DNA of 64,000 nt from Cladosporium halotolerans (taxonomy: Eukaryota): NCBI RefSeq assembly GCF_011745625.1, contig NW_027191452.1, forward strand, positions 1 through 64,000, given 5' to 3'. This document shows positions 1 through 64,000 of the stretch, in pieces. Every line of letters begins with the position of its first letter. The stretch's first letter is position 1. The notes under the pieces are model-generated. The model saw only the letters and a list, made by a program, of their open reading frames with translations. It was not told where the DNA came from and ran no database searches. Made by a program: the position numbers and the translations under genes.

Positions 1-87
1 CTGCACATGACGCGACATGAATATGAACATAGATTTTTCCCACTGCACATGACATGAACATGGCAAAATTATTGGACATGACTGTCG
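1..87. repeat. Short-repeat-rich segment (CTGCACATGAC x2, ACATGA x5); possible DNA-transposon end
   Basis: CTGCACATGAC at 1-11 and 43-53; ATGAACAT at 23-30 and 54-61; abuts the NB-ARC frame near a TA dinucleotide (91-92). Confidence 0.4.
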
Positions 88-2383
88 GTGTACTCTCTGA
101 AGGCGAAGTACGATGCTATCTTCTGGCTACAAGCAGACACAGCACCTGGCCTCACGGACTCCTTCTCCCAAATGGCAACGTCTGTTGGAGTGTGTTATAG
201 CTCGGAGCCTCATCACTTGGTTGTATCCAAAGGACGACAATGGCTACAAGAGACCGGTAAGCGCACGTTTGATTTCTGGTTATCGCAGCCTATTGACTTC
301 TGCAGACAAGCGATGGCTGCTCGTTTTCGACAACGCCATGCGCTGGGATGATCTCACACGATACTTGCCGAACGCCTTCAACAAGACCAACGGCTCGATT
401 CTCATCACTACCCAGCACGAGAAGTTGCTTCCACAGTATTCTCACGTTAAGAAGGTCCGCATGGACCCACTGGACCAAGATCAAGGAGCGAAAATGCTAT
501 TACGATATCTTGGCCGAGACAAGCACGGCGATCCAGAATCGGATCTTGCAAAAGAGATCTCAGTCTTCGTCGGAGGTCTTCCTGTGGCTATTGCTCATGT
601 CGCTGGCTACGTCGGATACTCTGAATATAGCCTCGAGGAGCTCATCGAAACCTTCAGAGAATGGCGCAAAAGCACAGGTGTGGCCACTGATGAAGCAGAC
701 GATCTCCCGGCCACCTTTCGTGAAGCTTCTTTCAGTTACGAAGGCACGTTGGCAATGGTAAGAGAGGTCACCTTGCGCGAGCTTACCGAAGATGCCCGGA
801 ACGTCCTCAACATTGTCGCTTTTCTTAACTGCGCTTCCGTACCACTCAGCATGCTTTGGGGAATGCATGAAGATCCATCACTCTCATTTCTTGACAAACA
901 GCAAAAGATCAGGTATTGCAACCGTGCAAATTTCACCTCCGATAGACAAGTGCTGACTGGAGAATTTCGTAGGATGAGAAGAACGAATGATTCAATCGTC
1001 AAACGTAGACTTGTTGCCAAGTCCGACGGATGTTTTGTCATGCATCGCTCGTTGCAGCGAGGAATATGTGACAAGCTGTCTCGGGAAAAGGGACAGCAGC
1101 AGCAAGTCTTCGACTGGGCAGTGGCACTCGTGCGCGAAGTCTTCCCGCAAGGCAACGAGCTGCAACAGCCAACACCCGACAAGTGGGCGGAGTGCCAGAA
1201 GCTTCTGCCGCATCTTCACGCATTGCATGAGGTCTACCGCCGCTCGGAATCCCAGATCAAAGGCTCCACGGAATTTGCCCAGCTTCTCATCGATGCTGGA
1301 ATGGATCAGTTCGAGCAGGGTATCCAATATGAAGGTCTCACGCTCCTGTACACTGCTGAGAAGGCGCTCGACACATGTTCTGGCCCATCCGCGGAAGACC
1401 ACCCTGTCATGAAAGCGAGCATAAATGCTCTGATCGCCATCATGTATGATGACATTGGTATTGAAAAGCGACAGGAGGCTCTGGAGCGGAGAGAAACCGC
1501 ATTGAAAATTCGCAAACAGACATATGAACGATCCGCGAACAAGAGGAGAAATGATGAAATACTCGTCTTCAACTCGTGGATGGAGTACGCCATTTCACTG
1601 CTCCACTACCACCGCTTCGCAGAAGCTGAGCCTATCATCGAAAACTGCCTCGTCAAATTCCGACAATGGGACACAGAAGACAAGATTCCTTTCGAGTATG
1701 CGAAGTACTACAACAAGATTGCCCTGGTCCGCATGTACCAGGGCCGATTCGAGGAGGCCATCCGTTCGGCCACAAAGAGTGTCGACCTCATGATCAAGGC
1801 CGGATACGACGTCTTCATGACCCGCTTCAAGTTTGACCTTGCCTGCATCACTCTGCAAAGTGGTGACCTTGATGGGGCGCTCCAGCTACACGAAGACATC
1901 CATCAGCAGCGTATTGAGATTGTGGGGCCGGCTAACCAGTTATCTCTGCACAGCATGTTCGCGATGGGTGCCATCTGCGAGCTCAAAGGGCAGTTATTCG
2001 AGGCCGAGTAAGTTTTATGATCGTAGCACAACACTCCATCACCGACAAAGTGCTGACCTTGACCACACAGAAACTGGTTTCAGAAGGTACTGGACCAGGG
2101 ACGGAGTGTTGCTTCCTGGCCGGAGGAAGCTCTCTCACGCACCCAGTTCCACTTATCCAAGGTTCTGATGGCGCAAGGCAGACCAGAAGATACCGAAAAG
2201 GCGGACGCCCTTCGCGAGCGTGCAATGGCATCGCTTGATCGTCTGTTGAAGCTGGACCGTCCGCAAGAATTGGCAAACGTCACTGATGAGGCTATCCTGT
2301 TTGATCATTTGCTGCCAATATCACCTGGTGGTCCCCGGTTCACAGGTAGAGGGCTCTTGGAATGCTTCATGCGCAGATCGTAA
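88..2383 (+). CDS. NB-ARC + TPR protein (fungal NLR-like), 5'-incomplete or disrupted; introns 257-305, 913-972, 2008-2070
   Basis: YDAIFW, Walker B WLLVFDNA, GSILITT, GLPVAI (GLPL), VMHRSLQ (MHD-like), then TPR-like helices. Three GT-AG introns with branch sites join the ORF pieces in frame to TAA 2381-2383. Walker A is not in the window and the frame is closed by TGA at 79-81. Confidence 0.85.
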
Positions 2384-2512
2384 TTTGGCCGCCCAGACCT
2401 TCTCATCATAGAGCGCTCAATATCGAAAGGGAGTCCCTGATCTCCTACACAAATGTTCTTTTGTGCATGATACTTTGTTCCTTGATTAACAAGATCTCCC
2501 ACTTGATTCACA

Positions 2513-3913
2513 TCAGACATTGCTTGGTCGCCAACCACCCTCCTTCTCAAGCAAAGGCCCTACAGACTTGGCAGCATGCAGCAGATGTCTATCGGTGTAC
2601 CTGGGGCTCACAAGAGTAAGCCCGATAGGCATTCCATTCTCTCCTTGGAAACCAATCACGTTCAATGCCGGAACGTGTAGGATAGTCCACATCGAGCAGA
2701 AAGACTACGAGAGCTGTCAGCGCTATATCTCTCGATACAACAGGAAAGCCCTTACCATGTCACCCGTGTTCTCAAGCCCCTTCGGTGCCTCATCGACGAC
2801 GCTGGGGGTCACCACAAAATCATAACCAGCGGCGATCTGATCCCACATTGGGCGCAGTCGCGCACACTGATCATATGCCTCTAGTTGCTTTTTCCTTGAC
2901 AGCTGGGTCTTGTTCTCTACGTGGCCTTGAATGTCTCCGTGGAGCTGATCCTTGGCTGTCAAGTACTGTCCCAAGAACGACGTCCGACCTTCACCAGCCA
3001 GCACATGCCCATGCCATTCGAGGATCTGTGAAAACTCATCCGGCAAATGCAGATCTTCCACCACTGCCCCGTGAGCTTTCAGAAGATCTTGGGCTTGCTG
3101 GTAAGCCTTACGTGTTCCATTACCGGCTTTGGGCCAGTTGTGCGTCTGGCAGAACGCAACCCTCGCACCCTTAACATTGAATTCGCTCTGCCGAATCGGC
3201 TCATCATCTTCAATCCGGAAAACATCCGCAAGCAATTCTAGATCCTCCATCGAACGCGTGAAAAAGCCACACGTGTCAAGCGTCATACTCCACTGCGCCA
3301 ATCCTTCCCTAGAAATCGCTCCCCATGTCGGCTTAAATCCATACGTCCCGTTGAAGCTCGCGGGCCGTACAACACTTCCTCCAGTCTGCGTTCCCAGCGC
3401 CACGGGAATCTGGAAGTCTCCCACCGCCGAGCCGGAGCCGGAAGAACTGCCGCCTGGCGTGCGAGATGGGTCCTGGGCATTAGAAGTCAAGTTCTGATGC
3501 CAGCCGCCCTGCTTCGAAGTGGCGAACTCGGTCGTGCTCAACTTGCCGAATATCAAGGCTCCGGCTGCCCGCAGGGTCATCACGGGTGCCGCATCGGTGC
3601 CAATCGGTTGGTCGTTCTCAAAAATCCGCGAGTTGTACTGCGTGGGCATGTCTTTAGTCAAGATGACATCCTTGACACCTACGGGCAGGCCGTGAATCGG
3701 AGATCGCTGGTCTAGGGGCACGGCATCCAGGGCTCGGGCATTGGATAAGATGAGGTCTCGAGGAAGGCGAACCCAGGCCTTTGTTGTGCTGTCACGGGAG
3801 TCGATGCGAGACAGTAGAGATTGGGCGTATGCTTCGACCGTGAGCTTCTGGGTGCGGATCAGTTGGAGAGCTTCCGTCGCGGTGAGACGCCATGGTTCCG
3901 GGGTATTAGACAT
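2513..3913 (-). CDS. Amidase signature family protein; intron 2705-2755
   Basis: GLPVGVKD (catalytic Lys), TPGGSSSGSG, LGTQTGGSVVRPAS. Spliced last exon reads SFCSMWTILHVPAL...GMPIGLTLV to TGA. Confidence 0.92.
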
Positions 3914-4958
3914 CTTGTGTATTGATCTATGATCGTGGCGGAAACCAGAACTTTGGGCTATGTTGGAGGGACAGCGATGGTACGGTACGAAAGGAACAAT
4001 GCAAAGTTCAAGGTCTTGTGCGATGTTGGTTTTCGTGGACGCGAGAGACGGACTCGTTTCGTAAGCAAACACATGTGTACATTCTCAGCCGTAGCAATCG
4101 GTTGTCTTTGTAGCAGATGAAGATAGCATTACATAACCGAGGTCCCGACATCGGCAATCAAAATATGGGGATGACATCCTCCAGTCTTCTCCACCATTAC
4201 TGACAAGTGTTTGTGGAGGAAGACATCACGGCACTCGGCATGCTTTTGATGTCTAGTGTACACGAAGATGTGTCGTCAAAATAGACGCAATCGCGCTAGT
4301 TCGGGGTCTTCCTCAAATTGACGCGTCGCAGAGGTGTGCGAGAATAAGCATAAAGCTTTCCTAAATTGACTTCAGCAGTTCAGTATATTCATGGAGTAGA
4401 ACAAGAACGGATTCTCGTCTAGCGGGTAATGCGGTGATATGTATCAGCAGATTCAGCACCCTCCATAGACCGTGCGTACCAAGCCGAGCGGCGTGGATCT
4501 CCAGCCGCCTTGATGGTTGGTTGAACGAAGCTTAAACAGCTCAACGCGTACACGTGAGGAGATAATGAAGGATTTAAAGGATGGCGGGCGCGCCATGCAA
4601 GCGCTGGCATGTCAATATACAAGCATATAAGGCGAGCTCTCCAACATCTCCAGACTGGCTTTGCTGCAAGGTAATCTGGATCTCTTGGTACAGAAGCCCC
4701 TCCCGCATCATCGTGCAGGCGACACACGATCCAGCTCCCGCCACAGCCATCACTACATCCCTGCCTATCGGTACTCCCTTCCTGCGTCGAGCTTCGCAAA
4801 GAATCGAGTCGCGCCACCTCGACACCACCGACTCTCCCTCCACCCACACATGCTGAGCTTGCCTGTGGACGAGAGCCGATAGCGCGACGCGGACTGCCTC
4901 GGCCCGCACACCAGTGATCGGGAGAAGCAGGGCTGGCAGGGTCCAGCGATAAAAAAGA

Positions 4959-6718
4959 ATGGCTCCCTTGGTCGATGCGTCATGCGCTACCCGCGCCCTC
5001 GGCAGCCTGAAGAAACACTCGCTGCGATTGTCACGCGATAGCCTGCCCGGACGAGCCCTGTCGACTTCGTTAACCCGGACGCTGGTAGCTGGCCTACGAC
5101 CAACCCTCCCAATCACCTCTTCCACCATGAGCTTCTCCGGTCCCGTGGGCTCCCTGCCCATTCCCTCGTTCATCGCGAAGAAGCTTTTTAGCCAGGCGCC
5201 GCCTCGGACCAAGAGCTTGACGATCGACAACATCAACCCTCACGTCAAGGAAGCCAAATACGCTGTGCGTGGTGAGCTCGCAGTCCGGTCCGAGGAGTAT
5301 CGCGCTCAGCTTTCCGCCGGCAAGGGCCAGGACCTGCCCTTCGATCAAGTTATTTCCGCAAACATTGGCAACCCGCAGCAGCTCGACCAGAAGCCCATCA
5401 CCTTCTTCCGCCAGGTCCTCAGTATCTTGGAGAACCCGCAACTGCTGGAGAACGAGGATGTGTTGAAGGAGAGCTTGGGCTACAAGGAGGACGTCATTGA
5501 GCGCGCGAGGACACTGCTGAAGGATGTCAAGTCGGTCGGTGCATACTCCCAGTCCCAGGGTGCACCTGGTATCAGGAAGTCGGTCGCCAATTTCATCGAG
5601 AGGAGAGATGGCTACCCTGCGGACCCCGCCAACATTTACCTGTCTGGCGGTGCCAGCGCTGGTGTCAACGCCCTCATGACTGTCATTTGCGCTTCGCCCA
5701 ACACTGGTGTTCTGGTCCCCATCCCTCAGTACCCTCTTTACACCGCCACTCTCAGTCTGCTCAACGCCAAGTGCGTTCCTTACTATCTGAACGAGGAGGA
5801 CGCCTGGGGAACCGACGTCCCTGGCATTCGCGAGGCTCTTCACAAGGCTCAGAAGGAGGGCATCGACGTGCGTGCCGTTGCTGTTATCAACCCTGGCAAC
5901 CCCACCGGTTCCTCTCTGAAGGCCGAATCGATCCAGTCCGTGATCGAGCTGGCAGCTGAGGAGAACCTCGTTGTTCTCGCCGACGAGGTCTACCAGACCA
6001 ACGTCTTCGAGGGCAAGTTCACCAGCTTCAAGAAGGGCCTCCGCGACTTGCAGGCCAGCCCCAAGAACAAAGAGGGCAAGTTCGACAACGTCGAGCTCGC
6101 TTCGCTCCACAGTATCTCCAAGGGCATGGTCGGCGAGTGCGGTCACCGTGGTGGCTACTACGAGATGGTCGGCTTCGACCCTGCCGTAAGTGAAGTTTGA
6201 TCAAGTGCATCAACCCAAATACAGACTAACACCCCTCCCAGGTCGTCGAGCAAATCTACAAGTTCGTCAGCATCATGCTCTGCCCACCCGTCATCGGCCA
6301 GTGCATGGTCGAAGTGATGGTCAACCCGCCGCGCGAAGGCGACCCCTCATACGAGCTTTACAAGCAGGAATACGACGGCATCTACTCCGGCCTCTACAAC
6401 CGCGCGCACGCCCTCTACGACGCTTTCCAGAAGATGGAGGGCGTCTCGTGCGCCTCGCCCGCAGGCTCCATGTACCTCTTCCCGACCATCAAGCTGCCGG
6501 CCAAGGCCGTCGAGGCCGCGAAGAAGCAGGGCAAGAACGCCGACGACTTCTACTGCATGCGCCTGCTCGAGGCCACCGGCGTCTGCATTGTGCCCGGCAG
6601 CGGCTTCGGCCAGAAACCCGGCACACTGCACTTCCGCACCACGTTCCTGGCGCCCGGCACCGAGTGGGTCGGCAGGATCGAGAAGTTTCACAAGAAGTTT
6701 ATGAATGAGTTCCGCTAA
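4959..6718 (+). CDS. ALT1: Alanine aminotransferase (PLP class I); intron 6186-6241
   Basis: YAVRGE, NIGNPQQL, PQYPLY, INPGNPTG, ADEVYQ, SISKGMVGECGHRGG, VPGSGFGQ, HFRTT. Arg/Ser/Leu-rich N-terminus resembles a mitochondrial presequence. Confidence 0.95.
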
Positions 6719-7451
6719 GTTAGATGTACATGTTGCGGCGCGATGCCGTTATACCAACGAATGAGGAACTATTGGATCACGCTATCAATTGGAAGCGACG
6801 GTGTTTACGACGAAATTTTGGATTCGGAAGGGACATTTTGGAAGGAGCCTTGGCTTTTCGTGGTGTTTGTGCACACATTGGAGGTGCCTTGGAACATAAG
6901 ATGTTTTTGGACATATGCGGCACCTCCCTGGGAAAGGAACGATAGTCTAAGCTCAGTATCTTTGCTACATAGCGCTTTGTCAAAACAAAGCCATGCACGC
7001 GATGTGCATCGGCCTTTGCATGGAAGATTGGACAAACGAGCATCATATCTCGTTTCTCAAGCGATGATTTGCCTTGAAAGCTCACATGAAATTTTACATC
7101 GTTGGCAGACTGGAGGTGACGATTTCGCAGAATTCTTTTGAACATACTGAAACATTCCTGTATAAGCGCGTAGGTAAGGTATTTCCAAAATCAAGAGCAA
7201 ACAAACGCCGATGCATCCAATCCCCAAAGTCATGATCAACCATGATTTTTTTGCCAAGTCCATCTCTTCCAGTAGTCAATACATGGAACTGTCCAAATCC
7301 CCAATAATACAGAAAGGAAAAGTCGCGGTGTTTCGCAAGAGATTAAGCATTACACAAGCCAATCGAATCGTTCCTCGCAAAGCTACCAGAGCCTCTCTCG
7401 TTGTCCTCCAGTGTGCCTCTGCCAACCTCTTGCCTCCTGCTCTAGGCTCGC

Positions 7452-8918
7452 TTACAAGAGAGCGAAAGCGAACAGGGCGAGAGCGACTGCGCTTCCACCG
7501 ACGAAGCTGGTGGAGGCGGCGCCGTCGAAGGTGGACATAGTGTTGTTGTTGACAGACACGCCGGTGCTGGCGGCCGCAATGCCGCTGGTCATGTTGGCGA
7601 CGCCGGTGGTGGTAGGGTAGTAAGGCAGGTCGGAGGCGGAAGTGACTGCGTTGAGGACGGCGGGAGTGGTGGTGGTCGGGCGGATGGAGTTCTTCAGGAT
7701 CTCAGCTGCGGCGGTGGTAGCGGTGGTGGTGTTGGCCAGCGGGTTCTTGAAGATCTGGACGTCCGTCGGCACGGCCGCGTTGGCGAGGGCGCTGGTGGAG
7801 GCGGGAATGGTGGTGACGCTGGTCTGCTGCTGCTTGACAGCGGCGTGGGAGTGCGTGGAGCCGGTGCAGTCGCAGTCGGACTCCATGGACTTGCTGGCAG
7901 CCTTCACGGCAGGGGTGGAGTAGGGAGTAGCGGACCAGACAGAAGAGCTCTGCTTGGCGGCAGCGAGAGAGCTGGAAGAGCTGGAGACGTGGGAAAGGTA
8001 GCTCTGAGCGGCCTTGCCGAAAGACGGGTTGGAGGCAGAGATGGCGGGAAGGTTGCTGGAGATGAAGCTCTCGATGTCGGTGGACTGAGGAACACAGGCG
8101 GCAGCGGCGGTGGTGGAGGGCGTTTGCTTCTCGAACTCGGCCTTGCCGTAGCCTTGCTGGACATCACGGCGGTTGTAGGTAGCAGGTGCCTCGTTGTTGG
8201 CGAAATTAGGAGCACCGGTCGGCTCAGGGGGCTGAGAGTAGGTAGAAGCGACCTGGGCCTGCTGCTGCTCGGGCTGCTCGTAGGTGCTGGGGGTCTCCTG
8301 CTGCTGCTGTTGGGGCTGCTCGTAAGTCGCAGGGGCCTCCTGCTGTTGAACCTGAGGCTGCTCGTAGGTCTTAGGAGCCTCCTGTTGCTGGACTTCAGGC
8401 TGCTCGTAGGTCTTGGGAGCCTCTTGCTGCTGAACCTGAGGTTGCTCGTAGGTCTTGGGGGCCTCTTGCTGCTGAATTTGAGGTTGCTCGTAAGTCTTGG
8501 GGGCCTCCTGCTGCTGGACTTGAGGCTGCTCATAGGTGGCGGGAGCCTCGTTGTTCTGGGGAGTCGGGGTGGCGTAGGTCTCAGGCTGCTCATTCTTCTG
8601 AGCTACCGGGGTGGTGTAAGCCGGAGCCTCGTTGCGGGCAGTGGAGGGCACATCCTGGAGGACAGTCGAAGACGGGACATTGCGAGCAACAGAAGTGGTA
8701 GGGTCCTCCCAGTCGTACTCATCATCCTCCTCCAGAGGCCTGTTGTAAGTGAGGCTGTCGTCGATGGGCTCGCCAGTAGCCTCGGCAGAGTCCGAGTTGC
8801 CGCCAGGTCTGAGGCCGCTACCGAGACCAGCCAGGCCACCGAGGCCGCCGAGCTGGGGCTTCGGGGAGGCAGCGACCAGGGCCGTGAAGGCCAGAAGAGC
8901 AAGAGTCTTGTTAACCAT
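7452..8918 (-). CDS. Secreted, probably GPI-anchored, Gln/Pro/Tyr tandem-repeat cell-surface protein
   Basis: Signal peptide MVNKTLALLAFTALVAA, 14-aa repeats, Ser/Thr/Ala-rich tail, hydrophobic C-terminus (GAASTSFVGGSAVALALFAFALL). Confidence 0.85.
   Translation of the reverse strand: MVNKTLALLAFTALVAASPKPQLGGLGGLAGLGSGLRPGGNSDSAEATGEPIDDSLTYNRPLEEDDEYDWEDPTTSVARNVPSSTVLQDVPSTARNEAPAYTTPVAQKNEQPETYATPTPQNNEAPATYEQPQVQQQEAPKTYEQPQIQQQEAPKTYEQPQVQQQEAPKTYEQPEVQQQEAPKTYEQPQVQQQEAPATYEQPQQQQQETPSTYEQPEQQQAQVASTYSQPPEPTGAPNFANNEAPATYNRRDVQQGYGKAEFEKQTPSTTAAAACVPQSTDIESFISSNLPAISASNPSFGKAAQSYLSHVSSSSSSLAAAKQSSSVWSATPYSTPAVKAASKSMESDCDCTGSTHSHAAVKQQQTSVTTIPASTSALANAAVPTDVQIFKNPLANTTTATTAAAEILKNSIRPTTTTPAVLNAVTSASDLPYYPTTTGVANMTSGIAAASTGVSVNNNTMSTFDGAASTSFVGGSAVALALFAFALL
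8230..8640 (-). repeat. Coding 42-bp tandem repeat (EAPxTYEQPQVQQQ), about 7 close plus several degenerate copies
   Basis: Directly visible in the DNA and the translation. Confidence 0.9.
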
Positions 8919-10047
8919 TGTGAATGATGATCGCTGTTCGATAGAGACTGTAGTGCGACGCTAATTGACCTAAGTCGAGGGCAAAAGCGTGCGTTGGATG
9001 AAGGGTCTGGTGAAAGAGTGACTAGATGTGAATGTCAGAAACGAATGTCTTGGGGATGTGTGAGAATGAGATGAGATGGGAAATTGACGAGGAAGCAATG
9101 AGATGAGCCGGTACTTATCCCTCGACGGCCAGGACGCGGTATCACAACCTGCCTTACCTCCCAGGCGGTGGCAGCGTACTGGGAAATGGAGATCGCTGAC
9201 CGGTAGCAGGAGAGGAGAGACATACAACGGCCACCCAGCTCACTGCAGTCTACTCGGTGCCGTGTTAGAGTGCCTCAGGCTGCATCCCAGCCGACGTTGT
9301 CGCCCATGTCGCCCTATAGCAGCCAGCAAGTATAAGATGTCACCCGCTAGTAGCCTAGCGCGCCTATTTCTCGCAGCCCATATAGGAGAAAGGAGGCAGA
9401 CCCGTTGGAGACGTCGCCATAGTTGGCGTCTGGCTGAGACTGCCGTGGTCCTTGTGCTGCTCGCCGTCCAGCGGTCGACGTCCGGTCAGAGCAACACTGT
9501 AACTATGGTGATGTCGCGCGGTCGCCAGTTTCCACCATGCACGCTTCCTGATGCTAGAGCGTGCAAACACGTCTCTCATCTCCAAGTCATTTCAGGCACC
9601 TGTGAGCGGGCTGTCGTTGGCTCTCAGCCAACACGCTCTCAAGTCAGGCGCGACGCGAGCAATCTCTGCCCCTCTTGGACGTTGATGTCTTCAACGGTTA
9701 AACTCCACATATCGAACCGCACTTCATCAGAGTCTCCTTTCAAAACGCGCCCGAATGCCGCATGCCGTCAGCGTACGGGCGGGTTCTCGCGTTCGGCGCG
9801 TTACGAAAGCACGTGCTTTGGCTTATCGAGGAGTATGCGGCCGGGAGATGTGGTCAGAGAGGCGGCTCGCTGGGGTTGATGAGAAACAGGAGTGCTGAGT
9901 GGCTGGGGTCCAAGCTGGATCTGCGGCATCTGGACTTCAAGGCCCACTTTTCGCAGAGATGCTCTCTCTCTGATTTGATATCGTTACAAAATTTAAGTAT
10001 ATATACCGAAAGCTCGTCAGCATGCCTGTATGCGCGCGCGTGTGCTC

Positions 10048-11754
10048 TCACGTCTTGTAGAAGCAGAATGCATGATAGAACGCCGCCGCCTCCATCTCCT
10101 CCTCGCCGACCAAGCACCCGCCTCTAGGCGCGCTGCGGTCACGGCTACGGACGCCCATACGCTCAGCTAGCATGCCCAGCTCGCGATCCTCGCTTTCGTC
10201 TTCGTAGACCTCTCTGAATCCTTTGCGGTATAGCAGTTCGAGGCCGTACTCTTCAGCGAGAGCACGGAATGCTTCAAAAGGCACGATAAACTCGGGCGCG
10301 TCGACAGCTTCTTGCAGGTTGTAATGGTAACGCCAGCCAAAAGGTGGGCGAAAGATCCCATCGCGCGGCAGAGGCTTTGAGACCAAAGGCTGGTTGCGGG
10401 GAATGCGCACAGTGAAAAGGTCGTTGCCAAACTCCAGAGGCGGCAACGAACTCCCAGGAGTACCATTTGCAGGGTCCTCAGCGGGCGTCATATCTGATTT
10501 GATAGCGGGAACGGCGGGCGCGCCCTCTGTCGGAGCAGCTACCGGTTCTGACGGTTTTTCGGGGTCCCAATCATCATCGTCCTCTTCACCGTTACCGCTC
10601 GCAGCAGGTTGCGGCTCGCTAGGCTTCTCCGGGTCCCAGTCATCGTCGTCGCCTCCGGCACTGTTGGCAGCTGGCCGCGGCTCTGATGGCTTCTCGGGGT
10701 CCCAATCGTCTTCATCGTTGTCTTCTACCGAGCCATTGGCCTTGGGTGTTTTGCCAGGCGTTGCTTTGCCGTTCGGCGTCTTGCCTGGCGCCTCCTTTGC
10801 AAGTAAGCTTTTGACCCGGTCCGTGATTACATTTGAATCCGGCATGACACCGATGAATTTTCCGCCTTTCTTCAGTGCGCCAGACACGTTCCGCAGCATG
10901 CCTCTTGCCAACGCTTCGCTCTCGAAACTGTAGTGCAGGGCAAACATCATGCTGACCACATCAAATCCACCACTGAAGATCCTCCCCTGGATTACTTGCG
11001 GCCCAGGTCCCGCGTTCGGGTCGAAGCCAACTTGTTGTATGATAGGGATTTCTCCAAGCGACGTGCCGAATGTATCCCGCACGTAAAACTCTGCTTGCAT
11101 CGGTGCAGCCCTTCTGTGGCGGCCGTTGTTCCTCCTCATGTTCTCGTTATATCTCGAGCGGGCTTGGTCGATACTGACGTTCGCGATATCGCACCCGACG
11201 TAGAGCGACGGGGTCTGAGGAGCTTTTTCCCACTTGCCCAGGTCGCCTCCCTTTCCGCAAGCCATGTCTAGAACTGTCATGTGTTTCACAGGCATTTCAG
11301 GGCGAGAGAATTTCTGGATCAGTGTCGATTTGATCCAATTATTCAAGCTTCGAAGTCCCTTGATCTTACTCTCTGTGCTCCTCCATTCGCGACCACGCTC
11401 GGGAACCGCGTTGTAGTGTTCCGCGACCAACTCGACTCCCGAAGCCTGACGGGCGGCAAAGTCCTTGCGTTGCTTCTCCTCAACCTGTCGCTGCATTTGT
11501 CCGGCTTGCTCACGGCCTACAGTGGCCCTTGCACCAGGCCTCTTGAGCTTTCTTGGAGGAGATCGATCGCCGTCATCATCATCCTGAGGAGGCGCGTTCC
11601 GTGGTGGTGACCGACGAGCAAAAGCATTGGGTGTGCTGCTTCTGCTGACCTTGTTGGCTGCCGACCGCTGGGCAGGTGTCTCCCTCTTTCTCTTCACTGG
11701 CTGCCTCCGGTTGCCGTTATCCCAAGGGCGATCGTCAGGCTCTTGCGAAGCCAT
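10048..11754 (-). CDS. ABD1: mRNA cap guanine-N7 methyltransferase
   Basis: VAEHYN, LRSLNNWIKS, VLDMACGKGGDLGKW, FDVVSMMFALHYSFESE, PEFIVPF, YHAFCFYK. Confidence 0.95.
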   Translation of the reverse strand: MASQEPDDRPWDNGNRRQPVKRKRETPAQRSAANKVSRSSTPNAFARRSPPRNAPPQDDDDGDRSPPRKLKRPGARATVGREQAGQMQRQVEEKQRKDFAARQASGVELVAEHYNAVPERGREWRSTESKIKGLRSLNNWIKSTLIQKFSRPEMPVKHMTVLDMACGKGGDLGKWEKAPQTPSLYVGCDIANVSIDQARSRYNENMRRNNGRHRRAAPMQAEFYVRDTFGTSLGEIPIIQQVGFDPNAGPGPQVIQGRIFSGGFDVVSMMFALHYSFESEALARGMLRNVSGALKKGGKFIGVMPDSNVITDRVKSLLAKEAPGKTPNGKATPGKTPKANGSVEDNDEDDWDPEKPSEPRPAANSAGGDDDDWDPEKPSEPQPAASGNGEEDDDDWDPEKPSEPVAAPTEGAPAVPAIKSDMTPAEDPANGTPGSSLPPLEFGNDLFTVRIPRNQPLVSKPLPRDGIFRPPFGWRYHYNLQEAVDAPEFIVPFEAFRALAEEYGLELLYRKGFREVYEDESEDRELGMLAERMGVRSRDRSAPRGGCLVGEEEMEAAAFYHAFCFYKT

Positions 11755-12179
11755 TTTGCCGTTGATAGTGAGTGTATTCGTCGCTGTGTTGAATTTGAAA
11801 AGTGTGAGCACGCCAAATGCTCAAGGTCTTCTTGGCAGCCAAAGTCAATGCAATTGGAGGCGCGGTCAAATGTGAAAAGAGATGCGATCGCTGTGTCGTG
11901 AGCGCAAGCACGTGCCAAATTGACCACGTGAAAGATGTCGCAATAAGCTCGAAATTAGAAAACGAGATTGCAGTGGGGCAGAAAACGTGGTGAATGAGGA
12001 GTTGACTAAGTACACAAGCGTGTAAATAGTAAGGTATGTGAAGAGGTCGGAGGTCCAAGTAATAACACTTGAATGTAAGTTCACAAGCGACCGGCAGAGT
12101 CGCCGAAAGTGGTCGCGCCCTCCACAAACCTAAGTTGCGGGAAGGCCGAGCGGGGCCTGCCGCTACCCGCATTCGCCGC

Positions 12180-12190
12180 AGGTGGCAGCT
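12180..12190 (+). promoter_or_regulatory. Possible PACE/Rpn4-like element upstream of RPN7
   Basis: AGGTGGCAGCT about 160 bp upstream of the RPN7 ATG; shares the GGTGGCA core with yeast PACE (GGTGGCAAA). Confidence 0.3.
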
Positions 12191-12345
12191 CGCGCGGTGA
12201 CGGCAGGCGGCTATGATCATCGAAACGCGGCTTCCCAAGCTCACTTGACTGCTAATATCCATCCCGTCCAACCACCCATCTTCTAAAGGATTGTTGAGCT
12301 TCGCAGACCTTTGGACTTTTCAGACCGATCAGAAGTATTGCCATC

Positions 12346-13931
12346 ATGGGTGAACCGCAATACCTCAAGTATCCCATCCTGCCTCTGGCGCAGTCGGTGT
12401 TCGCCCTCGCCTCGCCCACCACAGACACAACCACCAAAAAGACATCATTGAAAACGCTTCAGGATGCTATCCGCGAGCATAAGATGGCGCCTCTATATGC
12501 GCATCTCGCACATCCGACAACTGGCAAACTGAATGCTCCCGGTGAAGGCGGCTCGTTATCACCTTCGATCTCCCGCACGAACACAAACGCCGGCTCGCCA
12601 TCACCTTACAATTTGCTGAGGCGGACGAGCAGTATCAATGCTCCTTCGATTGTTGGTGTGTTGGGTGGAAAGACTGACAAGAGCGTGGATCTCCCGTGGG
12701 ATGAGGCTCTCTACAACGAGCTCAAGGCGGATAACGAGAAGGAGCTCGAGGCTATTCAGAAGGAAGAAGACGAGGCGGTGGAGAGCGCTGGTGACACCGA
12801 GGTGGCGAATGCACAAGGCAAGCGTGCGGAGTTCTACGCGAAGGTTGGCGACAAGGACAAATCGCTGGAGGAATTCGAGAAGCTGTTTGAGAAGACGAGC
12901 ATTCTGGGTACCAAGATCGATATTGTCCTGGCCATCATCAGGATAGGCATGTTTTTCGATGACAAGCTGCTCGTCAAGAAGAACATCGACCGCGCACAGC
13001 AGCTTGTGGAGTCTGGTGGTGACTGGGATCGTCGCAACAGGCTGAAGGCCTACACTGGTCTGCATCTGCTCACCATCCGCGCACACGGTCTTGCCGCGGC
13101 ACCCCTCCTCGATTCTCTATCTACCTTCACTTCCACAGAACTCTGTCCCTACAGCTCTCTGGTCGTCTACGCAACTCTTGCTGGCGCCGTCGCGCTCCCT
13201 CGGCGAGACTTCAAATCGAAGGTTGTCGACGCTCCTGAGATTCGTGCTGTATTTGGCGCCGCATCTACTGAAGAGCGCCTCTCTGCGCTTGGTGGTGCAT
13301 CATCTGCTGGCCAAGGAGCGGATGATACCATGGAAACCGACTCCGAGCCTAAGAAAGCTACTACAACTCCTAAGCCCACCGTTGTCAACCTTACGACGCT
13401 CGGCTCAGGAAACGATGCCGAGGCGGAGCCCGAGATTGATTTCAGCCCTCTGGCCACGATGGTGTCTTCGCTCTACAGTGGAAACTACAGCTCTTTCTTC
13501 ACCTCTCTCGCGGCCGTCGAGACCAACTTTGTCTCGCAGGATCGCTACCTCTTTGAGCACAAGAACTGGTTTGTACGTGAGATGAGGCTGCGCGCGTACG
13601 CTCAGCTGCTGCAGAGCTACAAGGTCGTCGGTCTTGAGAGCATGGCCAGCTCCTTTGGCGTTAGCGTGGCTTGGCTCGACAAGGACCTGGCGCCTTTCAT
13701 TGCCAGCCAGAGGCTGCCTTGCACGATCGACCGCGTGAAGGGTGTGATCGAGACCCAGAGACCGGACGATAAGAACAAGCAGTAAGCATTCATAAATATG
13801 CCTTTGAGGCGAAACTTATGCTGACTCGATCTACTAGATACAACGATGTCGTCAAGCAGGGCGACCAGCTGATCACCAAGCTACAGAAGTACGGCCAGGT
13901 TGTCCGGCTGCGCGGCAGTGAGAGGAGCTAG
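12346..13931 (+). CDS. RPN7: 26S proteasome regulatory subunit Rpn7; intron 13782-13837
   Basis: KMAPLY, GGDWDRRNRLKAY, LLDSLSTFTSTEL, VREMRLRAYAQLLQSY, PCI domain. Last exon QYNDVVKQGDQLITKLQKY to TAG. Confidence 0.96.
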
Positions 13932-14464
13932 GCGAATTGTCAGGTGGCTTGGATGCGCCTGATTCGCATGCTACGTGTGGTGCCTCATGACACATGACGC
14001 TCGGAAGCATAGAATAGACAGCGAGCACGAACAATGAACAGTGTACAATTAATCGCATGTCTTCACGACACATAATGATTGTCGGTACAGTAGCCTAATT
14101 CGGTATTGGCAACCATTTCGATGTCAGCGGCACCTGCACTGAGACTGCATTTCGTTGAGAGTACGAGTAAATCAACAGCACTTTGCTGCCACCATGCCAT
14201 GAACACAAATACATGGCCTCCAAATGCGCCCCATGAAAACACCAGGCCGGTTTCTTACTAAGACTTCGGCAGACCTTCTGGTTCCCCCGGCGCAGAGCGA
14301 CATGGATCGCGCTCACAGCTCGCAACAGCTCCATGACGTATGCAGCTACAGCTTTCTCGGAGTGGCGGCGGCACAGTGACTATAGAGAACATGTACAAGC
14401 TTACACAGCGCGACATTCCAAATCTCTTCAAATCCACAAACCTTTCTCTAGTATATCTGTCTTG

Positions 14465-15121
14465 ATGCGTATCCCATCTTTGCCCAATTTCGTCCGCACC
14501 TTCTACGCCTTTAGCAACGCTACTCTTCACAGAGCTCCCGCGCCGTTCTCTGTATCTGCGAGACCAGGCATTGCCCTTCGCAGTTCTATGCCCACGATTC
14601 CCTTCTTGGGTAGCCTTTTCCACACCGCCGAATCTAGGAAAATGTCGTATCCTCTTGAGAAGTCCGACGATGAGTGGCGCATGCAGCTGAACAAGGGTAA
14701 GCACATGGTTGCGACGAGCTATTTCAGCGAATATAAAGCTAACGCAGTACGTTCAGAGCAATTCCGCGTCCTCCGCCAAAAGGGCACCGAAGCCCCTTTC
14801 TCCGGCGAATATGACAAGCACGCCCCGACCTCCGGCACATACAACTGCGCCGGCTGCGACAAGCCCATTTACACCGCGCAGCACAAGTTCAAGTCTGGCT
14901 GCGGCTGGCCTGCGTTCTTCGACGCCGTCCCCGGCGCTGTGACAAGGCACACCGACAGCACTTTCGGCATGGAGAGAACGGAGATTGTTTGCAGCAACTG
15001 CGGTGGACACCTGGGGCACGTCTTCAAGGGCGAGGGATACCCCACGCCGACCGACGAGAGGCACTGCGTTAACTCTGTGAGCATCAAGTTCAACAAGGGG
15101 GACCCGGAGTCTAAGGCTTGA
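14465..15121 (+). CDS. MXR2: Peptide methionine-R-sulfoxide reductase MsrB; intron 14697-14756
   Basis: EQFRVLRQKGTEAP, CAGC, KFKSGCGWPAF, RTEIVCSNCGGHLGHVF, RHCVNS. N-terminal presequence-like extension. Confidence 0.93.
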   Translation: MRIPSLPNFVRTFYAFSNATLHRAPAPFSVSARPGIALRSSMPTIPFLGSLFHTAESRKMSYPLEKSDDEWRMQLNKGKHMVATSYFSEYKANAVRSEQFRVLRQKGTEAPFSGEYDKHAPTSGTYNCAGCDKPIYTAQHKFKSGCGWPAFFDAVPGAVTRHTDSTFGMERTEIVCSNCGGHLGHVFKGEGYPTPTDERHCVNSVSIKFNKGDPESKA

Positions 15122-15873
15122 GAGACGATCAAGATGACAAGAGATTCGTGTATGCATGATGATATTGTGTTGAAGAGCGAGGCGCTGGTTGGTGTGAACG
15201 ACGAGCGAGTTGAGCGTCGGAGTGTATCATGAGATGATTGATTGTATAACTGAATACAGAGCCTCGAATGCTCTTACTACCTGCACAGTATTACCTACCG
15301 AGATCAAAATTTGTCCTCTGTTTCTGTCACCCGGCTCATGACAGCGACCATCCGTCGTTCGAATTGTGATGATTCGTTCTACATTGAGAGGTCCTCACCA
15401 AGAAGCAAGGTATACTTCGAGGAAAGCAACTGGCAGTATGGAGGAAATAGCACATACTCTCAACCTGGCAGCGATCGTTGATTCCAATTGGCAGTAAGCA
15501 ATGATTTTCGCATCGCAAGATACCGACACACAATCATCATGATATGCTTATGTTCTCTCGTTTCGTCCTCGTTAGGTAGAGACTCCCCGCGTTCGCGTGC
15601 ACCGGATCCGACACGAGCCGAGAAGTCGGCAGGGTCATGGGCAGCAGCTGGAAGCTCGCGGCCCGTCTACATCAACGTTCAACAGCAGCACCGCGATTTG
15701 CATTAGAGACGCCCGCAGCATTCCACAGGGCATGAATCAAGGCATGAACATTTGATACCGAATCTTGGAAGCGCTGCGATCCATCTCGGACACGGTCGCG
15801 GTCGCGCGCCGGCCAGTCGCATCAGGCGCCAACACGCAAAGTACATGATCACCTACTTAGACGCAATCCAACC

Positions 15874-17721
15874 ATGGCAGAAGACGAAGAACCAACTCAG
15901 ACCGAGACTGTTGCCTCTAGCCCGTCATCACAAGCCAACCAGGATCAACAACCTTCGCTGAAATTGGCCAAAGATCGCAACTGTCCATTCTGCGGACAAG
16001 CCTTCACATCCTCTTCGCTCGGACGACACCTCGACTTGTACATCAAACCCAAAAATCCAAAGCCAGCAGACGGTGTGCACGATGTCGAAGAGATTAAGAA
16101 ACTTCGCGGTGGTATCACCCGCCGGCAGCCGCGGAACAGCTTAAAAGGGACAACGGCGCGTAAAGAAGAGAGCGTGGATGCGCCTAGGAACCCGAGCAAA
16201 CCCGCCGAACAGTCACAGGAAACAAGCGAAGGGACGCGCACGAATCATGAAACTCCGGCTGCGTCGCCTGTAAGAGCAAGGGAATCGAGTGATCATCGAG
16301 GCGGATATCTCAACGCTCCCAGCTGGCATTCTACCGGCGTGATCAACAATATACCCCCTCGAGCACCGTCAAGAAATGGCAACGATCGAACAGCCACTGG
16401 ACAAGCGCAACGCGCGCAGGATATGCGTAGGGATGTGAGCTCAGGCCAACGCATTCAGAGACCAGAGCCCGAGACGGACAATACTTGGAAGCTACAAGAA
16501 CAGGCAGAAGTCGGCCGAGCCGCGGAGATGGCTCTCCGTGAGGTCTTGGGGAGTCTGCAAGCGGCACAAAGGAAGATAGAGCCCGGCCCGATCTATGAAG
16601 ACTTCGACTTTTTTGCGCAGACCTTCCCGGGCCTCTGCCTGGCTATCTTGCCTCCTCCAACGACCTTGTTCAGCCCGGCACCTTTCGCATCACCAGAATC
16701 ATGGTCGCTCAATCCGCCTGGCGCTCAACAATCCGATGTCTTACATCGTTTGTTTAACGAACGCTGCAAAGAACTACGACAGGTTAACCCGGATCATCCT
16801 ACAGACTCCACCATATTTCGACATAACGCACACATACAAGGAGCCTTTGAGAACTGGCGTCTTATGTCTGAGCATGATAAGCAAGCAGCCTGGACGCTTG
16901 AAGCCCTTCGAGCCTTCACCACAGTACGCGACTCGAATAAAAGGCTGAAGGACCGCATCTCAAATGCCGATCAGCATTCGTCCCATCTTGAAGCTCAGTA
17001 CGATCGACTCTCGCGTTGCCAGCTGCCTCGCGAGTTGCTCACTCGTCCGCCTACCACACTGCCAATCTCCAGCGCTGTCGCAAGAGACATGCAAAAACGT
17101 TCGCAAGGAGCAGGCTTCTCGGAAAGCGATTATGACCCCGATGCCCTCCTTGCCAAATGGCGCGAAGTTGTCCGATCCGTGACCCGTCCCGCTCGCCAAC
17201 CAAGCGCACCAAAACCTAGTTATGCCAACTCAGCGATGAGAGGTAGCAACGGCACCGACACGCTGCAAGGCTCCATGATCATATCCGGCGCTGTCGTCGG
17301 CGTTGGAGGTCCAATGCCGCGTGCCACAGACGCGCACGGCTCTAATATGGGACCGCCCTTGCCACCTGAAAGCGTGTGTTACGAGACGCCGCCCAACCCT
17401 GGCGCTATCTTTGAGGACGAAGACGGCCAGCAGCATCAGTCACCTTACAATTACCAATCACACGGCACCGAAGATCTCGACGCCGAGCTCGACGAAGACG
17501 TGTCTAATGTGCTCGACACCTCGATCACAAATTTTGTGGATAGGAACGCTCTCGCCAAACAGAGGAGATTCGTGCAAGGAAGCTTTTCGGGCGGTAGTGC
17601 TGGCTTTGGTAAATTCAGAGCCAATGGCAGCGGCGCTGAGAGTCCGAATCTCAATGCTAATGGGAAGAGGCCCGCGGAAATGCCAGCTTACAGAGGGGCT
17701 TCGAAAGGCCAAAGAACGTAG
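15874..17721 (+). CDS. Hypothetical protein with N-terminal CxxC..H zinc-finger-like motif and a coiled coil
   Basis: 615-aa ORF; CPFCGQAFTSSSLGRHLD; good start context (accATGG). Confidence 0.8.
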   Translation: MAEDEEPTQTETVASSPSSQANQDQQPSLKLAKDRNCPFCGQAFTSSSLGRHLDLYIKPKNPKPADGVHDVEEIKKLRGGITRRQPRNSLKGTTARKEESVDAPRNPSKPAEQSQETSEGTRTNHETPAASPVRARESSDHRGGYLNAPSWHSTGVINNIPPRAPSRNGNDRTATGQAQRAQDMRRDVSSGQRIQRPEPETDNTWKLQEQAEVGRAAEMALREVLGSLQAAQRKIEPGPIYEDFDFFAQTFPGLCLAILPPPTTLFSPAPFASPESWSLNPPGAQQSDVLHRLFNERCKELRQVNPDHPTDSTIFRHNAHIQGAFENWRLMSEHDKQAAWTLEALRAFTTVRDSNKRLKDRISNADQHSSHLEAQYDRLSRCQLPRELLTRPPTTLPISSAVARDMQKRSQGAGFSESDYDPDALLAKWREVVRSVTRPARQPSAPKPSYANSAMRGSNGTDTLQGSMIISGAVVGVGGPMPRATDAHGSNMGPPLPPESVCYETPPNPGAIFEDEDGQQHQSPYNYQSHGTEDLDAELDEDVSNVLDTSITNFVDRNALAKQRRFVQGSFSGGSAGFGKFRANGSGAESPNLNANGKRPAEMPAYRGASKGQRT

Positions 17722-17819
17722 CAGGATACCTTGATCTCTTGACGATCTACTCTGGCCGCCGTAATGCTACAGCGCGCTGCAGATATATCTAGAATATGCG
17801 TAAATCTTCACGAGACTGC

Positions 17820-19100
17820 TCAGAAGTCGTCTCTAAACACCCTCACATTCTCTCTTCCCTTATCATCAACCCAAGCCCGAAACATGCCTCCACAGTTGAA
17901 GTCTGCCACCACCTTCCCTGCACCTGCATCCAGCTCAATACCAATCATGCCGCCCTCGCCCTCGCCGGTCTGGTGCCACCTATCTTCGGCAGACTGCTGC
18001 AACATGCCATTTGGACCGGCAACAGCCGTGACAGCTGTCTGAAAAGACGTGTGGTGATTGAAACGAGCGATGGCAGAGGCTGTTCGTGCAGCAGCGAGGC
18101 GAAGGAATGAGTCTCCATTACCCGTCCCTGAAACGGCGGCTGCGCGGCGCTTTGGCTGGGGCATTGATAAGGTGTCTTGAGGAACGGACAGGTAGGCGTT
18201 TAAGGAAGGTAGGCAGGAGGTCAGGAAAGACGCAACATCGATGAGGGGGCTCGATGGGGCCGGGGCTGCGGCGGCACTGGTGACTTGCCACTCCTCTGCC
18301 CAGAAACCTGCTCCCAGAGTTGGAGTATCTCCGACACGACCAGGAAGCTTGTTGGTGATGCCACCCGTCGAGGTGGCGACGCAGAGCGTTCCTGTGCTGT
18401 CAAGCACAACGCAGCCGACGGTTCCTTGCGGCAAATAGTCTTTCCCGTTCCAAGACGGGTCGTTAGTGAGACCATCAAACAAACCCTCTTCGCTCCTCTC
18501 CAGGCTTCCAGAGCCATTCGCCCTTCGCTTCTCATCCTCGTACTCTCCCCTCTCCCAACTCTTCCCCAGCCCCCTGCGATGCTCCTCCCACCGCTTCCTC
18601 GTCCAGAAGTAACTCGGGTCCACCATCTCCAATTCCCAACCTTCCGCCAGCTCCTCACACACATCACCAGTAAGCTGACAATGCCCCTGCGCACCACCTC
18701 CATCCTCGAGTTCCCCGCGCATCAGCATCTCCCTCGCGAGGAGAATCGGATGCTTGACCTTCGTGACGCCCATAACGCCTACACCACGCTTCCTATACCC
18801 CCGACTGACCATGACGCTCGCCTCGAGCTCGATGGTACCGGCGCGCGTGAAGACTGCTCCGCGGCTGGCGTTGAAGAGCGGGTTGTTTTCCAGCTGTGTG
18901 ACGGCGTAAGTGGCGATGTCGAGCGCTGTCGCGCCATTTTCGGAAAGCTTGGAGGTGGAGTCGTGTAAGATTGATAGCAGAGATGAGCGGTATGTTGACC
19001 AGAGGTCTGCTGGGAGGTTATCGCGGGTGATGTTGCCTGCACCACCGTGGATGATTATGCGAGGCTTGATTGGTGTCGGTTTCTCTGAGAAGTCGGACAT
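17820..19100 (-). CDS. Isoaspartyl peptidase / L-asparaginase (Ntn-hydrolase, asparaginase 2 family)
   Basis: IIIHGGAG, LENNPLFNA, ELEASVM, GTVGCV (nucleophile Thr), ATSTGG, GRVGDTP, SGTGNGD. Confidence 0.92.
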   Translation of the reverse strand: MSDFSEKPTPIKPRIIIHGGAGNITRDNLPADLWSTYRSSLLSILHDSTSKLSENGATALDIATYAVTQLENNPLFNASRGAVFTRAGTIELEASVMVSRGYRKRGVGVMGVTKVKHPILLAREMLMRGELEDGGGAQGHCQLTGDVCEELAEGWELEMVDPSYFWTRKRWEEHRRGLGKSWERGEYEDEKRRANGSGSLERSEEGLFDGLTNDPSWNGKDYLPQGTVGCVVLDSTGTLCVATSTGGITNKLPGRVGDTPTLGAGFWAEEWQVTSAAAAPAPSSPLIDVASFLTSCLPSLNAYLSVPQDTLSMPQPKRRAAAVSGTGNGDSFLRLAAARTASAIARFNHHTSFQTAVTAVAGPNGMLQQSAEDRWHQTGEGEGGMIGIELDAGAGKVVADFNCGGMFRAWVDDKGRENVRVFRDDF

Positions 19101-19513
19101 GATGGGCGCAAGGCAGATTTGAATGAAAAAATTGTAGCAGTTCTATATTTTGTTGACTGGATGTATCCAATGCAAGCGTAAAAGCAGCAGGTCTCAATGA
19201 GATAACGGGAAGGCGGTGATACTTGGAGTGCTCGGAGATCCGAGGTCGCTCATTTCCCAAAACGGAAGGAGGTATCTCGCCAAGATATGGGAAGGTTATA
19301 GACGGGAACTGGGTTGAGGACACAGACATTGATAGAATCCGAAACAAATGGTATAGTCATGATCATAATAATCTTTCATTGTCAGGAGTCTTGAACTTGA
19401 CGACCAACTGTCCCAAAGAAGATGCTCTCGGTCATCCACCCGACTCTTTTGAAGCAGGCAGAACGCGCTTTCAATTGCAATTTCTGGCATGCCATGAATG
19501 CCTATCGATAGTT

Positions 19514-22363
19514 CTACTTTTTCGGTAGATCAGCAAACACCCTCTTGAAAATATCTCTCGACTTGTAAAGATTCACAAGCCTGAACCTCTCGTTGTCCAA
19601 ATGCGCCGAGTCACTCGCTTGGCCGCAAGGGAAGTGTGCCGCCGGCGCGTTGAACTCCTTCTCCAGAAACCTGATGGCAGGAATCGAGCCACCCTCGCGG
19701 ATGTAGAGGGGTTTGCGACGCGGAGCCGGTGGTTGATCGGCAGTCTCGAGGGTCGAGAGCTTGGAAGACAGCTGAGAGGAAAGGTCCGAGGCCGCAGTGG
19801 GGTCCAACGGCGTTGCGACGCTGCCATTGGCGAGTACAGTCGAGGTTGTGGGGGAGAGCTTGCTGGCAAAATAGTCGGCATTGGCTGTGTCTTGCGTAGG
19901 CTGAGGCATCGCGACCTTCAGCGGCAATGTTGAAGATCTTCGACGACGAGACTGATCAATGGGACCCCATGCTTCCATAATAGCTTCTTCAAGCGTCTTG
20001 AAGATCTCATTGGTCCAATCGCCGAGCCAAGGTTCGGCTTGATGGTCAACAGTGACAGTTAGTTTGTTGGTAGACTCAAGCTTATCGAACTGAGAATGCA
20101 GGTATGACTTCAGCGTCTCGGCGACTACGTTCGCTTCTTGGTTGGGTACCAGGCGCAGGGAGAGCGCAACCTTGGCTAATCGAGGAATGATTGTCGCATT
20201 GTCTGGGCCAGAAGTCTGGAATCGATGAATAGTCAGACTTGCTTCTCGCCATCTTCGCATCAAGCTTGCAGCAAGCGCCTTTGGGTCACCGAGGTCTGGG
20301 TTGCGTTGGACGAGCGCTTTTGTAATATCAGCGTACAGCTCGCGTTCCTCGTCACTTAAGTCCGGTATAGGGTCGTAGAAGCCAGGTATCATCACCTTGC
20401 CGTTCTTCCCAGTGAGCATGCTCAGAAGCATCACCAGATCTTTTAGCGACTCGTCCAATTGTGCACTTCCGTCAACACCACTGTGAAGATCGGGATGGCT
20501 CGACTCCACCTGGACTGTCGCGTGAATAACGCCGCGCAGTCCGTACGTCAGGCAAGGTATACGGTCGTCAAGCCAGTAGCTGTTGGCAAGTAAGATCCAG
20601 TCCACGTCACCAATCTGTTCCTTTGCTGATTTAATGGCGGCCTCGAAACCACGCGAGCCGCATTCTTCCTCGCCCTCGATAAGGAAGATGATGTCCGAGT
20701 CGAGTGCTTGTTCACTGTTCAGCTCAGCACAAGCGAAAATGGCGGCCATGATTGGTCCTTTGTTGTCAGACGTTCCACGCCCATAGAGGAAGCCATCAAT
20801 GCCCTCCATGTCGAAAGGGTCTGATGGCCATTTTCCGTTGACATTATCCGCGGCCACAACATCGTAGTGACCGTAGAAAAGAATTTTCTTTCTCTTGTGT
20901 GCAGTAGCTGGGTTGCCCCTGAACCTGGCAAGAATCACGGGATTGTATGGGTCTTTGGTGGGCAGCATCTCTGTTATCGCTCCGAAGTTCTTAAAGACGG
21001 AGCGCAGGTACGATGCACCGCGGCGACAGTCAGCCTGGTAATGAGGATCTGACGAGACTGTGCGATATGAGACAAAGCGGCGAAGGTATTCCAGCATCAT
21101 CTCATTGCTCGTTCTTGAACTGGCGAAAGTCGAGGGGCTGCAGTCACTGATTTCCCAGACAGCCAACGTACTGTCACTGGACCCAGTTACATAGATCGGT
21201 CGGCGGTTGTAGTATGTGAATGCTGATGCCAGAATACGGCCTTCGTGTGCCTTCAACCTGCTCCTGAGCTGGTATTGGTGATCGAACTTGCGGACGAATC
21301 CAGTGACAGCTGCACTGAAGAGGAAGCCACCGCCAACACAGACACTGAGCACATCATCCCTGTGTGCCTTGATGTTGCGAACCAGCTGGTGGGTTTCCAA
21401 ATCCCAGACATCGACTTCGCCGCCAGAGCGTCCAGTGTAAAGAAAGGTGCAATCAATAGCCATTGTAAGGATTGCATGCCCTTCCTCCCTACCGTCGTCC
21501 AACTCATAGAGTGCTTCAATTGCACCTCCGTTCGCATCCAGCTTCCACAATTTCACCATGCCGTCGCCACCGCCTGTGATAAGAACTTCCTGACCACCAG
21601 CTTCTTGCACACCTTCCTTCACCAGCAGCATGCAGTTCACGTATCCATAGTGCGCGAAGTGCATGACGTTCTCTTTCGGTATCTCCAGCGTCTTGCCTCC
21701 CACCGCATGCTTGGGTGTGATGCCAGCATCGGGCGGCTTGGGCGTACTTATGCCTCCGGGTCCCTTGGAGTCGAAGAATGGATCGTCCCGCAGCGACGGG
21801 TGCACCGCAGGCGCTGATGCATCAGACTGGTCTTGATCTGCCAGGCTACACCAGGAGATGGTGGTATTCTGTGCACCAAGATATATGGTCCGCGATGAGG
21901 CTGAATAGGCGACACAGAAGATGTCTCCGACATCGTATGAGGAATAGAGGCAGCACACTCTGGCCAGCGTGCTTGCGCTCCAGACGTTCACGATGCGGTC
22001 TCCGGCGCTGGAGAATAGCAGCTTTCCATCCTCGCTAAGACAGAGCCCAAGCACACTCCCTCTGTGTCCATCGATCACAGCCTTTTTCTCGTAGGTGTCA
22101 AGGCGGAAGACCAGGATCTCTCCGGCTTGCGTTCCAGCATATATGTACTCATCTCCAAGGGCGATGGTGAGAATCGAACTGGTGTGCTTCAAGCGATGGC
22201 TCAGGGTAGGCAGGTTACCCTGTTGGTAGCCGACATCGTGGCTGGGTTGGCGGGAGAGGGAGCTAGCGGGGGAGGGCTGTTCGTCTGTTTCGGAGAGGCT
22301 CCCTGCAAGTTGCGGACGAGGGGTTAGCGATGAGTGCTGGCGGAGGGCGTCGAGCCTGGACAT
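19514..22363 (-). CDS. DUG2: WD40 + M20 peptidase, glutathione degradosome subunit
   Basis: N-terminal WD40 repeats; FYGHYDVV, YGRGTSDNKGP, EGEEECGS, DLHSG, REGGSIP, AHLDNER. Confidence 0.92.
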   Translation of the reverse strand: MSRLDALRQHSSLTPRPQLAGSLSETDEQPSPASSLSRQPSHDVGYQQGNLPTLSHRLKHTSSILTIALGDEYIYAGTQAGEILVFRLDTYEKKAVIDGHRGSVLGLCLSEDGKLLFSSAGDRIVNVWSASTLARVCCLYSSYDVGDIFCVAYSASSRTIYLGAQNTTISWCSLADQDQSDASAPAVHPSLRDDPFFDSKGPGGISTPKPPDAGITPKHAVGGKTLEIPKENVMHFAHYGYVNCMLLVKEGVQEAGGQEVLITGGGDGMVKLWKLDANGGAIEALYELDDGREEGHAILTMAIDCTFLYTGRSGGEVDVWDLETHQLVRNIKAHRDDVLSVCVGGGFLFSAAVTGFVRKFDHQYQLRSRLKAHEGRILASAFTYYNRRPIYVTGSSDSTLAVWEISDCSPSTFASSRTSNEMMLEYLRRFVSYRTVSSDPHYQADCRRGASYLRSVFKNFGAITEMLPTKDPYNPVILARFRGNPATAHKRKKILFYGHYDVVAADNVNGKWPSDPFDMEGIDGFLYGRGTSDNKGPIMAAIFACAELNSEQALDSDIIFLIEGEEECGSRGFEAAIKSAKEQIGDVDWILLANSYWLDDRIPCLTYGLRGVIHATVQVESSHPDLHSGVDGSAQLDESLKDLVMLLSMLTGKNGKVMIPGFYDPIPDLSDEERELYADITKALVQRNPDLGDPKALAASLMRRWREASLTIHRFQTSGPDNATIIPRLAKVALSLRLVPNQEANVVAETLKSYLHSQFDKLESTNKLTVTVDHQAEPWLGDWTNEIFKTLEEAIMEAWGPIDQSRRRRSSTLPLKVAMPQPTQDTANADYFASKLSPTTSTVLANGSVATPLDPTAASDLSSQLSSKLSTLETADQPPAPRRKPLYIREGGSIPAIRFLEKEFNAPAAHFPCGQASDSAHLDNERFRLVNLYKSRDIFKRVFADLPKK

Positions 22364-22920
22364 CGACCGCGACGTGCTCGACACTTTTTATCGGTCGGCG
22401 TTGGTTGTGCAAAAGGTTGGTGTCAAAACGCCAGACCCGGTTTATAGGTCGCGAGCGAAATGTTCCATGGCGGTAAGAGGGTTCTCCAGGATATGATGTC
22501 GCGTGTTTGGGCGCGCCAAGGCGGGGGATGTTTTCGTGGGGAAATGGTAGGGCTGAAAGGAGACGATGCTTACATTCGAATGTTGAGGTGGAGAAGGACG
22601 ATGCACGATGAAAACTTTCAGGAGGCCAATCTTCGCCGCAGTCGCTGCGAGGGACGGTCAACATCGTTGTGTGGTGCATGCGAAGTTCGTGCAGGCGAAG
22701 CAATCAGGCCATGTCCGACCTTCGCACCAGGATGGTGCCATCGCTCGCAATTGATGCAGAGGCCACCGCCGCTCATACTGGGTATATTGTGCTACAACGT
22801 ACAGGGGCAACTGCTGCGGCTGGGAATGAATACTGATAAAGCAGACTCTATTATATCGGGATACGTAAATACTCTACAGCCCGGTGCTCGAGCGTTTCTC
22901 TTGCACATCTTCTTGGAGAC

Positions 22921-23509
22921 TTAGTTGGCAAGCACAAGGACCTTCCTCGCCACGATCAATATCCAAACCTCAAAAATTGCACCTGCCACCCAAAACCCAA
23001 AGACGACATACCAGTCCTCACAGGTCTGTCGCTGCAGTAGCCAAAGCAATGCGTCGAGATTCAGCCCCGTCGAAGACCTGTCGCATTGCTCGATAACAGG
23101 CCCAAACAGCTGGATAGCCGTCCCGATCAGCCCCGTGAGGTAAAGTACGAACATGATGAACGCCTTTAGCATCACAAGGCCAGGGAAGAGACGGCGTGAG
23201 AACGCCAGAAGCAGAATCACCCAGACAAAAGCTTCTGTCAGAGCTCCGACCGTAATGCCGTAGGGAATGATCCTGCACGGAGTGAGATGTCAGCAGTTGC
23301 CAAGATCACCAACAAACAGCTGCGGCTTACCAGGGCGTCCCTAGGCCCAGCGTACTTTGCTGGTTGGCCATCGTGGCGAAGTTCGTAATGAGATACAGCC
23401 CTGCTATGATCATGAAAATTGCCCACGCATACAGCGTGGTTTCTGGCCAGCGATAGGCATGCCGCACTATCACCCGCTGAAAGCTCGTCGAGACTTCTGA
23501 GCGTGCCAT
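22921..23509 (-). CDS. Small 4-TM (MARVEL-like) membrane protein; intron 23273-23330
   Basis: Two ORF pieces joined in frame by a GTAAG..GCTGAC..CAG intron; four hydrophobic segments and Cys residues in the last loop. Confidence 0.75.
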
Positions 23510-24410
23510 GGTCGTGGCGTTGTGCTGGTGGTCGAAAAGTGGTATCTGGCGTCAGGCCACCTGATTCCGGGAGTGCCGGTTCGAGGTTCAAGCGGTTGAG
23601 CTTCGGAAAGTGGAATAGGAAGGCGTCGTCCGGTGTTTTTCCTGTCGGATTTGGCTTCTCATCAAGTTCAGGAGCCCTGTTATCGGTAGATGGGAGTGTA
23701 GTCGAAGTGTGCAGAAGGAGCGGTATCACACTCAATGTCCGACGCAGTCTATCTCCAGCATTCGAGCTACAATGCTGGGGATTCAGCAATGAGAGTCAGT
23801 GGCTGGTACGATCTGTCCCGCGATAGCTCGGAGCTGGTGATCAAAGTTAAGGTTCCGTGCCTAGCGGATGTATATCTTCTTGGTTTGCTACTATTTCCAG
23901 ACTGGGGAATCGCTTGTTTTTCGATAGTACCTGCATCTTTGCGACGCCACAGCGTTATCAATGTTAGTTGTACGGATTCTCCAGAAAACAACGTGCGCGG
24001 AAGCCCGAAGATGCCTTCGTCGCTCTCTGCTTTCGCAAGCGGGGCACGTCAATGTCTCAGACACCTCCAGCCCACCCGCGGTCGACATTGTCTCACCACA
24101 CCAAGGCCACCAAACTATGAGGTCAGTTCCCAACGGCGCGCGTGGGGAGAACCGTTCTTCTCCCACATGCGGCCATCTCACTTCTGCTTGTACGAGCACG
24201 CTGCCGTTCACTTTTCTGGCTCCTGTCTTACATGCAGCGCGCCACATAGCCCCAGAACGCTCCATTCCTGACGTCGAGCTGCGGGCGGTGCCAATGTCAC
24301 CGTGGGATAGACTGAACAAAGTAGGTATCTAATGAGTTTGACGTCCTGTTCCGGCCCTTGATCCGCACTCCCCAGCCCACCGCCCAACCTCCAGCTCTCT
24401 TCACCGCAAG

Positions 24411-25190
24411 ATGGCCCAAGTCGACGCTTACGTTACGCCTGCACGCAAGCCCTATGATGGGAGCGGATCTCTGATCAAGCACCACGATGACAGGTCGCGG
24501 GGTAGGAACGATACCGATATCGTCATCCGTCGGACGCGTTACCGGTCCTATTCTAACGACGAGAAAATCTGTCGCTCCGACGATGACGACCGGAAATACT
24601 GTGTTGAGCGCAAGATCACCTACCGCGATGGCTACGGCAACATCATCAGAATAGTCTACGAAGACTCTTGCGGCAAAGTCATCAGGACTGTGTATCCAAA
24701 GCGGCCCCACCACCACCACTGGAAATGTGACTGTTCGAGCTCCGAGGCAACACGCAAGTGCGTCTGGAAGAAGTACGTCGTCAGAGACAGCTGCGGCTAC
24801 GTCTGGAAAATTACCTGGGTCGACTGCTACGGCAAGACTATGAAGACGGAGTATCCTGAGTGTGGCCCTCCTCGTCGGAGGTGCAGCGACACGAAGCGGA
24901 TTCAATGGAAGGATTGTAGCGACGATGATGTGGAGAGGCGGAGGTACAGCGAGACGAGGAAGTATTACGTCGACAGGAACTCTAACGTGAGGCCCTTGGG
25001 CACTGAAGTGGTCGTAAAGACGAGCGATGAGACTTCCAGTAAGCATTCGAGAAATGACTCTGCTGTTTCCTCGGGAACATCGTCTAAGGACACTGATGAG
25101 GTCGTGGAAAAGGACGAAAACGGAGTCACAAAGAAGGTCACCTACACTGATTCAAGGGGTAGACGAAGGACTGTGGTCTATGACGACTGA
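24411..25190 (+). CDS. Hypothetical Cys/Tyr/charged-rich protein with repeated DxxG beta-hairpin motifs
   Basis: 259-aa ORF with coding-like codon usage and good start context (aagATGG). Confidence 0.7.
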   Translation: MAQVDAYVTPARKPYDGSGSLIKHHDDRSRGRNDTDIVIRRTRYRSYSNDEKICRSDDDDRKYCVERKITYRDGYGNIIRIVYEDSCGKVIRTVYPKRPHHHHWKCDCSSSEATRKCVWKKYVVRDSCGYVWKITWVDCYGKTMKTEYPECGPPRRRCSDTKRIQWKDCSDDDVERRRYSETRKYYVDRNSNVRPLGTEVVVKTSDETSSKHSRNDSAVSSGTSSKDTDEVVEKDENGVTKKVTYTDSRGRRRTVVYDD

Positions 25191-25450
25191 TGGGGGTTTT
25201 GCATTCTGGGCAATCATTGTTTAATGTCGTTACGTGTGATGGATTATTTCGGTGTATGCAGTAACATTATGAAACCACGTTCTCCCTGCCTTGCCTTCAA
25301 CCAGAAATGAACCCAACCCATAGTCACTCCAAGGCCCTTCACCCACAGCTCCAGAGGCCACAGAGTCTTCGGTCAAAATATGACAACGGTAGAAAAAAGC
25401 TAGCAGCGGATCTCGACACCCGCAAGACTGCATTCAACGACCAAAAGATA

Positions 25451-25548
25451 TTCCGACGCGGGGAATTGAACCCCGGCCTTGTCGGCACTGATCCCGAATC
25501 GAATCGAAGATTGAGAGCGACAAATCCTAGCCACTAGACCACATCGGA
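25451..25548 (-). tRNA. tRNA-Glu (CTC) with 26-nt intron (25486-25511)
   Basis: Acceptor stem TCCGATG/CGTCGGA, D arm TGGTCTAGTGGCTAGGA, anticodon arm TGTCG-CT-CTC-A^C-CGACA, T loop GGTTCAATTCC, downstream TTTT. Confidence 0.95.
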
Positions 25549-25997
25549 AGTGAAATACGTATTTCGATGAGGAAGCGGCGTTCTATTGTGTACTAATAAC
25601 TCATCTAGTTGTGTACCAGTAGCTGCACGTCGAGAGGGAGCGGTTTGAGCTTGGGATGGCCTCGAAACAGCGGCCTTTCTCGGTTGCAAAATGGGTTTGC
25701 GAGTTCACTCCACTTCACTTCAATTGCAGTCCCGATTCGGAAAGAGCGACCGGTCATGCCTCCCCCCGGAGTGAGGATGCTGATGAAAAGCGAGAATCGT
25801 AGACACCGGTACACGCCCGGAGGTAACGAGATGAGCTCGGGATTGATCATGGTCCGTTGAAATGTCTATTTCCGCCATGACTACGTAGGCACATGTGATG
25901 GATTCAATTGTAGATGCCGTACCAAAATTGCAAACTCCATCAGATGCTCTTGCGAACAAGTACAGAAATCTATAATCACACACGACAGCCAAGATAC

Positions 25998-27101
25998 TCA
26001 ATCCTGGAACAAGAGCCCGGCAGCATACTCCACATTCCCACCAGTGCTATTCAACGCCGCCACCGCCTGTTGCTGACTGAACCCCAAATCCTGCAGTGTC
26101 TTTACACTCTCAGCCGGAAAAGGGTGCTGGGGGGGCGGCAGTTGTTGCGCGGGCCCTCCCATACCATACGGTCGTATGGGTACCTGCTGCCGAGGCGCAG
26201 TCGCAGGCAACGGCGTCCGCAACACTCTGCCCATATTCGCCGCCCACTCCCACGGCCTGTCGGATCCGCCAGGCAAGGCGTTGAAATACTCCCAGCCCAT
26301 GACGCCGCCGAAGTTCGGATACTTCGTGCGTAGCGTCCGGAGAACGTTCTCCATAGTAGCCCAAGGTACGTGGCCAGCGCCATTCGCAGGATTCGTGACA
26401 AGCCCCATGACCACTTTGTCTGCGCGCCAGCCGAGCCCGATGATCGCGTCGTACCATGCTGTCGTCGAGGGGTCGCCCCAGCCGCAGTAGAATTGGGTGT
26501 TGTACCAAGCGATTTCGTAGCCACGCATCTGCTCCAGCAGACTATACTGGATCGGGCCGGAGAGATGAGGTTGGTTCGGTAAGAGAGCTGTGGCGACTGG
26601 TGCAAGAGTGATGAGGAAGCTGGGGCCGAAGTCCGCTCGTAAGCGGTCGATGAGGCGGATTGCGCCTGTCAGGGACATGGGTTCTTCGATGTCGAGGTCA
26701 AGACCGTCGAACCTGTGCTTTCGCAACATATCGCGGAGGGGTATGTATTGTGCCTCGAAGCGCTCGTGGTCGGCTCCGTCCAGGCGCTCGTAAGAGCCTT
26801 TCGCGGCGCCACCGAGCATGCCGAGCACTTTCACGCCGCTGGCTTGGAGCCATGCCATCTCACCGTACAAGAGCCCGAACTTCTCGTGCTCAGGGTGGTC
26901 ATCGTTGAGCGTGATGTTGCCTGGACCTTCGTTCAGATGGATTGCGGCGACAATGACGTGTGTGACGCCGGTGTTGTTGGTGATGAGGGGTAGCAGCGAG
27001 ACTGGAGGACCATTATTGGGGCCATGGTGTGTTTGGTGATATACCACGACCTTTGACCCTTGCCCAGGAGGCAAGAGCTGATTTGGTTGACCGGCAGACA
27101 T
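25998..27101 (-). CDS. Cytosolic GH18 endo-beta-N-acetylglucosaminidase-like protein with C-terminal UBA domain (5' end uncertain)
   Basis: VVYHQTHH, THVIVAAIHLN, LGGAAKGS, FDGLDLDIEE (GH18 catalytic), WYNTQFYCGWG, GVMGWEYFN. Pro-rich linker, then LQDLGFSQQQAVAALNSTGGNVEYAAGLLF. Confidence 0.88.
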   Translation of the reverse strand: MSAGQPNQLLPPGQGSKVVVYHQTHHGPNNGPPVSLLPLITNNTGVTHVIVAAIHLNEGPGNITLNDDHPEHEKFGLLYGEMAWLQASGVKVLGMLGGAAKGSYERLDGADHERFEAQYIPLRDMLRKHRFDGLDLDIEEPMSLTGAIRLIDRLRADFGPSFLITLAPVATALLPNQPHLSGPIQYSLLEQMRGYEIAWYNTQFYCGWGDPSTTAWYDAIIGLGWRADKVVMGLVTNPANGAGHVPWATMENVLRTLRTKYPNFGGVMGWEYFNALPGGSDRPWEWAANMGRVLRTPLPATAPRQQVPIRPYGMGGPAQQLPPPQHPFPAESVKTLQDLGFSQQQAVAALNSTGGNVEYAAGLLFQD

Positions 27102-27566
27102 TAGCCAGGTTGTCTGGCACCGAAGCAGTGGAAAGTTGAATGACAGGCAGGTGCTGGCTGAACGTGCAGGAAGTGGGGCAATTCTGGGAGGCCTAGCGGA
27201 CACGATTGCAACAACATCGTCCGCGATAGGGCAGTCTTTCTCTAGAAAATCTTGTTGTTCCGATTAGAGCTCTGAACAGTAGGAGTTCAAAGCTGTCTAT
27301 CTACATTTGGACGATATAACTGGTGGTCGGAACAAGCAAGATCGTAAACTCAGTCATCAAGCCCCGAGTATCAAACAATATCAATACTCGCAGCGACCCT
27401 TCGCGAAGGAAACAATCAGACGATAAGGGACGACTCAAGACCTAACACTCAGACCACCACCCATCCTCACCACGGATCATCCATCCATAAATCAACCTAC
27501 ACTCCACCATCACCTCCAAGACTCCCACACCCCCGTCACGACACGCCAACCCACACCACCCCAACC

Positions 27567-28268
27567 ATGCCCTCCATCCGCCCCGTCTCCCTCCCCACCG
27601 ACCACGCCGCCCTCGACCACATCTTCCGCACCACCTCCGGCCCCTCCTTCAAGCCCGAGCCCGCCGCCACAATCTCCTCCCACCTCTTCTGCCACGCCTA
27701 CGCCGCCCTCGAACCCCGCACCTCCCTCGTCCTCGTCGACTCCTCCAACACCCCCGTAGGCTACATCCTCGGCACGCCCGACACGCGCGCCTTCGCGTCC
27801 CGCTGGAAGCGCGAGTACGCCGCGGGCCTCGACCTGGCGGGCATCGCGCGGCCGCCGGACTACGCCGCGCAGGGCCTGCCGCGGCCGGCGGACTTCGAGA
27901 GCAGCCTGCTGGACCTGCTGTTCAACTCGCCGGAGGAGCTGCTGAACCTGCACGTTCCCAGCCGTGAGGAACCGCTCGCAGGGACGTGGGGGGCGCACTT
28001 CCACGTCGACATCTTGCCGGCGTACCAGCGGCAGGGGTGGGGGGCGGCGATGGTGGAGGAGATGTGTGGGGCGCTGAGGGCGGGGGGCGCGAGGGGGGTG
28101 CATTTGGGGCTGGAGGGGCGGAATGAGGGCGCGGCGAGGTTTTATGCGCGGATGGGGTTTCGGCGGGCGGAGGTTGTGTTGGATGGGGGGGCTAGTGGGG
28201 AGGTGGGGAGGATGGCGGGGGAGAATGGGACGGTGTTTATGGTCAAGGATCTGGTTGAGGGCGTATAG
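27567..28268 (+). CDS. GNAT family acetyltransferase
   Basis: VGYILG, AHFHVDILPAYQRQGWG (acetyl-CoA motif A), GVHLG, NEGAARFYARMGF. Confidence 0.9.
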   Translation: MPSIRPVSLPTDHAALDHIFRTTSGPSFKPEPAATISSHLFCHAYAALEPRTSLVLVDSSNTPVGYILGTPDTRAFASRWKREYAAGLDLAGIARPPDYAAQGLPRPADFESSLLDLLFNSPEELLNLHVPSREEPLAGTWGAHFHVDILPAYQRQGWGAAMVEEMCGALRAGGARGVHLGLEGRNEGAARFYARMGFRRAEVVLDGGASGEVGRMAGENGTVFMVKDLVEGV

Positions 28269-28386
28269 AAAGGTGGAGATGGAAGATCATCGAGACGTGC
28301 GACGGTCATGCTTCGTGTGGTTTTGCCCTAATGCTCGCTGAACGCTCAAAACAGAATGCCGAAAAGGGAATGCTTTTTTTTTGTGT

Positions 28387-30702
28387 TCACCTGATACCGC
28401 CCTGAAGGAATGTGTTTACCGCGCCCATCCTCCTCGACTCTTGCGAAATCCTCATGCTGTCCTGGCTGGGACGTATGCCGCTAGCACCCTGTCCGCGACG
28501 TCCCGTTACGCCAGTCGCCGCAGCAGGCGTGAAAGCCTCCCAAGCGCTGCTGATGCCTTCCGGCACAGATGGCGAGAAAGTGGTGTCTTCGGGATAGAGA
28601 CGCTTGCCGTCCAGCTCCTCCTTGCGAGCGTTGCGGAACCCGGCGGCTTCGGTGTCGGAAACGGTGACGCTGTACGTAGGGTTCTCAGAGCTGCCGACGG
28701 CTGCGTCGTTGCCGCCCGGCGGGTCAATGGGAATGCGGCGCATGGTCGCTAGCAGTTCGCACATGAACTTGTTGCGGCGGATCTGGCGAAGGTGCTCGTT
28801 GGCGAAGTTGGACTGCTTGATGTTAGCGGTTGCATCTCTTGGAGATGGCTTCACATATTCTCTCACCTTGTGCTTGATCTCAACCCTCAAATCAAGCTGC
28901 TTCATATCGCCCAGACTGATCAACTCAACGTCAATCTCATTCTGGAAATCGCGCTTATTCTCCGGCGCCTGCACGAACTTCTCCAGCTCTCCCCTCAGCG
29001 TCAGGATATCCGCATTGCTCGTCGCAGCGCAAACGCTGAAATTGTACTGCTCCTTCATCGACCTGCTGCGCGACACGTTCTCGATCCAGAGGGTGTTTGC
29101 GATGTTGTGCGGGATCTGCACGGTCTTGTCGGAGTCGATGCGGCGGAAGACGGAGTACATGAGCGAGATGCGCTCGACGACGAGCTGGACGTCCTTGATG
29201 TCGACGCGGTCGCCGACGTCGTAAGGGTGCTTGACAAAGAGGAAGATGATGCAGGCGAGGAACTCGGTGACGGTGCCGCCGATGGCGAAGGCGAGACCGG
29301 TGAAAGTCGTCCAGAGTTGAGTGGCTCTGCTGGCGAAGGCCTCGCTGAAGAAGGTGGCGTAGATGAGAGCGATGGCGATCAGGACCATGAAGCTGAGGAT
29401 CTTGTCGAGAACGCCGATGGCGTGGCTGATATCTTGCATGCTGGTGGCTCTGTTCTTGCGCTCTTCGCCGAGGCCGACGACGAGCATTGTCATTTCTTCC
29501 ATGCTGACGTCGCCGTTGCCATCGCGATCGAGAGCTGCAAAGATGACCTCCGCCTCGCTGGCTCTGTTCGTACCGCGAACCTCAAGCAAGTCATTCTTCA
29601 GGAGAACGTCTCTACTATCACCGACGAAAGAAAGCCAGAGTCTGCGCGCAAGAGCCTTGGAGCCACGCTCCGTCTCCAACGCCTCGACGACGACAGAATG
29701 CGCGCTTGTAGTGCTGAAAACTTCCTTTCCAGTAATATCCGAAGCCATGACACCAAAAGCAGCGGTCACCTTGTCGCGCGCGCGACCCATATCGTTGAAG
29801 ATCTTGGTACCAACGCCAGCTTTCGCCATCGCCTCTCGGACCTCGTGCAGAGTGTTGCCCTGAATCTCAGCATCTTCGAGCATGAACTCCCTGCAGTATT
29901 CCGGGAACAGGAGGCGGGAAGCGTCGTACAATAGGTCAAGCAGCCGGATCAGCTTCTTGTTCTCCTTGATCTTCTCATTGTACTGCTTTCGATGGTAGTT
30001 GATGCTAATGAGCTGGATGAGGGTCTTCTCCGCGAGGAAGATGGCGGCGACAATTATGCCGGCTTTGAAGACGGTCTTGAGGTTCCTCAGCCAAGTGGTG
30101 TTGCAGGTGTCGCCGAAAGTGCAAATGACGCCCGTGGTGGCGAACGCGACGATGGCCCAGAAGAGAAGCGAGATCGGGACTTCCAGAGCAGCGAGCACAA
30201 GCGAGTACTTCCTGACGCCCGTGCTGATCAGACCGCAAGCAGCTTGAAAGACGAACGGCACAGCTTTGGCGAGCAGCTTGCAGACCCAAAGCGCGACCCA
30301 GAGCACCTCGACCCAGACAAAGATACCAAGCAGTCTGACTTCGCCGACCTTGTGGTTCTTCCAGACCGTGCGGACGAGGATGATCGGCACCGCCAGCAGT
30401 GCCGCGACCGGGAGGATGTACAGGGCGTAGCGGGTGAGGATATTGGTGCTGTGGATCTTCCAGAGGAAGTTGCCGACCTTCGTCAGCGTGTCTTCTTCCT
30501 CCTCGTAGGGTTTGGCCTTCGCGGCGGCGTCCATGTTGCTGTGGGTCGTCTTTCTGCGGCCCAGGACGGGACGCTCGCTGGGCGAGTCCATGGAGGTGAC
30601 GGTCACATTGGCCTTCTTGCCGCCGGACTCGAGGTCGGCGAGGAGGATGGACTTGGCGCCGGTTGAAGGCGTGCTGGGGTTAGAAGAGGCAAGGAACGAC
30701 AT
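28387..30702 (-). CDS. MscS-like mechanosensitive channel with EF-hand (Msy1/Msy2 type); intron 28813-28866
   Basis: Several TM segments, EF-hand DRDGNGDVSMEE, IFLFVKHPYDVGDRV, WIENVSRS, RRNKFMCEL. Confidence 0.92.
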   Translation of the reverse strand: MSFLASSNPSTPSTGAKSILLADLESGGKKANVTVTSMDSPSERPVLGRRKTTHSNMDAAAKAKPYEEEEDTLTKVGNFLWKIHSTNILTRYALYILPVAALLAVPIILVRTVWKNHKVGEVRLLGIFVWVEVLWVALWVCKLLAKAVPFVFQAACGLISTGVRKYSLVLAALEVPISLLFWAIVAFATTGVICTFGDTCNTTWLRNLKTVFKAGIIVAAIFLAEKTLIQLISINYHRKQYNEKIKENKKLIRLLDLLYDASRLLFPEYCREFMLEDAEIQGNTLHEVREAMAKAGVGTKIFNDMGRARDKVTAAFGVMASDITGKEVFSTTSAHSVVVEALETERGSKALARRLWLSFVGDSRDVLLKNDLLEVRGTNRASEAEVIFAALDRDGNGDVSMEEMTMLVVGLGEERKNRATSMQDISHAIGVLDKILSFMVLIAIALIYATFFSEAFASRATQLWTTFTGLAFAIGGTVTEFLACIIFLFVKHPYDVGDRVDIKDVQLVVERISLMYSVFRRIDSDKTVQIPHNIANTLWIENVSRSRSMKEQYNFSVCAATSNADILTLRGELEKFVQAPENKRDFQNEIDVELISLGDMKQLDLRVEIKHKVREYVKPSPRDATANIKQSNFANEHLRQIRRNKFMCELLATMRRIPIDPPGGNDAAVGSSENPTYSVTVSDTEAAGFRNARKEELDGKRLYPEDTTFSPSVPEGISSAWEAFTPAAATGVTGRRGQGASGIRPSQDSMRISQESRRMGAVNTFLQGGIR

Positions 30703-31454
30703 GGCGAGTGAGTATTGGAGTAGCGCCGGGCTACTGCTGAGATGTGAAGGGCAGTAATTGTTCTGTGCTCAAGCAAACGCAACGACAGGGAAGGAGGAAA
30801 GAGAGACCGGCAAAAGAGTGAGCGCGGTCCCACAGATGCAAAACGCAGCAATGCTGGGGATGGTATGAAGAAGCACGAGAATCGACGTGCTTGGGATATT
30901 GAAGGAAGCCATCGTCAAGGCATGTCCACGCCTTGCGCTTGGACGCGTCTGGCCACGCCGTTTTTCATATGTTTCGCGGCGCGCGCGCGCCCCTCCTGGC
31001 GCCGGCATGTGGCGCCCAATGGCTGCGCGGGAGCGCAGGCGATTGGCCGGTGCCTGCAGATGTTGAGCTTCACCGCAGTAGGTAACAATGTGCTACAATG
31101 CACTGCGTGTGCAGGCACAAGAGTAGCTCTGACAGCGCATACGAAGAAAGCGCTATCAGCTGCGATTGTTCTTCGTATTGTAGAGCAGAAACAGCCAGAG
31201 CAGCCAGAACAGGCAGTGAAGTCTAGATTAGCAGCTCGCCTCCAAGCGTTTGCTCGCTTGTCTGGGGTTCTGCGGGAGGCGGCGCCACTCCACGCGTCCG
31301 CGCCGTTAGCTGCGCAAAAGCGGGCAAGGCCAGGTCAACCTGAAACGCAGGCCGGGCTGAACAGCAAACGTGGGTATCATTTCTACATGTGGCCTAAGGT
31401 ATCATTCCAGCACGCACGTCAGAGTGCACCGACTTATCCTACAAGGGTCCGGCC

Positions 31455-34400
31455 TCACTTGCCTCTCCCGACGCCCTTCACACCGCCCAGCACCCTCTCC
31501 GTGCTCTCGAACGCCCTGTCCAGCTTCGCCAGCGCCTCGGCCTTCTGCTTGTCCGTGACCAGCTTGTCGCCCAGCGGCAGGTCTCGCAGAGCGTTCTGCA
31601 TGAGCTCGGCCGCCTTCTCTGCAGTCGTCTTCGTCGTCGCCGGCAGCCGTGGCTTGCTGACCCCTGCGCCTGTCGCCACTGCAGAAGCAGAAGGGAAGCC
31701 GCTGTTCGAGCCGAACGCCGAGGTTCCGTGAACGTTCGCGGGCTCCTTGCGCCGCAAGCCCACTTGGCCTCTGCCGTCCATGAACGTCTCGTAGCCGTTA
31801 GTGTCGAGGACTTCGCGGGGCACGTCTTCGATGGCGCCGAGAGTGACGGCGCCGCCTTGGAGATGTCTCACGCCTGCCATCTTCTTAATCACGTTGGCGT
31901 TCTCCTCGCACCCTTCGACCGCGAATCGCAGACACATGATGGCGTGCTCGCGGATGTAAGGGTTGTGCTCGTCGTGCCTGCAGCAGCCGACGAGAGCCTC
32001 CAGCCCGCCGTACTCGCGGACCTGATCCTGCACCATCCGGTTCTTCCAGATCAGTGACGACAATACGAGCACAGTAAGCTTCTTGAGGTTGCGCCATTCG
32101 AAGTCCGAAGGCTCATCTTGAGCATCCTCGGGGTACGCGAGCGGCGTCTCCGCCTCGAAGATCTGAGACTGCGGCTGTGGCGGCGGCACCGGCAGGGGAA
32201 GAGGTGGCAGCGTCGGGTCAGGGACGTCGACGTCAAACGGCCTTTCCACCGCAACGGGAGCTGGACTCTGCGCGGGCTGACTGGGCACACGTGCGTCTGC
32301 AGACGAGGCCCTCTGCGGGATCTGACCTGCTGGCGCGCTGACCCGCCTGGTTGGGATGGGCTGCATCATGTTGGCAGCGCCCATCTTAGGAATGCCTCCC
32401 TCCAGCTCGCGCAGGAGCGTGACCAGCTCAGACGCGATCTCCCATCCGCCCAGGATCTCCTTCCACACGCCTTCCTCCGTAAGAACCGCGAAGAACTCCA
32501 GGTACTGATAGACGCCCTCATACATGCGTTCCATGTCCCACAGATTAAGCGGAAAGTCTTCAGGCGAGGCGCGGCCCATGTGAATCTGCCCTTGTAGGAA
32601 GATAAGCGCGCAAGTCTGCGGGATGATGTGCTGACGGAACTCCGTAAAGATGAAGTTAAGGATGTGCAGATCGACCCTCTGCGGCACGTTCGGCGGCAGC
32701 GGCGTGCCCGAACGCAGGGTGAGAAGCGTTTCGACGTCGACCATCGGCACCGGCGTTGACAGGTCAGCAGCAGCGGCAGCCTTGTTGCCCTCGCTTCGGG
32801 CGCGGAAAATGTTGGTCAGAAGCTTCATGATGACGGCCTGAGCAGGGGATATTATGTCCTTGCTCCGTGATCGGTCACGGAAGGCGTGGTACGCGTATGG
32901 CATCAGGCCGTTCTGCAGGATGGCCTCCATGATCTTAACCATGAATTTGAAGTAGAGCTCTTCTTCTCTGAGGTCCCATGCTGCGACAAAGATCAAGAGT
33001 TCTCGAAGTAGATTGCGACCATTGTCCTGAGCTAGGAGCAAGTGGCATCTCACGGTATGCATGTTAATCAGAGCGTTGCGCTCTTGCTGTGACTTGCATT
33101 GCGCCAGCTGATTTGCGGGTGGCACAATGCCGCTCATGACGATCATCGGCAGGACCTCGATCTCACTGGGACCCAGGATGAGGGGCACATCGGTGAGCAA
33201 GCCTCGACCGTCTTCAGTCGACCCAGGGTACTCTTCTTCTTCGTCAGCTTCCTCCTCTGATTCTTCCTCTTCCTCTTCCTCCTCTTGCTCGCTTTCGGAG
33301 GTCAAGCTCTCCTCATCGAATGTCTCGGAGTCCAAGAGCGCGCTCCTCAAGCGCGGTTTTGGCTGACTAGGCGGAAGGCGAGGGTCGGAAGGGTGAAGAC
33401 GTGGAGGGCTACGACTCATGGTACGCGTGCGTTCGATCGGATTGCCGACCATATCCGTCTGTTGCGGTCTGGTATTGAGGCCATCCGGGTGCCTGCTGGC
33501 TGGAAGATTAGGATCAGGCGGCGGTGGTGGTTCGTACCCTTCCAGTCGCTTCATGAGCTCCGATTTCCCAGACTCCAGTATCTTAGTACCAGCATCCGCA
33601 GTGAATAGCATTTTCAGATCGTCATGGTTGATGGGCCGGGGTTGAGCACCCTGCTCAGTCCAGTTTAGCGACCCATCGTTCTCGTAGACACCAGGTTCAA
33701 TGGGTGCAACGCTCGGCGTCTCGCCTTTATAGCGCTCTGACAGCACCTCCTCTAGTTGAGCTATCCGCCTTTCTGCAGTTTTGCTGTGTTGGGAGTTGTC
33801 AGCAGCTCGGGCTGCAGCGCGCTGCTTCTCGGCTGCCAGTGCAAGTTTCGCCTCGAAGACCTTAACGTCTGCCAGATATTTCTCCTGAGCATCTTCGTAC
33901 TTTCGCTGATAGTGCATCTTTGCAGGGGGGTCCAGCTCCATCCATCTCCGCGGCATGTCCAAATGCACTTCTGCGTATGTAGGATCCCGCTGATATGTGT
34001 CTAGGTACTCCTCCACGCAAAAGTCGAGATTCCTCTTGACGAAAAGCACGTATCCGTTCGGCGTCATGGTTTTCCTGCCTTCTTCCACCTCTTCAGGCAT
34101 GGGTTTCCAGTCATCTTTCATGAGCGGCACAGCGCCTTCCAGCGTAAGCGTTTCCTCGCCATTTGTGCCATAAGCCATCAGCATGTGACGCTTGGTGACA
34201 GGGGGTTCGGGCTCTCTGGTGGGGTTCGAGGGAATATCCTTCAGACCAGTCGAAGTCGTGTCGGGTATATCCTCAGGCGCAAGGACAGTCTCAGAAGTGC
34301 TGTCGAACAAGCTCACCCAGAGCATAAGCTTCCGTCGCTCATTTTGTGCCACCATGTTGTTGAGGAACTGCAAGCTCGTGATGAGCAACTTCTTATACGC

Positions 34401-34970
34401 GTTCACGATCCACTGCCACTTTTCCTCCTCGCCTGTTCCTGCGTCGCCGTCATACCCCCGCGCCGTCACCCTGACAGCGCAATTCACCAGCTTGAACACC
34501 TCCTGTTCCACGCTGTGCTCGGCCGCGAGATCCTGCGCTCGGTCGCCCACGGTGAGCACATTGCGACTAATAGAGATCAGATCGTTCAGCCTTTCCAGAT
34601 CTTTCCACAGCCCAGGGTAGTGGCTCGCAATCAGCGCGCCGCTCGTGCTTTCATAGTCGACACTGGTCGGATCCCAGATGGAGAAGCTCCTCCGTTCAAG
34701 ACTGGTAATAGCAGCCTTGAAGAGCGCGACGAGCTCCGACCAGAACTTCGGATCCGTGCCGATGGCTTCCCTGATCGCAGGGTTCTGCGCCGTGCCCCTC
34801 AGCGTCTCCTTGCAGACCTTCTTGTCCAGAAGCTCCAGCGTGCTTTCCTTCATGTACTTGGGCGCCTTGAAGTGGATTGCGTAGGGCGGGAGAACCAGAC
34901 GGACGAAGACGCTGTGCGCCTTCGCCGCTTTCGCCGGGTCGTCTGCGTCGCGGGCCATATTGAAGCCCAT
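31455..34970 (-). CDS. Ataxin-10/Ctr86-like ARM-type protein with an internal HMG-box-like segment
   Basis: C-terminal VQDQVREYGGLEALVGCCRHDEHNPYIREHAIMCLRF is the ataxin-10 signature; acidic tract; start at 34970 or 34958. Confidence 0.85.
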   Translation of the reverse strand: MGFNMARDADDPAKAAKAHSVFVRLVLPPYAIHFKAPKYMKESTLELLDKKVCKETLRGTAQNPAIREAIGTDPKFWSELVALFKAAITSLERRSFSIWDPTSVDYESTSGALIASHYPGLWKDLERLNDLISISRNVLTVGDRAQDLAAEHSVEQEVFKLVNCAVRVTARGYDGDAGTGEEEKWQWIVNAYKKLLITSLQFLNNMVAQNERRKLMLWVSLFDSTSETVLAPEDIPDTTSTGLKDIPSNPTREPEPPVTKRHMLMAYGTNGEETLTLEGAVPLMKDDWKPMPEEVEEGRKTMTPNGYVLFVKRNLDFCVEEYLDTYQRDPTYAEVHLDMPRRWMELDPPAKMHYQRKYEDAQEKYLADVKVFEAKLALAAEKQRAAARAADNSQHSKTAERRIAQLEEVLSERYKGETPSVAPIEPGVYENDGSLNWTEQGAQPRPINHDDLKMLFTADAGTKILESGKSELMKRLEGYEPPPPPDPNLPASRHPDGLNTRPQQTDMVGNPIERTRTMSRSPPRLHPSDPRLPPSQPKPRLRSALLDSETFDEESLTSESEQEEEEEEEESEEEADEEEEYPGSTEDGRGLLTDVPLILGPSEIEVLPMIVMSGIVPPANQLAQCKSQQERNALINMHTVRCHLLLAQDNGRNLLRELLIFVAAWDLREEELYFKFMVKIMEAILQNGLMPYAYHAFRDRSRSKDIISPAQAVIMKLLTNIFRARSEGNKAAAAADLSTPVPMVDVETLLTLRSGTPLPPNVPQRVDLHILNFIFTEFRQHIIPQTCALIFLQGQIHMGRASPEDFPLNLWDMERMYEGVYQYLEFFAVLTEEGVWKEILGGWEIASELVTLLRELEGGIPKMGAANMMQPIPTRRVSAPAGQIPQRASSADARVPSQPAQSPAPVAVERPFDVDVPDPTLPPLPLPVPPPQPQSQIFEAETPLAYPEDAQDEPSDFEWRNLKKLTVLVLSSLIWKNRMVQDQVREYGGLEALVGCCRHDEHNPYIREHAIMCLRFAVEGCEENANVIKKMAGVRHLQGGAVTLGAIEDVPREVLDTNGYETFMDGRGQVGLRRKEPANVHGTSAFGSNSGFPSASAVATGAGVSKPRLPATTKTTAEKAAELMQNALRDLPLGDKLVTDKQKAEALAKLDRAFESTERVLGGVKGVGRGK

Positions 34971-35999
34971 GAGGGATGTTGTGTGATGTGCTCGGTAGTC
35001 TCTGGTGTGGTATCGATGTTCAGCGGCCGCCACCGGGCCCCATTGTATCTGTGTTGCGCCGGCAAGTCCGTAGGCCCGCAAAGTGATCAAGGTCGAAGTC
35101 GGGCTTCGGACGTCGTCTTGGCACGCTGAAGGGTGATTGCCCGCACTCTGCAGGAGCGATGGTACGAACTCACGTCCCCCCAATACTTCTCCTGTCAAGA
35201 GATCACGTTATCGCGAGAGACATAGTTGTATCTTGGATGGTTCGGATATCGAATAATCTTGGGGTCCCGTCTTGAGGTGCGCTGGGAGTATAACCCCAAC
35301 CCTAACCCGAATAGCCCCAACCGCATTATGACATTCGACTCATGCTGCTACTTGTAATCACCATTTGCTGCTTTAAAGTTCGACATTCTGTCGAATATCA
35401 TTGTATCATCGCAGCTTATTATATATCTCTTATACTTGCTAGTAGCATGCATGATCGTATCGTTGAACCCTAAGCTGCTGGAATGTCAAACGGATGTAAA
35501 AGTACACACCAAGACACCTCTCGATTAATAAAAGTGGCCACATGCTGGCAGCTCCTTCAAGAATCATGGCCCATGGTCGCCAACAGAAACAGGGCTAATT
35601 CCAAAAGTCAGGATGCTGTCCAAAATATACACCACTATTACCAAGAAGCGACGCTTTTTGCTGTCATACGAGATTTCTACCGACATCTTAGGACAAGACC
35701 CTCAAGCTTGCGAACGAGAAAGATCGGCAAGATAGCGAAACTACATTATGCCCTAGCATTCAGGCCCCTACCTCTCAATCTCCCGGTGTAAACGGCCAAT
35801 TTGAGGAAACATTCATGTAACCAGAAGAAGTGATAGAAGGAGGCCCAATGAATTTTCTTGAATACATATATTTTATAGCAGTTAATCCTCCACCTAGCTC
35901 TCGCGTCGGCCTACAACACCGCAAGACCATCACAATCTCACCTTCCTCAACACTGCCACCCACTCCAATGTAATCTAGCAAGACGGACTAGTCTCGAAT

Positions 36000-37159
36000 C
36001 TAGCAAGAAGCCGGGCTAGGGACGTTCTGGCACTTGCTGCTCTTCTCACCGCCGGTGACCTTTACGCCAGACCAGGTCCAGTCAGAGCAGGCGCCCTTGC
36101 CGCAAAGAATGTAGATGGGGGTGGCATCGGACGAGACGCTGCCAGTGACGTTCTCGATGTCGAGGCCGGTGATGGGGACGCCGGTGGTGGGCTTGCCGGT
36201 GGGAGAGCCGTTCTCGTAGTCCTGCTCGATGATGATGCCGTTCTTGGCGATCTGCGGGACGATGTTAGTCCCTGCGGTGCGATTTTGTGAGATGTTGGCA
36301 AACTTACGTTCTTAAGGGTGATGCCCTTGTAGGTGACGTTCTTGACCTTGCCAGTGGCGTCGGAGACGGTCTTGATGCGGACACCGTTGTCGGAGTCGAC
36401 GATCTGAGAGTCGAGGATCTTAACTGTGTCGACGGTGTTGTCGTCGCGGCCGCCGACGGAGCCGATGGAAAGACCGTGGCCACCGGAGCAGTAGCCGCCG
36501 GTGAAGGTGATATCGGTACCGCTGTTGACGGCAAGGCAGTCGTCCTGGTTGTAGACAGTGGCACCGCTGATGGTGATTTGCTCAGAAGAGCCGACGTCGA
36601 AGGCGTCGGTGTTGTGGCCACCGTTAGAGTCGCCATCCTTGTTGTTGACGGTAACGTCGTTGATCTGAAGGTTGGTCGAATCATTGATGGAGAACACCTG
36701 GACGGGAGAGTTCTTGATCGTAATGCCCTTGATGACCGAGTTGTTCAACTTGTGGGCGTAGAAGAACTTGGGCTTGGTCTTGCCTCCGTTGGTGCCCTTG
36801 GAGTCCCACCAGCGGGATCCATCGCCGTCAAGAGTGGCATCAGTGCCGTCAACGGTGATGGTATCACCGGCGATGCGGACGAGAGGACCCTTCCATTCCT
36901 TGTAGCCGAAAGTCGTGGTGCCCTTGAAGACAACCTTGGTGCCCTTCTTGAGGTCGCTCAGGTCAAGAGTCTCGCCAGCCGGAACCTCGATGTTGTTCAG
37001 GGTGATTGTAGAGCAAGACTTCTGGTTCTTCATGGCATCGGCGGCACCACTGGAACCGCTGAAGGAACAGCTATCGGCGCGCTTGTCGACCGTCGCAGGG
37101 GCAGCGACGACGGCGGTGGCGGCCAGCGCCACCGTGGCGAGGGAAGAGATGAAGTGCAT
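36000..37159 (-). CDS. Secreted endopolygalacturonase (GH28); intron 36252-36307
   Basis: Signal peptide and KR pro-site; NTD, QDD, GHG, RIKT motifs; spliced end IEQDY...CSDWTW...C to TAG. Confidence 0.96.
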
Positions 37160-37258
37160 AGTGGAAGTAGGAACTTGAAAGTACAAACGAATGACTGTGA
37201 AAGAGAGAAGAGAGTGTTGGGGATTATCCAGACCCAGAAGAGGGGTGTTCAGCATGTC

Positions 37259-37264
37259 TTTATA
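37259..37264 (-). promoter_or_regulatory. Putative TATA box of the polygalacturonase gene
   Basis: TATAAA on the minus strand about 100 bp upstream of the ATG, followed by a CT-rich tract. Confidence 0.45.
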
Positions 37265-38193
37265 CAGACCTATGAGCGGGGCATTAGGCCCTTCGGCGAC
37301 TACTGGTGCGAAGGTATGCCGCCATTGCCGTGTCCAGACATTGTAGCGTGAGCGTGCAGCAATCAAAACCCTGGCTCTGGCATATAAGGGCTTCACGCCA
37401 CGCCGCCAGCACGTTCTCTCGCATTATAGTTCGCACGACTTGAACTTGACCGACTGCCTGATTCGCTAGGGCTACGCTGCTGGCCTTACGCGAATGGGGG
37501 AACTGGCTCCTTCGGGACAAAGATGTAACACCGGCCGGGTGGTCATGAGTTGGTGTTCGTCACGCCTTGTAGGGCTGTGGCAAGACATTGCGTTCATCAA
37601 CTCTCTTCCACACAAGCCTTGCGGCGTGCCTGAGATGAAAGCTTGGCTGTCGAGTCGTGTCTATGAGGGCATTTGACGAAACGCCGGGACTTGATTTGTG
37701 GAACATCCTTCGACTCGCTAGCTCATTTTGCGACCGAGTTGAGACCGTGCGAGCCCTAGGAGTGAGTCTTTTCCGTGCCCGTGTCGTTTTGGAGAGGGGG
37801 AGAACGACCTCAGAGGCAGGTGGCGGAGAAAAGCGAACGGTCCGCTTCAGCCGCTCTCCACAAGCAGGTGGGTCGCTCGCTTGCGAGCCCTCCAAGGGCT
37901 CGTGCTGCCTAAGCTTTCATGGCCTTATATCTGAAACATATCGCGTCGGAGACGATTGGTGCAAGAATAGCATACTTCTTTGAGATCACAGGGAGTGTCT
38001 CTCCATTAGATTATTCACTTATCCGTACGTCTCGCTCGGAGGTAGAAACCCTTCGCCCTTTCACTTGCTGCATCGGAGAATCAATCACAATCAATCGTTC
38101 TGAGCCAATTCACTTCTGAAACATGGTTGTTCAGAGGCAAGCTTTGCCTTGTGTGTCGTCTATCTTTCCATCAATTGGCTCGTATTGGCTCGC

Positions 38194-39401
38194 CTACTGC
38201 AAATTATCAGATTCTTTCTGCCTTGCGATCTTGACCTTCATCTCTTCTATCATTTGGAGCATGTCCGGGCTGAACTTGGCCATGTACCTTGCGTCTTTAC
38301 GATCGACCCTCTCCTGATCCTCCTTGGACAGCGGCGGCTCCCCAGGATTGGCACGCCAAATCGGCTTTGCCTTGGAAGTTGGGTCTTCCTTCGTGAGCTT
38401 GACATATTCGCGCGCGGCAGTGGCAAGGGTGCTGACGAGCTGCATTTTCGATGCCTGATAGTCCGCCTCTTTCGCTTTTAGCATCGCTCCTATCGGCTGG
38501 TGATGATGCTCCCATTCGCACAGCTCATCTAGTTGGTAATCCGTGTTCTAGGCAAGATCTACTGCCTTGTCATATCCGTCCAAGCCGTGCCTGCTGCACA
38601 CGGGTTTTTCAGGGCGTTCCGAGTCCTCGCCGTACAGCTGGCGCTGAAGGATTTTGGCAACATAGTCTCGGCTGTAGTCGTCAAAACTCAAAACAGGATG
38701 ATACTGGCCGTGCTGCGCTCCAGCTAAGTCGACAGCCCAAGTACTCTGGTCTTTCAAAGTAAGGCACAGTACATGGTGCGTGGTGACGAATGTGCCATCT
38801 GGTTCGCTACCGAAATGGCGATACATCGACACTTTTGCATCGAAAACACGCACAGTGACCTCTTCCACCTTCGCAACGTATCCTGTATTTCTGAGATTAG
38901 CACTCTCAATCAGCGAAGATACCTGTCTCTTGCCTTACCTTTGAATGCCTTTCGTCCAAGCTCCAATATCATACTGTGAAAGACATCGTTGCCAGCATTC
39001 CAGGAGAGTATGGCTTGCTTGGTTTTCGTGTCGAATCCAAACTTGTCAGAAATAGGTCCGATCGTGGGCGAAGAAGCCAGCTTCGGTGCATCGAAAATGT
39101 GCAATGTACCATCGCTGAACTTCTCCACCTTCGCGTCTTTGAGATCAAAAGCCTCAGCTCGAGTGGCGAAAAATGCTTCCTGAAGAAGCTCGCCTGCACG
39201 GAAGAGCTTTTTGCGGGCCTGAACGGCCTGGCAATCCTTCTTGTGCGATGGCCAGCCCTTGGTTTGGCAGTCCTTGCTGCAATAGAACGTTGAAGCGCTG
39301 ATTTTGTTGGGATATTTTACGTCAAAGCAGGCGATGCACCGCGCCGATGCGGCCTCACCACAGACGGAGCAGGTGTTGGAAAGTGTGTCCTGATGAGCCA
39401 T
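38194..39401 (-). pseudogene. MYND zinc-finger protein with in-frame premature TAG at 38548-38550; intron 38883-38938
   Basis: CSVC..CIAC..YCSKDCQTKGWPSHKKDC (MYND), WAVDLAGAQHG. The frame continues past the stop: DLA*NTDYQLDELCEWE...MLKAKEADY. Confidence 0.7.
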
Positions 39402-39954
39402 GCTGATAGCGGATGCTTTTGTGTAGAAGCCGAGCGACTTGAGAGAGAGGGTCGAACGTTTAGATCAATGCGCTGAAGTACAGTGTCGCAGCCGTTTGAT
39501 GCGCGTGCCCGGTAATGTTTGCGCTGCGTCTACACTTGCATGTGAAAGCCAAGCAAACACTGACGTCTCCTTGCAGGCTCGAACAGTGAAATCGAAGCAT
39601 TAGCGCACGGCTCCATGCAGTGAAAGCTGCAAAGGACTCATAGCTTCAGAAAGCTCTCCCAGGGGATTCATAGGGGATCAGTAACATGCGGTCCCACTCG
39701 TCGTTCTCCACCTCCGCATTTCATTTCCTCTGGGCCAAGGTGTTCCGTCCACCATCTGACTTCAAACAGACGGGCGGTAGAGCAGTCGAAGGAGGTGAAG
39801 CGGGCTGAACTTCCACTGGGCCTTTGAGCGCAATTCGTGTCCCGCATCAGGGTGAAAGTTTCCAAAGAAGATGATTTACCAAAAGAGGGTCACCAGAAAA
39901 TTAACCTTGTGGCGCTCAGATGTTTTCTTGATGCCTAGCGTACAGTTTCCAACT

Positions 39955-40839
39955 CTACTTCTTGCCCTTCTTTTTCCCAGAATCTTTACTGTCTTTCTCT
40001 CCCTCAGGTGAGAAGTTCCCTTTGACCACTGCGTCTCTTGCAGCTTGATTGATCAATCGAAACCTGTCCGGGCCCAGGTGGATGCCACCGTACCACCTGG
40101 TTACAACCACCATAGCGTTCCAGACACCCATAAGTTCAAGCAGATGAAGTAGTCGGCCGCCAGCAGCGCTTTCTCCATCATCATCGCAGTCCTGAAACTG
40201 CACGCCGTTTTCGCCGCGAATGCGCCAAGCAGTGATATTGTGCGTGGCTTTGGCCGCTTTCTTGTCTGTTGCAAGTAAGTGCGCGAGGTAAGACTTTGCC
40301 TCGTCTACTGAGTGCACCTCGGCAGCGCGAGCCAGGAATACACTTTTCTTTTCGGTAATGACTTCTGACAGCACCCAAGGCGGAGGATCGCCTAAGTCGT
40401 CCAATGACTGATACTCGTCAGAATGTGCTTCGAGATTGCCGGAATGTTCGTCGCCCTGACCGTTCGCTTGAGAAGCTTGTTGCTCCTCTTCCCTTGTGCT
40501 TGAGTCCAGGCCGAGCTGCTGAAGTTTCTGGCCGCCTTCCTCGATGAGATCGAAAATGCATGGTGATCCAGGGATATAGACTTCTTCCAGTACTGCTCGA
40601 ATGGAGTCGACGATCTGTTGCCCTTCGCCCTTCGCAACGTTTTCGCCAATATGCTGGGTGCCAAGGATGGAGGGCGGTACATTTGGATAGCCTGCTGGAA
40701 ATTCCGTTCTTAATGATATGTTCGAACGGATTGGTAGTGTCAAAGCATATATATTGGAATTGTCTGATGTCTTTGTGAGAGTATTGTCGCCGTAAATCGA
40801 GTTTATCGAGGTAATCTCATCCAGTAGTTCCTCCGACAT
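39955..40839 (-). CDS. YIH1: IMPACT/Yih1 (RWD + UPF0029), Gcn1-binding regulator of Gcn2
   Basis: DEITSINSIYG, YPNVPP (RWD), EKKSVFLA, ATHNITAWR, DCDDDGESAAG, VVTRWYGGIHLGPDRF. Confidence 0.94.
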   Translation of the reverse strand: MSEELLDEITSINSIYGDNTLTKTSDNSNIYALTLPIRSNISLRTEFPAGYPNVPPSILGTQHIGENVAKGEGQQIVDSIRAVLEEVYIPGSPCIFDLIEEGGQKLQQLGLDSSTREEEQQASQANGQGDEHSGNLEAHSDEYQSLDDLGDPPPWVLSEVITEKKSVFLARAAEVHSVDEAKSYLAHLLATDKKAAKATHNITAWRIRGENGVQFQDCDDDGESAAGGRLLHLLELMGVWNAMVVVTRWYGGIHLGPDRFRLINQAARDAVVKGNFSPEGEKDSKDSGKKKGKK

Positions 40840-41153
40840 TTCTTGTGAGCTTTCGAAATTGCGACTTCAAGATTGGTTCTCCGTAAAACTGGCTCTCAGA
40901 ATCCAGCTATGCTCAAATGATCGTCATGAGTGCGAGTACTGCATATTTTACAAGATATTCTTCGAGTCCTACTATCTAGAGCGATATATTGGCGGCTTCA
41001 GCCTTCAATCTTCAATCTTCAGAAGTGAAGTGAACGAAAGCGGAACCGCCCGCGAAATCTGGGCAGGTCAGCCGACTGACGTTCGAACTTCTTCAGCACC
41101 TTGAACCGACGCGCAACGCGCATAGACTACTTCTCACGTACACATTTGCCGAA

Positions 41154-42938
41154 ATGGCCACAGCCAGGAGCGCTTTCTCGCTATCGAGCGCTTTACCGAA
41201 AGCCAAGTACACTGGCGAGGATGAAGAGCTGCCAACACACGCCCAGTCGAAAGGGCCTCGAGTCGTGGATTCGCGAGAAATCGAGTCCAACCAGTTGGTG
41301 GTAAAGAGATCAGGACCGCCGGCATACGGGCAGCGGGTATCCTGGAGACCGAGGAATGCGGAAGACTTTGGCGATGGTGGAGCGTTCCCCGAGGTTCCCG
41401 TGGCGCAATATCCGCTGGACATGGGTCGCAAGGGAGGATCAGCCGCAGGCTCCTCGAATGCGCTGGCTATCCAGGTGAACAACGAGGGCAAGGTGAAATA
41501 CGATGCGATTGCGCGACGAGGACACGATGAGAAGCGCATTATCCACTCTTCCTTCAAGGACCTAATCCCGCTGCGCCAGCGCGCGGATGTCGGAGAGATC
41601 AGCCTGGAGAAGCCCAGCGAGGAAGAGGTGGAAGAAGCTAAGGAGCGAACACAGAAGGCTTTGTCAGGGCTAGTAGCAGGTGCTCTGGCAGCTCAGAAAC
41701 CGAAGAACATCAAGGGAACGTCAAGACCGGAACCGACTTTCGTTCGATACACGCCTGCGAATCAGATGGGAGACCAGGGAAAGAAGGGAGATCGTATTAT
41801 GAAGATTGTTCAAAGACAACAAGACCCGATGGAGCCACCGAAACACAAGATCAAGAAGGTCCCCCGTGGACCTCCCAGCCCGCCGCCACCTGTCATGCAT
41901 TCGCCTCCGCGCAAGCTCACGGCTGAGGACCAAGAAGCTTGGAGGATCCCGCCGCCTGTCTCAAACTGGAAGAACCCTAAGGGCTACACGGTGCCTTTGG
42001 ACAAACGGTTGGCTGCAGATGGCAGAGGCCTGCAAGACGTCACAATCAACGACAAATTTGCCCAATTTGCCGAAGCACTGCAGACTGCGGACAGCCACGC
42101 AAGGGAGGAGGTTCAGCAGCGCCAGCGTATGCAACAGCGCCTGGCGGAGAAAGAGAAAGAAGCAAAAGAAGAGAATCTTCGGATGCTGGCTCAAAAGGCA
42201 CGCGAGGACCGCGCCGCAGCTACTTCTGGACGACGTGGCTCATACGATCGATCCCGCTCCCGCAGCCGGTCTGTGGACAGCCGCTCGTCATACTCGTCCT
42301 ATTCTTCGCGATCAAGATCACGCAGCCGAAGCTACAGCCGTGATAGAGAAGATCCCTCAGAGCGTGAACGCCGAGATCGCGAGAACGCTCGGGCTGAGCG
42401 TCGTCGCGAGGCTCAGCGCGATCTACGGAAGAACAACATGGGTCACGAGAGGCGTGTGCAGATGATGGCAAGAGAGCAGAATCGCGATGTTAGCGAGAAG
42501 GTCGCATTGGGCTTGGCGAAACCGACACAAAACAAGGAAGCCATGTACGACTCGAGACTCTTCAACCAAAGCTCTGGATTCGCAGCCGGCTTCAACGAAG
42601 ATCAGCCGTACGACAAACCTTTGTTCGCTGAGCGCGACGCACTCAACAGCATTTATCGTCCTAATGTCGGCGACGATGACGAGGATGATGGTGGTGAGAC
42701 CTTGGAGAAGATCCAAGGTACGAAGAGATTCGAGAGCCTCGGCCGTGCGCCCAAAGAGGGTTTCAAGGGCACAGATGCTGCGGAACAGAGAAGCGGGCCC
42801 GTTATGTTTGAACGAGACCGAGGGGATGATCCTTTTGGTGTCGAGGCTATGATCTCGGAAGCGTCAAAGGGAGCAAAGAGAGGCGCTGACGATGACGGTG
42901 GTGGAAATGGTAAGAGGGCAAGGGTGGATGATGAGTAA
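41154..42938 (+). CDS. PRP45: Pre-mRNA splicing factor Prp45/SKIP (SNW domain)
   Basis: DFGDGGAFPE, DPMEPP, SPPPPVMHSPPRK, SNWKNPKG, LDKRLAADGRG, YDSRLFNQ. Confidence 0.96.
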   Translation: MATARSAFSLSSALPKAKYTGEDEELPTHAQSKGPRVVDSREIESNQLVVKRSGPPAYGQRVSWRPRNAEDFGDGGAFPEVPVAQYPLDMGRKGGSAAGSSNALAIQVNNEGKVKYDAIARRGHDEKRIIHSSFKDLIPLRQRADVGEISLEKPSEEEVEEAKERTQKALSGLVAGALAAQKPKNIKGTSRPEPTFVRYTPANQMGDQGKKGDRIMKIVQRQQDPMEPPKHKIKKVPRGPPSPPPPVMHSPPRKLTAEDQEAWRIPPPVSNWKNPKGYTVPLDKRLAADGRGLQDVTINDKFAQFAEALQTADSHAREEVQQRQRMQQRLAEKEKEAKEENLRMLAQKAREDRAAATSGRRGSYDRSRSRSRSVDSRSSYSSYSSRSRSRSRSYSRDREDPSERERRDRENARAERRREAQRDLRKNNMGHERRVQMMAREQNRDVSEKVALGLAKPTQNKEAMYDSRLFNQSSGFAAGFNEDQPYDKPLFAERDALNSIYRPNVGDDDEDDGGETLEKIQGTKRFESLGRAPKEGFKGTDAAEQRSGPVMFERDRGDDPFGVEAMISEASKGAKRGADDDGGGNGKRARVDDE

Positions 42939-43143
42939 AGCTGTGATATCCTGCATCAATAATGTAACGTAGCGGTCGATATTTGGTAGCCATCCGTGCC
43001 TGAGGCTTGTGCGCCCACATGACCAGTCCTTCACCTCCGCTCAACATCACCCACCCGCTGCGATCTGCTTTTGCAAACGACCATAACTCTTCCTTGCGGT
43101 GACTAACGTCCACAATAATTTGCGCATCGACTGGAGTGGACGA

Positions 43144-44100
43144 ATGCAAACCCCGACCGCCTCGCAAACATGCCTCCACCACCGCTCCTCACTACAACAA
43201 GCCACGGCATCTCGACTAAACGAAGCGACTGCTGAAAAATTAGCTCGAGAACAAGATGGCCTCGTCACAACAGTACCAAGCACTTCTGTCGTTCCTCCAG
43301 CAGCACCCGCCACAGCAAAGACTCAAATCGGAGAACCGCTCCTCGAGGTGTCAACGGCAAGATTGCCGGATTGGCCACCAGTGCTGACATTCTTCCTGCT
43401 CGCCTGGCTGGTCATGGCGTGGAGTGCAGCTATCATCCTGTACTTGGCTACCTTCCCAGAGAAGGTCGCGTGGTTTGACAGGGCAATGTCGAGGTGGTGG
43501 CCGCGCGATGGCGCTCACAAACCTTCGGCACGCCAGCGCTCCTGCTCTCCGTTCGAACACAGCAATCCCGCTCCAGCGCCGTCTATACGCCGCTTCTCGA
43601 GCAACGCAGACTTTCGCGGCTCAGCAATCGCAACTGGTCTCGGAATCGCGTTTGATGACCATGAACACCTTTCGCGGCTCCGGAGACGACGATCTTGGGA
43701 CGAAGAAGCTCTAAGGCCACGTGCGGTGCCAGCTCGAGGCAGGAAGATTCTTTCGACGGCACCAATTCCATCTTTGCGAAGGTTTCTTGCTAGGTCGCCT
43801 AAGCATTATTTCAGGGGTCGTGACGATGATCGCCAGGAAGGAATTGACAACAACGCGAAGATTGAACACGGTGGCCAGTATGAAAGGGGTACCATTGCAG
43901 ATGAAGGATCTGGCCTTGGACGCGGCGTGAGAGGAGACGCCGATGATCGGGTCGGCGGAATGGCAGGTGCTTTGGAGAGCGTGAACGCGGTCATCGAATT
44001 TGTGGCAAAGAAATTGGCGAAAGCGTCGAGTGACCCCGTTCGTGGTAGGGCCAAGTCTGGGCTTTTGTTGCCGCTAAACGGCAACAAGAGGGAGCTGTAA
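43144..44100 (+). CDS. Hypothetical single-pass membrane protein
   Basis: About 318-aa ORF with one hydrophobic segment (VLTFFLLAWLVMAWSAAIILYL); fills the gap between PRP45 and SWF1. Confidence 0.55.
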   Translation: MQTPTASQTCLHHRSSLQQATASRLNEATAEKLAREQDGLVTTVPSTSVVPPAAPATAKTQIGEPLLEVSTARLPDWPPVLTFFLLAWLVMAWSAAIILYLATFPEKVAWFDRAMSRWWPRDGAHKPSARQRSCSPFEHSNPAPAPSIRRFSSNADFRGSAIATGLGIAFDDHEHLSRLRRRRSWDEEALRPRAVPARGRKILSTAPIPSLRRFLARSPKHYFRGRDDDRQEGIDNNAKIEHGGQYERGTIADEGSGLGRGVRGDADDRVGGMAGALESVNAVIEFVAKKLAKASSDPVRGRAKSGLLLPLNGNKREL

Positions 44101-44187
44101 GGGCTGGTTGTGAATCAAGAAACGCTCTGGCGATAGTGGACGGGTACCAAGTACTAATGGTGTCGGCTCTATCGTTGCACATCATTC

Positions 44188-45475
44188 TCATCGTCCCGTC
44201 AAAACGTCCATGAAGTTGTCCCACCCGCCCAGATCGTAGATGTTTTCCACCTCGTCGAGACTCCATATCCGTCTCCACAAAGCCTCTTGGCCCTTCGGGG
44301 GCTTGCTGTCGTTAGTCCTGACCACAATCTGGTCGCTGTCTACCGGCCACTCGACATACGGGTCATCCTCCGCATTTGCCAGCAACCCCAGCGCGGTACC
44401 CAACCCAGCATCGGCCTTGGCACCTGAGTCACCTTCGCCATTCTCTTGAGCCTCTTTTTGCTTTTTGCAGTGTGCTCTTATGGCGGCACGAGAAGAAACA
44501 AAGACTACGCCATCAGCCATGTCGTCGCGCCAATCGGCCCACTTTTGGCTTTCATTGGTCGTCATGCCAGCCCAGATCAGGTAGCAATGGTAAGCGAACA
44601 GACCAAGCGGAAGGAAAGCTGTCGAGCTGGCGAGCATTCCAACACCAGCGATCGAAATCCCGCCGATGTTAACGGCGCGGACGGCTGCATCGCCGAGGTG
44701 GCGGAAGTGCTCGAAGGTGAAGAATGCAGGTTCCTCAGGAGTTTTCAGGTGTGGGCGTAGTAGATACCAGCTCAAAAAGGCACCATAGAACTCGAGAAAA
44801 CTCAGAGTAACGAGGAGCAGAAGGAACCAGCGATAGTTGCCACGGCCGAGACAGTTGTTAACCCAGGGGCAATGATGGTCGAGTTTTGCAATGCAGGTGC
44901 CACACAGGGAGCAATGTTTGCTACGGGCGGGTTTTGAGATACTGCAGGTTCGGCATTTTTGAACTGGTCGGAAAAGGATATGATCATACGGGTAGTCGTG
45001 TGTTTCCTTAGTTTCGGCAGTGAGGTAGTGCGCGGTGTGAGTGGCACACAGATATGTGAAAATATACGGTAAAGCCAGGAGAATTGGAGCAGGCAGCAAC
45101 AAGCTAGTTGGCAGACGATGTGCACCCTGATACAGGAACAGTGCAGCACTTCCAGTCAGAACGGAGAGAAATAGGATCTATGATACTGTCAACTGTCGGT
45201 CTGGCTATCCATCTGTTGACCGAAGATCTTACCAGGACAAGAGGATTTTTCTGGAAAAACAGGTAATGGCCCAGTCGTTTGCCTTTGGCGGCAAGTGTCC
45301 CTCCTGTGATCCGCCGGTCAACGCTCTTGAGAGCACTGGGAATATGCAGGCATAATGCTCGCTGCAGCCAGCCGATGGGTGTCCTTCGTAGCGCGGGCAG
45401 CCGTCCGAAAAGGGCGACGAAGGTTATGATCGAGATGATCAAGATGCCAATCAAGATCTTACGAATTATGCCCAT
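44188..45475 (-). CDS. SWF1: DHHC palmitoyltransferase Swf1; intron 45178-45232
   Basis: FVALFGRLPALRRTPIG, CRTC..KPARSKHC..C..C..DHHCPWVNNC, TTNES, NIYDLG. Confidence 0.92.
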
Positions 45476-45894
45476 TGCCAATTGCACGCTTACCGCATTC
45501 CGTCTGCGAGGCCTTCACAGGAGCCCAGAGAAAGAAGCGTCTGTTGATGCCTGGGTGTGATGAGCGGGAAAGAGGCGGCCTGGGTCTGGAAGCAGGCGCC
45601 GGTGCACCCTAACGCTGTACTTCACCCTATAACAAAACACATCGCCAAATATTTGATTCCAAAAGCCGAAGCCGAGCCTCAGCTTACGAGTCCTAGTCTC
45701 CTGTCCATCGCAAAAAGGATGTGAATTTACACGTCTCGCGCAACTCGGCAGTCGACCATCCCTCAACCACACTTCGGCCTCCTCGTGATCGCGCGTGCAT
45801 CTTGTCGCGTCGCGGGGTTCAGCTTCGACCTCAAATTCCCACGCAACCGGCAACCTCCCATCCACCATCCTGTCGCAAACCACACGGCGTGACC

Positions 45895-48699
45895 ATGGCG
45901 ACCCACGGCGTCGTGGTATCGCGCGCGAACAATGCCACGCCAGCTATTGGAGGTCTCTTCGCCGGCAAAGGCTTCTTCCTCGTCCAGCGCATGCCCATGC
46001 GCAGCAGCTACATCGACACGGTCAAGGCGAACGGTGGCCGCGTTGTTCGCGTCGAGCTACAAGCAGACTACATCATCGCCGACCACCTGCGCAATGACTG
46101 TCCGCCCACGAGCTTGAGTTACACATTCATCGACGCGGCGGTTCGCGGCGGAGCGCTCCCTGACCCGAACGAGCATCGCGCAGGACCCGCGCCTGGCGTT
46201 GTGCGGGAGATTGGCAGCACCGTCGTGCCACAAAGGAATACCAGGACGCCTTACACAGCGCAAGATGATCGCGATTTGTGGAATTGGGTGCAGAGGTGTC
46301 AGAAGTTGGGCGTGCAAGGTGTCAAAGGAAACGAGATGTACAAGCAGCTCGAGGCAGTCAATCCGAGGCACACATTCCAATCGTGGAGAGATCGATATGT
46401 CAAGAAGCTTATGCACAACCCGCCTAGCGGTGTTGCGGAATCACCAAATGCTGGCACGCAGACTCCCACATCACCAAGGCGCAGGCTCAATTTGGATGGA
46501 GCGGCCGACAGCGGCGGAAAAGTAAAAGGAGCAGAGAGTGGGCGCCGAAATGGTATTGGGAAATCCGGAGCGGAAGGGGTTGGACAGCCAGAGGGAGCTG
46601 GTGATGACGAAGCCGCTGAGGAAGAACACGAACAAGGAGAAGAACAGGACGAGGACGAGGAAGATGTGGACGATGAGGACGAGCGGCACACGCTCAACAC
46701 AGACTTTGGCATGCTTATGGGCAACGTCGAGCACATCTTATGTGTTCCAAACGACTCACAGGACGAGATGTGGGAACAATTGGCTGTGAATGAACCGCAT
46801 CGCACCGCGGAACAGTGGAAAAGCCTTTACGAAAGGAAGGTGTTGCCCGCTTATAAGCAGGAGCAGAAGCGCAAGCAAGAGCAGCGCAGTAAAGCCTCTC
46901 CATCGAAACAGCCAGCTCGCCCGGCCACCCCAGAACAACCGATGCCGGAAGTCGAGTTGACTACACCGGAAATGGTCGCCCTAAAAGCCCGAAAGGCGAA
47001 AGAAAAACTTGAGCAAGAGCGAGCTGCTGCCGTGAGCACGCAGAAGCGTAAGCGTCAAACACTCACTCCGAAGGTCAACACATATGGACAAAAGCGCGCG
47101 AAAGCGAACCATTCCAGCATCTTTGCGGAAGATGAGGCTGAAACTGGGAATGGGAGTCGCCAGCAGGCCGCAGCTGAGGCGAACTCTGAGCCAGCTGAAA
47201 CACTGACCGGACAACAGCCGGTCATCGATTCGAGCAGAAACATGGAAGAAGATGACGACGCAGAATCGCTCCCATTGCCAGGCGAAGAACCCCTGCCAAC
47301 GTCAGAGATCCACCGCGCAGCAAAGACACAATTCATGGCTGAAGCCAATCAATCGGACAGCGAGCCCGTCTTGCCCGCTGCTGCACCTCAGCCGGATGTG
47401 CTTAAGGACACAGAGATGACGCTTGATGGTACAAAGCACACGACTGTCGCCGACACTGACGCCCAAGAACTAGGAGAATCTCTCCCAGATATCGAAGCTG
47501 CGACGGAGCAACAGCAGCAGCAAGGAGACGAAGCTGCTTCAAGCGGTGAAGTCAGCACTGGAAAAGACGCGGAAGCAATCGCGGAGGTCGTTCCCGAGAA
47601 GGGTCTCCAATTGACTGAAGAAAACCTTGCGAGTCAGCAAGCACAGCACAGCGCTCAATTGTTGCGAGGCGCCGATTTACCGAAAGACGACGACAACCAG
47701 GATCAGACCCGCTATGCAGACTACCTGCAGGGCCTCTTACGCGCAAACCAGCGGGAAGTTACCTCCGCGGATGCTGACATTCCTGGTCGCTTGATGGACA
47801 CACCAGAAGAAGAGGGTGCTGACGCTATCGAGTTGGAGTCCGACCGCGAACTGGGCCCAGAAGACAAAGCAGACGATACGGCACAGTTGGCGGAGAACGG
47901 TGATAGTGCTAGGGTCGAGGGGGAGAATGGCCGTGCTGGCAATGACAACGATATCAGTCAGGGAAACGGTGAAACTCTGGAGATTGATCTGTCCTTGGCT
48001 GAGCCCGACGGAGGGTTTCAGTGGTCTTCGCAGGAGAAATCACAAGAGCAACAACTTCCAAACGAGCATGTGTGGGAGCAGCCGCTGGGGCAGAAGTCTC
48101 CATCAAACAACGGAGAGGTTCCGCAAAGCGCTGAGGAAAACTTTGATGAAGACGATTTGGATGAGGCTCCGCCGAAGGCATACACTTCCACCAAGGGAGT
48201 ACAACAGCCTGACTCTAACCTTCCTCTGCCAGCAGACTCGGATGCAGGCGAAGCGGACCCAGAGCTTCCAGAAGACCCAGCACAAACACCAAAGTCTCGT
48301 GTTCAACCGCGTACACCGAAGCCGACGTACTCCTCCCGCAGAGCTAGGGCGTCGGCATCAGCCAAGAAGTCACCTCCTGCCGAACAGCCCGACGCTCCTC
48401 CAAGCGAAACGATCCAATCGTTCCTCGACCGCCTCACAGCAAAGGGCTGCGCGCCAGCCGCTCTCCACAGCGCGCTCTACCGCACTTCTGCACAAGTCAG
48501 GGTCGCCGAGATGGTCGCTATGTACGAGAAGCTGGGCATAGCTCTTCCGGGCAACATCCCTCAGATCTGGACTGCGGAGGACGATGCAAAGGTTGCGAGC
48601 ACGGATGCCTCGGTATTGAAGGAGTTGTGCGCGAGGAAGGGGTGGGAGGAGTACCAGTTCAGAGCGACCTTTTTGGAGAATTGGGGGGCTGGCCAGTGA
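45895..48699 (+). CDS. RAP1: Telomere-associated Rap1 (BRCT, Myb, long acidic linker, Rap1 C-terminal domain)
   Basis: BRCT (LFAGKGFFL..NGGRV..SYTFID), Rap1 Myb (RTPYTAQDD..GNEMYKQLE..HTFQSWRDRYVK), C-terminal ALYRTS..LPGNIPQIWTAEDD..KGW..RATFL. Confidence 0.88.
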   Translation: MATHGVVVSRANNATPAIGGLFAGKGFFLVQRMPMRSSYIDTVKANGGRVVRVELQADYIIADHLRNDCPPTSLSYTFIDAAVRGGALPDPNEHRAGPAPGVVREIGSTVVPQRNTRTPYTAQDDRDLWNWVQRCQKLGVQGVKGNEMYKQLEAVNPRHTFQSWRDRYVKKLMHNPPSGVAESPNAGTQTPTSPRRRLNLDGAADSGGKVKGAESGRRNGIGKSGAEGVGQPEGAGDDEAAEEEHEQGEEQDEDEEDVDDEDERHTLNTDFGMLMGNVEHILCVPNDSQDEMWEQLAVNEPHRTAEQWKSLYERKVLPAYKQEQKRKQEQRSKASPSKQPARPATPEQPMPEVELTTPEMVALKARKAKEKLEQERAAAVSTQKRKRQTLTPKVNTYGQKRAKANHSSIFAEDEAETGNGSRQQAAAEANSEPAETLTGQQPVIDSSRNMEEDDDAESLPLPGEEPLPTSEIHRAAKTQFMAEANQSDSEPVLPAAAPQPDVLKDTEMTLDGTKHTTVADTDAQELGESLPDIEAATEQQQQQGDEAASSGEVSTGKDAEAIAEVVPEKGLQLTEENLASQQAQHSAQLLRGADLPKDDDNQDQTRYADYLQGLLRANQREVTSADADIPGRLMDTPEEEGADAIELESDRELGPEDKADDTAQLAENGDSARVEGENGRAGNDNDISQGNGETLEIDLSLAEPDGGFQWSSQEKSQEQQLPNEHVWEQPLGQKSPSNNGEVPQSAEENFDEDDLDEAPPKAYTSTKGVQQPDSNLPLPADSDAGEADPELPEDPAQTPKSRVQPRTPKPTYSSRRARASASAKKSPPAEQPDAPPSETIQSFLDRLTAKGCAPAALHSALYRTSAQVRVAEMVAMYEKLGIALPGNIPQIWTAEDDAKVASTDASVLKELCARKGWEEYQFRATFLENWGAGQ

Positions 48700-48923
48700 G
48701 CCGCTTGAAGGCAGTAATGTAATCGCTCTGGGCTTTCGCTTCTTCATGTAAATAGGAGACGTAGCTTTGTGTATACTCTCGCTAGATTACAATTTGCTGC
48801 ACAACACTTCAGAACCAGTATTCTCTTCTCACTGACATAAGTCTTGATGAACCAGATCTCTATGATGGCTATATCGTCTCGGCATCTCTATGTTTGACCG
48901 TCTTAAATCTATCCCCAACAAAT

Positions 48924-50682
48924 CTACTTCCTCTCCAAGTTCCCATGCAAAGTATGCTGCTGGATAAAGAAACTCGACACCGCCGCCAACGTCGCAAACC
49001 CCAGCGCCGCAACCCACACGCCCCTAAACGACTCCACATACGCGTCCATAACGCCCTCATACCACCCCTCCGGCAGCCTATGCACCTCGTCCACCGAATC
49101 CCGAATCCGGCCTATCTCCTCCCCCGCGCCCGGCAGCCCGCCAAAACGCCTCTCCAGCCCGCCCTTGAGCAAGTTCTGGAAAATCGCCGACGAAATCGTG
49201 ATGCCTATCGTCGAGCCGGTGGAGCGGAAAGCGTACGACGCGGACGTGATGACGGCCTGGTGCTTGTGCTCGACGGCCGCGATGAGCGCGATCAGCGTCA
49301 CGGTCAGCATGCTGCCGTAGGCCGTGCCGCTCATGAAGAGGTAGAAGAAGGGCGCGACGGGGTTGACGCGCGGTGTGAAAGTGCCCAGGATCGCGGCCGC
49401 GGACGTCAGGCTCAGGACCTGCATGCCGAGGTTCCAAAGCCGGTACTTTCCTGTCGCGCGCATCATGATGCCCGTGCTGAGGCTGCCGAGGGCTGTGCCC
49501 GCGGATTGCGGGATGAGGCGGGCGCCGGCGGCGGTGGAGGAAAGGGAGAGGACGGTCTGGAAGTAGATGGGGACGTAGTAGAGGAGGCCGAAGACGGCCA
49601 TGGTGATGAACCAGTTGGTGAGGCAGGCGGCCGCGACGGTTTGCTGGGTCAAGAGGCGGACGGGGATGACGGGTTCGGAGGCGATGCGGTCTTCGATGAA
49701 GATGAAGACGAGCAGAGCTGCGAAGGAGAGGGGCAGCGAGGCGAGGACGAGAGGGTGCGTCCAGGGGACTAGGTTGCCGCCAGAGTTGAGGCCGAGTAGG
49801 AGGAGGACCAGGGTGACGCTGAGGGAGAAGGAGCCGAGAAAGTCGACGCGGCGGATCTTGGAGGTGTCGGACTCCTTGATCGGGACCTTTACGGTGCAGT
49901 AGCTCAGGATGCCGGCGAAGACGATGAATGGCACTTGAATCAGGAAAGCCCACCGCCATCCTATCGAGTCGTGAATCGCTCCACCAAACAGACCACCCAA
50001 GCCCATTCCAGTTCCGTAGACGATGTTCCCAATGCCCTGCCAGATGCCGCGTTTCCTCAACGGCACAAGATCAGAACCGACGAACGTCGAGATCGTATTG
50101 AGACAACCACCTCCAGCCCCCGCTACCAACCGTCCCAAGATAATCACCCACTCCTCCTGCGCAAGGCCACACATAAGCGTTCCGATAGCAAAGAACGTGC
50201 TCGCGAACGCCAACCCTGCGCGGCGGCCATAGATATCCGTGAGCTTCCCAGACAGCGGCTGGAACGCAGCATTCGTGATCAAATACCCCGACGCAAGCCA
50301 CGAGAAGAGCGTAAACGAGTTGAAACTCGCACTTATCGGCCCAGAGAGCGTCGCAACAATCGTCGAATCTAGCAACATCTGCTATCAGCAATCCCAATCA
50401 CCCAACCCACCATGTTTGGAATTCCAACCTACCCAGCGCCGCAAAAAACGTGCTCAGCCACATACTCCCCATCGTGACCACCAGCCGCCTCGTGCTCAGC
50501 TCGTCCGCGACAGGCACCGTATTCGCCTCATACTCCCTCCTCTCCTGCCTCGCGCGCGCCTCCAAAGCCTCCGTGTCCTGCTCTTCTTGCTCTTGCCCGC
50601 CCAGCAGCGGAGACCGCTCGTCGGCCACCGGCTCGGGCTCTACGACCCTCAAATCTTTCGAACCGCGCCCCGATTGCGACAT
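48924..50682 (-). CDS. MFS transporter, DHA2/Vba-like; intron 50369-50432
   Basis: ERSPLL dileucine motif, FFAALDSTIVAT after splicing, GKLTDIYGRR, GRLVAGAGGG, WRWAFLIQVP. Confidence 0.92.
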
Positions 50683-50971
50683 TTTTCATTCCAAGCACAC
50701 ATGCAAGCACGCAGGAGAATCGGAGGACAGGGCGCGATTTGTAGATTAATATCGCGAGCGCGGGAGCGAGCCACTGACGTTGATCGGCAGGACCCGCACG
50801 ACGGACCGAGTTCGGCGATGGCTGCGTGCCGGAGGATTGAAAGTTTGGCTGGATCGGGAAGGTGGTCGTGGGAGTGGATATGTGCTTTTGTCTAAGCGGT
50901 GGTTTGATCATTATTTGCTTATTATATCATGTCATTAAGTAAAGGTACATGGCATTATTCACACAAAGCTC

Positions 50972-53155
50972 TTAAAGCGCGCAGAAATACGCAGCGAGCA
51001 ACGCTAAAATGAGGGGAACAGGACTCCATCTGCTCGTCGGTCCAGCATCACTTGTGCCGGTGCTCGATGCAGTGGACGAGCTTTCGGACTCGGATGAACG
51101 GGTCGCTTGCGCTCTATCGGACTGCTGTGTGCTGTCCTCGTTGGCGGACGTGCTGCTCCGCGTACGGTCAGACGAGGTCTCCGAAGCGTCGCCAGACGGC
51201 TTCCCTGTTGAGCCTGCTTGGGAGTCACCTTGCGATGATCCTCCAGCTGAACCAGAAGGTTGCACGCGGACCAGGCCCTGCGAGCCTGCGGTGTATGTAG
51301 CAGCGTCGATCTCGACGGCAGTGCCGCCCTGCGAAGCGACGTGTGTTGTGGAAGCATCGGGGATGACCCATGCGCCGTTGGAGTCCTGAGAGCAGGCCAT
51401 GACCTTGTTGCCCACGGTGATGACCGTGGTGTGGACTTTGGTGACGCCTGTGGGCTGATGCGAGCCGCCGCCGTTGCTGCCATTCTCGTTCTTATCCGAG
51501 CTGTTGTTGTTCGAATCGGTCTCCGTGTTTGATGCATCATGCCCATCAGAACCAGAATCGGAACCCGAACCAGAATCAGAATGAGATGCAGAACCAGAAT
51601 CGGAACCAGAGCCAGAGCCGGAGTCAGAACCAGAACCCGTAGGCGAAGCATTCCCACCACCATTTCCATTCGGTGACGACTCAGGACCCTTCTCAGGAAG
51701 CGCAGTGAAGTGCTCTCTCTCCGAAGTAGGATCCTCAGGCTGCGGTCCCAAAGAAGGCCCATCAATACCAGTCTGCCTAGGCGGCACCGGCCCATACGGA
51801 TTAATCGGCGTCGCAGGCGTCTTCTCAGGCTCTTGCTCGCTAGTCGTCTCACCCGGCCCGTAAGACGGGAGGTCGAGAGACGCTTCTGGAGTCAGCGCTA
51901 TCGGCGGGTCCCACACGCCGTCCGGGTGGATGATGCAGCCGTCGCCCCAGATGCTGGAGATTTCATGCGAGATGGTGGCGGGCGGGAGGAGCTGGGGTTG
52001 GTAGTCGTTGTAGATGGTCAGCTGGTCCTTGGTCAGGTTTCTGAACGGGGCCTGGGCGAGGACGGCGGCGTTGTTCAGGCCGCCGAAGTATGCGGCTGCC
52101 GGCACTTGCTGGTAGCAGGAGTCGCCGGCGCCGTCGGCGAGGGTGTAGTTGGTGGTATTGGCGTCCATGCAGAAGTAGTTGAGGTCCGCGAAGTTGAAGC
52201 GGTGGTGCTCGAATAGGGCGCGGTATCCGCGGACAGATGTGACCTGTTCCGGTTTGACGGGGATGATGGTGTGGTTGATTGTGGTGCCGCAGCCGTCCAC
52301 GCGGCTCATGAGAGCAAGTGAGACAGCAACCGTGGGTGATGTGATAGTAATGCCCTCGGTAACGAATGAGGCCGGCGGTCCCGTGGGAGAGCTGGTGATG
52401 GTCGAGGCGGTTTTGTTGCACAGGTCTCCATTCGCGCCTGTAGTCACAGGCCAGTACATGACCCTAGCGGTGTGTGCGTGGATCATGCAATTGTTGCATT
52501 CGGAGCCGCGGGCGTTGGTAGAGTATGAAGGAGGAGGGGCAGAAGGTGTTATTGTGCACAGAGGACCGCCGCCCGTTGCAAAGCCGTCCTGAGCCAATTT
52601 GCTGCTGAGGGAGGCCTCATATGAGCTGGACAGAGTCTTACAGTCCTCTGGCTGGATCGAGCATGGCGCCGGAGTGGGATAGACTGTGTTGCGTTCGGAC
52701 GACGTGATAGTGTTGGTCCAAGCCTCTGTTGATGTGTACTTCTTGCCTGTCGAGACAGAAGTGCGTCCGACGACGCGTGGATGACCATCGCACAGCGTAA
52801 TAACAGAAGTGACCTTTGTCGTTCCCGGGCTCCGCAAGGTCTCTGTGAAAGCGCTCGAAAATGTGGTTGTGGTGACACTGGCGGCGTCGTACATATAATC
52901 AAAAGAAGCACTGCTCCACTTCACGAGCGCTGCCTGGCATTTTGACGCGTATTCCTGTCCAGATCCAGTAGAGGCCAGAGAGGGTGGTTGCGTATGAGTC
53001 GCGGATCCGTTGTCGGCACCCAAGCCGGAAGCAATATAACCAGCGATGTTCCCAAATTGTGGCGTCGCAGAGGCCGGAGATTCTGCTGCGGCAGCCCTGC
53101 TCTGCAGCATGCAGCACACCAGGGCAAGAAGCGAAGGAGGTAACGAGAGTAGCAT
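50972..53155 (-). CDS. Secreted/GPI-like Ser/Thr-rich surface protein with Cys-containing domain and GSDS repeats
   Basis: Signal peptide, Cys-rich region (CNNCMI..VMYWP..SPTV..WDPPIAL), GSGSDS repeats, hydrophobic C-terminus. Confidence 0.82.
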   Translation of the reverse strand: MLLSLPPSLLALVCCMLQSRAAAAESPASATPQFGNIAGYIASGLGADNGSATHTQPPSLASTGSGQEYASKCQAALVKWSSASFDYMYDAASVTTTTFSSAFTETLRSPGTTKVTSVITLCDGHPRVVGRTSVSTGKKYTSTEAWTNTITSSERNTVYPTPAPCSIQPEDCKTLSSSYEASLSSKLAQDGFATGGGPLCTITPSAPPPSYSTNARGSECNNCMIHAHTARVMYWPVTTGANGDLCNKTASTITSSPTGPPASFVTEGITITSPTVAVSLALMSRVDGCGTTINHTIIPVKPEQVTSVRGYRALFEHHRFNFADLNYFCMDANTTNYTLADGAGDSCYQQVPAAAYFGGLNNAAVLAQAPFRNLTKDQLTIYNDYQPQLLPPATISHEISSIWGDGCIIHPDGVWDPPIALTPEASLDLPSYGPGETTSEQEPEKTPATPINPYGPVPPRQTGIDGPSLGPQPEDPTSEREHFTALPEKGPESSPNGNGGGNASPTGSGSDSGSGSGSDSGSASHSDSGSGSDSGSDGHDASNTETDSNNNSSDKNENGSNGGGSHQPTGVTKVHTTVITVGNKVMACSQDSNGAWVIPDASTTHVASQGGTAVEIDAATYTAGSQGLVRVQPSGSAGGSSQGDSQAGSTGKPSGDASETSSDRTRSSTSANEDSTQQSDRAQATRSSESESSSTASSTGTSDAGPTSRWSPVPLILALLAAYFCAL

Positions 53156-54623
53156 TTTCCACCAAGACACGGCCGCACGCCTGTGCGGACTCTGAACGAA
53201 GGGATGCGGACGCAAGAAGAAGGGCTCGACGCGGCAGACAGAGAGAGACGGACAAGGAGAGGCACGCAAAGGCACTTACGATGCTGGTGCAGCGTGGCAG
53301 ACGGCCGCACCGCCCAAACACTAAGGAGCGAGTATGACGACGCAGCACGAAGGGCAGGCCGGGTCGCTGGGAGGCAGAGGGCCAGCGGACGGTCTGTTTG
53401 CGGTGCCAGGGCGTGCAAGGCCGTGCTAGGCCTGCCACCGTCTGCGAAAAGCTGGTAGGGGCAAACTCTCCGTGCGAAAGCTCGTGTTCGCGGAATTCAG
53501 AGCCGCAAAATGCGCGGTGACGGCGGTTTAGGGGTGCTCCCGCCGGGAGCTAGCGAGTAGCCGCTTCGGCACGTGTCATTGGTCGGTGATCATAATCGCA
53601 CCCTTGTCCCTCTGTATAAGCCGATATTAATGCGGCGTCACTTACTCGGTGCGTGCGAGAAGACGAAAATCGTCTTGCTTCCTCCAGAGGCCCGAAACAG
53701 TACACGAGTACAGAATGTGAAGACCGAGAAAGGACTTCGAGTTGACGTCGCCATTCACAAGACGTTGGTCACACGTCCCGTCCTCCAAACGCTAATCGGC
53801 GCCACCGAAAGGTTGTGACACGAATAGCACCTGTATTGTTTCCGAGCCTTATCACACCAACCTTCTACATCACGTCGATCATCTGTACTGACATCGCAGA
53901 GCTTTGTATTGAAAAATTTAATTTTACACAGATATCACACGCAACGGAACAGAAAAGGGATTACAAGCCATTCATCAGAGACATACAGATGTGTATTCGT
54001 GCCCAACAGGGCACAAAACTTATCCTAAACATACATGCCCAAAGCGCAACGCACCACGCCCCTCTCCCATGGATCCATCCAAGGGCACAGGAGAGAGGAA
54101 GCAAGAGACTCAAAAGTCTCTTCTTGGGCAAAGCAAAGATGCGTTCGCAAGTCCGGCCCACGGAGACGGCGCTCAGGCTTTTAGAAGATTAAAACAAATC
54201 GCTCGCAATAGGAGAGCCTTGATCCAAAATGAACCTCGACCCTCCCGTCAAAAATCAAATCCTGGGCACCCGAGTACCAATGCCGCAGACTGAGATCGTG
54301 CACCCGCGCTAAAGGGCGGAGAAGTCTGCGAGAGAAAAAGTGTCGTGAAGAATGCAAAGGGGGTGCGCACTTCCTTGCGAGCCCCGAACAACAAGATCGC
54401 TGAGAACGCTTCGTCAAAATTGTAACCAGAATTAGTAAGACATCGTCGAGTATCGATGCGCTTTCAAGAGTGGATGGGCTGCCGTCAGCCAATCCCAACT
54501 GTGGCCCTCGCTCCAGGAGAGGGGACGTCAAGAACATAGTACGAAAGGCGCCGCTCGTCTCCCACTGGGGGAAGAAACAAGCAGCAAGCCGAAATCCGGC
54601 CAGCGAAAACGACACGCTAGAAC

Positions 54624-57600
54624 TTATACACCGCTGTCCTCGACGTGGATGTTGTTCAGCGCGGCGTACTGGTTCCAGCTCTTGCAAGTGCCGTCGAGCT
54701 GGCACGAGTCCGTCACCGTGTCGCGGATCTGCTCCTTGGCCTCGATGATCTGCAGCGCGAAGCCCATCGACACGTGCCAGCCGATGTGGCAGTGCACGAG
54801 CCAGGCGCCGGGGTTGTCAGTTTCGAAGCCGATGACCACGTAGCCGCCCTCGCGAGTCTCCTTGTTGAAGGGCATGAGCGCGGTGTCTCTGCGGGGAGGG
54901 TTGTCGAGCTTGAGCTTGACGTCGTCGCTGTAGGGACCTGTGCCTTGCGCGAGGATGAGGGAGTCGTGGCCGTGGAGGTGGATCGGGTGCGGGAGCGGAA
55001 CGGGGGACTCGACGATGATGTAGACCCATTCTTTGAGCTTGGGAACTTCGATCGCGAGGTTGCCGGAGTAGCTGGGGATTGTGTCGTTCCAGTAGATGCC
55101 GCCGAGAGTGGGGTCGCCCCATTGGGACTGGAAGGTATTGCCGTCCAGTGTCCACTTGAAGAGGTTGGGCGTATTGGGACCCTCTCCGATGAGGACGTTC
55201 TTGTGAATCTCGGAAGTTTGAGGTCCGGCATACATGGGTGCAACAGGAACAAGCTTTTCGTACGGCTCGTCGATGCAGTCATCTTCGTATTCGCGGCTGA
55301 CCGTGTTAGGGGTGCCTGTGAAGCCGGCATAGTGCACAATGCCCTTGATGTCTCTTGAGTTGTGGAGCTTGGCGCAAGATTGCTGGTTGTCTGAGCGCAT
55401 CCAGTAGTCACCAGGTTTTTGGTCTGCTTTGACGAGGACGTCGTATCTCTGACCGATGTTGATGTTGAGAATGTCGGTCTCGTACGGCTCGATCGGAACA
55501 AAGTCGGCAGAGATGACAGTGAACTTGTGACCATCGATGTGGAACTTGAATGTAGACTGAATGGCGGTGTTGACGACGCGAATGCGGTGAGTCTTGCCGG
55601 GCTGGAAGGTCATTTCAAAACGCTTGCCAGTCACTGTCGTGCCGTTGTCAGGGCTCCAGACGTTCATGCCGTTGATCAGGCCAGTGTCGAGAGTTCGAGG
55701 ACCGTATTTGGGAGCGGGGCCAACAGTCTCGGCGAAGTGGTACTGCTCGTCTGCAGTCTGATGGTTCCAATCTTGGAGAACTGCGAAGCCGGTGTCGATG
55801 TCATATTCAGCAGAGCTGGGACCGTGGATGATCATTGGGCCGAAGACGCCATCGTAGGCTTGAAGCGCAAAGTGGGAGTGGTACCATGTTGAGCCGTAGT
55901 TGCTCGCGACGAATGTGTACGTCATCTTCTCTCCAGGAGCGAGGGCGCACTGAGTGATTGAGGGGACACCGTCCATCTCGTTGGTGTTGAGCTGGCGCAA
56001 GCCGTGGAAGTGAATGGAAGTTCCGTTGTTCTGGAGTTTGTTCTCAAGGTGAACAACCAGAGTATCGCCCCAGCTGGCTTCAATCAGAGGCCCAGGCATC
56101 TGGCCGTTTATGGTGAGGCCAATACGTGGAACGCCATCAGGCGCAACAGTGGTGTTCGAGATCTCAAGGAAGTATTCGCGGGTGCGACAAGTCTTGGGAG
56201 TGACCTTGTAGCTGTCGTCGTGAACGGTATAGCCGCAGAAGCTGTCAGGATCATTGCCGGGCTGGCCCTCGCAGGGAATGCAGAAGTCGGTTTGCGTAGG
56301 CTTCGAGGTACAAGTTGTGGGAGCCATGAAACCGCCAGCAGTCTTCGTGGCTGGGACACTGGGGTAGTGAGTGAGGTTGCCACCAAGAGGACCGGGGGTA
56401 TGGGTGACGGTGTAGTTGCCGCCGCCAGGAACAAGCTGGGAGCTTTGAGTCTGCTTGACATTGCTTGTCCAAACGCGGGTCATGGTCGAGTTGGCGAGGT
56501 ATGTGCTGCTGCGAGTGATGTTGCTGTTCTTGAATGTCCACACGCTTGTCGTAGGAACGGCAGTAGCATAGACGCTAGTGAATTCCGAAACACTCTCATC
56601 AATCCAGGTCGTCGGCACTGGGAGAGCATCTTGGGTAGCAGCAGCAGGGACGCTCGGGCTGGCTTCCGGGATATGTGTGCTTTCGACAGCTGCAGCTGGG
56701 CTTGACTCGACCGCAGAGTAGACTGAAGACGAAGGTGCGGCAGCGCTTGCTTCGGGTGCCGAGTTGACAGGCAGAGAAGCAGGGGTCGCATGGTGTGCCT
56801 CGGGTGCAGGCTGGGTGTAGTCAGGCATGTCAATGTGTCCATGCGAGCTAGACTGAGGGGGTTCGGCAGAGTACGCAGGGGGCGCGTAAGGTGCCGAAGC
56901 GCTCTCTCCAGGTTTGAGCGTGAAAGGCTTGGGGAGAGCACCCTGATGCTTCGGTTTGGCAGAGTCGTGAGACTGTACCGGTTGCACAGGGCTGACCTTG
57001 GGAGTAGAATCGTGCCCCTCAGTAGAGGGCAACGAAGATTCCACAGAAGGCTCAGGCAAGCCCTTGGTAGAATGCGTCAGGGGAATATCACCGTAGTTGG
57101 TCGGGTTCGCCCACGAACTAGTAGTCGGCACAGGCGAAGGATCGCCTCCAGCCTCGCCGACCGGAGCGCTCGGGGTCTCGAACCAACCAGACGGATGTAC
57201 GGTGTGAATACGGACCTCCGTTGCCGTAGTTTCAAAAACGGAGGTATAGGTCGAGGTTGATACGCTGTCGCCAGAAGGGTGAATCGACTCGAAAGGAAGA
57301 GCCGGGGTTAGTACTGATGGTGAGCTAATGGTGGTCTCTGGCGCAGCCGGGCGGCTGATGGGGTTGTAAAAATCCACGGTAGAGTCGTCGGATTTCGAGC
57401 ATACTGATTCCAGGACTGTGGTGTAAACCGTGACAGTCTTTTCGTCGAGGTATAGATCAACCGTCGGTGTCGCAGATGCATACTCCGTGACCACGGAGAT
57501 CACGGTAGCAGGTGCAACCTCGAGTGAGGGGTCTGATGTCGCAGAAGCAATCGGGGCGTGGCTATGTGAGCTGTTTTGGCGGTGGCCCAATGCTTGAAGT

Positions 57601-57845
57601 ACTGCGACAAATCGACTCCCCCATGTTGACTCCGTTGTGGGCGGATTTGAGGCTGGCTCACTCAGTGAAGAGGAACTCATGTGGCCGGATGACTCGGTGT
57701 CATCGGCATGTGGCGTGTCGATATGTAATGCTGGTAATACGGCTTTCCAGTTGCCACGTTTTGTGCCTGCAAATCCACTCATGCCTGGCATTGCGAGCGC
57801 CGGAGCAACGCTCGCAATAGTCGCCAACCAGGCAGTGGTCTTCAT
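54624..57845 (-). CDS. Laccase / multicopper oxidase (AA1) with long Ser/Thr/Pro-rich N-terminal extension
   Basis: HFHG, WYHSH, HPIHLHGH, HCHIGWH copper motifs; C-terminal DSGV; signal peptide. Confidence 0.93.
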   Translation of the reverse strand: MKTTAWLATIASVAPALAMPGMSGFAGTKRGNWKAVLPALHIDTPHADDTESSGHMSSSSLSEPASNPPTTESTWGSRFVAVLQALGHRQNSSHSHAPIASATSDPSLEVAPATVISVVTEYASATPTVDLYLDEKTVTVYTTVLESVCSKSDDSTVDFYNPISRPAAPETTISSPSVLTPALPFESIHPSGDSVSTSTYTSVFETTATEVRIHTVHPSGWFETPSAPVGEAGGDPSPVPTTSSWANPTNYGDIPLTHSTKGLPEPSVESSLPSTEGHDSTPKVSPVQPVQSHDSAKPKHQGALPKPFTLKPGESASAPYAPPAYSAEPPQSSSHGHIDMPDYTQPAPEAHHATPASLPVNSAPEASAAAPSSSVYSAVESSPAAAVESTHIPEASPSVPAAATQDALPVPTTWIDESVSEFTSVYATAVPTTSVWTFKNSNITRSSTYLANSTMTRVWTSNVKQTQSSQLVPGGGNYTVTHTPGPLGGNLTHYPSVPATKTAGGFMAPTTCTSKPTQTDFCIPCEGQPGNDPDSFCGYTVHDDSYKVTPKTCRTREYFLEISNTTVAPDGVPRIGLTINGQMPGPLIEASWGDTLVVHLENKLQNNGTSIHFHGLRQLNTNEMDGVPSITQCALAPGEKMTYTFVASNYGSTWYHSHFALQAYDGVFGPMIIHGPSSAEYDIDTGFAVLQDWNHQTADEQYHFAETVGPAPKYGPRTLDTGLINGMNVWSPDNGTTVTGKRFEMTFQPGKTHRIRVVNTAIQSTFKFHIDGHKFTVISADFVPIEPYETDILNINIGQRYDVLVKADQKPGDYWMRSDNQQSCAKLHNSRDIKGIVHYAGFTGTPNTVSREYEDDCIDEPYEKLVPVAPMYAGPQTSEIHKNVLIGEGPNTPNLFKWTLDGNTFQSQWGDPTLGGIYWNDTIPSYSGNLAIEVPKLKEWVYIIVESPVPLPHPIHLHGHDSLILAQGTGPYSDDVKLKLDNPPRRDTALMPFNKETREGGYVVIGFETDNPGAWLVHCHIGWHVSMGFALQIIEAKEQIRDTVTDSCQLDGTCKSWNQYAALNNIHVEDSGV

Positions 57846-60084
57846 GCTTAAACTTGACTTGGCTGCGTGAAGAGAGAGAGTAGGGAGAGGTAGGGCGAAG
57901 CTACACGCAGAAGCGAGCGACTGGGGAGAGAAGATCCAGTCGTAGGCAGCGCGTGAAGCCTAAGTGTAGGAGGATGGAAGAGCATGTCTGACTATCGCTG
58001 CGAGGGGCAACGGTTGTGAGGGAGCGCAGAATAAACGGTTCCCGTGGCAGAGGGTAGGCTTGGGCCAAAGTGATTAGCTTAACACCTCCAGAGCCTGCTT
58101 CGGTCCGTGATGCTATAGGACGTTGGTACTCTTCCCGTCCGTGTGCGATATACTTAGCCGTGGCTTACAAGTCTGGGCTCCTCGCGCACGTCATTGGAGT
58201 CCGACGGGTCACAAGACTATGCGTTAATGGGTTTGCCATGCAAAAAATCTCGCTCTCATGAAGGTCGTGAATATTGTTGATGTCGCATCAACACATGTCT
58301 ATGTCGGGTTAGATCCAGGATACAGCAACCGGGAGGCGGCAAGCTTCGACGAAGGTTTGAGCGAAGGAAGCACCCAAGACACGGCAAAGCTGCCGTAGTA
58401 AACCATTGGCGTTACCGATATCGCCATTAGGAGAGGTCATGTTTTGCTGAACAACAGCGCCGTGCTCGCCGTTGTCAAGGCGAGGTTGGCTCATAATAAG
58501 GGCACGGACCTTGTTCCAAGACGCTGAAGACCTCCACACCATGTGCAGTAGTTCCCACTTTGCATACTCAAGAGCTGAGGAAGCGAGCGGGATGGACCAT
58601 GGTCTAGAGCTCTGGATCTCGCAGTCGTTGCCTGTGGTGCTTCGTTCCCATTCTCACGGCGATATTGGTGAGGCAATCAACAGGTGGTACCGAAGCTGAC
58701 CGTTACCAGATCTTAGACAAGCGGCAAGCGGTGACAGTAGGCTGTCTCGGAGGCATGCTAGAGCAACTTCGCTCGGGAATCAACGAAGTGGCCATCGTTG
58801 GCGTCTTCTTGTTTCTCAGGCTGGTAGATAGCGAAAATGAGAGCTCTTGCGATGTGGATTCTGTCGCGGCAGTGTCGGCTCTCTCACTTGACCAGACTGC
58901 TGCTATCATTTCGGTCGGCAACAGCTGTTTTGAAATAGCAATGAGCTATTGCTGAACGTGTGCCTTGCGTGTCAAAGGCGGAATAATAACAATGCGACGC
59001 GTAGCGATATCAACAATAAACACCGTAAGGTATAGTGGCGTTCGTTAGGCGTGGGAAGCCAAGTCTTGCAGCCGAAGAGCCAAGCTTTCAAGAGCCACAC
59101 GCTGAACGCCGTTGTTCCTGGGGAGCTACCACCCAAGACCACGAGCCTCGTGGTCAACATCTCGGGGACCCATAGGAAGAGGATGCCATTCAAGACTCCA
59201 CGCGGTTGGAGCTTGGCGGCTATGTACATATGCGGCTTCACGTTCTACAGAGATGCTCGCCACGTCAGCATGGAATCCGCTATGCAAATATATGACGGTC
59301 GTTGTAGCTAGGTAGGCAATGCCAGACGACAAGGTGGAAATGCCCTGCGATCCATCGCAATCGCTGCTTTCGTGCATCTGACAACAATCAACTTTCTGAT
59401 AAGGAAAGGCCCTTCGTTCGCATCCAGGCCCACGCCTTAAAAAGCCTCTTCAGCCACGCACCACGGAAGAATAAAGTGCAAATCGGCCGTCGCCTCCTGT
59501 GGTCGCAACCACCAACAGCAGCCCGCTTGTACACGCATTGCTTTCACCAGATACGTGCCCGAGCAGACTCGGCCGCCTTACCGTCTTACCGAATAGATGG
59601 CTGCTCAAGCAGTCTCCGACGTGCGTCACCCGCGCGACGGCAACGGCGATCGTCCCAAACCCGTTTCTCGAACGCCTTCCGCCGCAACATCCGCTTCTCG
59701 GCACGCCCTTTGGCAGTCCGCGAGGCCGCGTTGGCCGATGGACCACAGTACCGACATTTGAATAGCGTTTACTGCCCCGCTCGTGCCGCTCTCATGTCCT
59801 TTGACTGTCTGGTTCTCCTCCACCTTCGACGAGGTCGGGGTCCCCGTGGCCATGGATTGGCATGCCGATACTCGACCGTGATAATCCGCGTAAGTCCGTG
59901 GTTGCTGCACACGGTCTCAGCGAAGTCCTCACCTGCATTGTGACGGAGGCACTCAATGGGCGAAACGGTCGCTGAATATTGATTCAATGGTTCTGGTCAT
60001 TCTTGCTATATGCGTCGTACTACAATACACATCGTGCAATTCTGGCGTTCCGTAGAATTCATAGCGCATTCACCACCTCAGAAC

Positions 60085-61611
60085 CTAGTACTCCATAGCA
60101 TCCTCAAACAGCCCAGCAAGCTGCTCCCTCTCCTCCTGACCACCGGACGTGTCAAGGTTGGGCGCCAGCTTTAGCACTCGTGCCTGAGGAATCGTGCCCT
60201 CCACCAGCATATCGACGTGCGAGGGCTTGAAACCCAACGCCTTCAGGCCTCGCGGCTGATCGCCGAGTTCGACGAGGAATTTGGCCAGAGCCTCGCCAAG
60301 GACCTCACCTGCACTCTCCCTCTTCACGTTCGAGATGTCGACTCCGAACGCCTCTGCGGCAGCCAAGTGACGGTCTGGGTTCGACGCACCAGTGTACTTG
60401 AACACGGCGGGCGCGGTCACCGCGACGGAGACACCGTGGGGAATGATGTCTTGCTGGACGTCGTAGCCGGCGTGCTTGTAGCCAGGGTTCTGCGAGCTGA
60501 TGGGGTAGCTCATGCCGTGGCAGAGATGGACACCAGCGTTGCCGAAACCGACACCGGCCAGGGTGGCGGCGAGAAGCATCTTGGACTGGGCCTCGAAGTC
60601 ATCAGGGTCCTTGACGGCGCGAGGCAGATATTTGACGGTGTCGCGGAGAGCTTGCAGGGAGAAGATGTCGCTGATGGGGTTGGCGCCTTGGTATGCGGGG
60701 CGCTCGATAGGGTCCTGGGGGCGGGGTGTGCGCTCATGGAATGGGATGGCCGTCCAGCTTTCGAGACTGTGGCACAAGACATCGAGGCCGGAGGAGGCGT
60801 GGACGGCAGAAGGCATTGTTCTGGTGTTGATGGGGTCGCAGATTCCGAGCGTGGGCTTCATGTTGCGGTGGGCAATGCCGGTCTTCGCTTTCTTCTCGAC
60901 GAGGTCGAAGATGGCAGTGCCAGTGGTCTCAGATCCAGTACCGGCGGTGGTGGGCACAGCGATCAAAGGCTTGAGTTTCGAGGTCACCGGCTTGCCTTTT
61001 CCGAGGGGTGCGTTGACGAAGTCGAGGAAGTCCGCGTCTGGGAATGTCGTGTAGAGGTTCATGAGTTTCGCCGTGTCAATGACGCTGCCACCACCCACTG
61101 CAAGGAAGGCATCGCCTTGCTTGGATTTTGCCCACTCAATGGCTTCCTTGATCCTTCACTGGGCGTCAGCAACAATACAATAGAGTTGGGAGATTAGCAC
61201 CTACGAGTAGTCCTTGGGTTCTACGCGGGTCTTGCTGAACACCTCGTAAGGAATGCCCTGCTTCTCCAATCCCTCCGCCACCTGCTTCATAGCATCCAGT
61301 TTGAGTACAGTCGAGTCTGTTACCACGAGAACCTTCTTCGCTCCTAAGTGTTTGAAATCCATTCCAACCTCTTTCGTGCAGCCGGGTCCAAAGCGAATGG
61401 ACGAAGCAGCCATCTCGAAGGCATACTCTTTCTGTTGGCTAAGGTCTACCGGCGTCGCCAGCGACCGCACGCGACCAGCATAGGGGTTCTGAATGTGGTG
61501 GTTGTGTCCAGGGTTGGAGTGACAAGGGCATGCACTGTGCGTCGAGTTGATTGTGCGGAGAAGGTTGAGGGCTCTGGTGGCCCTCGAGGGCGCGATTCTG
61601 GTTATGGCCAT
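60085..61611 (-). CDS. Hydroxyacid-oxoacid transhydrogenase (Fe-ADH family, ADHFE1-like), mitochondrial; intron 61154-61204
   Basis: Presequence with CPCH, EYAFEMAASSIRFG, VGGGSVIDTAK, PTTAGTGSETT, GVHLCHGMSYPI, PHGVSV. Confidence 0.93.
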
Positions 61612-62025
61612 GGTGGAGTTGGTTGGTGGAACGGCAAAATGATCTGAGAAAGTTCACACAGACTACTGAAGAATACTTAGCACTGATCGACCTTTCATGT
61701 CGGCTATATGGAGCGAAGACGGCGTCATCATCTACCGAGGCTGTTCGGTGTCTGAGAGAGTGGAGCGGGCGGCAGCTTTCCCCACGATCTGCCCACAGCA
61801 TGCTTGTCGCGAGACCGGGGCCGATCATCCTCCAGGCATCGCAACTGTGCCGAGAAGCCGCGACAAGGTTGATGTCATCAATGGAATTTGCCATTCGCGG
61901 CAAAACATCTCATGAGATGGGATGATCACGGCCTTTGCACAGCAAGTCACACAACCGTCTACCACCAACTTTATCACCATCTCATACTTGCATCTATACC
62001 ACCAGTTCTCGAGACTAATCGCACA

Positions 62026-62481
62026 ATGGGCCTTCCACAACAAACACCTGAGTCCTCTGGACCTCAATCTCAAGACAAGCCATCCTCCGCTTCTCAACTT
62101 CCCCCAGAAGCACTCGAACTCGCCACGAAGCTCTTCGACCTAGCCCGCGAAGGCAATACCTCAGCTCTCTCGCAGTATTTGTCTGCCGGCATCCCATCAA
62201 ACCTCACAAATCATAAGGGCGACACTCTTCTCATGCTCGCGGCATACCACGGCAACGCCCAAACAGTCAGCATGTTGATCGAGAAGGGCGCCGATGTTAA
62301 TGCGATCAACGATCGCGGCCAGAGCCCGATTGCTGGTGCTGTCTTCAAGGGATACGAAGAGGTGGTTCGTGTGCTTGTGAACGAAGGCCACGCGGATGTC
62401 AGGGCTGGCCAGCCGAACGCTGTTGAAGCGGCTGATATGTTCAAGAGGGAAGGCTATATGAGTATACTTGGAGTCGAGTAA
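62026..62481 (+). CDS. Small ankyrin-repeat protein
   Basis: FDLAREG, NHKGDTLLMLAAYHG, NDRGQSPIAGAVFKG. Confidence 0.88.
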   Translation: MGLPQQTPESSGPQSQDKPSSASQLPPEALELATKLFDLAREGNTSALSQYLSAGIPSNLTNHKGDTLLMLAAYHGNAQTVSMLIEKGADVNAINDRGQSPIAGAVFKGYEEVVRVLVNEGHADVRAGQPNAVEAADMFKREGYMSILGVE

Positions 62482-63046
62482 TTGGTCCACCAGTCCATGG
62501 TTTGCCAAGGCGGCTCTGCTACCTTAGAACATCATGCCTTCTCCCCTCCAGGTTTCCCAGACCTGTGAGAGGGCATCTGATCCTGGCCCAGCCGTGGTCC
62601 AACCTGCGGATCAGAGCTCGATATGTTGCTTCAACGCGGCGCAACTCAGTTTGCGAGCTACCCTGCGTGCTTGCATGCAATCGATGGCTGTCTTCCAGTT
62701 GAGATGAGCGCACCGTCCGCGTACCACACAATCGGCCATATCGTACCGGCGAACCCAAATCTCCGCTTTGTATCGAGGCTTATGCACTACGAAAGCACAC
62801 AAGGCTGTTCTTTGGGCGCAAACATACACACATCAATTACGAGCTCGCACAATTCGGTTATGCGATCTGATGACAGAATGATCGATGACAAGCTCGAGGA
62901 CTTCCAATCCGGGTACTGCCACTCGTGGATCAGGAACAACATACATTTCCGCGTCATTCAAGGAAGCAGGATATTCAATGAATGTAAGGGATCTGTTCAA
63001 AGACCACCAATAGCTAGTATATGTCTACCTAATGCTGAAACTTTCT

Positions 63047-64000
63047 TCATACCGTCAGCAAAACACACAAACCCGCAAGTACATACCACCAGGCTGGCGT
63101 TTTCTGCACAACAGCAGCACTCTCGGGCCCTCCAGCTGTTTCTGTCGCCGTTGCTGCTTCTGGCGCGTTTGGCTCATTCACACCGCTTCCAGAACCAGGT
63201 GTAGCGGTTGCCTCCTCATTCATTGTCAACGTCGCAGTCCCATTGATGACGATAGCCTCTCCGTTCGACAATGCACTGAACGTCGTCCCTCCTACCGTTG
63301 TTCGAGAACCGTCTGCCAACGTGATGGTGCTACCAGCTGCAACGACCTCGACAGATATACCGACATCTAGAGCTGAAATCGTTTGAGTCCCAAGGACAAT
63401 GTCAGTCCACGCCCCTGTCCGGTGTGCCGGGGCTGCAGTGGGTTGAAGGGTGAATGTAGTACCGTCAAATACGACGACGCCGCCTGTTGATGGCACGCCG
63501 AAGGTTTTCCCTCCCAATGTGATTGTCTCGCCTGGGCTGAGAGTCTCTGTGGTGCTGGCGGCTTCTAAGACGATATCGGACAGCCCCTGTTTTTTGGCAG
63601 TGAAGGTTTCGCCAGCTTCAGTCCAAATTGCAGCTGTTTGGGTTTCCGTCGACCCACCATCGCCATTAAGCCCCTTGTATCGCAAGGTCACAGGGCTACC
63701 GTCTACATAAATGGCACCGTCCCGGTTGACGGGTACGGAAATGATCTCGCCAGCAATAGTGGCCACTGATCCACTGGCCAACGTAGTTCTGGTGCCTTCG
63801 ACATCGAAGACAATGCCGTTACCTTGCGCCGCGGCCGTGAAAACATGGCCTCCTTTGGTGAAGATTACTGCAGCTGGTTGCCCAACCCTTGCTTGATCCT
63901 TTTCGGTGCGCAAAGAAACGGGACTGCCGTCAATGTTGACGACACCGTTTTGATTGGCAGGAACCGAGATGACCGCGCCCCCAAAAGTGGCGACGGCGCC
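63047..64000 (-). CDS. 3' part of a GPI-like cell-surface protein with Thr/Gly-rich beta repeats (5' end beyond window)
   Basis: Frame open to the window edge; repeated TxGGxTFT..G..V..T units; hydrophobic C-terminus AWWYVLAGLCVLLTV. Confidence 0.8.
   Translation of the reverse strand, partial: GAVATFGGAVISVPANQNGVVNIDGSPVSLRTEKDQARVGQPAAVIFTKGGHVFTAAAQGNGIVFDVEGTRTTLASGSVATIAGEIISVPVNRDGAIYVDGSPVTLRYKGLNGDGGSTETQTAAIWTEAGETFTAKKQGLSDIVLEAASTTETLSPGETITLGGKTFGVPSTGGVVVFDGTTFTLQPTAAPAHRTGAWTDIVLGTQTISALDVGISVEVVAAGSTITLADGSRTTVGGTTFSALSNGEAIVINGTATLTMNEEATATPGSGSGVNEPNAPEAATATETAGGPESAAVVQKTPAWWYVLAGLCVLLTV

What the first reader, a model, noticed from the sequence alone, without database searches (positions are those of the whole stretch)
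25998..27101. GH18 ENGase-like deglycosylase fused to a C-terminal UBA domain: a possible self-contained ERAD deglycosylation module
Seen: a GH18 domain without signal peptide (catalytic DGLDLDIEE intact), a Pro/Gln linker, then a terminal UBA-type sequence (FPAESVKTLQDLGFSQQQAVAALNSTGGNVEYAAGLLFQD, ~25998-26125) resembling the C-terminal UBA of Ddi1-type shuttles. Known: cytosolic GH18 ENGases of filamentous fungi (Neurospora GH18-10, Trichoderma Eng18B) are linked to deglycosylation of misfolded glycoproteins, and yeast PNGase reaches ubiquitinated substrates through Rad23. Inference: this enzyme may bind ubiquitinated glycoproteins directly. I do not recall this architecture being characterised.
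Basis: partly seen in the sequence, partly recalled or inferred. Interest (0 to 1): 0.72.

Follow-up and report, generated by a model that had tools for sequence, protein, structure and literature searches.

The report
Fungal deglycosylase with ubiquitin-binding-type tail
This fungal gene encodes an intracellular enzyme of the kind that clips sugar chains off misfolded proteins, and it ends in a small domain of the type that binds ubiquitin, a combination shared by a whole class of fungi but apparently never studied.

Summary
Window 27101..25998 (minus strand) is one uninterrupted 367-aa ORF. It has a GH18 TIM barrel (residues 16-295), a poorly conserved Pro/Gln linker (296-325) and a C-terminal UBA domain (326-367). 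Both Pfam hits exceed their curated cut-offs.

The catalytic domain is of the fungal ENGase type, not the chitinase type. It matches Endo T (4ac1) at E 2.9e-78 and AfChiC (2y8v) at E 3.6e-100, against 3e-8 or weaker for chitinases. In a tree it groups with the signal-peptide-less Eng18B/gh18-10 clade.

The closest solved relative of the tail is the yeast Ddi1 UBA (E 9.8e-9), which is a measured ubiquitin binder.

The fusion is found across Dothideomycetes. It was absent from 120 Sordariomycete orthologues, which instead end in a conserved 'VPxxF(E/D)YYSDG' motif. It was also absent from 102 Eurotiomycete and other sequences. Secreted paralogues keep a decayed copy of the tail that has lost the LGF loop.

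Ubiquitin binding and an ERAD role are inferred, not shown. My paper searches found no study of the fusion. This scan has already reported the same architecture in two other genomes. Verdict: a real, uncharacterised variant of a known enzyme, of moderate to high interest.

The parts
25998..27101 (-). Complete single-exon coding sequence, 367 codons plus stop (stop codon 26000-25998)
   Evidence: ORF list and translation. Homologues cover 95-100% of it. Contigs from related strains lie colinear on it with no joints.
26217..27056 (-). GH18 (beta/alpha)8 catalytic domain, residues 16-295, of the fungal B5 ENGase type
   Evidence: Pfam PF00704. PDB hits 2y8v at E 3.6e-100 and 4ac1 at E 2.9e-78. 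AF2 pLDDT is mostly above 90. Foldseek TM-score normalised to the target is 0.91-0.93.
26685..26708 (-). Catalytic motif D132-G-L-D135-L-D137-I-E139. D137 and E139 correspond to Endo T D129 and E131.
   Evidence: Alignment to 4ac1. Catalytic residues named in PMC3408457 (passages). D135, D137 and E139 are invariant in 76 homologues.
26127..26216 (-). Pro/Gln/Ala-rich flexible linker, residues 296-325
   Evidence: pLDDT block means of 57-74. Mean pairwise identity is 0.35, against 0.66 for the flanking domains.
26001..26126 (-). C-terminal UBA domain, residues 326-367, with three helices at 330-338, 343-352 and 357-366 and the L339-G340-F341 loop
   Evidence: Pfam PF00627 at 29.4 bits, above the 22.4 cut-off. 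Ddi1 UBA at E 9.8e-9. The tail-only AF2 model has pLDDT 83.8, and its best Foldseek rows are UBA or UBA-like domains, led by the Ddi1 UBA at TM 0.78/0.82 and rmsd 1.6 A, although no row reaches E <= 0.001. G340, L350, G355 and A360 are invariant.

Best explanation
The gene encodes the Dothideomycete orthologue of the cytosolic GH18 endo-beta-N-acetylglucosaminidase known as Eng18B in Trichoderma and gh18-10 in Neurospora. [quoted passage not shown] A flexible 30-residue linker tethers a canonical, Ddi1-like UBA domain. I infer that the UBA binds ubiquitin or polyubiquitin on those same substrates. This would raise the local enzyme concentration at ubiquitinated ERAD clients, doing within one polypeptide what yeast achieves with the Png1-Rad23 pair. 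Shown here: the gene, the domain identities, the catalytic residues, the absence of a signal peptide, class-wide conservation, and purifying selection on the tail. Inferred: ENGase activity (by orthology), ubiquitin binding (by homology to the Ddi1 UBA) and the ERAD context.
For: The catalytic Asp, Glu and Tyr of Endo T (D129/E131/Y195; PMC3408457, passages) align to D137/E139/Y205, which are invariant in 76 homologues. In a tree of 95 GH18 domains, a 35-row clade (SH-aLRT 95) holds the query, all 8 UBA rows and all 3 Sordariomycete rows flagged for the F(E/D)YxSD tail. Endo T-like rows with signal peptides fall in a separate clade. The Sordariomycete set includes Trichoderma proteins with DGLDLDVE at 127-134, SLGG at 138-141 and NLS at 174-176, the positions published for Eng18B (PMC3346758, passages). 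gh18-10 deglycosylates RNase B and restores RTL degradation in png1-delta yeast (bioRxiv 10.64898/2026.03.25.714127, passages). The yeast Ddi1 UBA, the tail's closest solved relative at 49% identity, binds ubiquitin: an RVP-UBA construct has a Kd of 43 uM (PMC5028754, passages). The UBA is as conserved as the catalytic domain (0.66 against 0.35 for the linker). L339 is kept in 72 of 76 sequences, G340 in 76 of 76 and F341 in 72 of 76. All 5 listed strain differences inside the UBA coding stretch fall on third codon positions, while 4 of the 9 listed in the linker do not (41 further differences were not shown). In paralogues that carry a signal-peptide-like start, the homologous tail has lost the Phe of the loop in 0 of 6 retained cases and no longer reaches Pfam. 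That is the decay expected if the cytosolic tail is kept for a cytosolic ligand.
Against: No binding or activity was tested. A decayed homologue of the tail persists on secreted paralogues (Atractiella, a Cercospora paralogue), so the tail may have, or may once have had, a role that does not involve ubiquitin. Orthologues in Sordariomycetes and Eurotiomycetes lack a UBA, and gh18-10, the Sordariomycete member assayed (passages), still works in a yeast ERAD assay, so the UBA is not essential for the enzyme class. UBA domains differ widely in ubiquitin affinity, and some bind other partners (recalled). The sequencing runs laid on the gene are only guessed to be RNA, so expression as a single transcript is not proven.
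Confidence: 0.55

Rival explanations
1. The UBA does not capture substrates. Either it docks the enzyme on UBL-domain shuttle factors or the proteasome/Cdc48 machinery, or it acts in cis as a stabilisation signal that stops an enzyme working next to the proteasome from being degraded itself.
For: The tail is the extreme C-terminus and is most like the C-terminal UBA of Ddi1. C-terminal UBA domains of shuttle factors are reported to bind UBL domains and to protect their carriers from degradation (recalled, not checked in a paper here). The Dsk2 UBA-UBL complex 2bwe is among the structural matches.
Against: Nothing here separates this reading from substrate binding. The conserved LGF loop and helix 3 serve both ubiquitin and UBL binding.
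Confidence: 0.2
2. The tail is a ubiquitin-independent appendage inherited within this ENGase subfamily. It could be a folding aid, a propeptide or an intramolecular regulator that merely retains UBA-like sequence.
For: Homologous tails sit on paralogues that have signal-peptide-like N-termini (P0153 Atractiella, P0185/P0271 Cercospora). Secreted Endo T loses a 43-46-residue C-terminal peptide on maturation (PMC3408457, passages).
Against: The cytosolic tails pass the Pfam UBA cut-off while the secreted ones do not. The loop Phe is kept in 72 of 76 cytosolic tails and in 0 of 6 divergent tails. The signal-peptide-bearing clade is nested inside a UBA-bearing clade (SH-aLRT 97 and 100; quick tree), which suggests export came second.
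Confidence: 0.12
3. The enzyme is an ordinary chitinase, as most database names say, and the UBA has nothing to do with glycoprotein turnover.
For: Sources name the homologues 'chitinase', and the closest structure is deposited as 'chitinase ChiC'.
Against: Sequence and fold are far closer to the proven ENGase Endo T (E 2.9e-78, TM 0.93, rmsd 1.4 A) than to any characterised chitinase (E 3e-8 or weaker, about 20% identity). The clade contains Eng18B/gh18-10, and gh18-10 is an active deglycosylase. There is no signal peptide and no chitin-binding module.
Confidence: 0.05
4. The fusion is a gene-model artefact: two genes, or a tail that is spliced out or not translated.
For: No run on record as RNA was available.
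Against: There is a single uninterrupted frame. The same architecture is present in 86 of 120 (Pfam precomputed) or 117 of 120 (family tail HMM, partly circular) independent homologues. A 656-nt contig in run X4 spans 25933-26588 colinearly, and no joints were found in any of the 4 runs. Differences in the tail fall on third codon positions.
Confidence: 0.03

Closest known systems
Cytosolic GH18 (subgroup B5) ENGases: Trichoderma atroviride Eng18B and Neurospora crassa gh18-10
   Same: Same clade of GH18 domains, same catalytic motif, no signal peptide, similar size of catalytic domain. These enzymes are linked experimentally to deglycosylation and ERAD.
   Different: Eng18B was reported to have a single GH18 module only (PMC3346758). 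None of 120 Sordariomycete orthologues has a UBA; 116 of 120 end instead in a 'VPxxF(E/D)Y(Y/H/F)SDG'-type acidic motif. The window protein carries a 30-residue linker plus a UBA.
Hypocrea jecorina Endo T (Eng18A), PDB 4ac1
   Same: 47% identity, TM 0.93, rmsd 1.4 A; the catalytic D, E and Y are conserved.
   Different: Endo T is secreted, has a signal peptide and loses its C-terminal peptide on maturation. It falls in a different clade in the tree and has no UBA.
Aspergillus fumigatus ChiC, PDB 2y8v
   Same: The best sequence and structure match to the catalytic domain (E 3.6e-100, 57-58% identity).
   Different: The deposited chain is 290 residues, with nothing beyond the barrel. Eurotiomycete orthologues listed are 304-330 aa, carry PF00704 only and give no tail-HMM hit.
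Saccharomyces cerevisiae Ddi1 UBA (PDB 2mr9/2mro)
   Same: E 9.8e-9 over 40 residues, including the 'FP.E' lead-in, the LGF loop and 'AA.LLFQ'. The match is 49% identical at TM 0.78/0.82 and sits at the C-terminus in both proteins.
   Different: Ddi1 pairs its UBA with a UBL and a retroviral-type protease. Here the partner is a glycosidase and there is no UBL.
Png1-Rad23 (yeast) and PNGase PUB domain-p97 (mammals): deglycosylases recruited to the ubiquitin/Cdc48 machinery
   Different: Here the ubiquitin-recognition domain is covalently part of the enzyme, and the enzyme is a GH18 ENGase, not a transglutaminase-fold PNGase. This is an analogy, not homology.

Membership tests
GH18 glycoside hydrolases | (beta/alpha)8 TIM barrel matching the family profile | tested here: met
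   PF00704 at 38.2 bits, above the 29.6 cut-off. The AF2 barrel has pLDDT mostly above 90. Foldseek hits are all GH18.
GH18 glycoside hydrolases | DxxDxDxE motif with the catalytic Asp and Glu | tested here: met
   D132-G-L-D135-L-D137-I-E139. D135, D137 and E139 are invariant in 76 homologues.
Fungal subgroup B5 ENGases (Endo T / Eng18A / Eng18B) | Closer in sequence and fold to proven ENGases than to chitinases, with the conserved Tyr equivalent to Endo T Y195 | tested here: met
   4ac1 at E 2.9e-78 against 3e-8 or weaker for chitinases. TM 0.93. Y205 is invariant and aligns to Y195.
Fungal subgroup B5 ENGases (Endo T / Eng18A / Eng18B) | [quoted passage not shown] | not testable with these tools
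   Inferred from orthology to gh18-10, which is active on RNase B.
Cytosolic branch (Eng18B / gh18-10) | No signal peptide, transmembrane segment or GPI signal | tested here: met
   The N-terminus is hydrophilic. My own Kyte-Doolittle window heuristic flags none, while it flags Endo T-like rows. No dedicated predictor was available.
Cytosolic branch (Eng18B / gh18-10) | Groups with Eng18B orthologues rather than with Endo T in a tree | tested here: met
   The 35-row clade has SH-aLRT 95 and is separate from the Endo T-like clade (96) (quick search, LG+G4). The link to Eng18B rests on motif positions.
UBA domain (PF00627) | Profile score above the curated cut-off | tested here: met
   29.4 bits against a cut-off of 22.4, E 6.9e-7.
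UBA domain (PF00627) | Compact three-helix bundle with a conserved (M/L)-G-(F/Y) loop after helix 1 | tested here: met
   Helices at 330-338, 343-352 and 357-366. L339-G340-F341 are kept in 72, 76 and 72 of 76 sequences. The best structural matches are UBA or UBA-like domains. The role of the loop in ubiquitin contact is recalled, not checked in a paper here.
UBA domain (PF00627) | Binds ubiquitin or polyubiquitin | not testable with these tools
UBL-UBA proteasome shuttle factors (Rad23, Dsk2, Ddi1) | N-terminal ubiquitin-like domain that docks on the proteasome | tested here: not met
   Pfam finds only GH18 and UBA-type families at E <= 1. The protein is therefore not a shuttle factor, although its tail resembles theirs.

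The most novel reading that the evidence does not exclude
Cytosolic GH18 ENGases of filamentous fungi carry lineage-specific, interchangeable C-terminal recruitment modules on a flexible linker. Dothideomycetes have a Ddi1-derived UBA, Sordariomycetes a 'VPxxFEYYSDG' short linear motif, and Eurotiales an amphipathic helix. All would dock the enzyme on the ubiquitin/Cdc48/proteasome machinery, replacing the Png1-Rad23 link that was lost when fungal PNGase became catalytically inactive. On this reading the UBA form is the first deglycosylase that reads the ubiquitin tag directly, and its decay in exported paralogues is a natural loss-of-function control.
Probability: 0.3. Interest if true: 0.72.

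Novelty: new variant of a known kind. Interest (0 to 1): 0.56.

Why it matters
N. crassa's cytosolic PNGase (PNG-1) is enzymatically inactive, and a GH18 ENGase is proposed to take over its job in filamentous ascomycetes. How that ENGase finds its substrates is not addressed in the papers I read. A covalently attached UBA, conserved as strongly as the active site across a whole fungal class, gives a concrete and testable answer for that class. The equally conserved but different tails in sister classes suggest that C-terminal recruitment is a general feature. Deglycosylation would then be tied to the ubiquitin tag without an adaptor protein. The construct could also serve as a tool: an ENGase that targets ubiquitinated glycoproteins.

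Tried and rejected
- **Whole-genome search** for ubiquitin (PF00240) in the window's own assembly: no genome is held. I therefore could not obtain the organism's ubiquitin, its Png1/Rad23 status or its own Ddi1, and I ran no complex prediction.
- **RNA evidence:** no RNA holder is listed. All runs are 'RNA?' by guess and are kept as contigs. The laid contigs show colinearity and no joints. In X4, cover is confined to 25933-27078. None of this can prove transcription, strand or transcript ends.
- **ESM Atlas** search with the tail, leaving out GH18 clusters: it returned only generic UBA clusters at 0.76-0.79, below the tool's 0.9 lead level.
- **Foldseek on the 47-residue tail model:** no match at E <= 0.001, as expected for so small a domain. 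I used only the ranking and TM-scores.
- **ARAGORN** found no tRNA in 23000-29000, but Rfam did.
- **Cluster-name look-ups** left many representatives unnamed, so the taxa of several UBA-bearing metagenomic representatives are unknown.
- **Ddi1 origin of the UBA:** I considered testing whether the UBA was captured from the fungus's own Ddi1, but had no Dothideomycete Ddi1 sequence available. The idea rests only on the PDB ranking.
- **Neighbouring genes** (a GNAT acetyltransferase and an MscS-like channel) gave no functional link.
- **Our-findings look-ups** by place and by sequence returned nothing.
Full report
**The gene**

On the minus strand, a stop-to-stop frame runs 27263..25998. Its first ATG is at 27101 and there is no in-frame ATG upstream. 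The product is 367 aa.

Pfam reports two families above their curated cut-offs:
- Glyco_hydro_18: E 1.7e-9, 38.2 bits against a cut-off of 29.6, residues 18-169.
- UBA (PF00627): E 6.9e-7, 29.4 bits against a cut-off of 22.4, residues 330-361.

No UBL or other domain appears.

**The catalytic domain**

Against solved structures, the two best sequence hits are:
- A. fumigatus 'chitinase ChiC' 2y8v, E 3.6e-100.
- The proven ENGase Endo T from Hypocrea jecorina, 4ac1, E 2.9e-78.

Every other GH18 chain scores E 3e-8 or weaker.

An AlphaFold2 model built on 76 homologues has mean pLDDT 91.6 and pTM 0.84, with a TIM barrel over residues 17-294. Foldseek puts the same two entries first, with target-normalised TM-scores of 0.91-0.93. 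Endo T matches at rmsd 1.4 A and 47% identity, while true chitinases follow at about 20% identity.

The Endo T paper names D129 and E131 as the catalytic pair and Y195 as a conserved substrate-contacting Tyr (PMC3408457, passages). In the alignment these are D137, E139 and Y205 of the window protein. All three are invariant in the 76-sequence alignment.

**Which ENGase**

I took the GH18 domains of 95 near-full-length sequences, the query plus representatives of 50%-identity clusters, and built a quick IQ-TREE tree (LG+G4, SH-aLRT support only).
- The query falls in a 35-row clade (support 95). This clade also holds all 8 rows with a clear UBA tail and all 3 Sordariomycete rows flagged for the F(E/D)YxSD tail.
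- The Endo T-like rows, with signal-peptide-like starts and a 'DYLGM' tail, form a separate clade (support 96).

A homologue search seeded with the Purpureocillium member of the Sordariomycete rows listed 120 proteins, including several Trichoderma species. Three of the four Trichoderma proteins I checked carry DGLDLDVE at 127-134, SLGG at 138-141 and NLS at 174-176; the fourth lacks only SLGG. These are the positions published for T. atroviride Eng18B (PMC3346758, passages).

The window gene is therefore the Dothideomycete counterpart of the cytosolic ENGase Eng18B/gh18-10. gh18-10 was recently shown to deglycosylate RNase B and to restore degradation of the RTL ERAD reporter in png1-delta yeast (bioRxiv 10.64898/2026.03.25.714127, passages).

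The window protein's N-terminus (MSAGQPNQLLPPGQGSK...) has no hydrophobic segment. My simple hydropathy heuristic flags no signal peptide for it, but does flag the Endo T-like rows.

**The tail**

The last 47 residues, searched alone, hit the yeast Ddi1 UBA (2mr9) at E 9.8e-9. The match includes the 'FP.E' lead-in, the LGF loop and 'AA.LLFQ'. The next hits are the USP13 and USP5 UBA domains at 4e-3 to 9e-3.

The full-length model shows three helices at 330-338, 343-352 and 357-366, with pLDDT block means of 83-92. They sit behind a low-confidence linker with block means of 57-74. A single-sequence model of the tail alone has pLDDT 83.8.

Foldseek on that tail model gives no match at E <= 0.001, as expected for 47 residues. 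The ranking is nevertheless made up of UBA and UBA-like domains. It is led by the Ddi1 UBA (TM 0.78/0.82, rmsd 1.6 A, 49% identity) and includes the S. pombe Mud1 UBA. The yeast Ddi1 UBA is a measured ubiquitin binder: an RVP-UBA construct has a Kd of 43 uM by ITC (PMC5028754, passages).

**Conservation**

Across the 76 aligned homologues, mean pairwise identity is 0.66 for the GH18 domain, 0.35 for the linker and 0.66 for the UBA. L339, G340 and F341 are kept in 72, 76 and 72 of the 76 sequences.

Contigs from four public runs of closely related strains lie colinear on the gene with no joints or indels. One 656-nt contig spans 25933-26588, running from the 3' flank through the UBA and linker into the barrel. 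All 5 listed differences inside the UBA coding stretch are at third codon positions, whereas 4 of the 9 listed in the linker are not. The table was cut, with 41 differences not shown. The runs are only guessed to be RNA, so this supports a coding, unspliced tail but does not prove expression.

**Distribution**

The first homologue search found 1856 proteins at E <= 0.001 among 8000 scored, and listed the best 120.
- 86 of the 120 carry PF00627 in the precomputed Pfam column.
- 117 of the 120 match a tail HMM that I built from 76 of these sequences, so that count is partly circular.
- Of the organism names on these rows, I checked five with the taxonomy tool, all Dothideomycetes: Neophaeotheca (Dothideomycetidae), Parastagonospora (Pleosporomycetidae), Bathelium (Trypetheliales), Aulographum (Aulographales) and Coniosporium (incertae sedis). 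Trichodelitschia (Phaeotrichales; named) is also a Dothideomycete. The other names I take to be Dothideomycetes from recall. Two nr entries labelled Quercus suber are probably contaminants.

Among 144 of the 150 best 50%-identity representatives (the six longest were dropped for size), PF00627 appears in 15, of which 13 exceed the cut-off. The named ones are Dothideomycetes.

The fusion is absent elsewhere in what I sampled:
- None of the 120 Sordariomycete orthologues has PF00627 or a tail-HMM hit.
- In a search seeded with Ascosphaera, only the Dothideomycete Hortaea row among the 120 listed has PF00627.
- None of the 102 sequences from that search that I scanned (101 new ones plus the Ascosphaera query P0144) hits the tail HMM. 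These include Aspergillus, Penicillium, Talaromyces, Coccidioides, Exophiala, Xylariales, two lichen fungi, Orbiliales and Coemansia.
- The Eng18B paper reports a single GH18 module and never mentions ubiquitin, and neither does the gh18-10 preprint.

First, the sister lineages do not simply lack a tail. 116 of the 120 Sordariomycete orthologues end in a strikingly conserved acidic motif, roughly DPD...(V/L)PxxF(E/D)Y(Y/H/F)SDG. Eurotiales orthologues end in a conserved 'GMKDV..AA..L....SL.NLL.DMMN' stretch, which I read as helical from its pattern. Each class thus keeps its own C-terminal module behind the barrel, which fits a recruitment role for this end of the protein.

Second, six representatives have a divergent tail that my family HMM still detects (iE 6e-7 to 1e-4) but Pfam does not.
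- Of the three full-length ones, Atractiella rhizophila (Basidiomycota) and a Cercospora paralogue start with classic signal-peptide-like sequences; the Drechslerella (Orbiliomycetes) one does not. The other three are N-terminally truncated fragments. A further signal-peptide-bearing relative, P0192, has a UBA-like tail that the HMM does not detect.
- In all six, the loop Phe is replaced: KGA, LGA, LGV, AGA, LAR, LGV.
- In the tree, the signal-peptide-bearing group (support 100) is nested inside a clade (support 97) that holds six UBA rows.

I read this as secondary export followed by decay of the ubiquitin-contact loop, which indirectly supports a cytosolic ligand for the intact tail. It also shows that the tail can persist where there is no ubiquitin, which is the main argument for a ubiquitin-independent rival. 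The tree cannot tell gain from loss, and its backbone is unresolved.

**Mechanism and rivals**

The best-supported explanation (confidence about 0.55) is a cytosolic ENGase whose flexible linker carries a UBA that binds ubiquitin on retrotranslocated glycoproteins. This would concentrate the enzyme on ERAD clients, and is a one-polypeptide analogue of Png1-Rad23.

The rivals are:
- The UBA binds UBL domains or the degradation machinery, or stabilises the enzyme in cis (0.2).
- The tail is a ubiquitin-independent subfamily appendage (0.12).
- The enzyme is a plain chitinase (0.05).
- The fusion is a gene-model artefact (0.03).

The protein is not a shuttle factor, because the defining UBL is absent.

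**Novelty**

Five full-text searches found no paper that links a UBA to a GH18 ENGase or chitinase:
- ENGase/GH18/UBA.
- 'UBA domain'/chitinase/fungal.
- ubiquitin-associated/endo-beta-N-acetylglucosaminidase/GH18.
- cytosolic ENGase/ubiquitin/filamentous fungi.
- ubiquitin-associated/GH18, which returned 2 unrelated papers.

Subscription-only papers and bioRxiv supplements were not searchable. The architecture is, however, already visible in automatic annotations. This scan has also reported it twice before in other genomes, with the same reading (e1-7701262, e1-7639474). I class it as a new variant of a known kind.

**Surroundings**

The neighbouring genes give no functional clue: a GNAT acetyltransferase at 27561-28268 (+) and an MscS-like channel at 28387-30768 (-). 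An intron-containing tRNA gene lies about 450 bases downstream, at 25451-25548 (-).

Noticed in passing
window 25451-25548 (-): A tRNA gene matches Rfam RF00005 at 48.1 bits (E 1.3e-8). It is 98 nt against a 71-position model, so it probably contains an intron. ARAGORN with its default settings reported no tRNA in 23000-29000.
   Followed up: partly
proteins P0123 and P0303-P0421 (Sordariomycete orthologues; not in the window): 116 of 120 cytosolic GH18 ENGase orthologues, including Trichoderma Eng18B-type proteins, end in a conserved acidic short motif, roughly DPD...(V/L)PxxF(E/D)Y(Y/H/F)SDG. Its partner is unknown, and it is not mentioned in the Eng18B paper passages I read.
   Followed up: partly
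proteins P0429-P0484 (Eurotiales orthologues; not in the window): Aspergillus, Penicillium, Talaromyces and Rasamsonia orthologues share a different conserved C-terminal stretch, 'GMKDV..AA..L....SL.NLL.DMMN'. It is not UBA-like by the tail HMM.
   Followed up: no
proteins P0153, P0185/P0271, P0192 (not in the window): P0153 and P0185/P0271 are ENGase paralogues with signal-peptide-like N-termini (Atractiella, Cercospora) that keep a decayed UBA-like tail which has lost the LGF loop. P0192 also has such an N-terminus and a UBA-like tail by eye, which the tail HMM does not detect. The conserved N-x-T in these tails would be an N-glycosylation sequon in a secreted protein.
   Followed up: partly
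window 19514-22387 (-): One stop-to-stop frame of 957 aa gives both WD40/beta-propeller hits (residues about 70-420) and a Peptidase_M20 hit (503-810). This may be a fusion or two adjacent genes read through.
   Followed up: no
window 24342-25190 (+): A 282-aa open frame is rich in Arg, Lys, Asp and Tyr with repeated '...G..I.IVY.D/..R.VY...' units and no Pfam hit. The opposite strand is also open (284 aa), so it may not be a gene.
   Followed up: no
window 28387-30768 (-) and 31455-35207 (-): The neighbouring frames encode an MscS-type mechanosensitive channel with a weak EF-hand hit and an ataxin-10-homology protein. These are ordinary fungal genes with no evident link to the finding.
   Followed up: no
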